A stretch of 64,000 nucleotides of DNA. It comes from Candidatus Aenigmatarchaeota archaeon. GTDB taxonomy: Archaea; Aenigmatarchaeota; Aenigmatarchaeia; PWEA01; JACQIF01. The DNA lies in assembly GCA_016432325.1 (NCBI GenBank), contig CP066684.1, positions 448,001 to 512,000 on the forward strand, given 5' to 3'. Below are positions 1 through 64,000 of the stretch, piece by piece; the stretch's first letter is position 1; each line of letters begins with the position of its first letter. The notes beneath the pieces were generated by a model. That model made no database searches. It was given only the letters and a program-made list of their open reading frames with translations, and had not been told where the DNA came from. Made by a program: the position numbers and the translations under genes.

Positions 1-744
1 CTTTATGTCCGGCGATATGAAGTCCACGATGGTCCACGGGTTTCGCCTGAACTTGCGTATGGTAAGCGTGTTGCCTTTGGTCGATATGGGATAGAGCGTC
101 GCAGTGACGCGGTCTCCTGTGACGAGCATGGCGTCGTCCAGAAGGGGCCGCGCGATGTTTATCTCCTTGCCGAACCGGCTGGCTATCTTCTCGGCCAAAT
201 CGTCTATCGCCTTTTCCGTGGCTATCACTACGTTCGTAGTCAGCCAGCCGTACTTCCTGTGGTAAACCATCGCAGGCACGCCCGAAGAGTTCACGCAGAT
301 TTCCTCAAGGCTGTCGTCGTGCAGGAGCGGTTCCAGTTTGTCGAGCCCTATCATCTCCATGAGCAGCCGCACCGCGAGCATCTTCTTCTCGCGCGCGCCG
401 AGATTGGGCATCATAGTTTCGAGGATGTCGTAGGTCGTCGATTCGAAGCGCTCTTCCACGTTCCTGTATTCGTCTACGGTCGTGAACTTCAGGCTCGTGG
501 GCTTGAACCTCTTTATGAGCTGGGAGCGTATCTCGGCCTCTGTTCCGGGTCCCGTAGGCGTCAACGCCGGGTACTTCAGGATGTAGGAAGGGGTTGCGCG
601 CCCCTCCGTGCGGCTTATCTCGATTTCCATCGGCACGCCGCGAACGGCTATTGTATAGTTCTCGAAGACCTTTCCCGCGTGCGTCGTCCGTTCGTGCACG
701 TCTTCAAGCAGCCTGCCGATGATTTCCTGAGGAGCCTCGACCAT
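1..744 (-). CDS. Type IV pilus/Tad assembly ATPase (VirB11/GspE/CpaF family), N-terminal 248 codons, runs off the left edge
   Basis: Not in the ORF track. Manual translation from ATG 744: MVEAPQEIIGRLLEDV...EPLLHDDSLEEICVNS...YHRKYGWLTTN...VTGDRVTATLYPISTKGNTLTIRKFRRNPWT. Clear paralog of 40174..41748. Confidence 0.92.
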   Translation of the reverse strand, partial: MVEAPQEIIGRLLEDVHERTTHAGKVFENYTIAVRGVPMEIEISRTEGRATPSYILKYPALTPTGPGTEAEIRSQLIKRFKPTSLKFTTVDEYRNVEERFESTTYDILETMMPNLGAREKKMLAVRLLMEMIGLDKLEPLLHDDSLEEICVNSSGVPAMVYHRKYGWLTTNVVIATEKAIDDLAEKIASRFGKEINIARPLLDDAMLVTGDRVTATLYPISTKGNTLTIRKFRRNPWTIVDFISPDIK

Positions 745-787
745 AAGGGACCAAAAACACTTTATATTGGGCATTATATAAAACTAC

Positions 788-831
788 TTGAAACAGCGGT
801 TTTAGAGTTCTTACGAACAGCGGTTCGTAAG
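788..831. promoter_or_regulatory. Two tandem AAC-N4-GTT palindromes in the divergent promoter region
   Basis: ttgaaac-agcg-gttttag (788-805) and the perfect cttacgaac-agcg-gttcgtaag (810-831), next to TATA-like tttatat/ttatataaa at about 761-783. Confidence 0.55.
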
Positions 832-895
832 TTTGCGAATGCACGTTCGCAAATACCTCGTCCGCTCGTTAACTAGTAAGGACACGGTGATCACG

Positions 896-1516
896 ATGGT
901 ATTGGGGTCTCAGAGTCTCGAACCGGAGAGTCGCTTCAGGCTGGCCCTGAAAAGGCTCATTGGGGCCACGACAGAAGAGGAGACCAAAGAGGCCATCATG
1001 GACCTCGAGGAGTCGCTGCGGCTGATTCTGGAGAAACGGGACCGCGAGTGGAGCGCTCTTCTGCAGGAGAAGGGCGCCGGGGCGCCGTCGTACCCGCAAG
1101 ACATGAAAGGGTTCGCTGCCGAGCTGGCCCGCGAGGCGGCGGCCGCCGTCGAGGCCAAGATAGACTCCAAGATATCTCAGATACGACTGCCTGCGACTGA
1201 GGGACCTCCGCAGATAATCCCCTCTTCTTCAGAAAGCGGTCAAAGACTTGACACGATCGAAGAAAAGATAGAACACTTGCGCGAAATCGTCAAGGGCGAA
1301 CTGCAACCAGAAACCAAGGAGACGCTGAAGAAAGAGATCCGCACAAGCATCGAGGGCCACATGTCCGCGGACGACGAGCTCGCACGCATGATAGCGGAAC
1401 TTGTCCAAGAGCTGCGCGGCCAACTGCTCGCCGAGCTGAAGACCGAGCTTACCGAAGAGGTCAAGGCCGCAATAAAGGACGAGATAAAAAACGAGTTGCG
1501 AAAGGAACTTCTGTGA
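896..1516 (+). CDS. Hypothetical coiled-coil, Glu/Lys-rich helical protein
   Basis: ORF 833..1516. ATG 896 follows a GGTGA RBS. Heptad-like C-terminus. Confidence 0.75.
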   Translation: MVLGSQSLEPESRFRLALKRLIGATTEEETKEAIMDLEESLRLILEKRDREWSALLQEKGAGAPSYPQDMKGFAAELAREAAAAVEAKIDSKISQIRLPATEGPPQIIPSSSESGQRLDTIEEKIEHLREIVKGELQPETKETLKKEIRTSIEGHMSADDELARMIAELVQELRGQLLAELKTELTEEVKAAIKDEIKNELRKELL

Positions 1517-1531
1517 CGTCTTGGACGTTTC

Positions 1532-2206
1532 CTAGACCCACTCCATTCTTCTTATTTCGTATACGCCCGAATCGCCGAACCATTTCTTTTCCGCTTCGAG
1601 CACGCGTATTCTCTTCCCGTTGTATAGAGGGCATGCTATCACAAGCGACTCGGCTTCCCCTCCTTCGAACCCCATATGTATGCCTGTTCGTTCCTTTATC
1701 GCTTTCAACTCTTCCACCGCGCGCCCGTCCACGACGCGCCCGAGCCACTTCTGCGTAAGGCCTTCGGCCGCGACAGCCGTGACCATCACCTCGAAGCCGT
1801 CCCTGAGCAGCAGCGGCCAGTACTCTTTCTCGTCGACCTTCCACAACGGGTTGTAGCCCTTGAGTCCCAGACGCCCGCAGATTTCCACTATGCGCGTATA
1901 TTGGTAGTTGGACGCCAACGCGCCCGTGACGATGCCGTCAACCTTGCCTGCCACGCGCTTGAGAAGCTCCTCCAAATCCGCGAGCTCCTCTTCCTTGACG
2001 CCCTTCGTGTGCGCCACCAGAATCGGAATCCCAAGAACTTTCGCGATCTCCTCTGTTATCCAGACGTTGACGTGCTGGAACATGTAGCTGTGCTCGTTCG
2101 CCGAACGCACGTTCAGCAGATAGTCTATCGTATGCCCCTCCTTCTTGGCGAGATATGCCGCATACATCGAATCTTTTCCGCCTGAGACGAGAGCCGCGAG
2201 ACGCAT
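1532..2206 (-). CDS. dph6: Diphthine-ammonia ligase (Dph6, PP-loop ATP pyrophosphatase)
   Basis: ALVSGGKDS PP-loop, SYMFQ and GFEGGEAES motifs. Confidence 0.9.
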   Translation of the reverse strand: MRLAALVSGGKDSMYAAYLAKKEGHTIDYLLNVRSANEHSYMFQHVNVWITEEIAKVLGIPILVAHTKGVKEEELADLEELLKRVAGKVDGIVTGALASNYQYTRIVEICGRLGLKGYNPLWKVDEKEYWPLLLRDGFEVMVTAVAAEGLTQKWLGRVVDGRAVEELKAIKERTGIHMGFEGGEAESLVIACPLYNGKRIRVLEAEKKWFGDSGVYEIRRMEWV

Positions 2207-2324
2207 GCCCCACATAACGCAGAAAGGCATAAAAACGTACGGCCGTCGATGTTTACGCGCGCCGCTGTGCAAAGGTTTTTATCTTTATGCGTGTATAGCA
2301 CTGTGTGGAGTGTGTGGAATGAAC

Positions 2325-2453
2325 CATCCCGCAGGGGATGATGCAGTCCCAATACATCATTGGATACGTGTTCTGCAGACCGGCGAGCGTTAGCTTTCGG
2401 GCCGGCTTTCCGGCGAGAGTTAACCCACCGATTTGCGCTGTAAGAGCGGGATG
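2325..2453 (+). ncRNA. Candidate structured leader or small RNA
   Basis: catcccgc(2325-2332)/gcgggatg(2446-2453) closes several internal hairpins in a long intergenic gap. No family recognised. Confidence 0.25.
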
Positions 2454-2485
2454 CAGTCGTACGAAGAATGTGGGGGTGTATCAGT

Positions 2486-3391
2486 ATGGTATTGATGGCA
2501 GTGCCATTTAGCTGGGACGAGGACGAGAGCGGAGAAAACGGACCGCCTGCCGGTCCTTATGTTGGGCCTTTCCAACTTAGGGAACAGATCCTGCGCGAGA
2601 AGAAGATGGAAGACGCGCACAGGCTGCATTTCGCGATACAGAATATCCGCGCGTCGCCCGGCTACAAGTTGTTGGACGACCAGTACGACGGCTTTAAGTG
2701 GCGTCTCGATAGCGCATCGCAGTCATACGGCCATGTAGAACTCGAACAGTGGCTCGAACCGACTCTGGACGTCGTGCAGGACGGCTTCAAACGGCTCAAG
2801 GAACGCGGCGTCGACCCTGTGGCAGGCCTGAACATGATGGGCGTCGATCCTGACACGCTCAGGGAACTCGAGGAGCTGATGCGCAGGCACGACAAGAAAA
2901 TCGAGAGAGTGGTCACGCGGAAGAGCGAGGAACTCATGGAAGAGATTGACGAACTGAAGGAGTACGAGGAACGGCGCGACGCAACTGCCCGCGACGACGG
3001 GCTTAACGCAGCCATTCTCGGCGGTTGGGGACTCGCGGGCACGACCCTCGCAGTGCTGGGCGGCCAGATAGCCGAAAAGATAGCCGGTATCGGCGAAGGC
3101 GTGAACTCCAATACCCTCAGAGCCATAGGCTACGGCATGACAGGCAGCTCGGCCGCGACGCTGCTTGCGCTGGCCGCGTACGAATGGAAGAAGAATGAGA
3201 TAGACGCGGGCATAGAGGATACCAAAGAACTCATGATCGACGGCGCCGCTTATGCGGCAGACGGGTTCCGCGCCGCCCGAAAGAAGGTTGCCGGCGCGTT
3301 CGCAACGCCTCCGGGCGTTCTCGACTGGTTCATAGGCTCGCCGTCAGGCGAAAGAAGAAAGCACGGCAAGAACGGCCGCGGCTCGGACTGA
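2486..3391 (+). CDS. Hypothetical protein: coiled coil followed by two Gly/Ala-rich hydrophobic helices
   Basis: ORF 2468..3391. Segments LNAAILGGWGLAGTTLAVLGG and AIGYGMTGSSAATLLALAAY. Start uncertain. Confidence 0.7.
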   Translation: MVLMAVPFSWDEDESGENGPPAGPYVGPFQLREQILREKKMEDAHRLHFAIQNIRASPGYKLLDDQYDGFKWRLDSASQSYGHVELEQWLEPTLDVVQDGFKRLKERGVDPVAGLNMMGVDPDTLRELEELMRRHDKKIERVVTRKSEELMEEIDELKEYEERRDATARDDGLNAAILGGWGLAGTTLAVLGGQIAEKIAGIGEGVNSNTLRAIGYGMTGSSAATLLALAAYEWKKNEIDAGIEDTKELMIDGAAYAADGFRAARKKVAGAFATPPGVLDWFIGSPSGERRKHGKNGRGSD

Positions 3392-3587
3392 AACGGGAAA
3401 CGTCGCAACCCCATAAACCCTGTAAACAAATGTTATACGGCGATTGGCGATGGGGTATATAAATAGGCGTAGTCCGCTTTGGGTGGTTAAAACCGACGAT
3501 AGCTTTATATACCACCCGTGGCAATATAATCCCAGCGTATAGGGGTGTCACTATCCATCGATGGTGATGCTTCAAGGGGTGTGTGAT

Positions 3588-3788
3588 ATGGCGAATAAAC
3601 CGATGATGGCAAGGCTGAAGGCCGACGTCAAGGACGGCAAGGGCGGGTTCATACCTTTCGAGGCTCTGGACTCCGGCATGGTAGTCTTCCTCAAGAGGAA
3701 CAACTACGCGATACAGGCCGTGCGCGAACAGAACACGTACTGGTACAAACCAAACCGTCCGAGAGGCCTGCGCGCGGCGGCGTCCTAG
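3588..3788 (+). CDS. Small basic hypothetical protein directly upstream of tfb
   Basis: ATG after a GGGGTG RBS. Ends 2 nt before tfb. Confidence 0.6.
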   Translation: MANKPMMARLKADVKDGKGGFIPFEALDSGMVVFLKRNNYAIQAVREQNTYWYKPNRPRGLRAAAS

Positions 3789-3790
3789 TT

Positions 3791-4807
3791 ATGGTCAAAC
3801 GTTCACAGAGGCCGAAAACCGTGAAAGTCAAGGAGAAGGCGAATCAGATGGTTGGCCGCGCCAAGACTGCCTCGAAAGTGATGCACGGCAAGTTCAAGTG
3901 CCCGGACTGCGGCTCTTCTCACATGCTCGAAGACTCAAGCCGCGGCGAGGTTTCTTGCGGCAACTGCGGACTGATTCTCGAAGAGAACATAATCGATCTC
4001 ACCCAGGAATGGCGCGCGTTCGACCAGGAGCAGCGCTCCAAGCGCGCGCGCACGGGCGCCCCGCTGACGCACACGAAGCACGACAAAGGCATGATAACCG
4101 AGATAGGCCGAGGCTCTGGAGAGCTTTTCAAGGTCTCCGCACGCAAACGCGCGCAATATTACAGGCTCCGCAAGTGGCAGAAGCGTCTCATCGAAAGCAA
4201 AGACCGCAACCTGTCGTTCGCTCTCTCAGAACTGCAGCGTCTCGTTTCGTTCCTCGGACTGCCGAAGAACGTCCACGAGGAAGTTGCAAAACAGTACGAG
4301 AAGGCCGTTGACAAGGGGCTCGTGCGCGGCCGCTCGATGGAGAGCGTCGTCGCGGCTCTCCTATACGCGATATGCCGCGAGTACAAGACGCCCCGAACGC
4401 TGGACGAAATCACGGATGCTTCTGGCGTGGACAAGCGCGAGATCGGGCGCACGTACCGTTATGTGTGCAGAGAGCTTGAGATACGCATACTTCCCTCGCA
4501 GCCCGAAGACTACATACCGCGCTTCGCCACGATGCTCGGCTTGTCTGACAAGGTGCAGGCCGGCGCGATGGAAGTTCTCAGGAAGGCGAAGAAATACGAT
4601 CTCGCCTCTGGTAAGGGTCCGACCGGCGTGGCCGCGGCCGCTTTGTACATCGCCGCCGTGCTCGCAGACGAGAAGCGCACGCAACGCGAGGTCGCCGACG
4701 TCGTCGGCGTCACAGAAGTCACGATACGCAACCGCTACAAGGAGATAGTGGACAAGCTCGGCATCGAAGAGGAGGTCGAGAAAAAAATCAAAGAGGATGA
4801 AGATTGA
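3791..4807 (+). CDS. tfb: Transcription initiation factor IIB
   Basis: Zn ribbon CPDC...CGNC, EWRAF B-reader, two cyclin folds, VTEVTIRNRYKE. Confidence 0.98.
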   Translation: MVKRSQRPKTVKVKEKANQMVGRAKTASKVMHGKFKCPDCGSSHMLEDSSRGEVSCGNCGLILEENIIDLTQEWRAFDQEQRSKRARTGAPLTHTKHDKGMITEIGRGSGELFKVSARKRAQYYRLRKWQKRLIESKDRNLSFALSELQRLVSFLGLPKNVHEEVAKQYEKAVDKGLVRGRSMESVVAALLYAICREYKTPRTLDEITDASGVDKREIGRTYRYVCRELEIRILPSQPEDYIPRFATMLGLSDKVQAGAMEVLRKAKKYDLASGKGPTGVAAAALYIAAVLADEKRTQREVADVVGVTEVTIRNRYKEIVDKLGIEEEVEKKIKEDED

Positions 4808-4858
4808 TTTTTTTCACATTTTCCGCCATGCGTAAAATCGAGAAGAAGATTAAGGAAG

Positions 4859-5083
4859 ATGAAGATTAGGAAGGAGTTTCCATCCGTGGGGATAAACATG
4901 ACTGGACATGTCTTTAATCTGGACGAGGAAGTGAAAATCGCCAAGAAGGTCGGACTTGGAGAACTAGAAGGTATGATTCAATCGATGATAAATGACAATA
5001 CAGTCGAAGCGGCATGGGACCTATACAGGGCGCGCAGTATCGCTTTCCAAGAACTTTCTGGCAAGGCTTACGTTCCTCAGTGA
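4859..5083 (+). CDS. Small hypothetical protein
   Basis: 74-aa ORF filling the intergenic space. Confidence 0.5.
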   Translation: MKIRKEFPSVGINMTGHVFNLDEEVKIAKKVGLGELEGMIQSMINDNTVEAAWDLYRARSIAFQELSGKAYVPQ

Positions 5084-5124
5084 ATCAGTTACGTCTCCAT
5101 AACAAGAAGAAGGTGGGTAATCGA

Positions 5125-5376
5125 ATGACGCGCTCTGACTTTGAAGGATTGGGTCCCGAAGAGATAAAGAAATTCGACGCCGTTCTTGACAGACATCGAA
5201 TACCAGAAGACTGGGGCAATCCATTCGTCGTACACAAGATAGGAGAAGACGTCTACCTCGTAGGCAAACTTTCTTACTACGCAGGAAGCGGGCCCTCTAC
5301 GTGCAGAGGCATCGACAAAGCGATAGACACATTGGATAGCATAGCCGCGCCCGTCGGAACTAAACAGAAAGCTTAA
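5125..5376 (+). CDS. Small hypothetical protein
   Basis: ATG 5125 after GGTGG (MTRSDFEGLGPEEIKKFDAVLD...). Confidence 0.5.
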   Translation: MTRSDFEGLGPEEIKKFDAVLDRHRIPEDWGNPFVVHKIGEDVYLVGKLSYYAGSGPSTCRGIDKAIDTLDSIAAPVGTKQKA

Positions 5377-6472
5377 CCGCCTTCACGACCTCGTCGAAAG
5401 GCGCGTTCGTCTTTATCGCGGTTCTCAGGAAGTGAGTGCTGCCGCACTTGTAGCCTTCTTCAGCGAGCGCGCTGCAGACGGCCTCGATGGAAGGCGCTGA
5501 TATTTTGAATTTTTCTGAGATGTAGTGCGTGTCGTAGTAGAACGGGAACTGCGGCTCGTGGCCCGTTTCCGTGACGAAGTGAGCCTCGTTCGAAAAGCCG
5601 CGCTTCCAAAGCTCGTCGGCCGCGAGCGTGCAGAACTCCTGCGCGTGCAGATCGCCGAGATATATCTCGCCGATGAATTCTGTCTTGCTTTTGCAGGCCT
5701 CGCACGCCGTGTGCAGCCCAAGACTTCTCCACCCGCACGCGAAGCAGTGGCTCACGTAACCGAAGTCGCGAAGCGCGGCGTTCACGTTCTTGTTGCCGTA
5801 GCGCACCTTCGAGTAGACGCGGAAATAATGCCGCCGCGCGTACGCGAACAGCGGAACGATCGTCTTCTCCGCCTCGAAAAACTTGCGCATGACAGCCGTT
5901 ATCAGTATCCGTAAACCAAGCTCGCGATTGTAATCGGTATAAAGCGAACGCAGACCGTACCGGCGTCTGCACACGTCCGGATAGCTGCCTACAAGAGGTC
6001 CCAGATCCGTGGCCGTGAACGCCAGAAAGCCGCGGAAAGAGAACGAACGCACGGCGTTGCTTACGAATTCGATCGGCGAGCCGAAGGGATCGATGTCTAT
6101 GAAATCGAAATGCTCCTTGGCGAGCAAAAGCTTTCCGTCCGTGTTCGTCACGTTAAGCGCGACGCCGTTCTGCTTGGCGTTTTCGCGCATGACGGCGGCG
6201 GCCTTTTCGTGTGAGTCGTTGGCCGTTACGTCAGCGAATCCCGATTCTTTCGCATAGCGCAACGCCCGCACGCCCGTGGCCGCGAGCAGGTCGCACACGC
6301 GCATCTTGCTCTTGGGCAGCTCGGTGAACGCGTCCGCCACGGACGCAGCCGCGACTGAAATGTTGCGGTCGAAAGCCATCTCCGGGTTGTAGAAGACTTC
6401 CCCTTCTTCAGGTCTGGCCACTTTCGGAGTTAGTATGTTTACGGAACCTTCCTGAATGTGTGTGTAAGGCAT
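5360..6472 (-). CDS. trm1: tRNA (guanine26-N2)-dimethyltransferase
   Basis: VFYNPEM, DLLAATGVRALR, FDFIDIDPFGSP, Zn finger CFAC...CEAC. Confidence 0.96.
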   Translation of the reverse strand: MPYTHIQEGSVNILTPKVARPEEGEVFYNPEMAFDRNISVAAASVADAFTELPKSKMRVCDLLAATGVRALRYAKESGFADVTANDSHEKAAAVMRENAKQNGVALNVTNTDGKLLLAKEHFDFIDIDPFGSPIEFVSNAVRSFSFRGFLAFTATDLGPLVGSYPDVCRRRYGLRSLYTDYNRELGLRILITAVMRKFFEAEKTIVPLFAYARRHYFRVYSKVRYGNKNVNAALRDFGYVSHCFACGWRSLGLHTACEACKSKTEFIGEIYLGDLHAQEFCTLAADELWKRGFSNEAHFVTETGHEPQFPFYYDTHYISEKFKISAPSIEAVCSALAEEGYKCGSTHFLRTAIKTNAPFDEVVKAVKLSV

Positions 6473-6501
6473 GCAATAAAGTTCGGAGCCTAGAATAAAA
6501 G

Positions 6502-7914
6502 CTATCGCGCGCTCGTGTGCTCCTTGACTTCTTCCTTCTTGATTTCCTTGTCCTTGGACTGTCCGGCAGCGGCCAGCTTGCGCTGCATCTCTTCCTCCTC
6601 TTCCTTGTCGCCTTTCTTGGCCGAGGCCTTGTAGGCGAGCGCCTCCTTCTTCTCGGCTATCTTCACGTTCACGTCGGGGACCTGCTCCTGGTCCACGCGC
6701 TTCGTGGCTTCCTCGAAGTTCACGCCGAGGTCGTTGTACAGCCTGCGGACCTCGCCCACGAAGCGTCGCACGTATTCTGTCGTAAGCGCGATGTAACGTT
6801 CGGAGACGTCCTCGACCTTCTTCTCGTTCATCTTCTGCCTCATGAACAGCACGCCGTCCAGAACGTCCTCGTAGAACGGGTTCACGAGCTTCGGCTCGGT
6901 GAGATGCTTCTTGAACGCGCGCGGCAGTTCCTTCGGATCCTGCGGCAGCTTGTTCACGGCCTTCAAAGCCGCGACAGAGGCCTTTATCATCACTTCATAT
7001 GCGCGCTGGATGTCCGAACGCTTCCTGCGCACCTCGAGTTCGCGGAGTATCTTCTCCATCTCCGCGACGAACGCCTCCGCCTTCTCTATGTAAGGATCGA
7101 TCTTCGAACTCTCGACGTCCTTTATCTCGCGGTGCTCCACGGCCTTGCGGAACTTCACGACGTCGTCGAGATAGTCAGCGTACTTGGAGTCTATCAGGCC
7201 CGGCTCGACCAGATATTTCTTCATGTCGCCTGCCGCATGCATCGGGTGCGGAATGTCGCGACCCATGTACATCAGAACGGCCTCTTCCGCGCCTATCATG
7301 GCGAGATACAAATCTTCCGCGATGAGCCACAGTTTGGCGCTCTTGGCGCGCGAGATGCGCCTCGGAACGTCGCCCCATCTCCTCTGCGAGGCTTCGGGCG
7401 TGGCCGCTATCTCTCCCATCTCGAGAAGGCGCTTGTGCGTGAGGAAGAAGCCCGTATCGTACGTCGGCATGCCGTCCTTCATGAGCTCGTAAGCGAGAGG
7501 CGTGAACGCGCGGACCATCTTGACGAACTCCGTTATGGTCCACACGGGCTGCGACGCGATGCGCTCGTCCAGCTTGCGGCCCGTGTCGTATATCCAGTCG
7601 TCCATCTCCACGCGCTGCGCGTCCGTGAGCTTGTCGCGCGTGTCGTCGACGAGTATGACGAAGTCGAGATCGCTCTTCTTCTTGAACTCCCCGCGGACCG
7701 TCGAGCCCCAGACGATGACGGACTTTATCCACGGACCGTACTTGTCGAGAATCTTCTTGGTGAACTTCTTTGCCAGTTCGATGCGCTCCTGTCGCTGCCT
7801 CTCAAATTCGCGCTCGGCCTTGGTCATCTTCTTCTTGGCCTTGCCGCTCTCCGGAGATATGGGTTTCAGAGTCTCCTTCTTTGCGGACCGTTTAGAACCC
7901 TTCTTTGCCACCAT
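6502..7914 (-). CDS. Minimal nucleotidyltransferase fused to two HEPN-like helical domains
   Basis: Pol-beta motif VWGSTVRG...SDLDFVILVDD. HEPN RxxxxH (RKAVEH) in the first helical domain, degenerate in the second. Likely start MVAKKG. Confidence 0.85.
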   Translation of the reverse strand: MVAKKGSKRSAKKETLKPISPESGKAKKKMTKAEREFERQRQERIELAKKFTKKILDKYGPWIKSVIVWGSTVRGEFKKKSDLDFVILVDDTRDKLTDAQRVEMDDWIYDTGRKLDERIASQPVWTITEFVKMVRAFTPLAYELMKDGMPTYDTGFFLTHKRLLEMGEIAATPEASQRRWGDVPRRISRAKSAKLWLIAEDLYLAMIGAEEAVLMYMGRDIPHPMHAAGDMKKYLVEPGLIDSKYADYLDDVVKFRKAVEHREIKDVESSKIDPYIEKAEAFVAEMEKILRELEVRRKRSDIQRAYEVMIKASVAALKAVNKLPQDPKELPRAFKKHLTEPKLVNPFYEDVLDGVLFMRQKMNEKKVEDVSERYIALTTEYVRRFVGEVRRLYNDLGVNFEEATKRVDQEQVPDVNVKIAEKKEALAYKASAKKGDKEEEEEMQRKLAAAGQSKDKEIKKEEVKEHTSAR

Positions 7915-7978
7915 AATCACCGTGTCCTGCCTATCGTCAGAACGGTATCTATAAAAAGACCACTTCTGCGCGCCCAAC

Positions 7979-9832
7979 TTATCTAAATTCCTCTCTGGCC
8001 CACGTCTCAAGCTTCCTGGGACTCTTCTTCACCAGTTCGCCGGACATCCAGCCGTGCGCCAGTTCAGGGAACTCGAGAGTGCCCTCTATCGGCTTGAACA
8101 TGTTCCTCTCCATTATTCTCTTTTCCAGCTCGACCTCTGCGGGACCGAGGCCGAAAAACTCCGGAGGCAGTTCCTCGGGCGGTATCCTGGCGTCGAGCAT
8201 CTTGGCCATCGATTTGAGGGCTATGATAGTTTCTCCCCACCGCTGTTCCGGAGCGCGGCCGCCGCCCCACTCGTATGTCAGGTATCCTTTCTTGAAGCCG
8301 CGCTTGCGGAGCTCCCACAGAAGCTTGTACAGGTTCACGTCTCCCCGTTCGACAGGATGCATCAGGTGATTGACTCCGGGATGCGAATTGACGTCCGTGT
8401 TCACCACGAACTCTCCTATATCCAGAGGGAAGCTCTTGGCTTCGTCCCAGGGATCGTAGCCGTGCATGGCTATGTGCTCCCAGTCGATGGAAAGCCGTAT
8501 GTTCGGGTGGCCTATTACCTTTATCACGTGGTAGATGTGCGTCGGGCGCATGAGCCTGAACCTTCTCTGCCCCCTTCCTTCGCCCCCGCGGGCGTCAGGA
8601 TTTTCAAAGAGAATCATCACGCCTTCGCTGGAGAGCTTGTTCAGATACTTCTCGAAGTGGCCGCGTATGTAGGCGCCTGCGACAGCGTCCACCATTTTAA
8701 TCTGGTCGTCGCGGTGGCCTTCAATCAGCTTGTCCGGACTTGCGCTTCCGCATATCGTAGTCCACATCGGGTCCCCGCGGTCATACAGCCACCACGCCAC
8801 TATGCAATAGGCCATCCATTCGGTGATGTCTTCGTTGAAGTGGCCCTCTTCCAAGAGTTCGCCGTGCAGAAGCTCGTGGAACTTCTTGCGTATCTCTTCC
8901 TTGTCGTCCTTCTCGAGCCCTATCTTCTTCATCACGGCCTCGAGCGTGGGCTCCTTGTTCCCCGCGTACTGCAGTTCCCTTTGCGCCCTTCCGGAGAGCG
9001 TGCGCCACATGTCTTCAAGGTTGTAGTTGCGCGCGAACTCCGTGATGTAGTGTTTTTTGGCGCCGGCGCTTTTTTTCAGCGTCTCGTATATTCCTTTGCC
9101 GTCGGGGCCCAGATACCTCCGGTTTGACTTGTAGACTCCTTCGTGAATCTGCGGCTGAGGATAGACGGCTGCGTGGAAGTTGACGTAGAGGGCTTTCAGG
9201 TCCTTCACCATCTTTATGTATTCCTTCAGAGAGAGGTCCGCGTGTTCCCATATCTCCTTGTCCGCCTGCGTGAAATCGACAGTGACGTCTCCGTGTATCG
9301 CCCATTTCATTCCCTGCGCTTCTGAAAGGTGCTTCAAATCGTCCTTGTCCTTGGGCGTCAGGTGGTTGTAGCTCTCTATGTCTATGCGCATCACGTCGCA
9401 ACCCTTGCCGAGGTTGCTCGCGACTTCTTCTATGACTGTCGCGCGGTCGGCCGTGGGCAGGCCGGACGTGACGCCGACAAGGAAGTTCTTCGATTCTAAG
9501 CCATCCCACGCCTTCTTGCGCTCGATCGCAGGGATTGACGATTTTATCTGTTCGCGCACCTCGAAGAACTTGGAGACGTACTTCTCCAGCTTGCCCTTGA
9601 CTTTGAACTCCCGCTTCAGTTCGCTCACGGTCTTCTTGCCGAATATTACCTTGCCGTCCACGAGCACCACAGGAAACGCGTCCACCCCTTTCGTAAGCGC
9701 CATTGCTTCCTGACGCATCGACGGATACTTGTCAACGTCGTACTCTGTGAAGGAGACTCCGTTCTCTCTGAGAAAGTTCTTGACCTCTATCGAAAGACTG
9801 TCATCCTTGACGTATACGCGTACGACAGCCAT
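7979..9832 (-). CDS. Cys-less glutaredoxin-like domain fused to a xylose-isomerase/AP-endonuclease-2-like TIM barrel
   Basis: N-terminal Grx fold (KNFLRENGVSFTEYDV...FPVVLVDG). Barrel motifs AIHG, NFHA, LFENP, SIDWEH, TYEWG. Confidence 0.78.
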   Translation of the reverse strand: MAVVRVYVKDDSLSIEVKNFLRENGVSFTEYDVDKYPSMRQEAMALTKGVDAFPVVLVDGKVIFGKKTVSELKREFKVKGKLEKYVSKFFEVREQIKSSIPAIERKKAWDGLESKNFLVGVTSGLPTADRATVIEEVASNLGKGCDVMRIDIESYNHLTPKDKDDLKHLSEAQGMKWAIHGDVTVDFTQADKEIWEHADLSLKEYIKMVKDLKALYVNFHAAVYPQPQIHEGVYKSNRRYLGPDGKGIYETLKKSAGAKKHYITEFARNYNLEDMWRTLSGRAQRELQYAGNKEPTLEAVMKKIGLEKDDKEEIRKKFHELLHGELLEEGHFNEDITEWMAYCIVAWWLYDRGDPMWTTICGSASPDKLIEGHRDDQIKMVDAVAGAYIRGHFEKYLNKLSSEGVMILFENPDARGGEGRGQRRFRLMRPTHIYHVIKVIGHPNIRLSIDWEHIAMHGYDPWDEAKSFPLDIGEFVVNTDVNSHPGVNHLMHPVERGDVNLYKLLWELRKRGFKKGYLTYEWGGGRAPEQRWGETIIALKSMAKMLDARIPPEELPPEFFGLGPAEVELEKRIMERNMFKPIEGTLEFPELAHGWMSGELVKKSPRKLETWAREEFR

Positions 9833-9864
9833 TCGTCAATCTCCCCCATATCCAGCCATGCGCA

Positions 9865-11094
9865 TCACTCGCGTTCGAGCGGGTATCTCTGCAGCTTCAT
9901 CCCGCCGGTCATCTCCTTTATCGCGTCGTAGAGCGCTATCGTCTCCTCTTTGACGGTCTTCTCAAGGACGTCTTTGACAGTCGAACCTCCTGCCAACGAA
10001 CCTCTCAGATAGGTCTCTGCGGTTTTCGCCGATTCGGACGCGGCCTTGTGAAGCTTCCTGACGACCGTCTCTTCCTCCTCGGCCTCTTCCTTCGGCGCCT
10101 CCATCTCGCGCTCGCCGCGGAACTCCTCGAGGCTCTTCATCAGCGCGTCCTCCTTATCCTTTATCTCCTTCTTCTTCGCGATTATCTCGTCTGCGCTCTT
10201 CAGCGAACTGTCTATCGTTATCCGCATCCCCTCTATCTCCTTGCCGCGGTTGACGACCTGGTCCCTGCGTATCGATATTTCGATGTAGATGTAGAAGGGG
10301 TACGCCTCCTCGCCTTCCATGAAAGTGCGCGACTCCTGAATCATCTGCCTGCCTGGTATGAGAGCGCCCCTCCACGCCGCAAGATCGACGCCTGCGACGC
10401 TCGTCATGTAACCCTCTATCAGCATCGGGTTTGAAAGAAGATCCGCCGGAGCGTGCTCCGAAACCTTCATCTTGTGCATGGCGTCTATGTACGGCCTCAA
10501 CGATGCCTTGTAGTTCTCGAGAGACGCGTTTCGCGCGTTCAGTTCCTCCCGCAGGACGCGCACGCGTTCTTCGACGGCCTTGCTGAACGTATCGCGCCAC
10601 TGCTGGAACTGCTTCCACTTGATTTGCAGGATGCTCTTCTCGGACTTAGATATCTTCAGGTCGTCGATGTCGCGCTCGCTCTTTATCTTGAAGAAGTCGG
10701 CGACGATCGACGGGAACCTTCCCGCGCGCGCGAGCTGGAACATGCTGTTCGGGGACTGCATGTCTATGAAGTCCATGTAATCGGACTTGAGAACGTCGAG
10801 ATTGTTCTTCCTGTGGTGTTCCAGCGCGTTCTCGAACTTCCTCAGGTCGTGCTTCAGCAGCTCGAGCGCGTGCCTCTGCTCGCCTATGTAAATCATTATC
10901 TGCGCGAGGCGCCCTTCTGTCGCCTGACGGCGCTGCATCACTTCGGCGTGGTGCGCGGTCTTGGGGTTGATGTAGAGCCAGTCGTCGGTCTTTTTGACAG
11001 TATACCCGCGCTTCACCAGCCAGTCGAGCATCCCGAAGTAGGCCTGCTGCGTCGGTATGCCCAGCTCTGCCGTTACCTTGAGTTCCTTTTTCAT
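9865..11094 (-). CDS. Hypothetical coiled-coil protein
   Basis: 409-aa ORF with a GGAGG RBS and genome-typical codon use. Confidence 0.85.
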   Translation of the reverse strand: MKKELKVTAELGIPTQQAYFGMLDWLVKRGYTVKKTDDWLYINPKTAHHAEVMQRRQATEGRLAQIMIYIGEQRHALELLKHDLRKFENALEHHRKNNLDVLKSDYMDFIDMQSPNSMFQLARAGRFPSIVADFFKIKSERDIDDLKISKSEKSILQIKWKQFQQWRDTFSKAVEERVRVLREELNARNASLENYKASLRPYIDAMHKMKVSEHAPADLLSNPMLIEGYMTSVAGVDLAAWRGALIPGRQMIQESRTFMEGEEAYPFYIYIEISIRRDQVVNRGKEIEGMRITIDSSLKSADEIIAKKKEIKDKEDALMKSLEEFRGEREMEAPKEEAEEEETVVRKLHKAASESAKTAETYLRGSLAGGSTVKDVLEKTVKEETIALYDAIKEMTGGMKLQRYPLERE

Positions 11095-11146
11095 CGTTCG
11101 GCCTCCTGTCCAATTGGGTTCAGAACGATTTAAACGTTGGAGAGAA

Positions 11147-11641
11147 CTAATCCTTCTTGCCGCCGGCTATCCACCAGACTCCCAGCGCGATTATGACCAG
11201 GAAAAACGCCAGTCCGAGGCCTCCGCCGATACGGATGTTGTTCAGGCCTATCAGTTCAGGGCCTCCTGCTGCTATGAAGATTACGAGCGCTATCATTATG
11301 AAGACCGCGCCTGTCCATTTCGGGTGGGATTCCCAGATATGCTTGCCGCCGCCCTGCTTGATACCTGTCGCCTCGGCCATGATGAGTAGCGTCAGGACGG
11401 TCGCCACTATTACCATGAAGCCCAGCACGACTCCCTCCAAAAATGGGAAGAGCGTGCCGCCCAGAGGCAGCGCCAGGAAGCCCGCGAGCAGCGCGATCAT
11501 GCCTCGGATGGACTTGTCCTTGGGAACGCTCACGTGGTCGAGGATTCCGTAGACTATGGCAATGGCCAGGAGAAATGGGATTATGTAAGCGAATATGCCC
11601 GCGTCCGACAGAGCCTGCACGCCGCGTTCAACCAAAGCCAT
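11147..11641 (-). CDS. Multi-pass membrane protein (about 5 TM)
   Basis: IIPFLLAIAIVYGIL...IRGMIALLAG. Related to 11721..12242. Confidence 0.85.
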   Translation of the reverse strand: MALVERGVQALSDAGIFAYIIPFLLAIAIVYGILDHVSVPKDKSIRGMIALLAGFLALPLGGTLFPFLEGVVLGFMVIVATVLTLLIMAEATGIKQGGGKHIWESHPKWTGAVFIMIALVIFIAAGGPELIGLNNIRIGGGLGLAFFLVIIALGVWWIAGGKKD

Positions 11642-11720
11642 GGTATCACTTGACCCGGAATCTATATAAAACGCTATGTGTTTTGAAGTTCCCTCGCCGC
11701 TGGCGAAGGGAACTATATGC

Positions 11721-12242
11721 CTACTTGCCGCCCTTGCCGCTCCCCATGTACGCGTAATAGAGCATCTGGAAGATGAACAGGAGCGTCAGCAAAGTGATTG
11801 CGTTTCTCGTGCCTATCAGAGGCACCTCGAAGTCTCCCAGAAGACCGAAGCCGAAGGTCACCAGCATCAGAAGTATGATTCCGGCGCCGATTATAGTGAA
11901 GTGCGGATGCTCCTTGAGGTTCTCCGCGCCCTTGCCCCTCAGGCCGAATACTTCAAGCAGGAAGGTGAGTATGAACAGACCCACGAAAACCCATACCAAG
12001 GAGATGAAGTTCGCTTCGAAGAAGGCAACGAACGCGCGGTTGGCCGCGGCGAAGAACGCGAAGACCAGGGCGAGCAGGACGTTCACGCCGTTGTTCTGGA
12101 AGAGCGCGAAACTCTTGTTCTGCTTGCCGACCGTGGCGAGTATGCCGTAAACCGTCGCGAACGTGAAGAAGAGCGCGAGCCATTCGACAGGGACGCTTGG
12201 TATTCCAGTCGCGCTTCCAAAGAAGCCTGAAGTGTGGGACAT
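11721..12242 (-). CDS. Multi-pass membrane protein (about 5 TM), paralog of the neighbouring gene
   Basis: FATVYGIL...VNVLLALVFA. HP before TM4 in both paralogs. Confidence 0.85.
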   Translation of the reverse strand: MSHTSGFFGSATGIPSVPVEWLALFFTFATVYGILATVGKQNKSFALFQNNGVNVLLALVFAFFAAANRAFVAFFEANFISLVWVFVGLFILTFLLEVFGLRGKGAENLKEHPHFTIIGAGIILLMLVTFGFGLLGDFEVPLIGTRNAITLLTLLFIFQMLYYAYMGSGKGGK

Positions 12243-12244
12243 TG

Positions 12245-12886
12245 TCAGGCCTCCAGGTCGTCTATCTGGCGCTGAATATCGCGGACGAGCCGTTCCTGTT
12301 CGTCCAGCTGTCTTTCGAGGCTCCTCTTCCTTCTCGGATCAGTCGCCGCGTCATAGTCCCGACGCACTTCCACCGTCTTTTTCTGCTCTCTCTCCAGCCT
12401 CTTCTTCAGCTTCTCTACGTCCTTGCTCCTGTCCCTCTCCTCTTCCTGGTCCTCATGGCGCGACTTCAGCTTCTCCCCGAATTTCTGGCCGAGCTTGAAG
12501 CGGGCGCCGACATCGGCCGGATGCCAAATCCTCGTAAGGAAGAAGTACCCGAGACCGAAGGCTATCGTAGCCCACAGCCAGACGATGAGCCAGGACGCAA
12601 GGATTCCGTACCATCCCGAATAGACGAGCATGATGTAGACGGCCAGGCCGAAGAGCGTGCCCAGCGCCTTGTTCTCCTGGAATGTATGCATCCCCCGGCT
12701 TATGATATAGATGTAGATTAGCAGCACTATGTGCGGCACGAAGAACGCGAAGAGCAGGTCGTGCTGCGGGACGCCTGTTATGCAGCCGTACGTGTTCGTT
12801 CCGACACAGTCCGGTACCTTCAGCACTTGACGGAGAAGGATGTCTGCGATGTCGTTGCTTCCTGTTCCGAGGTTGTGGAAAGACAT
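12245..12886 (-). CDS. Membrane protein (3-4 TM) with a C-terminal coiled coil
   Basis: Hydrophobic helices followed by a charged heptad tail. Abuts the next gene. Confidence 0.85.
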   Translation of the reverse strand: MSFHNLGTGSNDIADILLRQVLKVPDCVGTNTYGCITGVPQHDLLFAFFVPHIVLLIYIYIISRGMHTFQENKALGTLFGLAVYIMLVYSGWYGILASWLIVWLWATIAFGLGYFFLTRIWHPADVGARFKLGQKFGEKLKSRHEDQEEERDRSKDVEKLKKRLEREQKKTVEVRRDYDAATDPRRKRSLERQLDEQERLVRDIQRQIDDLEA

Positions 12887-12929
12887 TGGACCACTTTTAA
12901 GACTGTTTTAATTGAAAAGAACAGAATAT

Positions 12930-12973
12930 AAAAAGATAAAGGGAGGGAACCGGGTTTAAAAAACGGTTCTCCT
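12930..12973 (-). terminator. Hairpin plus T-rich tract after the small-gene operon
   Basis: gaaccg/cggttc stem followed on the minus strand by tttatctttt. Confidence 0.4.
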
Positions 12974-13318
12974 CTAGGCGGGCGGCGGACGCAGAGCCGC
13001 AGGCCACCTTACGTGATAGTTGTCCACTACCGTGTTTGTGGCCGCGTTTCTTTCAAGTCCATCGTACACGAGTTGCGCATCCGGCAGTCGCTGAGCCAGC
13101 TGCTCCTCGAATCTCCTGCCGCTGTTGCCGGGATTGCGACTCGCCCATTCCCGAACAGCCGTTCTCTTCTCTTCTGGAGTCTGCACTCTTTGCAGAGCCT
13201 CCACGTAGAAAGGCTCGCGATTCTCTCTCGGCTGATCCGGAGGCAAATCTATCAAGTCCGTTTCCGCGTCAAACCGGCGCTCTGTGCGCGCTCTCCAATA
13301 CTGCAATACAGTTGTCAT
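12974..13318 (-). CDS. Hypothetical protein, 114 aa
   Basis: Starts 2 nt after the stop of 13321..13569, behind a GGAGG RBS. Confidence 0.7.
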   Translation of the reverse strand: MTTVLQYWRARTERRFDAETDLIDLPPDQPRENREPFYVEALQRVQTPEEKRTAVREWASRNPGNSGRRFEEQLAQRLPDAQLVYDGLERNAATNTVVDNYHVRWPAALRPPPA

Positions 13319-13320
13319 AT

Positions 13321-13569
13321 CTAGTGCTCCTCCTCTCCTTCGATCACGGAATCGCCTCGTGTTCCTCTGCTTCCGTAGCTGACTGTCCTGTGTCTGAAGG
13401 CATCGAATGCCCTGTTCGAATCCAACATCTCGCCAAGCCTTCTTCCTTCCTCAAGTCTTGCGCGGTCTGTTTGGTTTCTCGCTTGCCATGTCTGATAGGC
13501 AGTATAACCGAGCGCCAATACGCCTATTGTTATGGCGCCTCCGGCTACCGCACTTTCTACGTCTACCAT
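13321..13569 (-). CDS. Small membrane-anchored protein with a C-terminal FDAFRHRTVSYGSRGTRG motif
   Basis: N-terminal TM helix, GGGGTG RBS, motif shared with the upstream gene. Confidence 0.8.
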   Translation of the reverse strand: MVDVESAVAGGAITIGVLALGYTAYQTWQARNQTDRARLEEGRRLGEMLDSNRAFDAFRHRTVSYGSRGTRGDSVIEGEEEH

Positions 13570-13605
13570 TTTATTACACCCCCTCGAGTCTCCTCAAGAT
13601 CATGA

Positions 13606-14133
13606 CTAGTTCGTGCTCGGTCCGCGCACGCCGCGGCTCCCGTAGCTCACGTGCCTGTGCCTGTATGCGTCGAATTGCGTCGCGTACTCGGCGAATTCCG
13701 CCGCGAGAGTTTGGTACTGCTTCTCCATCGCGGCGAATCTCTTGTTCATCTTGTCAACATCCGGCGAGTCCTTGCCCATCGGCTTGCCCTCGGCGGCGAA
13801 TATGCCCGCGAGTTCCGCAACGCCCGGCACCAACGCGATTGTGTTGAAGAAGTTCGTGTTCAGGGACTGGCCTATGGCGAATTCGACAGGCATCCTCCCC
13901 TTGTCGATGAACTGCATCTGATTCCATGAGGTCGGTATCGCATCGTTCCTCTGTAGAATATCCAGGTACGGGTTGTCCTCTTCGGCTGGTTTAAGCTTCT
14001 GCATGACGGTCCTGTAATTGCTCAGTTCTGTTTTCATCGACTCTACAATCTTTCCCAGATGACCAATCTGCCTGCTGTTATCTGCCCCAAGCTGTATCAT
14101 CACTTCTATCGGATCCTGCTGTACATGCACCAT
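13606..14133 (-). CDS. Hypothetical protein with a hydrophobic segment, coiled coil and C-terminal FDAYRHRHVSYGSRGVRG motif
   Basis: GGGGTGA RBS and the shared motif. Confidence 0.8.
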   Translation of the reverse strand: MVHVQQDPIEVMIQLGADNSRQIGHLGKIVESMKTELSNYRTVMQKLKPAEEDNPYLDILQRNDAIPTSWNQMQFIDKGRMPVEFAIGQSLNTNFFNTIALVPGVAELAGIFAAEGKPMGKDSPDVDKMNKRFAAMEKQYQTLAAEFAEYATQFDAYRHRHVSYGSRGVRGPSTN

Positions 14134-14252
14134 ATCACTTCACCCCTGCAATGCGTCTGGCGGCCTTTGTGAGGCCGCGCAGCGCCTTTGAAACCGTCCT
14201 TGCGAATTTTATTGCAACCATTTGCCACACCACTGTCACTTTATAGTAGCTA

Positions 14253-14657
14253 CTAGTATATATAGCTTATTTCGTCCTCGGAAACGCTTTTAACGGGCTT
14301 ATCGGAGCGTATTGAGCCTGTTCCTACGTTTAAGGCGCCCACGGGGTCGGTCTTGCCACTATACGCCAAGGCCCCATAACACGCCAGATCTATGACTTCC
14401 TTGGCCTCCGGAAGGCCGTATCCGGACATGTCGCGCCTGTGGAGCTGCGTGGTGAACATTACAGTCTTCAGAATGTTGTCGCCTGTAACGGCTTTGTTTG
14501 AAAGGTCCTTGAGGCCGTTGACAACCGCAGTCACATCGTTCTGGCTCCTGTGAACGTTAGTCGCCACCATGATCGCGACAGGCGAAAAGAGCCCTTCCTT
14601 GCAGGGGCGCGACCCGCGCAATTCCCTTACCATCTGTTCCACAGGATCTATGGCCAT
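14253..14657 (-). CDS. Hypothetical protein, 134 aa
   Basis: Only long ORF in the interval. Confidence 0.65.
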   Translation of the reverse strand: MAIDPVEQMVRELRGSRPCKEGLFSPVAIMVATNVHRSQNDVTAVVNGLKDLSNKAVTGDNILKTVMFTTQLHRRDMSGYGLPEAKEVIDLACYGALAYSGKTDPVGALNVGTGSIRSDKPVKSVSEDEISYIY

Positions 14658-14722
14658 ACGCGTAGAACGAACGTAAGCTATTTAACCACCACTTGGTAGA
14701 TAGTTTAAATATGGCTTTCCTG

Positions 14723-15796
14723 TCACCCGTAAACAATCTTCTGCGCTATCTTCCGCGCCGCAGGCAGCCTCCTGTGGTGGCGCGCGAAGAACTTCTTCAT
14801 CAGTTCGATTGTTACGGCCTTTAGCTCGCCTGTAAGGAGCTTCCCGGACGCGTACGACTCGCGCACGCGCTCGACCTTACTGTCCGAAGGCTCGAAATAC
14901 TTCAGGAGCTGGAACGCAACGTCGACGTCCGGATTGCCCCCGTGCTTCCTGTGTTCGTCGACCGTATCACGTCCTCCTGAAAAGGCGTATTTCTTTATCT
15001 TCTGCTCCACGACCTCCGGAGTGTCGTCCAGATAGATTGCCGAGTTGGGGTCAGAAGAGGACATCTTCGAACTGGGCCCGCCGAGGGCCGGCACGTGTTT
15101 TACGTAAAGAGACGCGGGAGGCACGAAACCGTACGGAAGCCTCGCCGCAACGTCGCGCGTCGCGCGGATGTGCGGGTCCTGGTCCAGAGCCACAGGAACG
15201 ATGCCTATTCGCGGCCCGTCGAGCTGAGGATATAGTATGTCAGCGAGTTGCAAAAAGACCGCGGCCATTTTTCCGGGGTTCAAGTGACCATAAATGGCAC
15301 GGAACGCATTTTCCGTGAACTTCTTGCTTATCTCGAACGCCAGCTCGTAATAGCGCGCGGGCATGCGCGACTGCACGTAGACGCATTTCTTCGGCACGCC
15401 AAGGGCAAGCACGTGCGCGGCGTTTTCCAGCGCGTAACGCTTAGCCTCTTCCATCGTTTGTATGCGCTCGCGCGACACGTACGCGTCTATGTCCGCGACG
15501 GCAAAATACGTATCAGCGCCCTGCTTCTGGAAGAAACGGACGAAGTCGATTATGCTCATGTGGCCTATGTGCATGCGCCCTGAGGAGGCGATGCCTGTCA
15601 TGCAGTACGTGCGTTTTCGCGTACGCAGCGCGTTCACAAATGCGTCAAAATCCCTGTGGGCCACTGCGATTCCGCGGCGGAAGTAGACGTGGTCCAGACG
15701 CTCGCGCGCGGACAGCGTCTTGATGCCGAACTCTGCGAAGAGATGTTCGTAGTCGCTCACGGCGTCGTTGCTCCACGGGTCCAGACGTTCTGCCAT
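14723..15796 (-). CDS. trpS: Tryptophanyl-tRNA synthetase
   Basis: MHIGH, DQDPH, KMSSS, AFSGGR motifs. Confidence 0.97.
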   Translation of the reverse strand: MAERLDPWSNDAVSDYEHLFAEFGIKTLSARERLDHVYFRRGIAVAHRDFDAFVNALRTRKRTYCMTGIASSGRMHIGHMSIIDFVRFFQKQGADTYFAVADIDAYVSRERIQTMEEAKRYALENAAHVLALGVPKKCVYVQSRMPARYYELAFEISKKFTENAFRAIYGHLNPGKMAAVFLQLADILYPQLDGPRIGIVPVALDQDPHIRATRDVAARLPYGFVPPASLYVKHVPALGGPSSKMSSSDPNSAIYLDDTPEVVEQKIKKYAFSGGRDTVDEHRKHGGNPDVDVAFQLLKYFEPSDSKVERVRESYASGKLLTGELKAVTIELMKKFFARHHRRLPAARKIAQKIVYG

Positions 15797-15843
15797 GGGT
15801 TAAGATGGGTTGTAGAGAGTATAAAAAGTGGGATGGGACGATG

Positions 15844-16362
15844 TCACTTCAGCACCTTCACTTCGATCGTGCAGGGCGTGGGCAGCTTGGCCGCGGCGCG
15901 CCACAGGGCTTCTCTGGCGACGGCTTCCTTATCCTTTGCAACGCGCGCGATTATCAGCGTCTGTCCGGCGCGCACGCGGGCCGCGAAACCGACAGGAGAA
16001 CCGAACGAGCGCCGCATGCCTTCCTGCAGGCGGTCAGCTCCTGCGCCTGTGGCCATGCTGTTTTCGCGCATCACGTGATAGGGGTAGGGGACTATTTTGA
16101 AGAAGTATGTGAGAGCGTTGTCGGCCAGATATTTGTTGGCGTTCGTGCGCGCGGCCTCAAGGGCGTTGTGGCGTATCTGGACGCTGCGCGAAGCGACGAG
16201 TGCGACCTCCATGTCGAACGCGGCCTTCGAATCGCCGAACTGGAACTGCCTTATCTTCGGCTCCGGGACGCCCACGACGTACGATTTCTTCGGCACGCGC
16301 CTAGAGATGCGCGTGTAAGGGCGCTTCGGCTGCGTATAACATTTGGCCGGCCTGAGTGACAT
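15844..16362 (-). CDS. rpl10e: Ribosomal protein L10e (uL16)
   Basis: MSLRPAKCY...QIRHNALEAAR...GADRLQEGMRRSFG. Confidence 0.97.
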   Translation of the reverse strand: MSLRPAKCYTQPKRPYTRISRRVPKKSYVVGVPEPKIRQFQFGDSKAAFDMEVALVASRSVQIRHNALEAARTNANKYLADNALTYFFKIVPYPYHVMRENSMATGAGADRLQEGMRRSFGSPVGFAARVRAGQTLIIARVAKDKEAVAREALWRAAAKLPTPCTIEVKVLK

Positions 16363-16514
16363 CAAAACACCTGCAGGGTTTGCGTGAGCCAACGTATTTA
16401 AGGCTTCCCAACCCGAGGACGGACGCCTAAAACGGGAGTTTTGAGGACGGAGCGCGGGAAACCGAAGCGCGCCCCGGAAGAGAACCATATAAACTTTGCC
16501 GCCTATACAATTCT

Positions 16515-17564
16515 ATGGCCATCGCATCGGCGCCCGGGAAAGCAATCTTGTTCGGCGAGCACTCCGTGGTATATCCGTCGCCATGGATGGATTCGCAGCC
16601 CCACAAGGCGCTGGCAGGCGCCATACAGGAACGGGTCTATGTCGAAGTCGTTCGGACAGATGACGGCGTGCTCAACGTCGGCACATCAATAGGCCTGCGC
16701 TGCACATCCCAGAAAAAAGAGCTCTACGAACTGGCTGTGAAGTTCAGAGAGGCGTTCGGAAGGCAGCCGCGAGACATTGCGGCCCTCAAGGCTCTTCACG
16801 AAAACGACGCGGATGGTCTGGCGCCGATAAAACTCATAGCGGCTCTGTCAGACATAGACGGCGCGCGCGTTTACGTGGGCAAGCCTCCAACAGCCGTCCC
16901 GGCCGGCGCGCACCTCGGCAGCAGCAGCGCGGCCTTCGCGGCTCTGGCCGGCGCTCTTCTCGAAACCAAGACCGCGTTCGATACGGGCAGTGTCAACGAG
17001 CTGACGCACGCCGGGGATGCGCTCGTTCTAGGAGCGCCTTCTGGCATCGACAACACCGTCGTCTCGTACGGCGGAGCGGTCCTGTATACGAAATCAGACC
17101 CTTCAGTGGCCGGACGCATCGACCGACTCAAAATAAACGGGCTGGAAATGGCCGTCGCGAACACAGGCATCGTGTCAAAAACAGGAGACATGGTTGCGAA
17201 GGTTCGCATGCGCCTGGAAGAGGACGCGAGCAAGATGGCCCTGATGGACCGGATAAACCAGATCGTGGCCGAAGGCTTTGACGCCCTGAACGGCGGGAAC
17301 CTGACGAAGATAGGACAGCTCATGAACCAGAACCACGATATCCTCTCGAAGTTCGGACTTTCGATACCGCAGATTGAGACGGCGCGCGCGGTAGCACTGA
17401 ACGCCGGCGCTTACGGAGCGAAAGGCACGGGCGCGTACGGAGGCGGCTGCGTCATCGCGGTGGCGGAGAATCCGCAGAAAATCGTCGACGCGTGGCGGGC
17501 GAAAGGACTGGACGCGTGGGTCACGAAATGGGGAGAAGCCGAAGGTGCGCGTGTCGAGGCCTGA
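16515..17564 (+). CDS. mvk: Mevalonate kinase (GHMP family)
   Basis: APGKAILFGEHSVVY, HLGSSSA, PSGIDN, AKGTGAYGGGC. Confidence 0.88.
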   Translation: MAIASAPGKAILFGEHSVVYPSPWMDSQPHKALAGAIQERVYVEVVRTDDGVLNVGTSIGLRCTSQKKELYELAVKFREAFGRQPRDIAALKALHENDADGLAPIKLIAALSDIDGARVYVGKPPTAVPAGAHLGSSSAAFAALAGALLETKTAFDTGSVNELTHAGDALVLGAPSGIDNTVVSYGGAVLYTKSDPSVAGRIDRLKINGLEMAVANTGIVSKTGDMVAKVRMRLEEDASKMALMDRINQIVAEGFDALNGGNLTKIGQLMNQNHDILSKFGLSIPQIETARAVALNAGAYGAKGTGAYGGGCVIAVAENPQKIVDAWRAKGLDAWVTKWGEAEGARVEA

Positions 17565-17600
17565 CCTTAATCTTAAATCCTTTCTTTTCTAACAACGCAT

Positions 17601-18632
17601 ATGAAAGCCACGGCCGTCGCTCCGTCGAATATCGCGTGGGTCAAGTACTGGGGACGCAGAAATGACGCGCTCGTCCTGCCGACGAACTCCAACTTCTCAA
17701 TGACATTCGGCCCGACAAAAACCAATCCGGAGGGTATGCACACGACAACGACAGTCGAATTCTCAGACGCGTTTGATATGGACACCGTAATCATAGACGG
17801 GAAGGAAGCGGACAGAAACGCATACGACCGCACTGTCGCGCACCTCAACATCATAAGAGGTTTGGCAGGCGTCAACTACAGATTCAAGATGGAATCACGA
17901 AACAACTTCCCATACGGAGCCGGCTTCGCTTCCAGCGCGTCCGGAGGCGCGGCCGAGGCGTACGCCGCGTCCGAAGCCCTGGGACTCAGGCTGAGCAAGG
18001 AGAAACTCTCCGTTCTCGCCAGACTATCGGGCTCCGGTTCTGCCGCACGCTCCGTGCACGGCGGATGGGTCATGTGGCAAAAGGGTGAACGCGAGGACGG
18101 CGAGGATTCTCACGCGATTCGGGTGTTCGATGAGAACCACTGGCCAGACGTGCGTGTGCTGGCGACTGTCCTCGACGACAAAGTGAAGGGAGTCCGCTCG
18201 GCAGAAGGAATGAAGGAGAGCGTCGAGAGTTGCCCGTTGTACGCGCTATGGCCGTCAACGGCCGAAAGCGACCTGAAGAGGCTCATACCGGCCATAGAGA
18301 GGCGCGACTTCAGCACGGCTGGACTTATAGCCGAATATAACTGCAGGGCGCTCCACGCCATAATGCTGGCGACGCGGGAAGGCCCGAAGGACAGGCCTCT
18401 GATATACTTTGCCCCCGAGACCATAGCGTTGATGAAGCAAGTCCACGCATGGCGCGCGGAAGGGCTCGAGGCGTACTACACCATCGACGCCGGGCCTAAC
18501 GTCAAGGTAATCTGCATGAAAGAAGACGAAGCGACCCTGACAGATAGGCTCAAGTCTCTTCCCTTCGTGAAGAACGTTATTCCGACTCAACCAGGGCCAG
18601 GAGCGAGGCTCGCGGATGAGCATCTGTTCTAG
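17601..18632 (+). CDS. mvaD: (Di)phosphomevalonate decarboxylase
   Basis: SNIAWVKYWG, GFASSASG, GSGSAARS, YTIDAGPN. Confidence 0.93.
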   Translation: MKATAVAPSNIAWVKYWGRRNDALVLPTNSNFSMTFGPTKTNPEGMHTTTTVEFSDAFDMDTVIIDGKEADRNAYDRTVAHLNIIRGLAGVNYRFKMESRNNFPYGAGFASSASGGAAEAYAASEALGLRLSKEKLSVLARLSGSGSAARSVHGGWVMWQKGEREDGEDSHAIRVFDENHWPDVRVLATVLDDKVKGVRSAEGMKESVESCPLYALWPSTAESDLKRLIPAIERRDFSTAGLIAEYNCRALHAIMLATREGPKDRPLIYFAPETIALMKQVHAWRAEGLEAYYTIDAGPNVKVICMKEDEATLTDRLKSLPFVKNVIPTQPGPGARLADEHLF

Positions 18633-18742
18633 CTCCCGGTCGATGTGTAGACGCGCGCCGCGACAAATCCGGGTTTCTTCTTCTCCACTTGGAATTTCTT
18701 CCCAAGATTCCGCACATCGATAACGACGTTCGACGTAGCCAT
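18629..18742 (-). pseudogene. N-terminal remnant of an ABC transporter ATP-binding gene
   Basis: MATSNVVIDVRNLGKKFQVEKKKPGF matches an ABC ATPase N-terminus but stops after 37 codons, before Walker A. Confidence 0.6.
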
Positions 18743-18924
18743 CTTTTTATTCGCCCTGTCGAAATGTGTGGGCGTGGGCTCATTTAAAGTTGTTGAAGAG
18801 GCTGGCGGAGTCGCGTGCGCATCGTGCACAAGCAACGATGTCGTTCTTCTGACAGTAATGCCCATTTCTCCGAAGCACGCCAAAGAACGCTACGAATACG
18901 GCTGCACGTCCTGCGGAGATACGT

Positions 18925-19437
18925 TCACGGTTTAGACACTCTGTAATGCAGTTGTATCAAGTTCTGGCCGAGTTTCTTCACGCCGAGCAATCTAAGCTTG
19001 GCCTCGAAGTTGTCGTCGGCGAACAATTTTACGCCGCGTCCGAAAACCAGAGGCTCCACGTCCAGTATTATTTCATATATCAACCCGGCCTTCATGAACG
19101 CGGCGTTCGCCACGCCTCCGCCTCCGATGAGCGCCGTTTTGAAACCCTTCTTTTTCAGAAGCGCGACTGCGGCCTTCGGGGTTTTGGCGTATGAAACACT
19201 ACGTTCGTCTTTTCTGTGCCTGCGCGTCAGGACGACGATGAAGGGGTTGCCGATTTTTTTGAGCAGGCGTTCATCGCTTTTCATTAGTTCGTAGGTTCTC
19301 CTGCCGATAATCAGGTTCCCGAATCTTTTAACTATCCTTGCGTAACTGTTCCATTCTTCTTTCGACCACGGCGTCTCGCCGTCGGGCTTGGCCACGTAGC
19401 CGTTGGCCGTCATGGCCATGTAGAGGATGAGCTTCAT
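18925..19437 (-). CDS. Dihydrofolate reductase family (RibD C-terminal-like) protein
   Basis: YMAMTANGYVA, IIGRRTYE, LIGGG, EPLVFGRGVKLF. Confidence 0.9.
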   Translation of the reverse strand: MKLILYMAMTANGYVAKPDGETPWSKEEWNSYARIVKRFGNLIIGRRTYELMKSDERLLKKIGNPFIVVLTRRHRKDERSVSYAKTPKAAVALLKKKGFKTALIGGGGVANAAFMKAGLIYEIILDVEPLVFGRGVKLFADDNFEAKLRLLGVKKLGQNLIQLHYRVSKP

Positions 19438-19518
19438 ACGTCTATTTCGCTACCCCGATATAAACACCCGCCTGTTATTTAGATTAACCACTCTCGGTGG
19501 TAGTACAGGCCGCGGTCC

Positions 19519-19638
19519 TTTCCACGCTTACCACCGTGTACGAGAACCAAAGGTTCTCGGCATGTCGGAAACGTTTGCGTTTCCGTACACGGTGCATGAA
19601 ACTGCCGTTTCATACCGCCTTTTCCACGCTTACCACCG
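19519..19638. repeat. Multi-hairpin element flanked by 18-bp perfect direct repeats
   Basis: tttccacgcttaccaccg at 19519-19536 and 19621-19638, enclosing three hairpins and an 11-bp outer stem. Confidence 0.85.
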
Positions 19639-19682
19639 CGGTGGTCGAAAAAGCTTGACATTCCCGGCGCACCATAAACGGC

Positions 19683-19907
19683 ATGGATGCGACGCAACGA
19701 CGCAGGAAGGTCCTTCTCAAGGCGTACGAGATGAACAACGGGCCGCAAAGCGGGGCGGCCCAGCTTACTCTGGACTACTACGCAGCGCTGAGCGCGCGAC
19801 CGCACGGCTACCACGGCCCTCCGGAATGCCTGCTGTTTGACGTCCATCCGACGATATACTATCCGGCTTTCGTGGCACAACACGCGAAGGCAAATCTTAT
19901 ATACTAG
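19683..19907 (+). CDS. Small hypothetical protein
   Basis: 74-aa ORF, no recognisable motif. Confidence 0.4.
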   Translation: MDATQRRRKVLLKAYEMNNGPQSGAAQLTLDYYAALSARPHGYHGPPECLLFDVHPTIYYPAFVAQHAKANLIY

Positions 19908-19937
19908 ATGTGATAAAATATGATACGTGATATAACT

Positions 19938-20138
19938 ATGGACGGTCTGGCGAGGACGCGAAAGGTCGGGGGATCGCTTGTCGTGACCATACCCAAGGAG
20001 ATAGTAAAGGAGGAAGGCCTGCGCGAGGGCGAACTCGTCAGGATAGACGTCAAGAGGCCTGTGACATCCGGTTTCGGCATCTTCAAAGGCGCGAAGCCTT
20101 TTTCCCAAAAGGAGGAGATGAAGTGGCATGACGTCTAA
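19938..20138 (+). CDS. vapB: AbrB/MazE-type antitoxin (VapB)
   Basis: RKVGGSLVVTIPKEIVKEEGLREGELV. Overlaps the PIN toxin gene. Confidence 0.9.
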   Translation: MDGLARTRKVGGSLVVTIPKEIVKEEGLREGELVRIDVKRPVTSGFGIFKGAKPFSQKEEMKWHDV

Positions 20139-20520
20139 GCTTGTCGTGGACACTCACGCGTGGATTGAGTACTTTCTCGGTTCCGAAGCGGGCGGTAAAG
20201 TGGCCGGTCTCGTCGAAAACGGCGGCCACGAGATTAGCACAAGCGTCATGACTATCGCCGAGATTACAAGCACGCTTAAGAGGCGCAACCTCGACGCGGA
20301 CAGGGCGCTGCGCACCGTCTTGAGCCTTTCCGGCGTCTTCCAGATAGACACCGAGTTTGCCGCAGAAGCCGGCGTTCTGCACGCGGATGTCAGAAAGGAC
20401 GTAAAAGATATTGGCCTCGCGGACATCTTCGTTCTGCTCACAGCGCGCAAGCTCGGCGCCAAGGTCGTGACAGGCGACCCTCATTTCAAGGGATTCAAGG
20501 AAGCGATGATGATAAGGTGA
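20128..20520 (+). CDS. vapC: PIN-domain toxin VapC
   Basis: VVDTHAWIEY, TIAEI, GLADIF, VTGDPHF. Confidence 0.93.
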   Translation: MTSKLVVDTHAWIEYFLGSEAGGKVAGLVENGGHEISTSVMTIAEITSTLKRRNLDADRALRTVLSLSGVFQIDTEFAAEAGVLHADVRKDVKDIGLADIFVLLTARKLGAKVVTGDPHFKGFKEAMMIR

Positions 20521-20527
20521 ATTCGCC

Positions 20528-21160
20528 TCAGCCGCGGGCTTCCAGCCGTTCCATCCTGTCAATCAACAGCTGTGACCAGCTCTCGAACTTCTCCTTCTCC
20601 CCTGTTAACTCGTGCGGCTGCATGAATCTCAGTTCCCCTATTCCGGCTTCCCGGCGCAGGGCGACCTTCGGCTCGTCTACTTCAAGTATCCAGACGGTTC
20701 CGAAATGCACCTTCCCCACCTCGTTTGAATCGTCGTTTATGAAGCAAACCAGTATCGGAGGCTTAAGCGGCCTGGCCTCGAGGCTTATTTCTTCCTCTAT
20801 CTCGCGCCATACGGCCTTGAGAAGGAATTCCGGTTTGTCCTTGGAACCCACCAGCGCCCTCTGTTCCAGGTCGCGGGCATTGACGTGGCCGCCTATGCCT
20901 ATGGAATGCTTGCTCTTGAGCCGCTCCTCCTGTCCGCGCGGCGTTCGCCTGTAGGCGAGGTAGCTTTTGCCGCACTTCACTATTGCGTACACGACTATCT
21001 GCTTCAGGCTGGCGTCTGTTTCGGCCTGGCTCCTCGGCACGAAACGGGTGCTTTCCTGGACCTGTTGCCAAAGGTCGCTGTCGTAGAATACGCTATCGTT
21101 GCGTCGCCCGATAAGGGAACTCGCGAAACACGCCACCATCTCTTCCAAATGCCCCACCAT
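20528..21160 (-). CDS. NUDIX-fold phosphoesterase (YmaB-like)
   Basis: AETD..LKQIVVY, EERL...SIGIGGHVN, REIEEEI, INDDSNEVGKVHFG, ESWSQ. Start uncertain. Confidence 0.85.
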   Translation of the reverse strand: MVGHLEEMVACFASSLIGRRNDSVFYDSDLWQQVQESTRFVPRSQAETDASLKQIVVYAIVKCGKSYLAYRRTPRGQEERLKSKHSIGIGGHVNARDLEQRALVGSKDKPEFLLKAVWREIEEEISLEARPLKPPILVCFINDDSNEVGKVHFGTVWILEVDEPKVALRREAGIGELRFMQPHELTGEKEKFESWSQLLIDRMERLEARG

Positions 21161-21283
21161 CGAAACGTTGAACAATCTGTTATATAATCTTACCTTCAGG
21201 ATTTGCTTGTCGCGGGCGACCACCGGCTTATATTAAACGGTGCCTTTATGGTAGCCGCTCTTGGGCGACTCGGTGTGGTATGG

Positions 21284-22075
21284 ATGAAAGGCCTTTACGT
21301 TCTCAAACTCGGCGGCTCGCTCGTTACTGACAAATCCTCGGCAGAACCGAAGCTGGCTCCTGACGCGCTGTTGAAGAGACTCTCGGCCGAGATACGCGAC
21401 TTCTGCGCGGACGGAGCGAGCCTTATCGTCGTGCACGGCGCGGGCTCTTACGGCCATCCTCTGGCGAAAAGCAGCGGCATACACGAAGGCATCAGGACCA
21501 AGGACCAGCTCGTGGCGTTCGCCGAAACCCAGAAGCAGGTGAACGAGCTTGCAGTCAACGTCGCCGGTTACCTCATCAGAGCCGGCGTTCCTGCGATGCC
21601 TGTTCAGGCGTCGGCCTCGGCCGTGATGAACTCGGGGAAGCTCGAAAAGATGGACGTTGACGTAATAAGAGATCTTCTCGACATCGGCATGGTCCCGCTT
21701 CTATACGGAGTACCTGCTTACGACAGAACGAACGGTTGTTCGATATTGTCAGGAGACGAGATAGCGCCTTACCTTGCCCGCGCGCTTCAGGCAAAACTCA
21801 TCGTCCACGCGTCCGATACAGACGGCATCTTCACCGCGGACCCGAGAAAGGACAAGAGCGCGACGCTCATAGAGCTTGTAACGCGCGACAACCTCGGCGA
21901 AGTGCGCAAGTCTCTTTCAGGCTCGTCGCACGTTGACGTGAGCGGCGGCGCGGAGCGCAAGGTCATGGAGCTCTTCAACTTCGGCGTCGAGTCGTGCATA
22001 GTCAACGGCTTCACCGAGGGCAACATATTGCGAGCACTGAGAGGCGAGCGCGTCGGGACGCGGATAGTTCCGTGA
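21284..22075 (+). CDS. ipk: Isopentenyl phosphate kinase
   Basis: LKLGGSLVTDK, VHGAGSYGHP (IPK-specific His), ILSGDEI, DVSGG. Confidence 0.92.
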   Translation: MKGLYVLKLGGSLVTDKSSAEPKLAPDALLKRLSAEIRDFCADGASLIVVHGAGSYGHPLAKSSGIHEGIRTKDQLVAFAETQKQVNELAVNVAGYLIRAGVPAMPVQASASAVMNSGKLEKMDVDVIRDLLDIGMVPLLYGVPAYDRTNGCSILSGDEIAPYLARALQAKLIVHASDTDGIFTADPRKDKSATLIELVTRDNLGEVRKSLSGSSHVDVSGGAERKVMELFNFGVESCIVNGFTEGNILRALRGERVGTRIVP

Positions 22076-22177
22076 GGTCGACGACGCAACGTTTCTGAAG
22101 ATTCTTATACTGTTTCCGCCCAATAGGCGCAGGCGAGCCTTTGCCCGACGGCGCCGCTCGTCCCGTTTGTGATACGC

Positions 22178-22957
22178 ATGTCCGGCGACATCATAGAGTT
22201 CATTTCCGAACACGGCGTGGAAATCGCTCTCGTATTGATAGGCCTCTGGGTCGTTTACTCCATATTCCAGCCCATAGACGTGTTCAACGAGGAACGTTCG
22301 GTCGAAGGGGCGGCGACGAACTTGACGAATGCGATTAACGAGGTTTACCTGTGCGGAACTGGACAGGGGAAGGAAGGGTGCGCGACGACAAAAGAGTTTA
22401 TCGTTTCGATGCCGCAGAAGAATGCTTTTGAAGGGGGTTCTAGGGATCCGAGATGGGTTGTTTATTGGAAGAGGGACCCTGCAAACGTACACGAACCGGG
22501 TGATACTAACCGAGTCGGCGGACCAGACGATGAATTCATTCGTGTAAGTACTCTTGCCTGTCAGGTTCAATTCCCGCCCGTTGCGGCCCAATGCGGTCCT
22601 GGGGGGACAAAGGGCGCATGTTACGGCGCATACGAAAGAGAGAATCTCGAACAGAAGCCTCTCGCCGCCGCCAAGGAGGAAAACTGGGACGGTGTCAGAA
22701 ACTTCTGGTTGGCCAGCCCTTGTTGGGCAAAGATGGAGGCCTACTGGGATGAAGGAAGGGAACAGGTCGGGTTAAGATTCGTTGAAAATCTGCGCCCCGA
22801 TGGAAAGTACAGCTACTGCTGTGACGAGAATCCTGAAGCCATTGCGGCGTTCTGTAAATTGGAGACATTTGAAAGCAACTGGCCAGAGAAAGGAAAAGCA
22901 TTCCAAGACGGCGGTAGGAGCAAAGAGCCGCTGAATGGCTGCGATTACACGGATTAG
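22178..22957 (+). CDS. N-terminally anchored, Cys-rich extracellular (pilin-like) protein
   Basis: TM helix, then helix NLTNAINEVYLC, and many cysteines. Confidence 0.7.
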   Translation: MSGDIIEFISEHGVEIALVLIGLWVVYSIFQPIDVFNEERSVEGAATNLTNAINEVYLCGTGQGKEGCATTKEFIVSMPQKNAFEGGSRDPRWVVYWKRDPANVHEPGDTNRVGGPDDEFIRVSTLACQVQFPPVAAQCGPGGTKGACYGAYERENLEQKPLAAAKEENWDGVRNFWLASPCWAKMEAYWDEGREQVGLRFVENLRPDGKYSYCCDENPEAIAAFCKLETFESNWPEKGKAFQDGGRSKEPLNGCDYTD

Positions 22958-23940
22958 CTATGGTCTTCGCATCCGTTGCTTTTTGCCCAAGCCTCACCTT
23001 GTCCAGAAGCAACATCGATAATTCTATTGACGTGCATAATGTCAACTCCCCTTCCACCCGGCTCTGGATATTTTTCATATGGATATTCGTCGGATATCAT
23101 AGACCTATCGACAATTACCTTCAGTAAATCCCCGTCGTGAAATGGTAGCGGCGAGCGTCTTTCGAGATTTTCTACCACGATCTGGGTATCGTAGCATTTG
23201 GATGGGGGGACGCCATGTCTCAAAACCATGTCCGAGTAACCTGCCCAGCCACAGTCCCATTTATCCGTGCTGCCTTCGTGGGGACCACAGTTCCCATCGC
23301 TGCGATAAATCGCAAACGTCATTATCTTCTCTCCAGTGATCGGCGCGAGCGCGCTCCCCAAGTCAGGCGCCTTCACTTCTCCGTGCCCTCCAAACGCACT
23401 GTACACGGCCGTCCCGCCTGCAGCCAGCAGCAACGTCGCCGCTCCGGCAAACAGCCCCTTGGTCATGTGCACCTGCGCGCTGTCGTTCATCAGGAAAGCG
23501 GGCTTGCGCGCGCGCTCCTCCTCGGTAAGCTCGATGTCCCAGATACGGCCAAGCGGGTCTTCGACGCCGTCGCCGTTGAGAACGCCCGGCTTCGCGCCGA
23601 ACTCTTCGCGCAGGTCTTCCATCATTTCGAGATGACTTAGCGTGTCTACGAGTCTATAGTAGATGTCAGGAAGTCCTCTTACGTCAGGCGACTCGTAGGC
23701 TTCGCGACCGAGTTCGTATTGTTTTACTCGGTTTCTCAGAGTTTCAGAACTTCGGATAACCGAACGGGCCTCTGCCCTCACGGCTTGGGAACGTTCTATG
23801 ACATCATCGATATATCCGTGATCGCCGAGAGTCGGATGAGAACGGACAATGTAGAGAGGCGACGCTCTCTTCGACAGCGGCACGTGGGGCCTTACGAACC
23901 TCGCCTCGTGCTGTATCCGCTTTGTCTGGTACTGTTGCAT
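22954..23940 (-). CDS. Single-pass membrane hypothetical protein
   Basis: Charged N-terminal half, TM LFAGAATLLLAAGGTAVYSAF, Cys-containing C-domain. Confidence 0.7.
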   Translation of the reverse strand: MQQYQTKRIQHEARFVRPHVPLSKRASPLYIVRSHPTLGDHGYIDDVIERSQAVRAEARSVIRSSETLRNRVKQYELGREAYESPDVRGLPDIYYRLVDTLSHLEMMEDLREEFGAKPGVLNGDGVEDPLGRIWDIELTEEERARKPAFLMNDSAQVHMTKGLFAGAATLLLAAGGTAVYSAFGGHGEVKAPDLGSALAPITGEKIMTFAIYRSDGNCGPHEGSTDKWDCGWAGYSDMVLRHGVPPSKCYDTQIVVENLERRSPLPFHDGDLLKVIVDRSMISDEYPYEKYPEPGGRGVDIMHVNRIIDVASGQGEAWAKSNGCEDHS

Positions 23941-24183
23941 AACGCCACCTTTACTACCGTTTGGTCGTCACCACCCACAGGGGACGCATATCCTACCTTA
24001 CTATGGGTGTAGGGGTATATATACGTTACCGACAGCGTCAATGACGTACGCGTCAACGGCGAACGACGTACACGGCTTTTTAAGGCCTCTTGAACAAAGT
24101 TGTCTGTACAGGGGGGTTGGAAATCTACGACTTAGCCGAAGCCCTCCAAAGCTTATAAGCGTGAGTGCGGAATAGGGTCTGGT

Positions 24184-24786
24184 ATGAAAGGGGACGTCGA
24201 ACTGGTGGTATTGATGAACAAGACGTTGATGACGTTTTTGGCTGTGTTGACGGTTGGACTATTGGTGAGCGGAGCCCGGGTTGCCGCAGACACCACGACA
24301 ATCTCGACCCCTCAGACTATATGGGACGATACTGTATACTTGATAGGGCCGAACGCGGACCCCGCGCCCATCCAAGCAAGCGCCGGTTCTGTGGCCGTAG
24401 CCACGCAAAAGGTCTACAATGGGATTACGATTCCAAGCCCCGCGACTACCGTGACGTACGATCCTGGTTCCAACACAACAAATACGACAACGGTCAGCTA
24501 TTTGGTGGAATTCGACGTAGAGTACCACGATGTTCCCGGACCCGCGATTGGAGGGCTTCCATGGACTAACCGGTTTGACATAATCGGCACCGTCAACGAT
24601 GTTGTAACATTCAACCCCGGTCCGCCAGCCGGGATAAGCGGATCCGCGAGCATTAGCGTCGCCCCGTTCACAACTGCCGGCACATACAAATTTACTTTCA
24701 CAGGCGAGCAGGGCATAACAAACTACCATGTTATAGTCCAGGTATGGAGAACCGTCACGACCGCAATTACGCCAGGACCGCCCTAG
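24184..24786 (+). CDS. Secreted Thr-rich beta-sandwich-like protein
   Basis: Signal peptide ending ARVAA-D. Start may be at the second Met. Confidence 0.7.
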   Translation: MKGDVELVVLMNKTLMTFLAVLTVGLLVSGARVAADTTTISTPQTIWDDTVYLIGPNADPAPIQASAGSVAVATQKVYNGITIPSPATTVTYDPGSNTTNTTTVSYLVEFDVEYHDVPGPAIGGLPWTNRFDIIGTVNDVVTFNPGPPAGISGSASISVAPFTTAGTYKFTFTGEQGITNYHVIVQVWRTVTTAITPGPP

Positions 24787-24821
24787 ACGGTAATATTAAG
24801 AAGGCCATTCTTCTGTAGACC

Positions 24822-27800
24822 ATGGGGTCCAATTACCCAAGGATAGCAATTGCGCTCTTGCTCCTATTTGCATTCGTCGGCATCTATGTACTGGCAGCGC
24901 CTCTTGTTCTCGATGAACAAAGAAGATGCACAGAGGCTTTCGGCAGTGCCTGCTCGGACACAGATTTCAACGACGCGAAGAACATTCCCACAGGCTGCAG
25001 AGGCGATAGAAGCCTCACCGAATCTCAAGACGCGCACGTCCAGGATGCATACATCAATATATCACGAACAGGGAGCACACGAGTTCAGGCAGGAACTATA
25101 TTAAACGCCACATGCGATTTCCGTTTGGTCACCGGGGGAGCTGTGGGCGGCGATTTCGTCAACATATACTACTACAATGGAACCGACTTTGCAACCATAG
25201 CAAGCAGGCGGGGTTCTGATTTCGGTCTAGACGCCGACATTGCCAGAAACTTTTCTGCAGACTTCACCTCGAATTATACGGACGGAGAGCATTTCATCAG
25301 ATGTACGGTCAACCAAATAGCAACGACAAACTTCTGTGCGTCAACGACCGACGGCAGCTACTCGGACAACGACGACGTCAACTTCACCGTATTCGTGCCG
25401 ATAAACAACACGCGCTTCGGGGCGAACGTGACGAACGGCACGAGCCTGACGCGTTTCGTCAGCGCGGCGCCTGAAATCTTCTCCGACTGGAGCAAACGAC
25501 CGGGCACGCTGGCCGTGCTGGAGCACAACGGAACCGGAACGAGGATAAACTACACGGCCACGACGTACGCCAACAACTTCTGGGCCAACCGCACGTTGAA
25601 TGTGACGAACGGCACTGAATTCAGCAACCTTGGCAGAATCGTCTTCAGAATCTTCGTGCAGAATACAACTAACGGGGTGTTGGTAGAGAACAGCACAGAC
25701 ACGTTCGCATACACCCTCTTCGGCCGCTCCAACCTCACGACGATAAGCACGCCTACATATGCGTACGTCAACGGCCCGCAGAATACCGCGTGCCGCGCCA
25801 TCGACAACGACAACTCGACAGCGATTCCGGACTTGACATTCTTTTTCTGGGACAACCGAACGGGCGTCCACACCGCGCAGGGAACGGCGCAGACGAACAG
25901 CACAGGCTGGGCATCGCGCTCGATAAACATGCCGACGACTCCGGGAGTCGTGTCCATCAGGTGCAACGTCACAGACGACGCGGACGTCTTCTATAACGCA
26001 ACGGCGAGCAACGAGCTGAGCCAGGACGTGACTCTCGTGAACCTGACTCTCAACGCTTCGACCGTAACGGGCAACGTCAACTTCGGCTCTGTCGAGACGT
26101 TCCGTTTCGACGTGAGCGGCAACGCCACGACGATAAGCGCGACAGCGAACGTAACGTTCAACAACATAACGGACGCCGGCCCGCGGGAAAAGGTAACGAC
26201 GACAGAAAACATGGTGCTTGTGTCGAGCCCGAACGCAACGTACCACAAGTACGAACTCAACTACACGCCGCCGAGGTCCGGCAATTATACGGTCCTCTTC
26301 TCGGCCACGGCAGGCGCGAGCGACCAGAACAGCACGGCGAACGCGACGCAGACGTTCAACGTCACGTTCGGTTCCGTGGCCGTAGAGTTCGAGAATCCGT
26401 TCCGCGTACTGACGAACCAGACGTTGAACATAACGCTGCGCGTGCGCTCGTTCAACGGCGACGTTTGGAACGTCTCCATAGACACGAATATAACGAACCA
26501 GACGAGGATGAATATAATAGGCAACGGTTCCTTCATCAACGCAAAGTTCAACGTCTCGACTGCCGTGTCGCGTACCCAGAACTACACGGTGATCGTGAAC
26601 TACACGGGCCTCACAAAGATCGTGCTCAACGCAACGCCGACGAACGGAACTGCGAACAACTCCATAATGGGCGCGTTCGAAATAGTCCAGCCGAAGATAG
26701 AGTTCTCCTCCAATCCGATAAACGTCAGCGATTTCATAACCATAAACGCCACAGTGGCGGGCAACGCGTCTCAGGTAACGGCCCTTTACCTCAACATCAG
26801 CAAGGCGTTCGATTCTGGAATAAATGCGAGTGCGCTGGGCGTTTCGATTACGCGCGCGGAGAACGCGACCGCCCTCGGGTTGAGAGGATCGAATGTCTCG
26901 TCGAGCGCCAACGGCGGCTCTGTCTCGTGTTCGCAAGCGGCAACTGAAGGCTCTTGTAACGGCCTCATAGACGGCTCCACGACCACCAACCAATTCCCAG
27001 ACGGAACTGAAATAAACATTACACTCAACTCGTCCGCTGTCGTTGACAAAATCACCATAAGAGGGTTCACCTCCGGCAGGGTCGCGAACTTCTACTATCT
27101 GGATGGAGCCACCTTCAGGAACATATCGGCGATTTCCCTGACAGGCGACGTGGCGACGCACAACGTGACGGCGTTCGACCCGTTCCGCACCAGCACGATA
27201 AAGGTGAACTTTACCGGACCTTCAGGCACGATACCGGTGGCGGAGATAGCGGCGTTCTCGCCGCCGGCCTCGCGTACAGGCACGGAATACGTCTATTCGC
27301 TCGCGTTCCAGAATGCGAATGTCTCGGGCTTCTACAACACGACTGTATACGCCACAGTAGGCGGAGTGAACGTAACGAACACCACAAACTTCACGGTCCG
27401 TTTCGGAACGCCGACGTTTGCGTTCGTTCTTGACCCTTCGGCAAGCGTGGACGAAGGGGACACCATAATTTACAACGTCACCGTCACTGCCGTGAGCGGA
27501 GACGTGCGCGACGTGAACTTAACTCTCAACATACCGAACCTCACCGTCGTGAACCGCTCTTCCACGCAGGACGCCCTCTACAGCAACATCAGCGTGATAT
27601 TCAGCGGAGGCACGAATACGACGTCGTGGAACCTGACCGCGAACAAGTCGGGCTCGACAGTAACGTACGTGACGGCCAACTCGACAACAGGCAGCGGCAC
27701 CCTCACCAACCAGTCCGTGACCGTTACTGTAACGGGACCCGACACGACCCTCCCGATAATCCAGGACTTCAATTTCAACGCGACCTCCAACATCACGAGC

Positions 27801-30800
27801 AATCGCACGAACGTGCGCTCTTCCCTGATAATCTGGGCCAATATCACGGACGACAGGAGCTTGCCTTCCGGCACGTCGGCAACGGCCGGAGGCATTGTCG
27901 AAATCGAATATCCGAACGGAACGCTGACGAACCGAACGATGCAGTGTCACGCCTGCCCGTCGCCGACAAACACAGGCGGCGTCTACAACCTCACTGCCAA
28001 TCTCACCACAGCCGCGGCAAACAGGATAGAACTCGACATAACAGGCAACTACTCGGTTCGCGTCTTCGCGATAGACGTAAGCGGCAACCAGAACGCCACC
28101 TCGACGAAGAATTTCACGGTCGGCACGAACTATACCGTCCGTCTCGTAACGAACCTCCCCACTTACAACAGAGGCGACAACGTGACGTTCCGCGCGTTTG
28201 ACACGAACGGCGTCCGCGTCTCTAACTTCAACATGACCGTGAACGTAACGCGCTACAACAGCACTCTGGAAACGGTTCTGGGAATAACAAACGCCAGCGT
28301 GTCAGAGTTCGCGTACGTGTTTGCGAACAACGACACAGTCGGCAACTGGACGGTCGTCGCGCGCGCAGACAGGCTCAGCAACGAGGGAAACGTGACGTTC
28401 ACGTTCGACCTTTCAAACGAGCTTAATGTGTCAATAATAGATCCGGCAGAGAACACGCAGTACAACACGCAGGCCAAGGTCGTGCCCATAGAGGCCTATG
28501 TGCAGGACAAGAACAGCAACAACCGCACGGACGCGACGACGAACGTAACGGCGAACTGCTTCGGTTCGGACGGTTCCACCAGACGAGACTTCTCCATCGC
28601 GTACGCGGCGGCGCGCCTGAGCTACAGGGCCGCGGATGTCGACAACGCGCCTTGCTTCGCTTCGAGCACCGCAGGCGCCACATTCTCCGTGACCCTGACG
28701 GCCAACGACACGTACAACAACTCCAAGACTGCCACGCTTTCTCTAAAGACCGCGGCGGCGGCCAGCTCTTCGCCTGACAGCACAGGCGGAGGAGGGAGCG
28801 GAGGCACGACAAGCGGAGGCGGCGGAGGGGGCGGAGGTGGTGGCGTAGAAGAGAAAATAATCAAGATAGGCGAGGAGGTACACGAATTTGACTTCGCCGT
28901 AAGTGAAGCTTCTGTAACTTTGAAACAGGGAGAAGAAACGCCACTGACAGCCAACATAGCCAACAAGGGCAACGTGCCGCTCAAGGTTTCAATAAGCATA
29001 GACAAAGAGTGCTGCCAGATAAGCGCGATAGACTATGCGGAGGTAGGCGCAGGAGAGGCCGTTCCGTTCAGGATAGACGTTCGCGTTCCCTTGAACACCG
29101 ACATGGGGGCGTATCTGGTCACTCTGACCGCAACTGACGCAGAAACCGATAAGAAGAACGCTCAGTCGTTCAAGATAATCGTCGAAAAGAGCGATCTGGT
29201 GCTGAAGATAGAACAGCTGAACCAGGCGGTCGGAGAGCTGAACGACGAGGTGCGAAGATATAGGACGCTCGGCCTCGACCCGTCTGCTCTCGAACAGAAA
29301 CTGGCAGGCGCGCAGGACAGCCTCAACAGCGCGTTGCAAGCCGTGCAGAACGACGACGAAGCGTCTCTGGAAGCCAGCGTTCGGCTTGCGTCCGAACAGG
29401 TCGGCGACGTCGGCATCAGCATAATCGGCCTGCGCATCCAGGCATTCCTCGAAGAAAACAAGGAAGCGATTGCCGGCGGAGCCGTGTTCGTGCTCCTCAT
29501 GTGGTATGTCGTGTCGCAGATAGCGCTCCCTTACAGGCAGCTCAACGTTACGCTCAAGGAACTGAAGAAGCAGGAGTCTTCGTTCGTAGAAGCGCGCGTG
29601 CAGGCCGAGCACCAGTACTTCAAGAGAATGATAGACGAGGCTACGTTCCGCCAGATAATGTTCCGCGAGCAGGACAAGGTCGTGTCGTCGCGCGCCAAGA
29701 TAAAGAGGGCCGAGGAAGAGCTGCATTCGCTGGTGCGGCAGAAGCTTAGTCCGACAGTATTCGTGATGTTCTACGTTGGCGTGGCGCGCAGCCTCCCTTC
29801 GAATGTCCGTACGTTCACAACGAACATGCAAGCCAGACTTTCTGGGAAGCAAGTGAAGCCTCAATCCAAACCTGTTGCGAAGCCCGCTTTCTTGCCCAGA
29901 CCGATTGTCGCACCTAAACCCATCGTGCCGGCGAAGCTTGCGATACCGGTCAGGACAGGCTGGCTGTCAACATTGTTGAAATCAAAGCCGTCTGCTCCTG
30001 CAGTCTCAAAACCTGCGACGCCTCTTGTAGCCGTGCCTAAACCAATCGCGCCGGCTAAACCCGTCGCGCCTGCAAAACCGGGTTGGCTGTCCGCGATGTT
30101 TAAAGCAAAGCCCGCTCCAATGGCTCCGAAGCCGACGGTACTTATCAAAGCGCCCGTTTCTTCCAAGCCCGGATTGCTTGCAGGGCTGCTGAAGCCGAGG
30201 CCAGTGACGCCTAAACCAATTCCCTCAGCGCCGAAGCCTGCGGCGCCTGCCCGGCAGACCGAGCCTTTCAGGCTGTTCAAGCCGAGACCTCTGGTAGCCA
30301 AACCGTTGACACAGCCTAAGCCGCTGTTTGACATGTCAAGGGTCATCGCCGCAATGCACGTGCGCGCCGCGAAACCGGCACCAAGGCCCGCGATTCCCGT
30401 AATCAAACCTGTGACCAAACCGCTGATCGTTCCGACGCGATTCGTCTTCAAGCTTCCGGCGCTCGAACTGTTCGCCAAGCGTCCCTCAAAACCGCAGGTT
30501 TTTGTACCTAAGCCCGCAGTCAAACCGTTACTGAAACCGTTGTTGGGCAAGCCGTTGTTCACATTCGCGGGTAAAGCGCCTGCTCCGGTTAAGCCGCCTG
30601 TTGTGACGCTGAAACCGACCTATGCCTTACCGAAACCAGCCGCAACGCCGCTAGTGAAGTTAAGCCGCACGTCGGTTTTGCAGAAACTGGGTCCCTTCGG
30701 CAGATGGCTCGACGATGCGAGACGCAGAGCAGAGATGCGCGCACTTGAAGGCCGCACGAAAAGAACGCTCCAAAAGCTGGACAAGATGAAGAAACCCGAA

Positions 30801-30827
30801 CCCGAGGAGGACTCGGGAGCGCTATGA
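24822..30827 (+). CDS. Giant cell-surface glycoprotein/adhesin with a TM anchor and long cytoplasmic tail
   Basis: Signal peptide, very dense N-x-S/T sequons, Ig-like repeats, poly-Gly linker, coiled coil, TM, Pro/Lys-rich tail. Confidence 0.9.
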   Translation: MGSNYPRIAIALLLLFAFVGIYVLAAPLVLDEQRRCTEAFGSACSDTDFNDAKNIPTGCRGDRSLTESQDAHVQDAYINISRTGSTRVQAGTILNATCDFRLVTGGAVGGDFVNIYYYNGTDFATIASRRGSDFGLDADIARNFSADFTSNYTDGEHFIRCTVNQIATTNFCASTTDGSYSDNDDVNFTVFVPINNTRFGANVTNGTSLTRFVSAAPEIFSDWSKRPGTLAVLEHNGTGTRINYTATTYANNFWANRTLNVTNGTEFSNLGRIVFRIFVQNTTNGVLVENSTDTFAYTLFGRSNLTTISTPTYAYVNGPQNTACRAIDNDNSTAIPDLTFFFWDNRTGVHTAQGTAQTNSTGWASRSINMPTTPGVVSIRCNVTDDADVFYNATASNELSQDVTLVNLTLNASTVTGNVNFGSVETFRFDVSGNATTISATANVTFNNITDAGPREKVTTTENMVLVSSPNATYHKYELNYTPPRSGNYTVLFSATAGASDQNSTANATQTFNVTFGSVAVEFENPFRVLTNQTLNITLRVRSFNGDVWNVSIDTNITNQTRMNIIGNGSFINAKFNVSTAVSRTQNYTVIVNYTGLTKIVLNATPTNGTANNSIMGAFEIVQPKIEFSSNPINVSDFITINATVAGNASQVTALYLNISKAFDSGINASALGVSITRAENATALGLRGSNVSSSANGGSVSCSQAATEGSCNGLIDGSTTTNQFPDGTEINITLNSSAVVDKITIRGFTSGRVANFYYLDGATFRNISAISLTGDVATHNVTAFDPFRTSTIKVNFTGPSGTIPVAEIAAFSPPASRTGTEYVYSLAFQNANVSGFYNTTVYATVGGVNVTNTTNFTVRFGTPTFAFVLDPSASVDEGDTIIYNVTVTAVSGDVRDVNLTLNIPNLTVVNRSSTQDALYSNISVIFSGGTNTTSWNLTANKSGSTVTYVTANSTTGSGTLTNQSVTVTVTGPDTTLPIIQDFNFNATSNITSNRTNVRSSLIIWANITDDRSLPSGTSATAGGIVEIEYPNGTLTNRTMQCHACPSPTNTGGVYNLTANLTTAAANRIELDITGNYSVRVFAIDVSGNQNATSTKNFTVGTNYTVRLVTNLPTYNRGDNVTFRAFDTNGVRVSNFNMTVNVTRYNSTLETVLGITNASVSEFAYVFANNDTVGNWTVVARADRLSNEGNVTFTFDLSNELNVSIIDPAENTQYNTQAKVVPIEAYVQDKNSNNRTDATTNVTANCFGSDGSTRRDFSIAYAAARLSYRAADVDNAPCFASSTAGATFSVTLTANDTYNNSKTATLSLKTAAAASSSPDSTGGGGSGGTTSGGGGGGGGGGVEEKIIKIGEEVHEFDFAVSEASVTLKQGEETPLTANIANKGNVPLKVSISIDKECCQISAIDYAEVGAGEAVPFRIDVRVPLNTDMGAYLVTLTATDAETDKKNAQSFKIIVEKSDLVLKIEQLNQAVGELNDEVRRYRTLGLDPSALEQKLAGAQDSLNSALQAVQNDDEASLEASVRLASEQVGDVGISIIGLRIQAFLEENKEAIAGGAVFVLLMWYVVSQIALPYRQLNVTLKELKKQESSFVEARVQAEHQYFKRMIDEATFRQIMFREQDKVVSSRAKIKRAEEELHSLVRQKLSPTVFVMFYVGVARSLPSNVRTFTTNMQARLSGKQVKPQSKPVAKPAFLPRPIVAPKPIVPAKLAIPVRTGWLSTLLKSKPSAPAVSKPATPLVAVPKPIAPAKPVAPAKPGWLSAMFKAKPAPMAPKPTVLIKAPVSSKPGLLAGLLKPRPVTPKPIPSAPKPAAPARQTEPFRLFKPRPLVAKPLTQPKPLFDMSRVIAAMHVRAAKPAPRPAIPVIKPVTKPLIVPTRFVFKLPALELFAKRPSKPQVFVPKPAVKPLLKPLLGKPLFTFAGKAPAPVKPPVVTLKPTYALPKPAATPLVKLSRTSVLQKLGPFGRWLDDARRRAEMRALEGRTKRTLQKLDKMKKPEPEEDSGAL

Positions 30828-30910
30828 TTCGTAGACTACGCCTAAAGCGGCGATATTAAAACCTCACGGCCGGCGGGAGAGGTTTTATATTGGGCGCGCG
30901 CAAGGTAAGC

Positions 30911-31630
30911 ATGGCCGAACGAATAACTTCCGGCGTCATCGGATTGGACGAAAAGATAGGTGGCGGTTTCGTAAAGGGTTCTGTAAATCTCATAACGGGA
31001 AAAACAGGTACGGGCAAGACCGCCTTCTGCGCGGCGTTTCTCTACGCAGGAGCCCAGAACGGCGAGCCCGGCGTCTACATCACGACAGAAGAGAGCGTCG
31101 ACGACATCAGGGCCGACGTCACCGAGATGTTCGGCTGGGATCTGGAAAGCCTGGAGAAGAAGAAGGCCGTCAAGATAATTTCCCTGAAACCGATATTCCC
31201 CACAAAGGCAGCGGAGGACCTGAATCGCCTCATTCGCGCGTACATATCGAACCTTCTCGACGACATCGTGCAGGCCGTGAAGGACACGAAAGCCAAGCGG
31301 CTCATCATAGACTCCGAATCCATGATAGAGCTTTTCGTGCAGGACGAATATCTGGCGAAGGTCGCGCTTATGTCGATGATAGAAAAGATAAAGGAGACGG
31401 GGGTTACGGCAATAATAACAGGGACGATACCCGAGGAGTCCGAGGGCCTGAGCGGCTCCGGCGTGGTGGAGTTCATCGTCGACACCGTGATAAAGCTGGA
31501 CTTTGTCCCCGTGGCCGAGGAGTACAAGCGCACGCTCACCGTGCGCAAGATGAGGCGCACCGATCATTCGACGCTGATACATCCGTTCACCCTGGGCAAG
31601 CAGGGAGTGCAGGTGGTGGAGATTGAGTAG
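30911..31630 (+). CDS. KaiC-like RecA-superfamily ATPase (single domain)
   Basis: GKTGTGKT, ITTEE, IIDS, VRKMRRT. Confidence 0.93.
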   Translation: MAERITSGVIGLDEKIGGGFVKGSVNLITGKTGTGKTAFCAAFLYAGAQNGEPGVYITTEESVDDIRADVTEMFGWDLESLEKKKAVKIISLKPIFPTKAAEDLNRLIRAYISNLLDDIVQAVKDTKAKRLIIDSESMIELFVQDEYLAKVALMSMIEKIKETGVTAIITGTIPEESEGLSGSGVVEFIVDTVIKLDFVPVAEEYKRTLTVRKMRRTDHSTLIHPFTLGKQGVQVVEIE

Positions 31631-31659
31631 GATATGAGAACGGGGAAGAGTGCGGAGTT

Positions 31660-32343
31660 CTAGAGCGCGCTCGGCTTGACGACGATCCCTTTGTCCGTAA
31701 TCTCCATGGGGAACGCGCCCTTCTTCTGGTTCGTGCGCCGCATCTTCTTCACTTCGAGTTGCCGATACGCACCATCGCCGGCCCCGATGTAGAAGAGGCG
31801 AATGACGCCGTCCGCGACGTACTCCTCAACGCCGAAGCGGGACGCTTTCACGTCCTCGGGCATCTCGCCCGTAAGTATCGCTGTGACGCCAGTGGACTTC
31901 AACGCCTGTATCAATTTGTACAACTGCTTGCGCACCTCGTGCTCGTCCTTGAAGTAGAGGCCGAGAACGCTCGTCGAATCGATAGCAACGCGCGTGACTT
32001 TGTACGCGACAATCTCCTCCTGCATCAGTGTCGTGATATCCGTGGTCTGGAACGGATCCCTGTACTCGAGGATGAGCTTGCGCTTTTTGATGTAATCGGT
32101 CAGGTCCCAGCCGAAGACTGCCGCATCGTCCATTATGTCCTGCGGAGTCTCTTCGAACGTGATGAACATGCAGTTCTCGCCGTTCTTCAGGCCTTCCATG
32201 ATGAACTGCGTGCAGAATATCGTCTTTCCCGTGCCTGCATCGCCCAGGATCATTGTCGCCGAGCCCTTGACGACGCCTCCTTCTATGAGCTTGTCCAGAC
32301 CGGTCAGGCCTGTCGAGACGCGTTCTATGTTGTTCTTTGGCAT
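31660..32343 (-). CDS. KaiC-like RecA-superfamily ATPase (single domain)
   Basis: GDAGTGKT, ITFEE, AIDS, EEYVADGVI, KKMRRT. Confidence 0.93.
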   Translation of the reverse strand: MPKNNIERVSTGLTGLDKLIEGGVVKGSATMILGDAGTGKTIFCTQFIMEGLKNGENCMFITFEETPQDIMDDAAVFGWDLTDYIKKRKLILEYRDPFQTTDITTLMQEEIVAYKVTRVAIDSTSVLGLYFKDEHEVRKQLYKLIQALKSTGVTAILTGEMPEDVKASRFGVEEYVADGVIRLFYIGAGDGAYRQLEVKKMRRTNQKKGAFPMEITDKGIVVKPSAL

Positions 32344-32447
32344 TTACGGGTCGCCTCTTCGATCAGCTGAGTTGTAAAGCATCCAACCACGAACCTTATT
32401 TAAAGTTGCGGCTTATAAATATCGTTAAATTCTGGCAGGCCTGAAAC

Positions 32448-33545
32448 GTGTATTATAAGGATGCGGGATTAACAGCGGGTGGGGATGTGGTGGCAGGAGT
32501 CGACGCCGACGCAAAACTTACTGAAGCGCGAAAGAACGAACACCTCAAGGTCGTCGCCGAGAACAAAGTAGAATGGGGAGAGACATGGCTCGACGACGTC
32601 GTGCTCGTGCACCAGACCATGCCTGAAATCAACCTCGACGACGTCGATACGTCCGTCACATTCTTGGGGCACGCGTACGCGCTTCCTCTCAACATATCCG
32701 GAATGACAGGCGGAACCGCCGCAGCGAAGCAGATAAACCGCGGGCTCGCGGAAGCCGCGCAGCGTGCGGGGGTCTCAATGGGCGTCGGCTCACAGAGGGC
32801 GATGATATCGAACCCCGCCCTTCTCGATACGTACGCCGTGCGCGATGTAGCGCCTGACATCCTGCTTTTCGCAAATATCGGAATCTCGCACGTAAAGAAG
32901 TATTCGCCGGAACAGATACGCGCCGCTGTTGAGGCGATAGGCGCGAACGTCCTTTGCGTGCACCTCAATCCGGCGCAGGAGATTTTCCAGAACGAGGGCG
33001 ACTGGGACTTCAGCGGCGCGGCCGACGCCTTGAAGACTTTCTGCGAAAATGTGGGCTATCCCGTCGTCGCGAAGGAGGTGGGCCACGGAATATCCATGGA
33101 AAGCGCGAAGATTGTCAAGGAATGCGGCGTCGTGGCGATAGACGTCCAGGGCAGCGGAGGCACGAGCTGGGCTTACATAGATTCGCTCCGCTCTGGAAAA
33201 GACGCCACCAACTTCAAGGCGTGGGGCGTTCCTACCGCGGCGGCGATATTGGAATGCAAGGGACTCGGTCTTCCGGTCATAGGTTCAGGCGGCGTACGCA
33301 GCGGCACGGACATCGCCAAATGCATAGCCCTCGGGGCCGATATGACAGGAATCGCGCTCCCGATGCTCAAGGCCGTCAACGCCGGCGGTCCGGAAGCTGT
33401 CGTACTGTATATAGAGAAGCTGAAGACCGAACTTAGATACGCGATGTTCCTTACCGGCTCGCGCAACATCGAGGAACTCAAGAAGGCGCGTTACGTCCTT
33501 ACGGGCCGTCTGGCCGACTGGGCCAAGCAGAGAGGGCTTCTGTAG
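32448..33545 (+). CDS. fni: Type 2 isopentenyl-diphosphate isomerase (FMN-dependent)
   Basis: RKNEHL, SGMTGG, GVGSQR, HLNPAQE, KEVGHG, GGTSW. True start may be a few codons downstream. Confidence 0.96.
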   Translation: MYYKDAGLTAGGDVVAGVDADAKLTEARKNEHLKVVAENKVEWGETWLDDVVLVHQTMPEINLDDVDTSVTFLGHAYALPLNISGMTGGTAAAKQINRGLAEAAQRAGVSMGVGSQRAMISNPALLDTYAVRDVAPDILLFANIGISHVKKYSPEQIRAAVEAIGANVLCVHLNPAQEIFQNEGDWDFSGAADALKTFCENVGYPVVAKEVGHGISMESAKIVKECGVVAIDVQGSGGTSWAYIDSLRSGKDATNFKAWGVPTAAAILECKGLGLPVIGSGGVRSGTDIAKCIALGADMTGIALPMLKAVNAGGPEAVVLYIEKLKTELRYAMFLTGSRNIEELKKARYVLTGRLADWAKQRGLL

Positions 33546-33568
33546 CGTATTTAAACGTGAGGCATGAA

Positions 33569-33641
33569 GTGATGGTATGGCACAAGAAGTCTTGAAACAG
33601 CTGTTTCAAACTTCCTTACGGTGATGATATGGCACAAGAAG
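33569..33641. repeat. 21-bp direct repeat (1 mismatch) around an 18-bp perfect palindrome
   Basis: gtgatg(g/a)tatggcacaagaag at 33569 and 33621. ttgaaacagctgtttcaa at 33592-33609. Confidence 0.85.
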
Positions 33642-33799
33642 AAGAAAATCGCAGGATGCCGGCAGGAATGGCCGGTCTCACGACGTATACCGATGTCAAT
33701 CCCAACAAGATAAAGCTCAAGCCCGAATACGTCGTGGGCATAGTCGCGGCTCTCGTTCTCGCAGAACTGGTTCTTTACATGAGCGTCGTGCCCATCTGA
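33629..33799 (+). CDS. secG: Preprotein translocase subunit Sec61beta
   Basis: Not in the ORF track. MAQEEENRRMPAGMAGLTTYTDVNPNKIKLKPEYVVGIVAALVLAELVLYMSVVPI has the AGL..Y...IKL.P + TM signature. Confidence 0.9.
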   Translation: MAQEEENRRMPAGMAGLTTYTDVNPNKIKLKPEYVVGIVAALVLAELVLYMSVVPI

Positions 33800-33855
33800 C
33801 CGCCGCGCAACACGATATTTATAGGCGTCGCCATTAACACTTCTTCGGTGGAACC

Positions 33856-34746
33856 TTGGCAGAACTGGACATGAAAAAGGTCAAGAACGAAATAGCGAAA
33901 AAGCTCAAGGCCGGGGATATCGAACCGCACGAAGCGCAGATTCTTGAGCAAAGGGCGCCGGCCGCGCACGCCATCGCAAGCGTACCTGCGAAGGGCGGTC
34001 ATGCGGCGAAGAGCTACGTCAAGACAGGCGTGCCCGGATTCGACGCACTGTTCGAAAAAGGCATTCCAAAGGGTTCCACCATACTCATGGCAGGCGGCGC
34101 GGGCTCAGGCAAAACCATATTCTGCCTGCAGATGGCGGTTTATCAGGCAACCCACGGGAAGAAATGTTTCTACATGAGCTTCGAGGAGAATGAGGAGCAC
34201 CTGATGGAGCACATGAGGGACTTCGGCTGGGATCCGGAAGCGCTCATCGACTCCGGAATGCTCAGGATAAAGAAGTTCTCGCCGCTGGAAGTCGGAGAGC
34301 GGATGGGAGCCGTGTTGGCCCGCGAGCGCGGGTCGGTTCCTGTCGAGCTGGCGCCGATGATCCTCGGAGAGGGGTTCGAGCCCGATTTCATAGTCCTTGA
34401 TTCGCTCTCTGCCGTGGCCTCGGCGTTCCCGGGAAAGGACGGTTACTACAGAATCTACATAGAGCAGCTCTTCGATTTCTTTGAGAGTCTGGGCAGCACG
34501 ACGTTCCTGATAGCGGAGACCACGCAGGTGCCTGAGATATTCTCGCCGACGGGCATAGAAGAGTTCCTGGCCGACGGGGTCATCGTGCTCTACAACATCA
34601 AGCGCGGCGACACGAGAGAGAGCGCCGTGGAGGTCCTGAAGATGCGGGGCTCGAAACACGAAAAGAAGATAGTGGCGATGCAGATAACGGACCGCGGCAT
34701 CAACGTCTATCCCGAACAGCAGATATTCGGCGACATCAAGGGCTAG
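33856..34746 (+). CDS. KaiC-like ATPase with an N-terminal extension
   Basis: GGAGSGKT, MSFEE, VLDS, EEFLADGVI, LKMRG. Confidence 0.93.
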   Translation: MAELDMKKVKNEIAKKLKAGDIEPHEAQILEQRAPAAHAIASVPAKGGHAAKSYVKTGVPGFDALFEKGIPKGSTILMAGGAGSGKTIFCLQMAVYQATHGKKCFYMSFEENEEHLMEHMRDFGWDPEALIDSGMLRIKKFSPLEVGERMGAVLARERGSVPVELAPMILGEGFEPDFIVLDSLSAVASAFPGKDGYYRIYIEQLFDFFESLGSTTFLIAETTQVPEIFSPTGIEEFLADGVIVLYNIKRGDTRESAVEVLKMRGSKHEKKIVAMQITDRGINVYPEQQIFGDIKG

Positions 34747-35195
34747 ACCGTTCCGGACAGCGTGCCTGTGCTGTTGAACAGCGTGGCCGAACTGATTTTC
34801 GTGTAGTAGAACTCTATCGATACGTCGTATGCGTACGTGCCTCCAGACAGCGCCAGAGGCACGGCGACGTTTATGAAGTCCGTCGTCTTGCCCGGACCCA
34901 CGCTGAGAGACACGTTCGTTCTGTTGGCCAGATTTCCGTCTGCGGTCCTCGCGTAGATTGCCGTCACTGTCACGGGGTCGGCCAGCCTGTTGTGCAGCTG
35001 CACCTGCAGGTCTCCTGACGTGGAGTTCAAGCCGAATCTCGGTATGTCTATCTCCGAGAAACCGGTCTTGCCCTTGGTGATGAGGCCCGATGGGGCAGCC
35101 ATTGTGAACAGCACCACTCCAAGGATTATGAGCACCAGCAGGGCCCAGCCGTATGTGGTTATGTACTCGAGAGCAGCCTGACCGCGGGAGTTCAT
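34743..35195 (-). CDS. Type IV pilin (class III signal peptide)
   Basis: RG/QAALEYITTYGWALLV. Confidence 0.9.
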   Translation of the reverse strand: MNSRGQAALEYITTYGWALLVLIILGVVLFTMAAPSGLITKGKTGFSEIDIPRFGLNSTSGDLQVQLHNRLADPVTVTAIYARTADGNLANRTNVSLSVGPGKTTDFINVAVPLALSGGTYAYDVSIEFYYTKISSATLFNSTGTLSGTV

Positions 35196-35254
35196 GATTG
35201 GTTCTGGTCTGCCCGCTATATAATGTTTTTATTCGGGCTTGGCGCACCATCTGC

Positions 35255-36754
35255 ATGCGCCGCCCGCCGGGCCAAGTGGCGATGGAGTACATCATAATCG
35301 TCGGCATAGTCCTGTTGCTCATCGTGCCGCTCGTGTTCTTCACCAGCTCATCGTCCACGTCCCAGAAGAGGTCTGCGGACGCGGAAACGGCCGTGACGCG
35401 GCTGGCGACGGCCGCGGAGTCCGTATACTCGCAGGGCGTGGGAGCGCAGCAGACCGTTTCCGTATTTCTTCCCGAAGGGGCCAATCTCGAAGATTCCACC
35501 ATCTCCGGCCGGCTGATAAGGCTGCGCGTAGTAACGGCCGAAGGCGACGAGTACGACGTCGTCAGGCTGCTTCCTTTCAACATATCGGGCGTCTTTCCAA
35601 GCGATACGGGCTTCCAGCAGATTACCGTAAGGACGTTCGCCAACGGAACCGTTGGAATAGGCGATGTCACAGAAGCGCCTGTGGCGGCGTTCTGCGGCGA
35701 CGGGATAAAGAACGGCTCCGAGCAGTGCGACGGTTCTGACTTGGGAGGCGCCACGTGCGTCAGCCAAGGCTACACTTCAGGGACGCTCTCCTGCGGCGGC
35801 TCGTGCACGTACGACACATCCGCGTGCGTAAACGTGACGTACACCTTCACCTATGTGAACGGGTTTGTCGTTGGCAACGGAACCGTGGCGTCGTTCGCTT
35901 CGTCTCAGAGTGCTTCGGACAGCGGAGCCGTCGCGACGTACACTGAAACGAACTTCACCACGTTCGGGTCTCCTTCTGGTGTGTCAAATATCACGCTCAA
36001 CGCCAACGAGGTAACGACGGCTTCGAACGACTGGACGGACGAGGAGAACACATTCTCCTCGGACAACCTCTACGCGAGGCTGAACAATCTAGATAACAAA
36101 AACTTCATCGTCGGCCTCGACAACACGACCGACAGCGGAACTATTACGTCTGTCGTAATCAGCGTCGAGCAGAACATAAGCGACCCCGGGGATTTGGACG
36201 ACGAGTTCATACTGACGCCCTTCATCGGCGCGACGGCAGGCACGGCCTGCGCTAACATAGACGGCACTGCCGCGGACGCCTACATAGAGTGCAACGTGAC
36301 GAACAACCGTCCGGGAGGCGGCTCATGGACCTTCGCAGACCTCAACAATACACGTGTCCGCGTCAACATCAACAAGCTCGGCGGCGCGCCTGTCTTCAGC
36401 GTGGACCACATAAGGCTAATCGTGACTAGAACGACGGCAGCCACGCCAGATGTTTCGTCGTTCACGTTGAACGTCACAACCAATTTCACGTCCGTCCCGT
36501 CAGGCTCCGTTCAGGAACTGCAAATCCGTTACAACGTCACGAATGACACGTTCGCAGTGCACGTGTGGAACGGCACGAGTTTCAACAGCCGCGGGACGCT
36601 CGACTCGACCGCGATGACGAACTTTTCATACGTTCTGACCGCATCAGAGTACAACAGCGGAGCGCCGCGTGTGAAGTTTTTGGACAGCGCGTTCAACGCG
36701 TCGCAGGGCGTGCTGCGAATAGACTATGAACGCGTCAACACGACAACGCCGTGA
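35255..36754 (+). CDS. Large pilin-like adhesin with a Cys-rich repeat module
   Basis: PG/QVAMEYIIIVG. Module CGDGIKNGSEQCDGSDLGGATC...GTLSC...C...C. Confidence 0.88.
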   Translation: MRRPPGQVAMEYIIIVGIVLLLIVPLVFFTSSSSTSQKRSADAETAVTRLATAAESVYSQGVGAQQTVSVFLPEGANLEDSTISGRLIRLRVVTAEGDEYDVVRLLPFNISGVFPSDTGFQQITVRTFANGTVGIGDVTEAPVAAFCGDGIKNGSEQCDGSDLGGATCVSQGYTSGTLSCGGSCTYDTSACVNVTYTFTYVNGFVVGNGTVASFASSQSASDSGAVATYTETNFTTFGSPSGVSNITLNANEVTTASNDWTDEENTFSSDNLYARLNNLDNKNFIVGLDNTTDSGTITSVVISVEQNISDPGDLDDEFILTPFIGATAGTACANIDGTAADAYIECNVTNNRPGGGSWTFADLNNTRVRVNINKLGGAPVFSVDHIRLIVTRTTAATPDVSSFTLNVTTNFTSVPSGSVQELQIRYNVTNDTFAVHVWNGTSFNSRGTLDSTAMTNFSYVLTASEYNSGAPRVKFLDSAFNASQGVLRIDYERVNTTTP

Positions 36755-36778
36755 GCTTTATGAAAAGGGTTTGAAGCT

Positions 36779-37183
36779 ATGAAAGGACAGGCGGGCATGG
36801 AGTTTCTTGTTGTCATAGGCATCATGCTCGTCGTCTTCCTCTCTCTCAACATCGCGTTCATCGACAGGGGAGGCGACGTCTCCGTATATGCGCGCAACGC
36901 CCAGATGCAGGAAGCCGTTGAGAAGGTCGCGGGCATGATAACCGCGGCGCACGCAACGCACGGCTTGAGGGTTAACACGACACTGCCGTCGTTTGTGGAA
37001 GGCTGCGAACCTGTGTATACCGTACATGCGAGTTTGTTCGTAGCGGTCTGCGGCGATGAGGGCTTTGCGTCCGGCTTCATAGGCAACGTCACCAACGGAA
37101 CATCATCTCCTCCGTTCTCAATCAGAGAAGACATTGCAATCAAAGGCCTTTCAGACGGCAGGGTTGAGGTGACGCAGAGATGA
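36779..37183 (+). CDS. Minor pilin
   Basis: KG/QAGMEFLVVIG. Confidence 0.88.
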   Translation: MKGQAGMEFLVVIGIMLVVFLSLNIAFIDRGGDVSVYARNAQMQEAVEKVAGMITAAHATHGLRVNTTLPSFVEGCEPVYTVHASLFVAVCGDEGFASGFIGNVTNGTSSPPFSIREDIAIKGLSDGRVEVTQR

Positions 37184-37671
37184 AAGGGCAGGTCATAAGC
37201 GCGGACTTCGTCGTCGCGTTCTTCATATTCCTTGCTATAGTGCTGGGCCTCTTCCTGTCATGGAACGGCGCCACAGACACGATTGGCCAGATCTACTCCA
37301 GAAACGCGATGCAGAGGGCAGGCGGACTCGCGGCCGATTCGCTGGTGAGAAGCCCGGGGGAACCCGACGACTGGACGGCGGCGAGCGTGACGGCTCTGGG
37401 TCTCGCCGACGACGCGCCCAACGTGCTGAACGCGGACAAGGTGTCCCGTATGCTCAACGTGCCTTACGAGACGTCAAGAAACATGCTCCGCATGCCGACG
37501 GACTTCTCGCTGGAAATAAACAGGACCAGCGGCGCCGCATTCACCGTAAACAACACGCAGGCCGTCTACGGCACGCAGCCGTTCGCGAACGCCACGAACA
37601 TCGTGGTGGTCCGCAGGCTCGTGGTGATGGGCGGCATCCCCGGAGTCCTGACTATGAAGGTGTGGGCATGA
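37180..37671 (+). CDS. Minor pilin
   Basis: KG/QVISADFVVAF, DSLVRSPGEPDDW. ATGA overlap with the previous gene. Confidence 0.88.
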   Translation: MKGQVISADFVVAFFIFLAIVLGLFLSWNGATDTIGQIYSRNAMQRAGGLAADSLVRSPGEPDDWTAASVTALGLADDAPNVLNADKVSRMLNVPYETSRNMLRMPTDFSLEINRTSGAAFTVNNTQAVYGTQPFANATNIVVVRRLVVMGGIPGVLTMKVWA

Positions 37672-38168
37672 CGGTTAAGAGCGGCAGCGGATTCGCAAAA
37701 AGGCCCAAGGGATTCGTGATAACCATGGACGCCATGCTGGCCGCGGTCGTCGTCATAGCCGCAATCGCCTCTGTTTCAAACTCCCTCGAGGTAGGCCAGA
37801 CAGACGTCTGGAAAGAGGACTCCCTGTACAGATACGCGCAGGACGTGCTTCTCGTGCTGGACAGGAACGGTACGTTCACGATTGTGGCGTCCTCATCAGC
37901 AGGCAACGCGACCCTCGCCGCCGCGCTGGACGACCTGATGCCGGTGAACCTCGGCGCGAATGTGACGCTGAGAATATACACAGACGCGAACAACGACGGC
38001 GTTTTCGAGGAGCGAAGCGTCAACGCCGCATACGCGGCGTCTGCGCCAACGGGATGGTCCTCGTCGCAGGCAGTGGCCGCGAAGCGAATCTATACGAAAT
38101 ACAACGACTCGTCGCCCACGAACAGCGAATACGGCGTCGCGGTGATAAACCTATGGACGGCGGTATGA
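37668..38168 (+). CDS. Minor pilin
   Basis: Real start inside ORF 37260 (ATGA overlap). KG/FVITMDAMLA. Confidence 0.85.
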   Translation: MTVKSGSGFAKRPKGFVITMDAMLAAVVVIAAIASVSNSLEVGQTDVWKEDSLYRYAQDVLLVLDRNGTFTIVASSSAGNATLAAALDDLMPVNLGANVTLRIYTDANNDGVFEERSVNAAYAASAPTGWSSSQAVAAKRIYTKYNDSSPTNSEYGVAVINLWTAV

Positions 38169-39037
38169 TGGACAAGGGGCAGCTCTTCACGGTCGTTGCG
38201 TTTTTCCTCGTCTTCTCGCTGGTCGCCTTGTCCGCGGCCTTCTCAAACGTAAACCTGGAGACCAAGCGGGACGCGAACGTCCTGACAGATGCAACCAAGC
38301 TGGCGTACGCGTTCGACACGGCGAAGTACAGCATGCAACTCGCGACAGGCGTGAACGTGACAAAGAACAGCACCCGCCTGACACTGCGGGACGACATCGA
38401 CCGCACGACAAGCTACCAGACCTTCCTCTCCAAACTTGAGAGCTTCGTGAATTCGAAGTTCGAAGACCGGACGTTGACGGTTGATTTCGTCGACACGTCA
38501 GGCGGCGCAATGGACTGGAACCAGGTCACAGGCTTGGACGTGGTGCCGTTCAACATCACTTACGTCTATCCGATAGTCGGCGGCGACATCGAGATTCGTT
38601 CGTTCAATGACACCGCGCTGGACCATCTGGAAAGGATGGATGTGGACATCTCAATGGACGCGTCACTCGTCGCCAACTCGACCTTCTGGGCGCCTGAGAA
38701 CGACTGCAGCCCTCCGGGCTCGCCCCCGTCGTGCCTGCCCATACGAATCGTCATCAGAGGAAGCAACGGCGTGACAAAGGACAGCGGAGAGTCAAATCTC
38801 GACCTGAGCCAGCAGTCCGTCTCCACTCACCTCGTTCAGGGAGGCGCCGGAAACGTGAAGGTCACCATAGGCCGCTCGCCTTCCACGGACTCGCGCTTCA
38901 TACTGATAGAAACGAGCGGCGTCGCGGCGCACGTGAATACGATAATGACGTTCGACACCGAAGGCTATCGCACTCTGAACCCTCCGGCAAGATTGAGGGT
39001 CTTCGACGCGGTGGCTTATATAGAGGGCGACGTCTGA
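38165..39037 (+). CDS. Minor pilin
   Basis: Real start inside ORF 38054. KG/QLFTVVAFFLV. Confidence 0.85.
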   Translation: MMDKGQLFTVVAFFLVFSLVALSAAFSNVNLETKRDANVLTDATKLAYAFDTAKYSMQLATGVNVTKNSTRLTLRDDIDRTTSYQTFLSKLESFVNSKFEDRTLTVDFVDTSGGAMDWNQVTGLDVVPFNITYVYPIVGGDIEIRSFNDTALDHLERMDVDISMDASLVANSTFWAPENDCSPPGSPPSCLPIRIVIRGSNGVTKDSGESNLDLSQQSVSTHLVQGGAGNVKVTIGRSPSTDSRFILIETSGVAAHVNTIMTFDTEGYRTLNPPARLRVFDAVAYIEGDV

Positions 39038-39067
39038 GTTATTATATTCCGGCTCACAAGGGATACC

Positions 39068-40201
39068 ATGCCACGAAAAAAGGGAGCGACGTCCGTAGAC
39101 GACCTTCTGGACCTGATAAACGAGCGGCGTAACGTAGAGCTCCACGAAGCGGCGACGGTTCTCAACGTGGACCCGGACACCATAGAAGAGTGGGCCGAGG
39201 CTATGAGCGACCAGGGCCTCATGGAGATAGACTACGGCTTCGGAAAGGTCACTCTCAAAGCCATCGCGCCTGCGGCATTCGAAGAGAAGGGCAAGGAGGC
39301 GATGGTCAGAAAAACGGACGTGTCCAAGAAGGCGACGACCGCCGAGCAGCGCGCCCTCGAGATAAAGAAAAAGGTTACCTACACCGCGAAAGACATCGAA
39401 GAGCTCGGGAAGACCATAGAAGAACACGGCAAAGAAGCCGAAGGAATGGTGTACGACGTCAAGCAGCTCTTTGCCGAAGGGGAGAAGTTCCTCAACGAAC
39501 TCGATTACAGGAAGATAAGCGCCGAGCAGCGGGAACGCGAGATGCTCGAAAAGTTCAACTCTCTTGAGACGTCGCTACACGCGTCGGAGAAGCGGCTGGC
39601 CCAGATAATAAAGGAGTTCGAGCAACTCGACGCGACCGTGGAAGACATCTTCAAACGCGCTCACGCGCACGACGAGGAGGTCCGCGCGCTCGAAACGATG
39701 AAAGGCGAGATAACCAAGGACATGAAGAAGCTTGAAAGCGAGGCCGGCATCCTGATACACTACGAGGAGAAGGTCAGCCCATCGGTCCTCCAGACCCTGA
39801 AGAGACTCGTGATGCGCGTGCTCGAAAAGCTGGAGTACGTGCTGAAGAAGAAGGTCGACGTCTCGGCCGCTCACAAGGAAACGCACGAAACCATACAGGA
39901 AGCGCGGGAAAGGTTCGGCATTGAGCAGCCCGAAAAGGAGTTCGTGGGCGAGGAGGAGACGCCCACTGTTGCGGAGAAGCCTGAGCAAACAAAAGACGCT
40001 GGCCGGACAGAAACTCAGAAGCAACAGCAGGCTCCCGAAAGCGGCGAGGAGGCAAAGAAGGACGAGACTACCGCTCAGCAAGAGGGGACCAGTAAACAGG
40101 TTTACCGCTCAGAAAGTCAAGAGGGGACCAGTAAACAGGTTTACCGCTCAGAAAGTCAAGAGGGGACCAGTAAATGGCCGAGAGAAAAGAAGAACAAGTG
40201 A
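39068..40201 (+). CDS. wHTH-like N-domain plus long coiled-coil protein of the pilus operon
   Basis: TSVDDLLDLI...EAATVLNV...IEEWAEAM, followed by heptad repeats. Confidence 0.8.
   Translation: MPRKKGATSVDDLLDLINERRNVELHEAATVLNVDPDTIEEWAEAMSDQGLMEIDYGFGKVTLKAIAPAAFEEKGKEAMVRKTDVSKKATTAEQRALEIKKKVTYTAKDIEELGKTIEEHGKEAEGMVYDVKQLFAEGEKFLNELDYRKISAEQREREMLEKFNSLETSLHASEKRLAQIIKEFEQLDATVEDIFKRAHAHDEEVRALETMKGEITKDMKKLESEAGILIHYEEKVSPSVLQTLKRLVMRVLEKLEYVLKKKVDVSAAHKETHETIQEARERFGIEQPEKEFVGEEETPTVAEKPEQTKDAGRTETQKQQQAPESGEEAKKDETTAQQEGTSKQVYRSESQEGTSKQVYRSESQEGTSKWPREKKNK
40079..40174 (+). repeat. 39-bp tandem repeat (about 2.5 copies) containing the RBS of the ATPase gene
   Basis: caagaggggaccagtaaacaggtttaccgctcagaaagt at 40079 and 40118, partial copy at 40157. 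Confidence 0.95.
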
Positions 40202-41748
40202 TGAAGAGGTACGTCGTCGCGGCAGACGACGTGATAGCCACCATCGTCATATCAATGAAAAGCGAGGACTACGTGCCGCACTACACTCTCTCTTTCGACA
40301 AGCTGCAGCCCGGAACCGCGGCAGTCCTGAAGGCCATCCGCGAGGAGATCGTAAGGACCGTAGACATAACACCCAGCGAGCTTCTGGACCCCAAGATGGC
40401 GCAGCTGGTCAAGGAAAAATTCGTCCAGAGGTCCAGAGAAACGCTCGCCTCCCGCATGCCGACTCTTGACGAGACTACGAGACGCTCGCTCGCAGGCTCG
40501 CTCGTCCACGAGATGTTCGGCCTCGGAGACATCGAACTGCTCATAAGGGACGACGACTTGGAAGAGATAGTCATAAACGCGTCGGACGAGCCCATGTGGG
40601 TATATCACAAGGAGTTCGGCTGGCTCGTGACGAACCTGAAGCTGCAGGGAGAGGAAGACATACAAAACTACGCTTCCATAGTGGGCAGGCGCGTCGGCCG
40701 CCAGATAAGCACTCTCAACCCGCTTCTTGACGCGCACCTGGTCACCGGAGACCGCGTGAACGCGACGCTGTTTCCCATCTCAACGAAAGGCAACACGCTC
40801 ACGATACGAAAGTTCGCGCGCAACCCGTGGACCATCACGCACTTCATCGATCCGTCATCGAGAACCCTCAGCGTCGATCTCGCGGCTTTCCTGTGGACGT
40901 GCATCCAATACGAACTCAACATAATCATCGCCGGCGGAACCGCTTCGGGGAAGACGTCTTTCCTGAACGCGCTGGCACCTTTCGTCCAGACCAACCACAG
41001 AATCGTCTCCATAGAGGACACGCGCGAGCTTCAACTGCCGCGCTTCGCCCACTGGGTTCCCCTGACAACGCGCGAACCGAACCCCGAGGGCCGCGGAGAG
41101 GTGTCGATGCTCGACCTGATGATAAACTCCCTCAGAATGCGGCCGGACCGCATACTCGTGGGAGAAGTGCGCCGCCAAGCGCAGGCCGAAGTGATGTTCG
41201 AGGCCATGCACACCGGCCATTCGGTGTATTCGACGCTTCACGCGGACAACGTAGACGAGATGCGCTCGAGACTCATCAACCCACCAATCAATATACCCGA
41301 ATCGCAGCTCGAGGCCCTGCATCTGGCTGTCGTGCAGTTCCGCCACAGGAGGCTGGGCATACGCAGGACTTTCCAGGTGGCTGAAATCGTGCCGACGGCC
41401 CACATCGGCGAGAAACGCGAAGTGCACTTGAACATGCTCTACAGGTGGAATCCTTCAACCGATGCCGTTGAAAAGGCCAACAGCAGCATACGAACCAACG
41501 GCGAGATATCGGCGTACACGGGCATGACGACCAAAGAGATAGCGGACGAAGTCAAGGAAAAGGCGCAGCTGCTCCAGTGGATGCTGGACAACAACATCAA
41601 GACGGTGAACACCGTGGGAAAAGTGGTTGCTGACTATTACAGGAACAAGAGCGAGACCATGGAATACGCGAAGAGGAACGCGAAGCCGCGCGACATATTC
41701 TCCGAGGATCTTCTCGTGGAGCTGCGGGCCCGCGGCTACATGAAATGA
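40174..41748 (+). CDS. Type IV pilus/Tad assembly ATPase
   Basis: GGTASGKT, SIEDTREL, LRMRPDRILVGEVR, AMHTGH...STLHA. Confidence 0.96.
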   Translation: MAERKEEQVMKRYVVAADDVIATIVISMKSEDYVPHYTLSFDKLQPGTAAVLKAIREEIVRTVDITPSELLDPKMAQLVKEKFVQRSRETLASRMPTLDETTRRSLAGSLVHEMFGLGDIELLIRDDDLEEIVINASDEPMWVYHKEFGWLVTNLKLQGEEDIQNYASIVGRRVGRQISTLNPLLDAHLVTGDRVNATLFPISTKGNTLTIRKFARNPWTITHFIDPSSRTLSVDLAAFLWTCIQYELNIIIAGGTASGKTSFLNALAPFVQTNHRIVSIEDTRELQLPRFAHWVPLTTREPNPEGRGEVSMLDLMINSLRMRPDRILVGEVRRQAQAEVMFEAMHTGHSVYSTLHADNVDEMRSRLINPPINIPESQLEALHLAVVQFRHRRLGIRRTFQVAEIVPTAHIGEKREVHLNMLYRWNPSTDAVEKANSSIRTNGEISAYTGMTTKEIADEVKEKAQLLQWMLDNNIKTVNTVGKVVADYYRNKSETMEYAKRNAKPRDIFSEDLLVELRARGYMK

Positions 41749-41757
41749 GGGGATCTA

Positions 41758-42675
41758 GTGAAGACGCAGAAGACCGCTGTCAGGTACGCGCCGAGTGACA
41801 CCCGAAGGGTTCCGATGTTTCCTGTCTCGATGCGCACAGCGAAGGCGATAGGCGAACTGTTCCGCGGCGTCGGCGGCAATCTCGTCACGCGTTCCTCGGC
41901 GCTTCCAATGCAGCTCAGGCAAGCCGACATGAACCTCACCGCCGCGGAGTACATGGGCTTCTCGCTTTTCGTGGCGCTCCTGTACGGCATCGTGAGCACA
42001 GCCGCCTCCGGGCTTCTCGAGTACAGGACGACGGGAGGCGCAACGCTCGTCACGCCTGCCATCGGCGTCGTGATGTTTATTGTCACCTTCTTCTTCGTCT
42101 CTTCCTTCCCCCGCGTTTTCGCCATCAGGGTTGCCAAAGAAACGGAGAAGGACATGCTGGGCGCGATGCGCCACCTCCTGATAGAGGTTCGTTCAGGAGT
42201 TTCGCTCTTCCACGCCATGGTGGGCCTTACGAAGGGGTACGGCCGCGTCTCCGTGGAGTTCGACGCGATAGTGAGGGACATCAACTCCGGAATGAAAGAG
42301 GTAGACGCGCTCAACAGGGCGGCGGAGAGGAACACGTCGATATTCTTCAGGAGAACCGTCTGGCAGATGGTGAACTCGTTGCGCGCGGGCAGCGACGTGT
42401 CGACCACTCTCGAATCCATCACAGACGCGTTCACGAAGAACCAGATAATACGCATAAGGCAGTACGGACAGGAACTGAACCCGCTGACGATGCTTTACAT
42501 GATATTCTCGGTCATCCTGCCGAGCCTGGGCATAACGTTCCTGATAGTCCTGTCTTCCATATCGGGTCTCGCGATTCCGCCTGTCGTGCTCCCGCTCATA
42601 ATAGTCGTGCTCGTTGTGTTCCAGTTCTTCTTCATCGGCTACGTCAAAACGCGGAGGCCCAACGTCACCGTCTGA
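41758..42675 (+). CDS. Pilus platform membrane protein (TadB/TadC, T2SS-F family)
   Basis: IEVRSGVSLFHAM...YGRVSVEF, TM pairs. Confidence 0.92.
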   Translation: MKTQKTAVRYAPSDTRRVPMFPVSMRTAKAIGELFRGVGGNLVTRSSALPMQLRQADMNLTAAEYMGFSLFVALLYGIVSTAASGLLEYRTTGGATLVTPAIGVVMFIVTFFFVSSFPRVFAIRVAKETEKDMLGAMRHLLIEVRSGVSLFHAMVGLTKGYGRVSVEFDAIVRDINSGMKEVDALNRAAERNTSIFFRRTVWQMVNSLRAGSDVSTTLESITDAFTKNQIIRIRQYGQELNPLTMLYMIFSVILPSLGITFLIVLSSISGLAIPPVVLPLIIVVLVVFQFFFIGYVKTRRPNVTV

Positions 42676-42684
42676 GGTGCTGAC

Positions 42685-43677
42685 ATGGCTTCAAGACTCA
42701 AGCTTCATGAAGCGGTAGGCGAACTCGTTCCTTACAAGAACGCGCTGGCTACGAACCTCAGGTATGCCGGATACGAGGACGTTCCAGTGCTTACCGTCGC
42801 GGGCTTCATCTTCCTCTACTCGGTTGCTCTCGGCTTCATCGCGTTCCAGATAGTATCGTTCATGAATCTGGGAATATACTACGCGGTCGCCGCGTTCATA
42901 GTGACCGTCGTGGTCGCCCAGGGAATCGCCCACTTGTTCATCATCTTCGAAGGGGAGAAGCGCGCGGCTCAGGTGGACGAGATACTGCCCGATGCGTTGC
43001 AGCTGATAGCTTCAAACATGCGTTCCGGCATGACAATCGACAGGGCGATATGGCTTGCAGCGAGGCCGGAGTTCGGCCCCCTGCAGCAGGAGATAAAACG
43101 CATCAGCACGGAGATGCTTGGCTCGTCTACGGCGCCCGCGGCCTTGGCAAGCCTGCCGCGCAGGATAAAATCCAAGAGCCTGGAGCGCGCCGTAACCCTG
43201 ATAACCGAGGGCCTCAAAGGCGGCGGCGAAATGGCTTCCCTCCTCGACCAGATTGCGGCCGACATCAGGAGCTTCCGCATCCTTCAGGAGGAGGCGCGCA
43301 CGAACATCACGACGTACACGATATTCATAGTCCTGTCCGCAACCATAGGCGCGCCTGCCCTGTTCGCCATATCGAGCGTTTTCATAAGCCTCATGGGCAG
43401 CGTGCTGGCATCCAGTCCGCTGCCGACCGCCTCTGCCATAACGAGTCCCCTGCGCATCACAGCCCCCCAAATAGACCCGGAGAGCGTGCGGGTATTCTCT
43501 CTGGTGACCATAGGCGTCATAACGCTCTTCGCCTCTCTTATCGTGGGTCTCTTGAGGACTGGCGATGAAAAGAACGGCCTGCGCTATGCTCCGCTCATGA
43601 TGGTTGTCGCGCTTCTCGTGTTCTTTGCCGTGCGCTCCATGGTCTCCGGGCTTCTCGGAACGCTCGTTCCGGTCTAA
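42685..43677 (+). CDS. Pilus platform membrane protein (TadB/TadC, T2SS-F family)
   Basis: LPDALQLIASNMRSGMT...RPEFGPL. Confidence 0.92.
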   Translation: MASRLKLHEAVGELVPYKNALATNLRYAGYEDVPVLTVAGFIFLYSVALGFIAFQIVSFMNLGIYYAVAAFIVTVVVAQGIAHLFIIFEGEKRAAQVDEILPDALQLIASNMRSGMTIDRAIWLAARPEFGPLQQEIKRISTEMLGSSTAPAALASLPRRIKSKSLERAVTLITEGLKGGGEMASLLDQIAADIRSFRILQEEARTNITTYTIFIVLSATIGAPALFAISSVFISLMGSVLASSPLPTASAITSPLRITAPQIDPESVRVFSLVTIGVITLFASLIVGLLRTGDEKNGLRYAPLMMVVALLVFFAVRSMVSGLLGTLVPV

Positions 43678-43788
43678 AGTTTTATCTCCCTTCCGCCGAT
43701 CGGAAACCCCTTAGAACCGCGGTTTGAAGTTTACCGCGCTGCGCGTTTAAACCTTTATAAGGAGACGCGGCGCACTCTTCCCGATAAC

Positions 43789-44271
43789 ATGGGAAAAGGC
43801 AACAGGCTTCCCGCCCTAAAAGGACAGGCCGCAATGGAGTTCTTGATGACCTACGGATGGGCCTTGCTTATAGTCGTGCTTGTGGCCGCCGTGGTGTTCC
43901 TCGTCGTGCGTCCGGCGGGCCTTGTCGGCGAATCCAAGGTGAGCTTCTCCGGAATCGACGTCACGCGATTCGGGGTGGATTCGGCCAATGACGTCCTGCT
44001 CATGGAAATCCAGAACATACGCTCGACGAGAGTCAACGTGACGGCGATATATGTGGAGTCCGCGACAGGCACGCAGATTGCGAAGACCGACAAGGCAATA
44101 GAACTGGCCTCCGGGAAGAGGAGCACGGGGTTCATAAATGCTACTTTGCCCGTGTCTGTTGAAACCGGCGAGTCCTATGCGTACAGGGTCTTCATCGAGT
44201 ACTATTACAGCGATCTCGGCCCGACGAACAAGCTGAACAGCACAGGAACGCTGTCAGGAACGGCCTCGTGA
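43789..44271 (+). CDS. Type IV pilin, paralog of 34743..35195
   Basis: KG/QAAMEFLMTYGWALL...NSTGTLSGT. Confidence 0.9.
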   Translation: MGKGNRLPALKGQAAMEFLMTYGWALLIVVLVAAVVFLVVRPAGLVGESKVSFSGIDVTRFGVDSANDVLLMEIQNIRSTRVNVTAIYVESATGTQIAKTDKAIELASGKRSTGFINATLPVSVETGESYAYRVFIEYYYSDLGPTNKLNSTGTLSGTAS

Positions 44272-44307
44272 GTCTTTTTTATATCCGCTCGAGACCCAAC
44301 TGAACCC

Positions 44308-46017
44308 ATGTTCTCCGAATTCAGAGAGGCCGTGCTGGAGACGCTGAAGAAAGAGGTTCCAGCACGCGCGGAAGATTTGGTTGAACCTCCGGAACCCAAG
44401 AGGTTCCGAGGCTCCGGAACTTCGTTCCGCGAGCCGCCTGAAGGCATGGGCGAGCTGGGCTATCCGTGTTTTGGGCTTGCCAAGGAGCAGAAGAAGAGTC
44501 CTGCCGATATCGCTAAAACTCTGGCCGTGCGGCTCAAGACAAAGACGCCAATATCAGAAGTGCGCGCCGTCGGGCCTTACGTGAACTTCTTTGTGGACTG
44601 GAACGCGTTCGCTTCATCAGTCAAGCAAGCCTCGTCCAAGACATGGGGTTCCTCGTCCGTCGGCAAGAACAAGACCGTCATCGTCGAATACTCTTCGCCC
44701 AATGTCGCCAAACCAATGCACGCCGGCCATCTGATGACCACTGTCGTGGGCGACAGCATCTACAGGCTCCTGCGCGCGCAGGGCTACAAGACCGTACGAA
44801 TAAACCATATCGGCGACTGGGGCACCCAGTTCGGCAAGCTCGTTGTCGCATACGAGAAGTGGGGAGACGAGGCCGCGCTGAAGAAGAACCCGATAAAGGA
44901 ACTCGTGCGCGTCTATGTGCGCTTCCACGAGGAGGCCGAACGCAACGACGCGCTGGAAGAGGACGCGAGAAAGGCGTTCGCCCTTCTGGAGAAAGGCGAC
45001 AAGAAGCTGCGCGCGACGTGGAAGCGTTTCGTGGAGCTGAGCCTCGAGGAGTTCAAACGCACTTATGCGGAGCTGGGCGTCGATTTCGACGCGTGGACCG
45101 GCGAGAGTTTTTACGAAGAAATGCTTGGCGACGTCATAGAGGACGCGCTGAAGAAACGCATCGCAGAGGAAGAGGCGGACGGTTCGGTGGTAATAAAATT
45201 CGGCGATTTGCCTCCGATGCTGATACGAAAAAGCGACGGCTCGAGTCTCTACGCGACGCGCGATTTGGCGACTCTGCGCTATCGTGCCGCGCACTACAAG
45301 TTCAACAAGTGCGTTTACGTCGTCGGCGCTCAACAAACTCTTCATTTCCAGCAGCTGTTCGCGGCTGTGTCGCGGCTCGGCTACGCGGATCCGCAAAAGT
45401 GCGTGCATGTGCCTACGGGATACATCAACCTGCCTGGTGGCGCGATGTCAACGCGCAAAGGTACGGCCATCCTTGCCGACGAGATTCTGGAAGAAGCGAA
45501 GAGACGCGCCGCGAACGTCATAGAAGAGAAGAATCCTACGATAAAGAACAAGAATGCCGTCGTGAACAAAGTGGCGATGGGCGCCGTGAAATACACGAAC
45601 CTCGCGCAGCACCGCGGCAAGGACGTCACGTTCGAGTGGGACAAAGTGGTTAATCTTAGGGGAAATTCGGGCCCGTACCTGCAGTACACGTACGCACGCG
45701 CGTCTTCGATACTGCGCGAAGGGAAGGCGAAAAAGGTCAAGCCGAAGTATGAGGACGCGAACGAGCGGCGGCTTCTGCTTAAGATATCGAAGTTACCCGA
45801 CGCCGCCGAGGCCGCTGCTTTGAACCTGACGCCGCACGTAGTCGCCGTCTATCTGCATGAGCTCGCGGAGCTGTTCAACTCCTTTTACGAGAACTGCCAC
45901 GTACTGAAGGAGAAGGAACCCGTACGTTCGTCACGACTGTTGCTAGTAGGCGCGTTCAGAAACACCATGGGCCGCGGGCTGGAACTGTTGGGAATTGAGC
46001 CTTTGGAAGAGATGTAG
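44308..46017 (+). CDS. argS: Arginyl-tRNA synthetase (carries an apparent 16-aa insertion near the N-terminus)
   Basis: EYSSPNVAKPMHAGH, GDWGTQFG, YATRDLA, MSTRKG, GPYLQYTYAR. Confidence 0.97.
   Translation: MFSEFREAVLETLKKEVPARAEDLVEPPEPKRFRGSGTSFREPPEGMGELGYPCFGLAKEQKKSPADIAKTLAVRLKTKTPISEVRAVGPYVNFFVDWNAFASSVKQASSKTWGSSSVGKNKTVIVEYSSPNVAKPMHAGHLMTTVVGDSIYRLLRAQGYKTVRINHIGDWGTQFGKLVVAYEKWGDEAALKKNPIKELVRVYVRFHEEAERNDALEEDARKAFALLEKGDKKLRATWKRFVELSLEEFKRTYAELGVDFDAWTGESFYEEMLGDVIEDALKKRIAEEEADGSVVIKFGDLPPMLIRKSDGSSLYATRDLATLRYRAAHYKFNKCVYVVGAQQTLHFQQLFAAVSRLGYADPQKCVHVPTGYINLPGGAMSTRKGTAILADEILEEAKRRAANVIEEKNPTIKNKNAVVNKVAMGAVKYTNLAQHRGKDVTFEWDKVVNLRGNSGPYLQYTYARASSILREGKAKKVKPKYEDANERRLLLKISKLPDAAEAAALNLTPHVVAVYLHELAELFNSFYENCHVLKEKEPVRSSRLLLVGAFRNTMGRGLELLGIEPLEEM
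44383..44442. repeat. In-frame double-hairpin insertion between duplicated EPPE codons in argS
   Basis: cggaacc-caaga-ggttccg (44390-44408) and cggaac-ttc-gttccg (44415-44429). Confidence 0.75.
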
Positions 46018-46030
46018 CGTTGTCGCCAGA

Positions 46031-46282
46031 CTATTTCTTGCCGAATCCGCACTTCTCGAGCCACGCGTTCCATTTCTTCTCATCCTCTTCGGTGAGCTTG
46101 TGTTTTTCCGCTAAGTCCAAAAACAGTTCTCCCCATTCGCTTGTGCACGGCAGGGCTTCCGCAGGCGGCGTTGTTTTCATCATGACGATAGCGTCGGGGT
46201 TCGCCTTCGCCACTTCCCTGGGGCCGCGTGCGTACGTAAACCTCTCTATCACTTCTTCTATAGAATTGTATTCGTGGTCCAT
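46031..46282 (-). CDS. Small hypothetical protein
   Basis: 83-aa ORF with a GAGGGAG RBS. Confidence 0.6.
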   Translation of the reverse strand: MDHEYNSIEEVIERFTYARGPREVAKANPDAIVMMKTTPPAEALPCTSEWGELFLDLAEKHKLTEEDEKKWNAWLEKCGFGKK

Positions 46283-46356
46283 GTAGCTCCCTCGCGTACC
46301 GCTTGTTCAGAAAACGTTATATAAACCGGCGTTCGACGGGCGACGAACGGTTCTGC

Positions 46357-47451
46357 CTAGTGCGTCCTCGTGAGGATGAAGTCGACGGCGAGCCTCAGGT
46401 CGTCCTTGGCCTCGCCTTCAGGAACCCACGTGAGCTTCGTGTCCAATGCGTGCCGCGCTTCTGCAGCAAACTTCTCGGCGAGCTTGGTCGCATACTCAAT
46501 ACTGCCGTACTCCTTCATCTTGTCCAGAACCCACTTGACCTCCTCGCGGCTCTTCTGCTCACGCGTCTTGGCCATTATCTCGTTGAGGCGCTTCGTGTCT
46601 GCCGCGTTGGCGCTGCGCATCAGGTGACCGAGCATCACGGTCTTCTTGCCTTCGTAGATGTCGTTGCAGAACTGCTTCTTGAGGCCCTCGAAATCACTCG
46701 TAATGTCGAGCACGTCGTCCCGTATCTGGAAACAAAGGCCAAGAGGCCTGGCGAAATGGAATATCGAATCGACCTGCTCCTTGGTGGCGCCGCCCAATAT
46801 GGCACCGAGCCTCAGGGGACCGGCTATCGTGTAGTAGACCGTCTTGCCATCCATGATGAAGAAGACGTCCTCGTCCGTGAAATCGCTCTTCCCTTCCTTT
46901 ATCCATTTCATCTCGCACGTTTGCCCGAAGCACGTCCTCATTAGTATGGCATGGAACTCGTCCATGAGCTTGAAGGTCTTCCCGTGTCCCACGAGATCGG
47001 CGTTGTCTCTCAATATCTTCCACATAACCGCATGGAGAGTGTCGCCCGCGTTTATCGCTATCTCAGAAGGGTACAGCCTGTGGAGCGCTGGCTTGCCCCT
47101 TCTCTCTTCCGAATTGTCCTGCCAGTCGTCGTGGCCCAGAATCCAGTCTTCCGACACCTGCATGGCCGCGGATGTGCGCACGGCCTTTTCGCGCGGAACG
47201 CCGAGCGCCTCGGCCATGATCATCAAAAGTACGGGACGTATGTATTTGCCTTGCCTTTCAGGGTACTCGCGCGTGACAGCCCAGTGATATTGTTCTTCAG
47301 GCGCATACCTCTCGTTGAACAGATGAATCTTTGCTACGTCGCGCGAGTGCTTCAGATAGTGGTCTATCTCCGCCCAAATCGCGGGCTTGCGCTCCGCGAG
47401 GACCGATTTGAAAGTCTTCTGAGCCAAAACCTGGCCCGTTCCGTTCACCAT
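46357..47451 (-). CDS. Trans-polyprenyl diphosphate synthase, paralog 1
   Basis: GKYIRP, HDDWQD..RRG, GQ, KT, FQIRDDVLD. Confidence 0.93.
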   Translation of the reverse strand: MVNGTGQVLAQKTFKSVLAERKPAIWAEIDHYLKHSRDVAKIHLFNERYAPEEQYHWAVTREYPERQGKYIRPVLLMIMAEALGVPREKAVRTSAAMQVSEDWILGHDDWQDNSEERRGKPALHRLYPSEIAINAGDTLHAVMWKILRDNADLVGHGKTFKLMDEFHAILMRTCFGQTCEMKWIKEGKSDFTDEDVFFIMDGKTVYYTIAGPLRLGAILGGATKEQVDSIFHFARPLGLCFQIRDDVLDITSDFEGLKKQFCNDIYEGKKTVMLGHLMRSANAADTKRLNEIMAKTREQKSREEVKWVLDKMKEYGSIEYATKLAEKFAAEARHALDTKLTWVPEGEAKDDLRLAVDFILTRTH

Positions 47452-47559
47452 ACCCTCACACTCCTACCGTTAAGATTGAGGTTATATAAACGCCGCCTAC
47501 GACATTTAACGAGCAGCAAGACTGTGCGCATCGCGCAGACTAAACAGAGGCTATAAATA

Positions 47560-47597
47560 ATAGGGCGACCCTATCAGAATTAACATATATTGCTAAT
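47560..47597. promoter_or_regulatory. Candidate operator inverted repeats upstream of the regulator
   Basis: ataggg-cga-ccctat (47560-47574) and attaaca-tatat-tgctaat (47579-47597). Confidence 0.35.
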
Positions 47598-47606
47598 ATT
47601 GGTTGA

Positions 47607-48401
47607 ATGGGTATGGCAGATCTGGTACAGATAGTCTTTGTAGAAGATCCGGCCGCGCTGGACAGGATGAGGTTCCTGCTGCGCCAGCACATCCCGCACA
47701 AGGTCTACTTCCTTAAGGCGACGGAAGAAGGGGAGCTGGTGAAAAGCGGCTCTGTCACGCGCCCGCAGACCAACACGCCCGCGCTGATAAGAAAGCAGTT
47801 GGAGAAGGAACTCCCAAAATGGGTAGCCGATAACTCGAAAACAATCGAGATTCCGTTCTTCGACATGTCCCGTTGCCTGCCGCAACTCGTCGGGATAATA
47901 CACGAGGAGCGCAAGCAGGAACGCGAGGTTTACATAAACATCCACGGCGGCAGTCGCATACTCTCGACGGCCGCGATGATTGCCAGTGCCATAGCAGGCG
48001 CAAAGGTCTTCTGGATAGAGCCTGCCAAATGGACTCTCAAGAAGTCAGGAGACTACGAGCTGCGCGCTCCGGTAGGCGCGAAAGAGGCCGTGGAGATAAC
48101 GGTGCCGATAACGATTTCCGTTCCCCAGCCTCCTGAGAGCCGCGTGCTCGCGTATCTCCACGCGAAGGGCGGCTCCATCACAGGCAACCTCTCTGAAATG
48201 GCGAAGGAGATAGGCCTCGAGCACCTCGGCGTGGCCGTGAAGAAGCCGAGCTCTGCCGTCGTCAAACTCTCGAAGATATGCGGACGCCTGAAGGAGAAAG
48301 GCCTTGTGCAGACGCGCAAGCTGGACAGGAAATCTTTCCAGGTCGTCCTTACAGAGGAAGGCAAGATACTGGCAGAGATATCGTCGATAATGGAAGACTA
48401 G
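47607..48401 (+). CDS. CARF-like (DUF6293/HFX_2341-type) plus wHTH transcriptional regulator
   Basis: VYINIHGGSRILSTAAMIAS motif and a C-terminal wHTH (LKEKGLV...VVLTEEGKILA). Confidence 0.75.
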   Translation: MGMADLVQIVFVEDPAALDRMRFLLRQHIPHKVYFLKATEEGELVKSGSVTRPQTNTPALIRKQLEKELPKWVADNSKTIEIPFFDMSRCLPQLVGIIHEERKQEREVYINIHGGSRILSTAAMIASAIAGAKVFWIEPAKWTLKKSGDYELRAPVGAKEAVEITVPITISVPQPPESRVLAYLHAKGGSITGNLSEMAKEIGLEHLGVAVKKPSSAVVKLSKICGRLKEKGLVQTRKLDRKSFQVVLTEEGKILAEISSIMED

Positions 48402-49474
48402 ACGTCGCGCTCGATCAGATACGCGGCGAACGCGCGAAGCTTTTCTTTCGCATCTGAAGGCTGCAGAACGCCGTCAACATCGGCCCATGCATCCTCCACG
48501 AGTTCGCGCGCCTTGCCTCTGCAGTACTCTATTGCGCCGTATCTCCTGATTATTCCTATGGCTTCGTTACGCAGCTCCTGGTCGGAAGTATGCGCACCGA
48601 GTATTTCCAAAAGGCGTTCCCTGTCTTTCGTATCCGCGTGTTTCAGCGTATGTATCACGAGCAATGAACGCTTGCCTTCCGTCATGTCCTCGCCGAGTCC
48701 TTTCGCTTCAGAGACGCCGCTCGGCGTAATGTTCAATATGTCGTCCTGTATCTGGAAGGCGACGCCTATCGCTTCCGCGAACTTGCCCACGGCCTCTATC
48801 TGTTCGTCTGTGGCGCCTGAGAGGAGGGCGGCCAGACGCGCCGACATGCGCGCGAGGGTTCCGGTCTTGTAGGCGCACATCTGCAGGTACTCGTCCTCTG
48901 TTATTGCGTCGGCGTTCGCCATGCCGCGGTGCCACGCAATGTCCGCGGCCTGTCCGTAACCGAGGTTGAGCATCTCCTGCGCGTAGATGTCGTACGCCCG
49001 CGCCCGAACGTCCGGAGACAGGGACGCGGTGTTTTTTACGAGGGGCAGGAGAGACCAGTAAAACATCGTGGAGCCTGCGTTAACGGCTATGTCCACGCCG
49101 TACTTGATGTGCGTGCACGGCTGCCCGCGGCGTAGTTCGCTCGAATCTTCTATATCGTCGTGTATCAGAGTGCCGTTGTGGACCATCTCCGGAATCATAA
49201 CGAAATCATTCACGCGCTTTGGGTCGCCGCCGAAAGCCTCGACGAGCAGCAGGAAAAGGGCCGGACGCCATCTCTTGCCCCCGCGATAGAGCATGTCCCA
49301 CACGGGCTCTGTGAATGCTTTCCGGATCGCCTCCTTGTTGTATGCATAGCGTGGGACGCCAAACACGCGATTCAGGTGTTCGTGCGTCGGTTCGCGCGGG
49401 AGGTGTCTCTCCATCACAGCGTCCACCAGAGGCGCCGTTGATTTCATTATCTCCTTTATCTCCACATGCCGCAC
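48398..49474 (-). CDS. Trans-polyprenyl diphosphate synthase, paralog 2
   Basis: GGKRWRP, HDDIEDSSELRRG, KTG, FQIQDDILN. Confidence 0.94.
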   Translation of the reverse strand: MRHVEIKEIMKSTAPLVDAVMERHLPREPTHEHLNRVFGVPRYAYNKEAIRKAFTEPVWDMLYRGGKRWRPALFLLLVEAFGGDPKRVNDFVMIPEMVHNGTLIHDDIEDSSELRRGQPCTHIKYGVDIAVNAGSTMFYWSLLPLVKNTASLSPDVRARAYDIYAQEMLNLGYGQAADIAWHRGMANADAITEDEYLQMCAYKTGTLARMSARLAALLSGATDEQIEAVGKFAEAIGVAFQIQDDILNITPSGVSEAKGLGEDMTEGKRSLLVIHTLKHADTKDRERLLEILGAHTSDQELRNEAIGIIRRYGAIEYCRGKARELVEDAWADVDGVLQPSDAKEKLRAFAAYLIERDV

Positions 49475-49648
49475 CGGCTGTTACAAAGAAAATCAGCTAT
49501 AAATCCGATTCGTTGGTGTTAACGAGCCGCGCTGTTATGCGCGATGCCGCCGTTATGAGGCGTCCCGTTATTGCTGGCCCAATATCAATACGCGTTCCGC
49601 GTTTCCTTCTTTTTATGGTCAAGTCAACACCAAAGAACAGGTTGTCGT

Positions 49649-50305
49649 ATGGTTCTTGTGCTAGGAATCGATGAAGCCGGTCGCGGCGCAGTGATAGGCC
49701 CGTTGGTCGTGGGAGGCGCACTCATAGACGAGCGTGACGTACAAAAGCTCAAGGATCTCGGCGTCAAGGACTCGAAATTACTGACTCCCGAAAAGCGCGA
49801 ACGCCTCTACGCGGAACTGAAGAGGGTCCTCAAGGATTACGTAACAATCCACATCTCGGCCAAGGAGATAGACGAGTCTCGCGAACGCAAAAATCTCAAC
49901 CAGATAGAAGCCGAGAAGATGGCCGAGATAATAAGGGGTCTTGGAGCGGACGTCGCGTACGTCGACGCGCCTCAGGTGAGCACCGGAAAGTTCCGTGCGT
50001 ATCTCGAAGCGCTCGCGAAGAACCACACGAAGATAATCGCCGAAAACAAGGCCGACGTGACATACCCCATCGTGAGCGCGGCGTCAATAATCGCGAAGGT
50101 CGAGCGCGACTGGGAGATAGAGAAGATAAAGCGCGCGGTCGGCGTTGACTTCGGAGTCGGGTACACGCATGATGAACGCACGATCGCCTTCCTCAAAACG
50201 CTTTTGGATCAACATGGCGAGTTTCCCGATTACGTAAGGAAATCGTGGATAACTTCCGAGAAACTCAAAGAGGCAAAGCAGCAGAAGAAGCTGAAGGACT
50301 ACTAG
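49649..50305 (+). CDS. rnhB: Ribonuclease HII
   Basis: GIDEAGRG, KDSKLL, KAD, SAASIIAKV. Confidence 0.97.
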   Translation: MVLVLGIDEAGRGAVIGPLVVGGALIDERDVQKLKDLGVKDSKLLTPEKRERLYAELKRVLKDYVTIHISAKEIDESRERKNLNQIEAEKMAEIIRGLGADVAYVDAPQVSTGKFRAYLEALAKNHTKIIAENKADVTYPIVSAASIIAKVERDWEIEKIKRAVGVDFGVGYTHDERTIAFLKTLLDQHGEFPDYVRKSWITSEKLKEAKQQKKLKDY

Positions 50306-50886
50306 GCGATCTCCACCAGAATCGACTTCCCGTCCTCGAAGACTATCTGGCGGTAATCGCCGTCATACGTTCGTCCGTCGACATGCACGGTGACGTTGGC
50401 GCCGCCGATTGGGTTGGCGCCTATGGTCGCGTCCCAGATGTCAAGGAACTCGCCGAGAGTGAACGTCCTCTGCACGGGCGACTCGACGTGTATCGTTCCG
50501 CTCGTGTCGTGCGTGTGCAGCCAGTACATGCAACCCTTACCGGAAGGTATGCCTATGCCGGCCGGCACTTTCACCGCAGAGTTGCCTCTGAGGATTTCGA
50601 GCCGCGGATGTATGTGCAACGCCGTGCCCTCCATGGACTGGCATTGTATCCCGCTTATAGCAGGGGCGGGGGAAGACGAACCCGTCTGGGATGACGGCGA
50701 AGAGAGGAAAGCGAAACCCGCGGATGAACCCACGAAGAGAAGGCCTACAAAGATGGCGGACCACTGGGTTTTAGTGAGCCTGGGCAAACCGATGTTAATC
50801 TTGTCGTGCGCAACAGGCGGTTCTTGCGTCCCCTGTTTCTGCTGATGTTCCATCCTGTCCTCCGCATCGTGCGAACGTCTTGACAT
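50302..50886 (-). CDS. Membrane-anchored protein with HxH / HTHD...IHVE putative metal site
   Basis: TM helix, LHIHPRL, CMYWLHTHDTSGTIHVES. Confidence 0.8.
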   Translation of the reverse strand: MSRRSHDAEDRMEHQQKQGTQEPPVAHDKINIGLPRLTKTQWSAIFVGLLFVGSSAGFAFLSSPSSQTGSSSPAPAISGIQCQSMEGTALHIHPRLEILRGNSAVKVPAGIGIPSGKGCMYWLHTHDTSGTIHVESPVQRTFTLGEFLDIWDATIGANPIGGANVTVHVDGRTYDGDYRQIVFEDGKSILVEIA

Positions 50887-50888
50887 TG

Positions 50889-51434
50889 TTACGACCTCTT
50901 TGGAATCGGACACGCACCGTTGTTGGCTATGTCCTTGGACAACCAATAAATAGGCGCTGTCAGGAGCGCGATGCTCAAAATGCGCAGCTCCCAGCCCTGG
51001 AACGGAAGCGCGGCCAGCCCGCCTGCGACTCCCAACAACGAGAGCAGTCCTGTCGCGCAGGCCGGACATCCGGCGCCAAGTGCGCCAAGCGCGAACCCGC
51101 CGAGGCCAGAACCTCCTTGCTTGGCGTTAAAACCGTACGCGCGCACGCGATAAACGAGAAGAGAAACGTTTGTCCCCACGAGGGTTGCGACGATCATCAC
51201 AGACGCGGCCGTTTCTATTCCCGCGGACTGCACGAGGCCCAGAACGAGAGCAACCAGTATCTGTGCTATCCTTTCAATCGGGTATCCAGAGGCAAGCGCT
51301 GTGGTTATGAGAGGCAGGTTCGTCAGAGCGACGTAGAAGACCAGCGTCAATGTGGACGCGACGAACGTAATTATATGATAGGACGGTTTGGAATACACCT
51401 TTTCAAGAGATGAACGAAGGACTTCCAAATCCAT
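50889..51434 (-). CDS. Membrane protein with an intramembrane CxxC
   Basis: 4 TM, GAGCPACATG, C-terminal ACP. Confidence 0.82.
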   Translation of the reverse strand: MDLEVLRSSLEKVYSKPSYHIITFVASTLTLVFYVALTNLPLITTALASGYPIERIAQILVALVLGLVQSAGIETAASVMIVATLVGTNVSLLVYRVRAYGFNAKQGGSGLGGFALGALGAGCPACATGLLSLLGVAGGLAALPFQGWELRILSIALLTAPIYWLSKDIANNGACPIPKRS

Positions 51435-51465
51435 AGTATCACTGTTCTCGCCGATTGTTAATATC

Positions 51466-52194
51466 TCACTTGAGCTCTTCGTCTATTATGGGCTGGAAGG
51501 CCTCGAATGGCTGCGCGCCCACCAGAGGAACGTAGCCTTTCTGGTCGGTGCCTACGAAGAAGGTCGGCGTGCCGCCCACATCGTACTTGCCGCCGTCTGC
51601 GAGGTCTCTCAGAATCAGGGATTCCTTGTCATCGTTGTCCATACACTGCACGACGCGCGCCGCGTCAAGCCCTTCGACTTCACTGAGCCACAGTTTGATG
51701 TCCTCTTCTTTCAGGTCTATGGTCCCGGCCCCCTGTTCGGCCTGCTTCTCGAATATGATGTCGTGAACTTCCCAGAACTTGCCCTGTTCTCGCGCGCATT
51801 CTGCCGCTTCGGCCGCAGGCCGCGCACCCGGATGGAACGAGAGCGGGAAATGCCTGTATTCGAATTCTACCTTGCCCGTATCGATGTATTCGGCCTCGAG
51901 CTGCGGGAGCGTGTCTTCCACGAACTTCCTGCAGAAGGGACACTGGAAATCCGAGTATTCTATTATCCTGACCTTTGCGTCTGCGCTGCCCATTGAAGCC
52001 GCGTCCACGTCCGTCACCTTTACGCGCGAGTCTCCGCTTCCCGCGGCAACGCTGTCTGCAACTCCGCCTGAAACCAGCGCGGGTGAGAATATTACTCCCA
52101 GAAGGAACGAGAACGCGCTGAGACCTATCAAAAAGACGGCCGCCCACTTGACTGTTCCGTGAGGAATGACTATAGCGTTGTGCTCCGCTGCCAT
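51466..52194 (-). CDS. DsbA-family thiol-disulfide oxidoreductase, membrane anchored
   Basis: EYSDFQCPFC, RHFPL, GTPTFF, GAQPF. Confidence 0.93.
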   Translation of the reverse strand: MAAEHNAIVIPHGTVKWAAVFLIGLSAFSFLLGVIFSPALVSGGVADSVAAGSGDSRVKVTDVDAASMGSADAKVRIIEYSDFQCPFCRKFVEDTLPQLEAEYIDTGKVEFEYRHFPLSFHPGARPAAEAAECAREQGKFWEVHDIIFEKQAEQGAGTIDLKEEDIKLWLSEVEGLDAARVVQCMDNDDKESLILRDLADGGKYDVGGTPTFFVGTDQKGYVPLVGAQPFEAFQPIIDEELK

Positions 52195-52237
52195 GGAGAA
52201 TCTGACACTCCGAGCTATTTAAAGAAGGCTGCGCGCC

Positions 52238-52618
52238 TTACTCCTTTATCAGAACGGCGTTCACGACCCCGTCCTGTCCGGGCCGCGACGTGACGCGCGC
52301 CTTTCCCGCGGACGTGACGATGACGGCGTTCTTCGTGACTATGTTGCGGCGGACGAACTGCGAGTCAGCCGGGTTTGCTGAAACTGTCTTTATCTCGGCC
52401 TTCTGCGACTTGCCCGTCTTCGGGTCTATGACGTTCGCGTAGCTTGCCGAGAGGACGTTGAACTTGAGAGTTCCGCCGCGCGTGCGCACGGCCTTCACTT
52501 TCGCCGGGCCGAGTTTGGTGAATATGGTTTCTGAGGCGAAGTTGTACTTCTTCTTTTTCCTCGGCACGTTCAGCACGCCGCCTGTCGGTTTCCTCATGCT
52601 CTTGTTTCTTGACATCAT
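52238..52618 (-). CDS. rps8e: Ribosomal protein S8e
   Basis: RKPTGG, RTRGG, RRNIVTK, VTSRPGQDGVVNAVL. Confidence 0.97.
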   Translation of the reverse strand: MMSRNKSMRKPTGGVLNVPRKKKKYNFASETIFTKLGPAKVKAVRTRGGTLKFNVLSASYANVIDPKTGKSQKAEIKTVSANPADSQFVRRNIVTKNAVIVTSAGKARVTSRPGQDGVVNAVLIKE

Positions 52619-52674
52619 GGTCTCGCACTGAACTCGCAATAAAGGTATAAATAGCCCACGGGCCTACGGGACGC

Positions 52675-52890
52675 ATGAGCAGACCACTCGACGCGCTGGA
52701 AAACGCCAAGGGCAAGCGCGTGCTCGTGAGCCTCAAGGACGGCCACGAAGTCACGGGCACTCTCAAGGCGTTCGACCTTCACCTGAACCTCTGGCTGGAG
52801 GACGCGGAGAAGAGGACCAGCGACAAAACGACCAAGCTGGGGACCGTCGTCGTAAGAGGAGACAACGTGCTGCTCGTTTCTCCAGAATAG
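52675..52890 (+). CDS. Sm/Lsm-like RNA-binding protein
   Basis: RPLDAL, GTLKAFDLHLNLWL, VRGDNV. Confidence 0.95.
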   Translation: MSRPLDALENAKGKRVLVSLKDGHEVTGTLKAFDLHLNLWLEDAEKRTSDKTTKLGTVVVRGDNVLLVSPE

Positions 52891-52903
52891 AACGGGGATT
52901 TGA

Positions 52904-53113
52904 ATGGAAGACGCTTATTCGATAAGACGGAAATCCGACGACAAGAGGGACGGCGCGGAAGAAACGATTGCAAGGGCAGACGTTCTGATAAAGGAACTGC
53001 ACGCGGATGATCCTGTTGTCGTGGATGACTTCTCGATTGACGTGAAGCGCAGGCCCGGCGAGAAGCATTGGGGGAACGAAGAGAGGCAAAAGCGCAGGGC
53101 GTATCCCAAGTAA
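52904..53113 (+). CDS. Small hypothetical protein between Lsm and rpl37e
   Basis: 69-aa ORF tightly packed between its neighbours, with a GGGGA RBS. Confidence 0.6.
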   Translation: MEDAYSIRRKSDDKRDGAEETIARADVLIKELHADDPVVVDDFSIDVKRRPGEKHWGNEERQKRRAYPK

Positions 53114-53123
53114 GGTGGTTTGA

Positions 53124-53309
53124 TTGTCCAAAGGAACCCCGTCGTTCGGCAAGCACCAGAGCACCACTCACATGCGCTGCCGCCGTTGCGGGCGCTACAC
53201 CTATCACAAGGCGCGAAGCACCTGCGCCGCATGCGGTTTTGGCAAGACGGCAAGCATGAAGACCTACGGCTGGAAGAACAAGGACATCCAGGGCCGCAGG
53301 AAGTGGTAG
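53124..53309 (+). CDS. rpl37e: Ribosomal protein L37e (TTG start)
   Basis: KGTPSFGK...CRRCG...CAACGFG. Confidence 0.96.
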
Positions 53310-53329
53310 TCGAGGTTCTAGGCGATTAG

Positions 53330-53590
53330 ATGGGAGAAGTAGCATTCACGATGACTATAACGCCCGAACAGGACGCGGACCTTGCGCAGGTCAAATCGGA
53401 ACTTCAGAAGATGTTTTCTCCCAAAGACCTCAGGGAAGAGCCGATCGGCTTCGGCATCAAGGTCATCAAAATCATGTTCGTCCGCGACGACAAGAAGGGC
53501 CACGACACGGATACCGACGTCATCGAGAACAAGATTCGCACCATAAAAGGCGTTGCGGACGTGCGCACGGATGACGTGACGCTGCTCTAA
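53330..53590 (+). CDS. ef1b: Elongation factor 1-beta
   Basis: MGEV...P...DL...EEPIGFGIK. Confidence 0.92.
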   Translation: MGEVAFTMTITPEQDADLAQVKSELQKMFSPKDLREEPIGFGIKVIKIMFVRDDKKGHDTDTDVIENKIRTIKGVADVRTDDVTLL

Positions 53591-55068
53591 TTATCGGGCC
53601 TCCTTTGCGGCGCAGGGCCGAACACCTCGTCGAGGGCCTCGTGAACGATCTCTGGATGGTAGCCGTCCCGCGCTATCAGGGCGTGCGCTATCCTGTCGCG
53701 GCCGTGGGGCTTGTGAAGACGCGCATAGTACGTCAGCATTTCCATCAGCGGATCCGAAGGCCGCTTTCTGCCCGGAACCAGAAAAGACCAGCCGAACGCC
53801 ACTGCGGCGATCAACAAAGACAAAAGTCCTCCTACCATCGCAAACTGTGCGGCAGACGCCGAGGCGGCCTGCTTCTGGATGCTGTTCTCGGTAGCGTTAT
53901 GTTGGATGCCAACGTTCGTGTAAGAGCCTCCCGAACCGCTTTGCGGAACCGTCTCCCAGACCATCGGACCTTCGGATAGTTCGCCCGACGGGAGGGCAGA
54001 CAAACCGGGCGGAGGAGAAGATCTTTGTTCGTGCCGCGGTTCTTCTGGCACTGTCTGTTCTTCCGGAGGAGCTGCTTGTTGAGGCGACGAACGCTCGGCC
54101 GTGACGCCGGCCAGCCAGATGGCCAGCGCAGGCTTCGCGCTGCCGTCGGCGCGAACGAGACCAAAGTGCCTCTCGCCCTCACCGTAGTAGTTCGCAATGT
54201 CTGCGTCCGGCGCATCCGTCCAAGAACGGTAGATGAGCGCCTCGACACCCGCGCCCTCGAGGGCCGGAGAGTCGGAGAACAGAGCGTCGAGCACGTTCGC
54301 TTGGTGTCGCGCGTAGGGCGTCTCGGGGTAAGAACTGAGCGCGATGTCGCTGACGAAAACAGGCTTGCCGAATGTGTCGCGCGCCTTCCGTGCGCCATCG
54401 AGAAGGTCGTCTGGAAGACCCGTGTAGGCGTCTGGAGAATCCCTTGTGGAGCCCCGGAGCGCCTGCAATCCTATGGAGTCAGAAGCAGCAGCGGCGCGGT
54501 CCCATGTCTTCCAGTCCTCGCGGCCCCAGTTGCCCAGTCCCATAACGATCTCTGAAGGGTTATAGGAGCTGCGAAAAAATTGCGCTTTCTCCTCCATGTA
54601 AGAGTCCAGCGGCTCGTATGTCGCAACGGACTCCTTGTTGAATTCCGTCTCAAGAACGATGACAACAGGACGCGAACCCATCTGCGCGTTGAGGTGATCC
54701 GCCAATTCGCGCGCAAGCTGGTCCCATCCATCCATGCTTTTATTCACGCCGTGGATCGGCGAATAACAGCCGTTCTCCAGACACTCCGGCGAGATGTCGT
54801 CGCCCCAATAGAAGAACTGTATGACAGGAATTACACCGGCGTCGCGGGCCTTTGCCAGAGCGTCGTCGGTTCCTCCCCAACCGAACTCCTCAATCCAGGG
54901 ACCGACCCACCAGAGGGCGTAGTCCGGCTTCGCGCCGGCCTCAACCTGCTCGTCTATCGACGCGACATCCATGCCGAAATCAAGGCCGTCGGCCGCAGAG
55001 GCCGGCGTCGGGAGCAGCACGGCTATCGCAAAGAGCACCAAGGCCCACCGGCTTGACATCCAGACCAC
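53587..55068 (-). CDS. Secreted, membrane-anchored glycoside-hydrolase-like TIM-barrel protein
   Basis: Signal peptide, Trp-rich domain, ETEFN, FGKPVFVSD, HFGLVRADGSAKPA, Pro/Ser linker, TM. Confidence 0.7.
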   Translation of the reverse strand: MVWMSSRWALVLFAIAVLLPTPASAADGLDFGMDVASIDEQVEAGAKPDYALWWVGPWIEEFGWGGTDDALAKARDAGVIPVIQFFYWGDDISPECLENGCYSPIHGVNKSMDGWDQLARELADHLNAQMGSRPVVIVLETEFNKESVATYEPLDSYMEEKAQFFRSSYNPSEIVMGLGNWGREDWKTWDRAAAASDSIGLQALRGSTRDSPDAYTGLPDDLLDGARKARDTFGKPVFVSDIALSSYPETPYARHQANVLDALFSDSPALEGAGVEALIYRSWTDAPDADIANYYGEGERHFGLVRADGSAKPALAIWLAGVTAERSSPQQAAPPEEQTVPEEPRHEQRSSPPPGLSALPSGELSEGPMVWETVPQSGSGGSYTNVGIQHNATENSIQKQAASASAAQFAMVGGLLSLLIAAVAFGWSFLVPGRKRPSDPLMEMLTYYARLHKPHGRDRIAHALIARDGYHPEIVHEALDEVFGPAPQRRPDN

Positions 55069-55132
55069 CCATCAACAATCCCTGCAACTATTTGCTTTCC
55101 TGAGAAGATAAAACTTTTGTCGGGCCGGAGAA

Positions 55133-55306
55133 TCAGCAATACTCGCAGACCTTTCCTTTGATGACCTTGCCCTTCGCTTTCGTGTGCGCCTTTGCGTACG
55201 CGTTCTTGTCCTTCGTGCAGCAGAATGTCAGGCCGAGAGCTGAGACGCCCTTGCCCTTCACGGGTTTGCCGCAGAAGTCGCATTTCTTTCCGAAAAGTCC
55301 AAACAC
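55133..55306 (-). CDS. Small Cys-rich TRASH-like metal-binding protein (57 aa)
   Basis: Not in the ORF track. GTG start after GAGGAG. MFGLFGKKCDFCGKPVKGKGVSALGLTFCCTKDKNAYAKAHTKAKGKVIKGKVCEYC. Confidence 0.8.
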   Translation of the reverse strand: MFGLFGKKCDFCGKPVKGKGVSALGLTFCCTKDKNAYAKAHTKAKGKVIKGKVCEYC

Positions 55307-55315
55307 GCAATCTCC

Positions 55316-55555
55316 TCACTTTATCTTCAGCGCTTTCTTCAACGCGTTCTCGTCCCATCCGACTATTATCGTGCTGTTGTCTATTTCGACCACAGGAACG
55401 CCCATCTGGCCGCTCTTTTCCACGAGCTCGTTGCGCGCCTTGTCATCCTCGAGGACGTTGACCTCGCTGTACTTCACGTTGTTGGCCTTGAAGAACTCCT
55501 TCGTGCGCTTGCACCACTGGCACGTGGGGGTCGTGTAGATTTTCACGGAGGGCAT
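55316..55555 (-). CDS. Glutaredoxin/NrdH-like redoxin
   Basis: YTTPTCQWC, GQMGVPV, IVGWD. Confidence 0.93.
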   Translation of the reverse strand: MPSVKIYTTPTCQWCKRTKEFFKANNVKYSEVNVLEDDKARNELVEKSGQMGVPVVEIDNSTIIVGWDENALKKALKIK

Positions 55556-55669
55556 GCGAAGAATATGTGAAGACCGTATTTAAACCTTGCACGCGCTCTC
55601 CTGCGAGATCGACTGCAAGAAGAAAAGCTTCAGACTGGTCGAGCCTTCTGTGAAGTAAGCCCGAACTGG

Positions 55670-56383
55670 CTATTTCCTACTCGTCTTCTCGTAGCTGTCC
55701 TCAAGGCTAAGGAAGTCGCGTATGATTCTGTCAAACTCCTTCTTTGTGAAATCTTGTGGGTAGGTAGGCGTGCCGAAAAGCCGGGCCTTCTCAATGCCAG
55801 GCAGATATTGAGGGATGCGGACGAATCCCTTCGCTTGTCCCGTGCGCAGGTACAGGTCCACCTTCGGTATTCGCCAGAACTTCGCCAGGCCTTCAAATGT
55901 TGGTTGTTGTCCTGTTTCGGCGCAACGCGTCAGGGCGCGGGCCAGTTCCTTGTTCCCGTTGTATGGCGCCAGAACGTGTACTTTTTTACCTTCGTGTCCA
56001 TTTACTTTTTTCAGGGCGCTATGCAGTTTCTCCTCGTCGCTGTGTTTTGAGAACAACACATCCAGTTCTCCTACCACGTCTACCTGAATATCTAGCTCTT
56101 GGACTACTCTGCTACCGCACACCTTGCTTGCACCCATCAAAAATGCGTCCATAAGAGGTGCAGTGTCCTTCATCGGTCTGTCAAGGTTGTACTCGGCCAT
56201 GACACCAAGCGAGAGTTCGTCCACCCGACCGCCCTTGCCGAAACACCATCCGATCAGCTCGATTATCACATCGACGCTGGCGGCGTAAACTTCAAAGAGG
56301 GATATTCCACTCTTGGAAGCCCAACGCCTGTGCCCGTCTGGAGCGTATACAAGATGGCCTACTGACGCCAGACGATTTCCCAT
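55670..56383 (-). CDS. Divergent cis-prenyltransferase (UppS fold)
   Basis: HLVYAPDGHRRWA, YNGNKEL, VDLYLRTG. Confidence 0.8.
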   Translation of the reverse strand: MGNRLASVGHLVYAPDGHRRWASKSGISLFEVYAASVDVIIELIGWCFGKGGRVDELSLGVMAEYNLDRPMKDTAPLMDAFLMGASKVCGSRVVQELDIQVDVVGELDVLFSKHSDEEKLHSALKKVNGHEGKKVHVLAPYNGNKELARALTRCAETGQQPTFEGLAKFWRIPKVDLYLRTGQAKGFVRIPQYLPGIEKARLFGTPTYPQDFTKKEFDRIIRDFLSLEDSYEKTSRK

Positions 56384-56419
56384 GACACAACACCCTCTGG
56401 AATACAAAACAAACGGGCC

Positions 56420-57337
56420 TCACGTATAATCCGTATATACCGTCTTGTTGAGCAGGTCCTTGATGCACGAAATGGCGGCATTGCAGCCTTCGCCCACGCT
56501 CTTCCCGACCTGTATGTTGCCGCCTGTGCAGCCGCCTGCGGCGTAGACGCGAGGAACGTTCGTGCGGCCGTCCCTGTCCGTGCGCAGGAACACGCCCTCA
56601 TGGTCTATCCCGAGCTTGTTGGCGAACGCCATGCCCGAAGCGGTGCCGACGGCGACAAACACGCCGTCGAACTTGAGCTTCTCGCCGGTGTCGAGCTGTA
56701 TGTAATCGAGCATGCCGCGCGCGTTGCCTGCGAACGATTTTCCGGAGATGCGCTTCAACGTTACGCGCGCCTTTTTAAGCTCGGCTTCGAGTTCCTTCGT
56801 GAACGAGAACTCGCTCAGGCCCAGAATCGTTATCTCTTTCGTATATGCCGTAAGCTCGAGAGCCTCTTCGGCAGCGTAGTTCCCGGAGCCGATGACCGCG
56901 ACCTTCTTCCCCTTGTAAAAGACGCCGTCGCAGGCCACGCAGTAGTGGATTCCCTTTCCGACGTACGCGTCCTCGTTGGCAAACCCGGACTTCTGGAACT
57001 TCATGCCAGCGGCGATTATCAGGGCGCGGGAGGTGAAGGACTTGTTAGTGGCAGTTTTGACTGTGAACGTCTCGCCATCGCGCAACGCGTGAACGACCTC
57101 CTCTTCCACCATCGAAACCTTGTACTTCTTGGAGTGCGCGATGAAGCGGTCTATAATCTGCGGGCCGGCTATCTTCTCGCTGAATCCCAGATAGTTTCCT
57201 ATCTCGTGCGACTTTTCGAGAGACGAACCGTGAGGGAAGCCGAGTATGAGAACCTTCAGCTGGGCGCGGGCCAAGTAGAGTGATGCTGAAAGACCCGCAG
57301 GCCCTGCGCCGATGATGATGACGTCGTAGTCTGGCAT
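56420..57337 (-). CDS. trxB: Thioredoxin reductase
   Basis: GAGPAG, CVACDG, VIGSGNYA. Confidence 0.92.
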   Translation of the reverse strand: MPDYDVIIIGAGPAGLSASLYLARAQLKVLILGFPHGSSLEKSHEIGNYLGFSEKIAGPQIIDRFIAHSKKYKVSMVEEEVVHALRDGETFTVKTATNKSFTSRALIIAAGMKFQKSGFANEDAYVGKGIHYCVACDGVFYKGKKVAVIGSGNYAAEEALELTAYTKEITILGLSEFSFTKELEAELKKARVTLKRISGKSFAGNARGMLDYIQLDTGEKLKFDGVFVAVGTASGMAFANKLGIDHEGVFLRTDRDGRTNVPRVYAAGGCTGGNIQVGKSVGEGCNAAISCIKDLLNKTVYTDYT

Positions 57338-57382
57338 GCGTCGGTCTTCTCGCGTCCAGAATATAAAGGATGTGCGTGCGCC

Positions 57383-58201
57383 TTAAATCCGTTTCGGAGG
57401 AATCGTCTCGACTTTGGGTGCAGAAAAAACCGACAATTCGGGGTAGGCGTTTCTGATCGCCTTTTCCGCCTCTTCCACGCTCTTCATGAAAAGCGGGTGG
57501 TTGACCGCAGACGTCCCCGAGGCTAGCACGGAGGCTTGGATGTAGTATCTCTCGACGTCTTCTACGCGTCTTGCGCTGGCTATGTCGGTGGCGGCTTTCA
57601 TGGCCTTGCGGCGGTAGTTGCGGACCGTGGCGTCTGGAACAAGCGCGTCTATTTTCGCTCTGTCAAGATTGGTTCCATGGGCGGCGTAGCGTCCCAGCAC
57701 GATGGCCGCGCCTTCGGCTGCAGTTATCCACTCCTCCTGCACCACATACATTCCGTTGGCGTATCTGAGGTAAGAGCGGCCGCGGGTCGTGTGATAGTTT
57801 GGTTTTTCGTCCTCTATGATCTCTTCCAATCGGGCCATGGTCACGCGCCTGCCGCTCTTGAGCTGGATGTCGCTGACTAACGGTCTGGACATGTCCATCG
57901 AACCGAGGGCTTCGTCGTCGAGGTGCGCGTCGAGTCGCCTAGCAACTGCCAGCATTCCCAGTCCGAACAGGTCTGTGTTGAATCCTATTTTGTCGAGCGG
58001 CTTGAACTTTTGCGGCGACGATAGGACGTTGCGAATGCCTTCGTAGTATGCTGTTTGCTCTATCGCTCCCGCTCCTATCTCGCAGCCGGCGAACTCGGCC
58101 GCGTTCAGAAATGTAAGCGTCTCGTAGACGTGGCCTTGCTTGGCCGATTCTATCGCAAGGTTTCTCAGGTGTTCCGCCTTCCTTGCTGGTTCGATATCAA
58201 T
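57383..58201 (-). CDS. Hypothetical protein, probably about 272 aa with a non-canonical ATT start
   Basis: The frame of ORF 57383..57955 stays open for a further 82 codons to ATT at 58201, 9 nt after GAGGTG. Confidence 0.6.
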   Translation of the reverse strand: MDIEPARKAEHLRNLAIESAKQGHVYETLTFLNAAEFAGCEIGAGAIEQTAYYEGIRNVLSSPQKFKPLDKIGFNTDLFGLGMLAVARRLDAHLDDEALGSMDMSRPLVSDIQLKSGRRVTMARLEEIIEDEKPNYHTTRGRSYLRYANGMYVVQEEWITAAEGAAIVLGRYAAHGTNLDRAKIDALVPDATVRNYRRKAMKAATDIASARRVEDVERYYIQASVLASGTSAVNHPLFMKSVEEAEKAIRNAYPELSVFSAPKVETIPPKRI

Positions 58202-58204
58202 CGT

Positions 58205-58942
58205 CTACGCCACCTCGTATCCCTTCTTCTCCAGCTCCTCGGCGAGCTCGAGACCGCCTGTTCGTGCGACGCGGCCGTCGACCATCACGTGCACGCTGTC
58301 CGGCTTGACGTAATCAAGAATACGTTTGTAGTGCGTGATTATAAGAAAACCTGTCCTCGGTCCGCGCATCGCCTCTATTCCAGACGCGACTATGCGCAGG
58401 GCGTCGATGTCGAGTCCGCTGTCTATTTCGTCGAGGACCGCAATCTCAGGCCGCAGGACAGCGAGCTGCAGAATCTCCATGCGCTTCTTCTCGCCGCCGG
58501 AGAAGCCCTCGTTCAGGTAGCGGTTTGCGAACGCATCGTCTATATTGAGCTCGCGCATCTTCTGTTTCAAATCCTTCATGAAGTTCATGACGTTCAGACC
58601 CTTGTCGCGAGCCTTCGCCGCGGTGAACAGGAAGTTTGCGACAGTGACGCCGGGGATTTCGCTCGGATACTGGAAGCCGAGGAACAGGCCGAGGCGCGCG
58701 CGTTCATCCGGTTTTGCGTTTGTAACGTCCGTTCCGTTGAACAGTATACGCCCGCGCGTTATCCTGTACTTCGGATGACCCATCAGAGCAAACGCTAACG
58801 TCGACTTGCCGGAGCCGTTCGGGCCCATCACAGCCTGCACGTCTCCTTTGTTGACGGTCAGCGAGAGCCCTTTGACTATCTCTTTTGCATCGACGCTCAC
58901 GTGCAGGTCCTCTATCACGAGTCCGTTTTTCTTTGCGGCCAT
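58205..58942 (-). CDS. sufC: Fe-S assembly ATPase SufC
   Basis: GPNGSGKST, FQYP, NEGFSGGEKKR, LDEIDSGLD. Confidence 0.96.
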   Translation of the reverse strand: MAAKKNGLVIEDLHVSVDAKEIVKGLSLTVNKGDVQAVMGPNGSGKSTLAFALMGHPKYRITRGRILFNGTDVTNAKPDERARLGLFLGFQYPSEIPGVTVANFLFTAAKARDKGLNVMNFMKDLKQKMRELNIDDAFANRYLNEGFSGGEKKRMEILQLAVLRPEIAVLDEIDSGLDIDALRIVASGIEAMRGPRTGFLIITHYKRILDYVKPDSVHVMVDGRVARTGGLELAEELEKKGYEVA

Positions 58943-59367
58943 CAAGCACCCTCTCCTGGAACGTCTTCGGTGGTGGTTTTGGGTACGCGCGCTCCTTCGT
59001 GCGCGAGTATGCCGTGTTTCATCGTAACGAGCCCGAGCATCGCGCACTTCATGCGTGTCGCGCTTATCGGCACTCCTAGCATGCTCACGACGTCGTCTCT
59101 CTCAATCCTTTTCACGTCGGCGAGCGCCATGCCTTTGATGCGTTCGGTGAGCATCGAAGCCGCGGCTTGGCTTATCGCGCAGCCCGAGCCGCGGAACCTG
59201 ACATCTTTTATGACGTCGCCGTTGAGCTTCGCCATAATCTCTATCTCATCGCCGCAGAGCGGATTCTGGCCAGAGTGCTTTATGTCCGGGCGCGTCAGCG
59301 CTCCCTTGTTGCGCGGATGCCTGTAGTGGTCCAGAACGTTCTCCTGATACATCTGTGAGCTCATCAT
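58942..59367 (-). CDS. sufU: SufU/IscU-type sulfur-transfer protein
   Basis: DHYRHPRN, NPLCGD, GCAISQA, RMKCA. Confidence 0.93.
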   Translation of the reverse strand: MMSSQMYQENVLDHYRHPRNKGALTRPDIKHSGQNPLCGDEIEIMAKLNGDVIKDVRFRGSGCAISQAAASMLTERIKGMALADVKRIERDDVVSMLGVPISATRMKCAMLGLVTMKHGILAHEGARVPKTTTEDVPGEGA

Positions 59368-60578
59368 ACGCCAAACACCTTCTTCGCCTTTCCTATCGCC
59401 ACCACCAGCGCATCCACGTCGTCGCGGGTGTTGTAGATATAAAAAGACACGCGTGCGCACGCGCCTACGCCCAGCGCGTTCAAAAGAGGCTGCGCGCAGT
59501 GATGCCCCGCGCGGACGCAAACGTTGTAGTCGTCCAGAACGCTCGCCAGGTCGTGAGGATGAACGCCTGCCAGATTGAAGGCGACGACTCCGCCGCGTTC
59601 GCGCGGGCGGCCGTAAATCGTAACTCCTTTTATCGTGGAGAGCTTTTTAATGGCGTATTCTGTAAGCATCCTTTCGTGTGTGCGCACGTTCTCCATTCCA
59701 ACGCCTTCCAAATAGCCGATGGCCGCCGCGAGCCCGACAGCGCCCGCGACGTTGGGCGTGCCTGCCTCGAACTTCCATGGAAGGGCATTCCACTCGGCAT
59801 TCTCGTACGTGACGCGCGAAATCATGTCCCCGCCGTACAGGAAGGGCTCCATCTTCTCGAGATGCGCACGTTTGGCATAGAGGACGCCTATGCCGGTGGG
59901 TCCGCACATCTTGTGCCCGGAGAATACAAGGAAGTCCGCGTCTCCGACGCGCGCGGGCATGTGAGGAACGCTCTGCGCCGCGTCCACGAGCACGCGGGCG
60001 CCGACCTTGTGCGCCTCTTTTATGATGCGCGAGATGTCATTGACTGTTCCGAGAACGTTCGAGACGTGCGTGACGGCGACGAGCTTCGTACGGGATGTCA
60101 TGAGCTTGCCCATATCGTCATAAACGAGTTCTCCGTTCTTGTCTATCTCTATAAACTTCAGCTTCGCGCCTGTCTTCTTGCAGACGAACTGCCACGGCAC
60201 GAGGTTCGAGTGGTGTTCCATGCGCGTTACGAGAATCTCGTCTCCTTTTTTCACGTTCGCAAGGGCCCAGGAATACGCGACGAGGTTTATCGCTTCTGTC
60301 GCGTTGCGGACGAAGATTATCTCTTCATGCGATTGTGCGCCTATGAAATCCGCGACCTTGCGGTGAGCGGCCTCGTACGCTTCTGTCGCTTCCTCGCTTA
60401 TCCTGTAGACGCCGCGATGAACGTTGGCGTTGTATTTCTTGTAGTATGTGTTCATGGCTTCGATGACCTTATTCGGCTTCTGCGAAGTGGCTGCGCTGTC
60501 CAGATAGACCATGCGCCCGGAGAGTATTGGAAAGTCTGAACGGATGCGTCTCGCGTCTATTCCTGTCGTTCGCTTCAT
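59364..60578 (-). CDS. sufS: Cysteine desulfurase SufS
   Basis: YLDSAATSQKP, EHHSN, SGHKM, RAGHHCA. Confidence 0.97.
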   Translation of the reverse strand: MKRTTGIDARRIRSDFPILSGRMVYLDSAATSQKPNKVIEAMNTYYKKYNANVHRGVYRISEEATEAYEAAHRKVADFIGAQSHEEIIFVRNATEAINLVAYSWALANVKKGDEILVTRMEHHSNLVPWQFVCKKTGAKLKFIEIDKNGELVYDDMGKLMTSRTKLVAVTHVSNVLGTVNDISRIIKEAHKVGARVLVDAAQSVPHMPARVGDADFLVFSGHKMCGPTGIGVLYAKRAHLEKMEPFLYGGDMISRVTYENAEWNALPWKFEAGTPNVAGAVGLAAAIGYLEGVGMENVRTHERMLTEYAIKKLSTIKGVTIYGRPRERGGVVAFNLAGVHPHDLASVLDDYNVCVRAGHHCAQPLLNALGVGACARVSFYIYNTRDDVDALVVAIGKAKKVFGV

Positions 60579-61780
60579 GAGCCGACCTCCTTCGATATCT
60601 TCTTAACCGCTTTTACGGGCCTCAAACCGAGCTTGTCTGCTATAAGTTCCTTCACGCCTTCGCGAACGCTCTCTTCCATTATGCCGTCGACGATCGGAGC
60701 GAGAAATCCTTCCACGATAAGGGCTTCTGCGTCCTCGCGCGAGACGCCGCGGGACATCATGTAGAAGAGCTTGTTCTCGTCTATCTTTCCTGTGCTGGCG
60801 CCGTGCGAAGCGCGGACGTCGTTGTTCTCTATCTCCAGGCTCGGAATGGAGTTCGAGGTCACGCCGCTGTTCAGGTGAAGCGTGCGGTCGTTGAGATGCG
60901 AGTCCGTGCCTCGCGCTTCGCGCTCTATGCGTATCAGACCGCGCGTGAGAGACGAAGACGAATCCTTGAGCACGCCTCTTGTGTCCACGCGGGCTCCTGT
61001 GTTCTGGGCGGCGTGCGCGCATCGCGTGATTATCGAGAAGTTCTGGCCGCCTGTGCCGAAGTATGCGCCGCGGATTGTCGCTGACGAGCCCGCGCCGGTG
61101 AAGGATGCGTCCGTCTTCAGTCTTGTCGTCTTGCCTCCCAAGAGCGCGAACGTCCAGTTCACCCGCGAGTCGCGGCCGCATTCGATTCTCTTGCATGAAT
61201 GATCGCATGTCGCGTCGGAGAAGCGCTGTATCGTTACGAGATTGACCTCCGCGTTGTCCGCCGCGCGAACGTCCAGCGTTCCGTAGTGCACAGGCGCCGA
61301 ACCCTCGAAGATTTCGCATATTGTTACACGCGAGCCCGGCTCTGCAACGATGACGGAGCGCGAAGACGCGGGGTCAAAGGCCGTGTGCTTCACTATTATG
61401 GGGACTTTGGACTGGAATCCTGCAGGGACGCGCACAAAATAGCCGTTGGTCCATGTCGCGGCGTTGAACATCGCGAACTTGTCTTTTGTTTCCGTCGAGA
61501 AGAACTTCTTCAGGATGCCTGCGTAGGCGTCGAGCGCGGCTGGCATCGGTCTCGCGTCGATCCCTTTCGGACCTCCTATGAATACGCCGAACTCCTGCGG
61601 CTGGACCGGAGCAAATCCCGCGAGGTCCGTATATTTCCACTCCTCGTCTTTCTTCGTGGGAAGAGGGGCCTTTTCAAAAGACTTCCACGAATCGCGTCTC
61701 AACGATGTGGTCCACGAAGGCTCGTGCAGTCGCGCGACGAACGCCTGAAAGTCGATGGGCTGTTCCGAACGAGTGACCAC
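60575..61780 (-). CDS. sufD: Fe-S assembly protein SufD
   Basis: EEWKYTD, PSLEIENNDVRASHG, FYMMSRG. Confidence 0.93.
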   Translation of the reverse strand: MVTRSEQPIDFQAFVARLHEPSWTTSLRRDSWKSFEKAPLPTKKDEEWKYTDLAGFAPVQPQEFGVFIGGPKGIDARPMPAALDAYAGILKKFFSTETKDKFAMFNAATWTNGYFVRVPAGFQSKVPIIVKHTAFDPASSRSVIVAEPGSRVTICEIFEGSAPVHYGTLDVRAADNAEVNLVTIQRFSDATCDHSCKRIECGRDSRVNWTFALLGGKTTRLKTDASFTGAGSSATIRGAYFGTGGQNFSIITRCAHAAQNTGARVDTRGVLKDSSSSLTRGLIRIEREARGTDSHLNDRTLHLNSGVTSNSIPSLEIENNDVRASHGASTGKIDENKLFYMMSRGVSREDAEALIVEGFLAPIVDGIMEESVREGVKELIADKLGLRPVKAVKKISKEVGS

Positions 61781-61785
61781 GAGAA

Positions 61786-63192
61786 CTACCCCACAGCGCC
61801 TTCCATTTCCATCTCGACCAGGCGGTTCAGCTCGATCGCGTACTCCATCGGCAGTTCCTTGGTGAACGCCTCTATGAAACCCTTGACTATCAGGGCCATT
61901 GCCTCGTTCTCCTTCAGGCCGCGCGACATCAGGTAGAAGAGCGCCTCTTCGCTTATGCGGCCCACAGTCGCCTCGTGACCGATGCTCACGTCGTCTTCGT
62001 AAATCTCCATGTATGGAACCGTGTCACTCGCGGATTTCTCGTCGAGTATCAAAGCGTCGCATCTCACGGACGACGTAACGTTCTTGCATCCCTTTCCGAC
62101 GCGCACGAGCCCGCGGTACGTCGTGCGGCCGCCGCCCATGCTGACCGATTTGGATATTATGCGCGATGACGTACGCGGCGCGAGGTGAATTACCTTCGCT
62201 CCCGCGTCCTGATGCTGGCCTTCTCCGGCGAAGGCTATGGACAATATGTCCGCTTTCGCGTTTTCACCGCGCAAGATTACGCTCGGATACTTCATAGTGA
62301 CCTTGGAGCCCATATTCCCGTCAATCCATTCGACCGTGGCGCCTTCGTGCGCGATGGCGCGCTTCGTCACAAGATTGTAGACGTTCGAGGACCAGTTCTG
62401 TATGGTCGTATAACGCACGCGCGCGTTCTTGTGCGCTATGACTTCAACGACAGCCGTGTGCAGCGCATCTTTGGCGTACGTCGGCGCCGTGCAACCTTCG
62501 ATGTAGTGCACGGACGCGCCTTCGTCCACTATTATCAAGGTGCGTTCGAACTGTCCGGCGCGTTCGGCATTGATGCGGAAGTACGCTTGCAGAGGAATCT
62601 TCACATGCACGTTCTTGGGAACATAAACGAACGAACCGCCTGACCACACGGCGCTGTTCAGAGCCGCGAACTTGTTGTCCGCGGTCGGGACGATCGTACC
62701 GAAATACTTCTTCACGAGTTCCGGATGCCGCTTCAAACCTTCATCCATCGAGAGGAATATCACGCCCTGAGCTTCCAAATCGGCGCGCGTCTTGTGGTAG
62801 ACGACCTCGGAGTCGTACTGCGCGCCGACGCCTGCAAGAAACTTCTGCTCCGCTTCAGGGATACCAAGCTTCTTGAACGTATCGCGTATCTTTTCCGGAA
62901 CGTCTTCCCAAGAGCTTTCGCTCTTTGCCGAAGGACGGATGTAGTAGATTATCTCATCGAAGTTTATCCCCGACAGGTCCGCGCCCCACTTGGGCATCGG
63001 CTTCTGCAAGAACGTTTTGAAAGCCTTGAGCCTGAATTCAAGCATCCAGTCCGGCTCGTCTTTCTGTGCGCTGATTGCGCGAACGACGCCTTCGCTGAGG
63101 CCTTTCGGAGTCTCGAAGACCGGCTTCACGTCATCGTGGAAGCCGTATTTGTACTGTTCCTTGCTCTCCAGAAGCTCTTGTGATAGGCGCAT
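61786..63192 (-). CDS. sufB: Fe-S assembly protein SufB
   Basis: [30 protein letters not shown]. Confidence 0.97.
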
Positions 63193-63202
63193 GGTTCAAG
63201 AG

Positions 63203-63217
63203 TATAACAGTGTTATA
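63203..63217. promoter_or_regulatory. Perfect palindrome between the TATA box and the sufB start
   Basis: tataaca-g-tgttata. Confidence 0.45.
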
Positions 63218-63333
63218 TAAACCTATGTTTTTCACGTTTGAAATAAGGTGTACGAGCTTGAAACAAACGCGCGTTCACAGAGGCTGAACAAACGTCTTTT
63301 ATATTTCGGCGCGTTGACATCAGATTCAGTGGA

Positions 63334-63744
63334 ATGATGGACACGGTCTCTCTGAGTGCCGAAGAGATAAAGAAGAGGTGGCAGGTGCCTCTTGCGATTC
63401 ATGGCTACCGAGGCGTTGAAGTCGACGAAAACGAAACAGAAACGGATATGATAGCCATCTCTGCCAACGTTGCGTTCTGGAAGTTGCGCGACAGAGACGG
63501 TCTGCTTATCTCGGCCGGCATGGTTAAACAAGAGGACGGTGCTCCTGTTCCTGTCGAGGAGGTTCATCCCGTTGGTCTGGCTCATGAGTACTTCGAAGGG
63601 CTTTCAGAGTGGATGCAGCTGAACGGCAGTCCCATGAGAACTATGCAGACTATCAACGGCAGGTCTTTCTTCGCTTACAAATTCGACAACTACAAACTGC
63701 ACAGGCTGTTGAGGATGTCTGCCCAAGAGAGACATGTGGCTTGA
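63334..63744 (+). CDS. Hypothetical protein
   Basis: 136-aa ORF. A paralog follows. Confidence 0.75.
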   Translation: MMDTVSLSAEEIKKRWQVPLAIHGYRGVEVDENETETDMIAISANVAFWKLRDRDGLLISAGMVKQEDGAPVPVEEVHPVGLAHEYFEGLSEWMQLNGSPMRTMQTINGRSFFAYKFDNYKLHRLLRMSAQERHVA

Positions 63745-63790
63745 CCATCGTCTTTAAATAGATATGTACCCTCTTCAGAGTAGTGATAGA

Positions 63791-64000
63791 ATGGCCGACC
63801 TCAAACACGTGAAACGCTGGCTGATGGAAGAGGCCACCGATATAAAGAAGTCTTGGGGGCCTCTGCTGGCTCCTCATGACTATGACACAGTTGTTGAGAC
63901 GCACAAGCTGGCCAACACACTAGACTGGGAAAACGGCAGACGTGGAGGCGTTGCGTTCTGGAAAGGTTATGGAACCGACGGAGTTGCCGTCCAAAACCTC
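63791..64000 (+). CDS. Hypothetical protein, partial, paralog of 63334..63744
   Basis: Manual translation shares IKKxW..LA.H.Y and VAFWK...DG. Open to the right edge. Confidence 0.7.
   Translation, partial: MADLKHVKRWLMEEATDIKKSWGPLLAPHDYDTVVETHKLANTLDWENGRRGGVAFWKGYGTDGVAVQNL

Follow-up and report, generated by a model that had tools for sequence, protein, structure and literature searches.

The six-gene block described here raises the question whether a single stretch of an archaeal chromosome encodes one lineage-specific machine, or whether separate gene sets have come to lie next to each other. DPANN archaea depend on host cells, and attachment, the exchange of material and key lineage-specific core genes are little understood in these organisms. 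The block (positions 6502-12886 of the window, i.e., of the whole 64,000-nucleotide stretch of DNA that was analysed) is part of the genome of a groundwater Aenigmatarchaeota, a single contig of 874,869 bp that is 90% complete. It consists of six tightly packed genes on the minus strand, with spacers of 2-87 bp. According to the original prediction all six would work together, for example as a host-contact membrane conduit with a nucleic-acid- or nucleotide-processing arm.

Gene content of the block

All six ORFs are present (Table 1), and each of the features for which the block had been singled out was borne out. The region was also said to be free of signs of mobile elements; we saw no mobile-element genes in it, and its GC content is flat (0.55-0.58). 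In a Pfam search of the six proteins, domains were found in NT and Grx-TIM, and no family was found for TMcc213, TM173, TM164 or CC409.

Table 1. Genes and putative signals of the block, with positions in the window.
Feature	Position	Strand	Basis
TMcc213 (family c2)	12245..12886	-	hydropathy; alignment of 18 orthologs
TM173 (c1 subtype first in array)	11721..12242	-	hydropathy; hhalign paralogy to TM164 subtype
TM164 (main c1 subtype)	11147..11641	-	hydropathy; AF2 model
CC409	9865..11094	-	ortholog alignment; structure model
Grx-TIM	7979..9832	-	Pfam; HMMER alignments; invariant residues
NT	6502..7914 (longest ORF to 8010)	-	Pfam; ortholog alignment; PDB match
TTTAAAT, TATA-like box, ~37 nt upstream of CC409 ATG	11128..11134	-	by eye, consensus match only
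GGAGG before CC409	11102-11106	-	sequence read directly
AT-rich 87-bp spacer upstream of TMcc213	12887..12973	-	sequence read directly

Read by eye, the spacer upstream of TMcc213 shows TATA-like boxes, a T-run and an inverted repeat of 6 bp (GAACCG/CGGTTC); the transcript of the membrane module probably starts here. The TTTAAAT sequence upstream of CC409 may, going by its match to the consensus, be a candidate internal promoter between the membrane genes and the three genes downstream. The tight spacing and shared orientation of the six genes make read-through co-transcription possible in the window's genus.

The membrane module and the pilus-type motor

TMcc213, the first gene of the membrane module, encodes a protein of 213 aa for which hydropathy predicts three TM helices and a charged helical (coiled-coil) tail; an amphipathic segment with a C...GC pair forms its N-terminus. 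TM173 and TM164 (173 and 164 aa) have five predicted TM helices each. These two proteins had been proposed to be paralogs, and the relationship, for which BLASTP gave no match (E 0.56), was demonstrated in a profile-profile comparison with hhalign (98% probability, E 2e-13, 144 columns). The TM173 subtype invariably heads the c1 array, and elsewhere the TM164 subtype occurs as one to four tandem copies; two further TM164 copies lie at C1:184789-185867 of the same genome. Within TM1 of TM164, the motif A28-x3-G32 is nearly invariant. An AF2 model of TM164 (pLDDT 84.5) was compared with known folds and yielded no convincing relative, the best Z being only 6.8. Type IV pilins and archaellins were considered for the membrane proteins and rejected: five (or three) TM helices are predicted over their whole length, as opposed to a class III signal peptide and a single N-terminal helix, and profile searches gave zero matches to pilin families.

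For comparison, about 140 DPANN genomes were sampled (61 Aenigmatarchaeia and 81 Nanoarchaeota), and the c1 array is found in 57/61 and 77/81 of these, respectively. Family c2 is present in 41 of 61 relatives, invariably immediately 5' of the 5-TM array, and the order conserved throughout the class is c2 followed by two to five c1 genes. The array of relatives has as its neighbours the coiled-coil genes c3 and c6, c4 (T2SSE) and c7 (T2SSF, a TadC-like platform). The c4 ATPase is itself near-universal (59/61 Aenigmatarchaeia and 80/81 Nanoarchaeota, at 44-65% identity), and its best PDB relatives are GspE2 of A. fulgidus (7e-28), CpaF and FlaI. Array and ATPase lie at most 3.5 kb apart in approximately 33 of 55 Aenigmatarchaeia and 42 of 72 Nanoarchaeota, according to an approximate hand tally of the genomes in which both genes could be placed.

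Loci encoding CpaF, TadC and coiled-coil proteins have been reported across cluster-2 DPANN, including Aenigmarchaeota (Hamm et al., 2024; PMC11291902). Matched by description, c4, c7 and the coiled-coil proteins c3 and c6 correspond to these loci, and so does the range of phyla, with Aenigmarchaeota, Nanoarchaeota and Woesearchaeota among them. Transmembrane accessory proteins are a different matter, as the word occurs zero times in the main text of that paper; c2 and the c1 array therefore appear to be an undescribed companion. Adjacency to the CpaF/TadC pilus-like locus, as expected of an accessory, is seen for the c2/c1 family at large and not in the window's genome, in which the motor (C1:103-111 kb) and the array are 350 kb apart. 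Our data nevertheless support the view that the membrane genes belong with a cell-surface, pilus-type machine.

We infer that the 3-TM protein, with its coiled coil in the cytoplasm, and the paralogous 5-TM proteins (module A, 12886-11147) would assemble into a hetero-oligomeric membrane sub-complex. This sub-complex would work with the near-universal type-IV-filament-like motor of DPANN archaea, consisting of a GspE2/CpaF-type ATPase, a TadC/FlaJ-type platform and two coiled-coil proteins. Within such a surface machine, we lean slightly towards a role of module A as a platform-associated anchor, stator or part of a conduit.

Clearly less probable, in our assessment, is that the membrane proteins work on their own as a transporter or channel (e.g. 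substrate-capture subunits or an ion channel), and that the proximity of the array to the ATPase reflects inherited gene order. Small polytopic paralogs (160-190 aa) with a small-x3-small motif in TM1 would suit such a function, and the lack of a convincing fold relative of TM164 leaves room for it. Moreover, the array is not adjacent to the ATPase in the window's genome or in family f4 of the same order, and three Parvarchaeota-labelled loci have genes for PolB, GlmS, ThiF and LigT on its flanks instead. Even where they are close, the array forms a transcription unit of its own, oriented differently from that of the ATPase-platform pair. As the array lies away from the ATPase in some lineages, adjacency could be old synteny and not a sign of shared function. 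However, the linkage is kept in about 60% of the placed genomes, in two phyla and despite extensive rearrangement, and profile and fold comparisons of the membrane proteins matched no transporter family or fold.

The CC-TIM-NT trio

CC409, the first gene of the downstream trio, is followed by Grx-TIM and NT. The three genes are collinear in 18 of 20 loci fetched from the genomes of relatives, and were found with HMMs in approximately 43 of 57 loci from contigs of public genomes, some of which belong to the first set as well. NT was detected in all 81 Nanoarchaeota sampled, and CC409 in 58/61 Aenigmatarchaeia and 33/81 Nanoarchaeota. In 11 of 12 nanoarchaeal loci fetched, the order is CC, a protein of ~195 aa (in some genomes), an AP_endonuc_2 protein of 620-700 aa and a short NT. 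Many relatives have a CC ORF that overlaps the start of the TIM gene by 1-4 nt. The window's genome also encodes a canonical CCA enzyme and, at C1:193.9 kb, a separate compact AP_endonuc_2 gene; the enzymes of the trio are thus additional to these.

The model of CC409 (pLDDT 74) shows an extended hairpin of antiparallel helices together with alpha/beta parts, and the ortholog alignment identifies E78, H82-D83-x-R85, D108, D111, W166 and W241 as conserved residues.

Residues 1-80 of Grx-TIM adopt a glutaredoxin fold (PF00462, E 3e-10, residues 15-63) without any cysteine, in which DSLS takes the place of CxxC and an active site of the CxxC or CxxS type is absent. This part is restricted to the window's genus and lacking in relatives outside it. 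The remainder is an AP_endonuc_2 TIM barrel (PF01261, E 8e-15) interrupted by a large helical insertion, a domain also present in 18/20 orthologs and, at E 1e-11 to 1e-14, in the nanoarchaeal counterparts. Invariant among the orthologs are H180, H220, E410, D450, H453, H480, H491 and E521. Six ligand positions (H, H, E, D, H, H) align with Endo IV of T. maritima in HMMER, two stretches only weakly, and the spacing of the invariant H480, H491 and E521 was used to place other putative ligands of a trinuclear site. Grx-TIM shares the TIM-barrel family and, in the HMMER alignments, the His/His/Glu/Asp-x-x-His/His positions with endonuclease IV (Nfo) and M. jannaschii MJ1311 (PDB 2x7v, 3wqo). In contrast to these enzymes it is about twice as long, its barrel being split by a helical insertion of 170-300 residues, the trio TIM is operonic throughout with a nucleotidyltransferase and a coiled-coil protein, and the window's genus adds the cysteine-less glutaredoxin fold. 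A compact, single-domain Endo IV of ~285 aa was ruled out, as the TIM proteins of the trio measure 503-693 aa and carry the large insertion.

NT combines a minimal nucleotidyltransferase of the Pol-beta type (NTP_transf_2 in Pfam) with two HEPN-like helical domains in one chain. Orthologs start to align at residues ~31-80 of the longest ORF, which makes the ATG at 7914 a better candidate than that at 8010, and a protein of 470 aa most likely. The residues G70-S71, D82-x-D84, D90-D91, K257 and E260 are invariant in 18 orthologs, and the G[SG]...DxD catalytic motif of minimal nucleotidyltransferases is present. The succession of a Pol-beta minimal nucleotidyltransferase and HEPN-type helical domain(s) is shared with ANT(4')-Ia and type VII MntA/HepT. 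Relatives of NT include short and long paralogs and fused duplicates, suggesting a dimer or paralog-pair logic as in MntA/HepT. Unlike those systems, NT has two HEPN-like domains per chain and is universal and single-locus in DPANN. An RxxxxH motif had been noted in the nucleotidyltransferase, and the window's NT does carry it (FRKAVEH); the motif is not invariant, as the R is replaced by Y or H in family f5 and the H by R in two orthologs.

Both proteins fit published descriptions. In their entries on DPANN clusters, Makarova, Wolf and Koonin (2019; PMC6393860) describe cls.004259 (NEQ050) as 'MNT fused to HEPN ... in house-keeping context' and cls.004340 (NEQ484) as 'alpha helical protein ... 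house-keeping context'. Compared by description only, NT agrees with the former in architecture, context and DPANN-wide spread, and CC409 with the latter. The two clusters have separate entries, and neither of these refers to an operon with a TIM barrel.

We propose that the trio (module B, 11094-6502) would be a cytoplasmic operon for two enzymes, an Endo IV-like metallo-phosphoesterase and the MNT-HEPN nucleotidyltransferase, which would act one after the other on a substrate with a phosphoester, and for CC409 as their scaffold. The esterase would open or clean a nucleic-acid end (RNA or DNA), to which the transferase would add a nucleotide. The genes next to the trio (Trm1, TFB, L35Ae, aIF5A, ABCE1, an Obg-like GTPase and YhbY) have functions in translation or RNA metabolism, and from this context a nucleic-acid end would be the most likely substrate. 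Together with the ligand pattern, the context tentatively points to nucleic-acid end processing.

It seems unlikely that the substrate of the trio is a small molecule or an envelope component, with the TIM protein as a sugar/polyol isomerase or phosphodiesterase and the KNTase-like enzyme nucleotidylylating its product or transferring a phospho-group to it. The AP_endonuc_2 family does cover sugar isomerases, epimerases and the CbiR phosphodiesterase, and there are weak matches to CbiR and to a tagatose/psicose epimerase (E 0.4-0.7). The best PDB relatives of NT are aminoglycoside nucleotidyltransferases (KNTase, 3.5e-9), enzymes of a type that modifies small molecules, and within the Rx4H region of its HEPN-like domain the invariant residues are K257 and E260 rather than R and H as in an RNase. 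Against this reading, apart from MJ1311 the TIM protein has endonucleases IV as its top profile matches and retains the characteristic His-His pair of Endo IV, and the conserved neighbours are not envelope or sugar genes. A toxin-antitoxin or defence role for NT, as a fused MNT-HEPN module resembling type VII HepT/MntA among unrelated neighbours, is hardly credible despite its domains, the Rx4H of the window protein and a weak NCBIfam MntA match (4e-5, far below cut-off), as NT is neither patchy nor mobile, its order relative to TIM and CC is conserved in two phyla, the R and H are not conserved as catalytic residues would be, and the context, as remarked in the cluster entry of PMC6393860, is a housekeeping one.

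One machine or two modules

As originally predicted, the gene families recur across DPANN, and all are conserved and chromosomal. Nevertheless, the TM genes and the trio adjoin each other only in the window and in one contig of the same genus. Among 78 fetched loci that carry CC or NT with 8-10 kb flanks (two overlapping sets), these are the only two with c1 or c2 next to CC or NT. Other relatives that have both modules carry them on different contigs (G004, G005 and G013) or at distances of 26-163 kb (26-33 kb in family f8 and 163 kb in G019). Moreover, each module keeps its own, different conserved partners in two phyla.

These observations make it very improbable that all six genes form one lineage-specific machine, i.e., a host-contact membrane conduit with a nucleic-acid- or nucleotide-processing arm. 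Such a machine would account for the six co-oriented genes with short spacers in the window's genome and in a same-genus MAG, for the DPANN-wide occurrence of both modules, and for a distant locus (L067) in which a lone NT lies ~3 kb from a c1 gene and a TadC-like platform gene. The separation of the modules outside one genus and their different neighbours speak against it, as does, weakly, the TATA-like box between them. Scattered orthologs had been named as the outcome that would refute the prediction; the six genes are indeed not co-located, whereas each subset is co-distributed. The idea of a host-contact membrane assembly survives insofar as the membrane genes go with a pilus-type machine, and fails in its union with the trio.

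Our preferred reading, to which we assign a probability of roughly 75%, is that the block consists of two independent, vertically inherited and anciently conserved DPANN modules, joined by rearrangement in the window's genus. Specific to the genus are only the glutaredoxin fusion and the juxtaposition of the modules, and the block as a whole is not to be counted as a new system.

A long shot is that the juxtaposition is not accidental: the pilus-type machine and the 5-TM/3-TM sub-complex might take up host nucleic acid like competence pili, and CC-TIM-NT might trim and re-tail the incoming strands for salvage. If true, two DPANN-wide modules would be the halves of one uptake-and-processing pathway underpinning the symbiotic lifestyle.

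On the reading as two separate modules, both occur almost throughout at least two DPANN phyla, where they evolve slowly and have yet to be characterised. The trio ties the long-noted MNT-HEPN protein of DPANN to an Endo IV-like enzyme and a putative scaffold, and so provides a concrete biochemical hypothesis. Module A, in turn, would add membrane subunits, absent from the main text of PMC11291902, to the pilus-like machine that has been proposed for host contact.

The six-gene block and its two modules

The block lies in a genome consisting of a single contig of 874,869 bp (90% complete), whose nearest public relatives are Candidatus Aenigmatarchaeota, with a groundwater source for the metagenome-assembled genome (MAG) of the same genus. 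Four DNA sequencing runs, all from a single groundwater study, contain the stretch, and no RNA run is among them. The six minus-strand ORFs are separated by spacers of 2-87 bp, and GC content is flat across the block. Hydropathy places five transmembrane (TM) helices each in the 164-aa (TM164) and 173-aa (TM173) proteins, and three helices plus a charged helical tail in the 213-aa protein (TMcc213). Pfam identified NTP_transf_2/Polbeta in the nucleotidyltransferase gene (NT) and AP_endonuc_2 plus Glutaredoxin in the Grx-TIM gene (TIM), but no family in the other four genes, which include that of the 409-aa coiled-coil protein (CC409, or CC); an NCBIfam search of the block proteins gave no match above the cut-off. 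The gene content given in the original prediction was thus borne out in every detail. The two five-TM proteins, which it took to be paralogs, are related at the profile level (hhalign 98%, E 2e-13, 144 columns), but not by BLASTP (E 0.56). Two small genes upstream of the TM genes (114 and 82 aa) belong to no family and have conserved counterparts in no genome but the same-genus MAG (identities of 46% and about 40%); every other lineage has different genes at this position.

Coordinates of the features discussed (G, genome, with G000 that of the window; C, contig; L, fetched locus)
Feature	Position	Strand
TMcc213 (family c2)	window 12245-12886	-
TM173 (family c1)	window 11721-12242	-
TM164 (family c1)	window 11147-11641	-
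CC409	window 9865-11094	-
Grx-TIM	window 7979-9832	-
NT (longest ORF to 8010)	window 6502-7914	-
114- and 82-aa genes	window 12974-13569	-
Type IV pilus locus, end in window	window 1-776; L099 (G000:C1:432001-452000)	-
c3, c6, c4 and c7, window's genome	C1:103-111 kb	
Two additional TM164-like genes, window's genome	C1:184.8-185.9 kb	
Homolog of the CC-divergent proteins, window's genome	G000:C1:687350-687832	
CC-divergent proteins, example	L030:3274-4529	-
NT near c1 and platform genes	L067:3413-10057	
Oversized c4 ORF	G022:C4:526572-530270	
Oversized c4 ORF	G032:C6:26934-32891	
Oversized c4 ORF	G039:C35:18856-24096	
Oversized c4 ORF	G065:C14:45888-49601	
NT of about 620 aa, Nanoarchaeota	L118:3472-5319	-
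NT of about 620 aa, Nanoarchaeota	L119:3171-5039	-
NT of about 620 aa, Nanoarchaeota	L120:2785-4593	-

The six genes had been read as one lineage-specific machine, for example a host-contact conduit coupled to nucleic acid or nucleotide processing or to nucleotide signalling. Homologs of CC were found in 58 of 61 same-class relatives, and the order CC-TIM-NT in 18 of 20 neighbourhoods fetched from relatives' genomes, other families of the class included; of those 20 neighbourhoods, only that of the same-genus contig was found to contain the three TM genes as well. HMMs built from orthologs detected the trio in some 43 of 57 public loci, which partly overlap the 20 first-fetched neighbourhoods, so that the combined 78 are not all independent. 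When these 78 loci with CC or NT were scanned, adjoining c1 or c2 genes occurred only in the window and the same-genus contig. The TM proteins are conserved too (TM164 in 57, TM173 in 37 and TMcc213 in 41 of 61 genomes, 60 relatives being searched), in the order TMcc213, TM173, TM164, followed by one or two further TM164-like copies. In relatives this cluster is located on different contigs from CC or at a distance from it (163 kb in genome G019, 26-33 kb in family f8). The sole further case seen in which parts of both modules are close is a locus of a distant Aenigmatarchaeota lineage (L067), where a c1 gene and a TadC-like platform gene stand at approximately 3 kb from a lone NT, near which neither CC nor TIM was detected.

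We conclude that two DPANN-wide core modules have come to abut by chance in one genus, and that the block is not a single undescribed system. The expectation that these families recur in DPANN holds for each module, but profile searches and neighbourhood comparison find the six together in this genus only. Parts of the two modules are partly in print already, with predicted functions only. Read by eye, the 52-bp spacer upstream of CC409 contains GGAGG as well as TTTAAAT, the latter some 37 nt ahead of the ATG, and the AT-rich spacer of 87 bp upstream of TMcc213 contains a T-run and a short inverted repeat; these matches are consistent with two putative promoters.

The membrane array and its neighbours

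ORFs from 20 fetched neighbourhoods of the TM cluster were grouped into families (designated c1, c2 and so on). The recurrent pattern is c2 (three TM helices and a coiled coil) followed by 2-5 copies of c1, adjoined by two coiled-coil proteins, c3 (~250 aa) and c6 (~130 aa), and by c4 (~750 aa; Pfam T2SSE) and c7 (~690 aa, 6-9 predicted TM helices; Pfam T2SSF). The nearest solved structures to c4 are the ATPases GspE2 of A. fulgidus (7e-28), CpaF (2e-15) and FlaI (4e-12). With presence in 59 of 61 Aenigmatarchaeia (50-83% identity) and 80 of 81 sampled Nanoarchaeota (41-52%), c4 is near-universal and conserved unusually well. In several relatives the c4 ORF has 1243-2007 aa, and its match to the 756-aa query breaks in two around residues 496-550, suggestive of an intein or another large insertion.

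Homologs of c1 are present in 77 of the 81 sampled Nanoarchaeota, also in tandem arrays. Among genomes with both array and c4 placed, a hand tally of coordinates puts the two no more than about 3.5 kb apart in approximately 33 of 55 Aenigmatarchaeia and 42 of 72 Nanoarchaeota. The array never shares a transcription unit with the ATPase-platform pair, and in the window's genome c3, c6, c4 and c7 stand together without the array, with two additional TM164-like genes elsewhere. PolB, GlmS, ThiF and LigT flank the array in three Parvarchaeota-labelled genomes.

Fold comparison of TM164 (predicted model, pLDDT 84.5) gave a best E of 3 with Foldseek and a best Z of 6.8 with VIA-align, none of the matches being informative, and matches in the ESM Atlas were limited to unnamed archaeal clusters. 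In a collection of 5.8 billion proteins, every homolog found with the c1 profile is a 'hypothetical protein' without a Pfam family. A likeness of c1 to ECF S-components, prompted by its size and a small-x3-small motif in TM1, was rejected, as no such structure was among the matches of either fold search.

The '5-TM' families arCOG07126 and arCOG11232 have been published as part of a putative secretion system, that of arCOG01314 (PMC5898192). Two conserved type-IV-pilus-like loci with CpaF, TadC and coiled-coil proteins have been described across cluster-2 DPANN, Aenigmarchaeota included, and detected by proteomics in Ca. Nanohaloarchaeum antarcticus (Hamm et al. 2024, PMC11291902); the word 'transmembrane' is absent from the main text of that paper. 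According to a census from 2026, based on arCOG models, type IV filament systems of archaea are scarce in DPANN. We consider it somewhat better than even (about 55%) that the c2-c1 array is an undescribed membrane companion of the machine of Hamm et al. The main rival, a self-standing transporter or channel kept nearby through old synteny, could accommodate both the proximity to c4 and the separate transcription units, and we regard it as rather unlikely.

A type IV pilus locus of the ordinary kind, separate from the above, has its end at the window's left edge; it comprises a T2SSE ATPase (542 aa), two half-platform genes similar to TadB/TadC (290 and 314 aa), several small ORFs in a row and a DUF2341/MG2 surface protein of 1475 aa. 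In total, clear T2SSE-family genes number at least five in the window's genome.

The CC-TIM-NT trio

The trio extends beyond Aenigmatarchaeota. CC homologs occur in 33 of 81 Nanoarchaeota sampled, and where CC and a short NT share a contig, a protein of 620-700 aa with Pfam AP_endonuc_2 (E 1e-11 to 1e-14) is encoded between them, matching the Aenigmatarchaeota TIM family in hhalign (95.9%). In many loci the CC stop and TIM start overlap by 1-4 nt. Most Aenigmatarchaeota families outside this order also encode, divergently from CC, two paralogous ~165-aa proteins and a ~90-aa protein without a Pfam family; the window's genome has a homolog 230 kb away.

The conserved core of CC comprises E78, H82-D83-x-R85, D108, D111, P128, W166 and W241. 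The CC409 model (pLDDT 74) begins with an alpha/beta part, continues in a long antiparallel helical hairpin and a beta-sheet, and ends in helices. Foldseek found no PDB match at E<=0.001, the ESM Atlas held no usable match, and a wide VIA-align search returned only generic coiled-coil hairpins (SMC, prefoldin, ESCRT-III) at Z 9-11, values at the noise level of helical proteins. PDB profile matches to mitoribosomal mS35 (E near 5e-5), which span a charged helical segment, were judged compositional.

In TIM, residues H180, H220, E410, D450, H453 and E521 are invariant, and E338, E452, H480 and H491 nearly so. The best profile matches are MJ1311 (1.8e-8), then endonucleases IV, and His, His, Glu, Asp-x-x-His and His align to Endo IV ligand positions, two of these stretches weakly; the barrel is interrupted by a large helical insertion. 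Being cysteine-free (DSLS replaces CxxC) and confined to this genus, the Glutaredoxin fold (residues 1-80) probably serves as an added structural or binding part and not as a redox domain.

The NTase motif is intact in the NT family, whose best PDB match is KNTase (3.5e-9). The invariant residues of the first HEPN-like domain include K257 and E260, and the R and H of Rx4H are substituted in some families, which would fit a KNTase-type helper better than an RNase. An additional short NT paralog separates TIM from NT in some Aenigmatarchaeota families. Nanoarchaeota have a short form (about 270 aa) and one of about 620 aa with an internal duplication, in which an additional NTase domain precedes a complete unit of NTase-HEPN-HEPN. 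This arrangement parallels the short and long NT genes that occur as separate pairs in some Aenigmatarchaeota families, and suggests an obligate (pseudo)heterodimer. For DPANN MNT-HEPN, Makarova, Wolf and Koonin 2019 (PMC6393860) describe conservation unlike that of a toxin-antitoxin module.

The trio enzymes are not replacements for a CCA enzyme or the sole AP endonuclease, because the genome carries, at other positions, genes for a canonical CCA-adding enzyme and a compact AP_endonuc_2 protein. The conserved neighbours of the trio, Trm1, TFB, L35Ae, aIF5A, ABCE1, an Obg-like GTPase, a KaiC-like ATPase and YhbY, are information-processing genes. Next to such neighbours and to the Endo IV-like ligand positions of TIM, the main rival, small-molecule or envelope chemistry, appears unlikely. 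We tentatively favour action on a nucleic-acid end, at odds well short of even: the trio would form a cytoplasmic enzyme complex in which a metallo-phosphoesterase and then a nucleotidyltransferase would act in turn on that end, with CC as the scaffold.

Follow-up and report, generated by a model that had tools for sequence, protein, structure and literature searches.

Two adjacent small proteins of an Aenigmarchaeota archaeon carry, close to their C termini, nearly the same 18-residue peptide, FDAxRHRxVSYGSRGxRG. This motif is a real, selected and private peptide, borne on two C-terminal modules that are partly paralogous. The source organism belongs to the DPANN archaea and comes from groundwater; its genome is a single contig of 874,869 bases with 56% G+C. 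The window, meaning the whole stretch of DNA that was analysed, is 64,000 nucleotides long. The two proteins, p175 and p82, are the products of minus-strand ORFs that share a reading frame (Table 1). They agree at 15 of the 18 motif residues and at 37 of the 54 underlying bases, which confirms the common motif reported in a preliminary description of this DNA (13354-13407 against 13621-13674).

Selection on the shared peptide

Codons differ synonymously at nine of the 15 identical residues. The earlier description had drawn attention to such differences, correctly, with the example AGC-CGC-GGC against AGC-AGA-GGA. The proportion of differences between the copies was 0.84 at synonymous sites and 0.16 at non-synonymous sites. 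When 17 random base changes were applied to either copy, mean identity was 7.6 of 18 residues, and an identity of 15 was reached in none of 100,000 runs (P<1e-5). The proposal that selection acts on the peptide is thus borne out by 15 of 18 residues kept against 37 of 54 bases.

Identical codons were used at six of the 15 residues, where 5.2 are expected from independent draws from the codon usage of the genome (P=0.42). Codon identity at the independent-draw level, combined with kept residues, indicates that the likeness is held at the level of the peptide and not of the DNA or RNA. A recent duplication can be set aside, since the synonymous sites are randomised. A weaker signal in the codons suggests that the two copies arose by common descent and not by convergence; both use the minority codon class (AGR for Arg, AGY for Ser) at four of the six six-fold sites (P ~3e-4, in a post hoc test).

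The edges of the motif are sharp, with identity of 1/14 residues upstream and 1/4 downstream. Neither a regular expression nor a profile of three tails found a third copy in the 874,869-base genome. We also scanned the whole genome for short local peptide duplicates. The motif pair was conspicuous there as a lone match linking two separate ORFs, almost all other pairs being internal repeats or members of paralogue families.

Gene order and transcription unit

The minus-strand order, 5' to 3', is TrpRS, p134, p175, p82, p114 and then the membrane proteins p213, p173 and p164. Neighbours of the locus are housekeeping genes: TrpRS, an L10e-like ribosomal protein gene and Trm1.

Table 1. Features of the p175-p82-p114 locus, with positions in the window.
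Feature	Position	Strand	Remarks
TrpRS gene	14723-15796	minus	
p134	14253-14657	minus	between TrpRS and p175
Putative archaeal promoter	14203..14250	minus	5' of p175; TATA-like boxes CTATAAAG and AATAAAAT, inferred by sequence reading
Leader hairpin	14163..14181	minus	operon 5' leader; perfect 7-bp hairpin, GCGGCCT-CACAA-AGGCCGC, 5-nt loop CACAA
p175	13606..14133	minus	175 aa
p175 C-terminal module	13609..13761	minus	helix and motif, ~50 aa; alignment A4
Motif copy 1	13621..13674	minus	FDAYRHRHVSYGSRGVRG; p175 residues 154-171, 4 residues from stop
p175-p82 spacer	13570..13605	minus	36 nt; Shine-Dalgarno-like GAGGGGGTG for p82 and two extra in-frame stops
p82	13321..13569	minus	82 aa
p82 C-terminal module	13324..13470	minus	helix, motif and acidic end; alignment A4
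Motif copy 2	13354..13407	minus	FDAFRHRTVSYGSRGTRG; p82 residues 55-72, 10 residues from stop
p114	12974..13318	minus	114 aa; third operon gene
Terminator-like hairpin	12915..12969	minus	3' of p114; GAACCG, 11-nt loop, CGGTTC, then a T-rich run; by eye
p213	12245-12886	minus	membrane protein

On the sequence evidence, p175, p82 and p114 probably form one transcription unit, separate from the membrane module that follows. The earlier reading of a three-gene operon with ribosome-binding sites is supported, the genes being co-oriented and closely spaced, with a Shine-Dalgarno-like site readable before each: GGGGTGA for p175, GAGGGGGTG for p82 and GGAGAGGAGGAG for p114. The last of these is embedded in the final codons of p82. 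An operon terminator had also been proposed, and that claim stands in part: a hairpin with a T-run can be read 3' of p114, but it went uncalled, like the rest of the region, in a simple scan for consensus terminators. The end of the operon overlaps the TATA-like box of the following unit, that of p213. In the 5' leader, the exact form of the hairpin occurs once in the genome, and Rfam gave no match either for it or elsewhere in the region.

A read-through fusion of p175 to p82 was considered and is ruled out. With the two extra stops of the spacer, three in-frame stops follow p175 in all, so that such a fusion is impossible.

Two further observations concern the sequences around the motif genes. 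The p134 protein matched nothing in Pfam or PHROGs. In the sister genome described below its position is occupied by an unrelated 90-aa ORF, with no p134 counterpart there, and p134 could be an insertion specific to this lineage. The acidic end of p82, ...EGEEEH (13321-13345, minus), is coded by the purine-rich GGAGAGGAGGAG; because these codons double as the Shine-Dalgarno-like site of p114, the acidic end may be set by translation signals and not by protein function.

Properties of the three proteins

p175 consists of a long N-terminal helix, the sequence IPTSWN, a hydrophobic Pro/Gly segment (residues 95-113) followed by Lys-rich sequence, a C-terminal helix and the motif. p82 begins with a hydrophobic helix (~7-25) followed by Arg-rich sequence, and continues with a basic/acidic helix, the motif and the acidic end. 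The order of hydrophobic segment, helix and motif given in the preliminary description is therefore valid for both, with hydropathy at the borderline: the maximum Kyte-Doolittle value over a 19-residue window is 1.6 in p175 and in p82 alike, borderline for a membrane helix. An N-terminal signal peptide was found in neither. Both tails are hydrophilic, ending in ...SRGVRGPSTN (p175) and ...SRGTRGDSVIEGEEEH (p82). The third protein, p114, is soluble and restricted to the genus.

Scans of all three proteins against Pfam, NCBIfam and PHROGs returned nothing significant. A sequence search of the PDB gave no match, and the ESM Atlas gave no lead, its model having a pLDDT of 0.40. An AlphaFold monomer of p175 was all-helical at a pLDDT of 44, too low for fold comparison; the motif region was its least confident part (pLDDT 31-35). 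The p114 monomer, at pLDDT 55, was likewise too poor for fold comparison, and its best Foldseek hit in the PDB had an E of 5.

A C-terminal module common to two species

The only congener in our genome set is a groundwater MAG, here G001 (records MBI4017552.1, protein, and JACQIF010000030.1, contig). It retains the gene order, with TrpRS, a 236-aa orthologue of p175 (p236), a small gene split by a contig gap, and orthologues of p114, p213 and p173. Identity between orthologues is 31% for p175, 49% for p114 and 53% for p213. Identical residues of source and G001 orthologues are coded by identical codons in 41-53% of cases, which is near synonymous saturation.

The G001 assembly breaks within the small gene (L002:1-230 and L005:1440-1650, on contigs C78 and C47), and the ends of these two contigs have no overlap and could not be joined. 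The small protein of G001 is seemingly longer than p82 (at least 140 aa) and is without its N-terminal hydrophobic helix.

We compared the C termini by local alignment with shuffling controls. p82 matched the C terminus of the G001 small protein with z=14.9, and the p175 tail matched the same protein with z=6.8; within G001, the tails of p236 and of the small protein matched over 36 ungapped residues with z=3.4. All four C termini could be placed in register (alignment A4), with a helix D...M...G...GE, a tail [FY]DA[FY]R...G[ST] and four invariant columns. From this register we take the common unit to be a module of ~45 residues that both species carry on the long as well as on the small protein. 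The two proteins had been described as otherwise dissimilar. By simple identity they are; the four-way alignment nevertheless reveals a weakly conserved helix before the motif.

The two parts of the module differ in their relationships. In the helix part, the orthologous small proteins are the closest pair, at ~10/19 identical residues, as expected if the duplication predates the species. In the tail part, identity is 15/18 between the paralogues of the source genome against ~4/18 for each orthologue pair. In the small protein of G001 the tail is YDAYRNKHLDHGTGTKTS; the long protein p236 has at best a degenerate version of the tail, with a 40-residue extension. This discordance of helix and tail is the pattern expected from a short conversion tract or copy. 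At two variable positions p175 shares its residue (Tyr4, His8) with the small protein of G001, and p82 differs, which suggests that any copy ran from the small gene to the long gene. The order of events is judged here from two species and one distant homologue, P0003, which comes without genomic context.

Distribution of the proteins and of the motif

A word-indexed search of 5.8 billion proteins matched p175 and p82 to themselves alone, with nothing among longer proteins. A profile search of 1.84 billion representatives with p175 returned itself, P0002 of G001 (E 4e-138) and P0003 (E 6e-6), plus P0004 as a marginal extra match, a repeat protein with IPTSWN. P0003 is a 263-aa protein from a Logan assembly, with the same MVH start, IPTSWN and hydrophobic Pro/Gly segment as p175. 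Members of the p175 family (p175, P0002 and P0003) have an N-terminal helix beginning MVH..., IPTSWN, and a hydrophobic Pro/Gly segment with G-K-x-x-P after it. The 18-residue motif does not belong to these family features, being absent from P0002 and P0003.

Two incidental likenesses were noted. P0003 ends in ...LDYRHKTE, whose likeness to the beginning of the tail motif extends over 6-7 residues and was noticed post hoc. IPTSWN, invariant in the p175 family, occurs three times as IPT[ST]WNAFQK in P0004, an unrelated metagenomic protein of 167 aa.

Profiles of the p175 family and of the C-terminal module, run on 371 genomes of the class, matched only the source genome and G001. In a genome of the same order, G005, a weakly tail-like sequence, ...GEFEAYIPRTMEFGNRT..., lies inside a 555-aa ORF (C8:11501-11629); its E of 5.7e-4 per genome is insignificant after 371 genomes. 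A back-translation of the 14-residue core DAxRHRxVSYGSRG matched nothing in 185,579 GTDB species genomes, in IMG/VR or among JGI metagenome contigs. Searches over billions of protein sequences yielded no further motif-bearing protein. Database and genome searches found no relatives of p82 or p114 outside the genus. Searches for the locus were equally restricted: one based on p114 found nothing among metagenome contigs, and one based on the p175 family (A3) found the G001 contig alone among genome contigs. Identical p175, p82 and p114 are carried by 4-5 other assemblies.

The preliminary description had called for the motif to be sought across the genome and related proteomes. The two known copies were recovered and none elsewhere, and the closest homologues are without it. 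For these homologues, then, the picture is largely one of an unconserved motif and no confident oligomer models, which the preliminary description had named as grounds against its own reading.

Relation to the downstream membrane module

It had been suggested that the operon serves the membrane module just downstream. This link is weak. The p213 family is present in 28 of 41 related genomes, while p175, p82 and p114 occur only within the genus, and a hairpin with T-run and a TATA-like box lie between the two units. Elsewhere p213 is preceded by unrelated lineage-specific proteins, mostly helical or acidic. We compared the genes upstream of p213 in 27 other genomes with the p175 family by BLAST, shuffled Smith-Waterman and hhalign, and found no significant similarity; the best score was z 6.2, for P0003 against one protein of genome G012, and hhalign gave a probability of 3% for the p175-family profile A3 against that protein. 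No pair of proteins with a shared tail was found at the p213 loci of these 27 genomes. Since p213 is widespread with other genes upstream, the adjacency of operon and membrane module is conserved within the genus only.

Origin and function of the common tail

The motif has the traits of a short linear motif, with 15/18 identity inside against 1/14 and 1/4 in the flanks, and a place in the low-confidence part of the p175 model (pLDDT 31-35). A targeting, docking or assembly signal appears to be the most reasonable class of function. The account to which we tentatively incline is that a copy limited to the tail, followed by selection, gave p175 and p82 a common cytoplasmic docking peptide for one partner.

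Such a history would begin with an old partial duplication, which would have placed a module of ~45 residues (an amphipathic helix and a basic Gly/Arg-rich tail) on a long and a small protein. In the source lineage, a tract of ~54 nt would then have passed, by gene conversion or copy, from the end of the small gene to the end of the long gene. Later purifying selection would have kept the tails alike while synonymous sites randomised. Given the randomised synonymous sites between the copies, any conversion would be old, with the likeness kept since then by selection on the peptide. The locus resembles known cases of concerted evolution by short-tract conversion in the higher identity of paralogues (15/18) than of orthologues (~4/18), in sharp bounds and in adjacent co-oriented genes. 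It differs in that recent gene conversion yields identical DNA, whereas here the synonymous sites are randomised.

Both proteins would be membrane-associated, with their C-terminal modules in the cytoplasm near the membrane; this may be read from the hydrophobic segments, borderline in each, and the positive charges that come after them. The exposed tail, alike in the two, would serve as a short docking peptide by which both proteins reach one site on one partner. The first candidate for this partner, by inference only, would be the co-transcribed soluble p114, and the second a pairing of tail with tail. Partner and code would be private to the lineage, which would account for the strongly different tail in the sister species. 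That the motif is unconserved in the only sister genome also makes a long-standing essential interaction doubtful.

Docking tails are known from the C-terminal peptide of FtsZ (bound by FtsA, ZipA and SepF), the HbYX tails of proteasomal ATPases and the MIM of ESCRT-III paralogues. HbYX and MIM tails bring several different proteins to one binding site. The motif here is likewise a short conserved exposed peptide near the C terminus, after a helix or linker. Unlike those tails, with which it has no sequence similarity, it stops 4 and 10 residues short of the extreme C terminus, and it is private to one genome instead of being conserved across phyla.

A different history is possible, though we hold it distinctly doubtful: the duplication would be older than the species split, with differential constraint and no conversion, and both tails would have decayed in the G001 lineage. 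In the source lineage, on this view, a structural reason would have kept both tails, for example helix capping or tail pairing in a p175-p82 hetero-oligomer. Detection of the module in all four proteins agrees with an old duplication, and so does synonymous saturation, which is the same between the copies as between the species, so that the copies may match the split in age. The end of P0003 resembles the first half of the motif, but this likeness covers only 6-7 residues and was seen post hoc. Against this history, decay would require ~14/18 changes in each of two G001 proteins and 0/15 constrained changes in the two proteins here. It also leaves unexplained that the helix tracks the species tree while the tail does not.

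Quite unlikely, in our judgement, is that the motif is a recognition signal for an enzyme, such as a degron, a C-terminal processing site or a site of Arg/Ser modification. The motif would suit such a role, being a short and exposed C-terminal peptide under strong constraint, with much Arg, Gly and Ser; its position 4-10 residues from the ends would suit it too, the residues beyond the motif not being conserved. However, no protease, methyltransferase or ligase was found in the operon or co-restricted to the genus, there would be only two substrates in the proteome, and the known types do not fit a tail without terminal Gly-Gly and without a hydrophobic anchor.

Two specific C-terminal signals were considered and rejected. 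In PGF-CTERM/archaeosortase sorting, one C-terminal tag is likewise carried by different side-by-side proteins. Unlike PGF-CTERM and PEP-CTERM, the motif here is hydrophilic and basic, and has neither a following membrane helix nor an accompanying signal peptide; a sorting signal of this kind is out. A ubiquitin-like or SAMP-type C terminus is out as well, there being no terminal GG and the predictions being helical, not beta-grasp.

We regard as very unlikely that the tail came with a mobile gene-end replacement cassette ('twin tail'), in which a recoded spare tail would have been inserted and the displaced end would now finish p82. The layout is similar, with a tail and stop, a spacer and a new ORF with a second tail, recoded in the same frame, and our duplicate scan found a duplicated tfb end in this genome too. 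Against this, neither a hairpin or inverted repeat nor a nuclease was found between the copies, and in G001, too, the long and the small gene are separate. In addition, the p82 stretch that precedes the motif has its orthologue in the small protein of G001 and forms part of the duplicated module, and the copies lie 267 nt apart, against ~62 nt in the tfb case. The cassette reading is thus largely refuted.

The likeness to the metal-binding apex of a trimeric spike or fibre (gpV type), proposed in the preliminary description, is unsupported and to our mind extremely improbable. p175 does have His-x-His and then Gly-rich residues after a helical region, but the likeness to P2 gpV and phi92 gp138 amounts to His-x-His in one copy: the residues are H-R-H in p175, H-R-T in p82 and N-K-H in G001, and the 'GP' of p175 is 'GD' in p82. 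With neither HxH nor GP conserved between the copies, the reading fails. Spike apexes follow beta-helices, not alpha-helices, and the p175 model is all-helical (at the low pLDDT of 44). Nor is there phage homology or a viral context; PHROGs and Pfam gave no phage family, IMG/VR gave no motif match, and the neighbours are housekeeping genes.

Other duplicated gene ends and implications

Two other duplicated ends were seen in this genome. Outside the window, at genome positions 269192-271279 (plus strand), two secreted proteins encoded side by side, one of ~580 aa and the other of 98 aa, each have a signal peptide and end in a common C-terminal membrane anchor, reading ...LVLLALIFAIAAGVMYWKWD... 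in one and ...LVILALVISIAAGLLYWKWD... in the other, with 14/20 residues identical and 77% base identity. Their ...YWKWD anchor looks like a common sorting or anchor signal, and the pair like a second case here of neighbours sharing a tail. In the window, at 4778-4865 (genome 452778-452865), the duplicate scan found the end of tfb duplicated, with EKKIKEDED occurring twice, 62 nt apart.

A more far-reaching reading of the p175-p82 motif, which we consider unlikely, is that the tail is a lineage-private 'address code', copied onto the end of a neighbour within a DPANN symbiont's genus-specific and fast-evolving operon, so that one site would accept two distinct membrane-associated proteins; the code would be rewritten between sister species and co-evolve with its partner. 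If this were true, then together with the other duplicated gene ends found here, gene-end copying would be a recurrent route by which protein interactions are rewired in this genome.

The findings do not amount to a system of a new kind, and they show no novelty at the system level. The locus is a clean small example of a peptide held alike by selection while the free bases changed. A synthetic 18-mer would offer a handle for finding the partner of three proteins that, save for a distant homologue of p175, have no known kin outside the genus, in a lineage where almost every gene of this sort is opaque. Such a partner, if found, would for the first time assign a function to a genus-specific operon that lies beside a widely conserved, uncharacterised DPANN membrane module.
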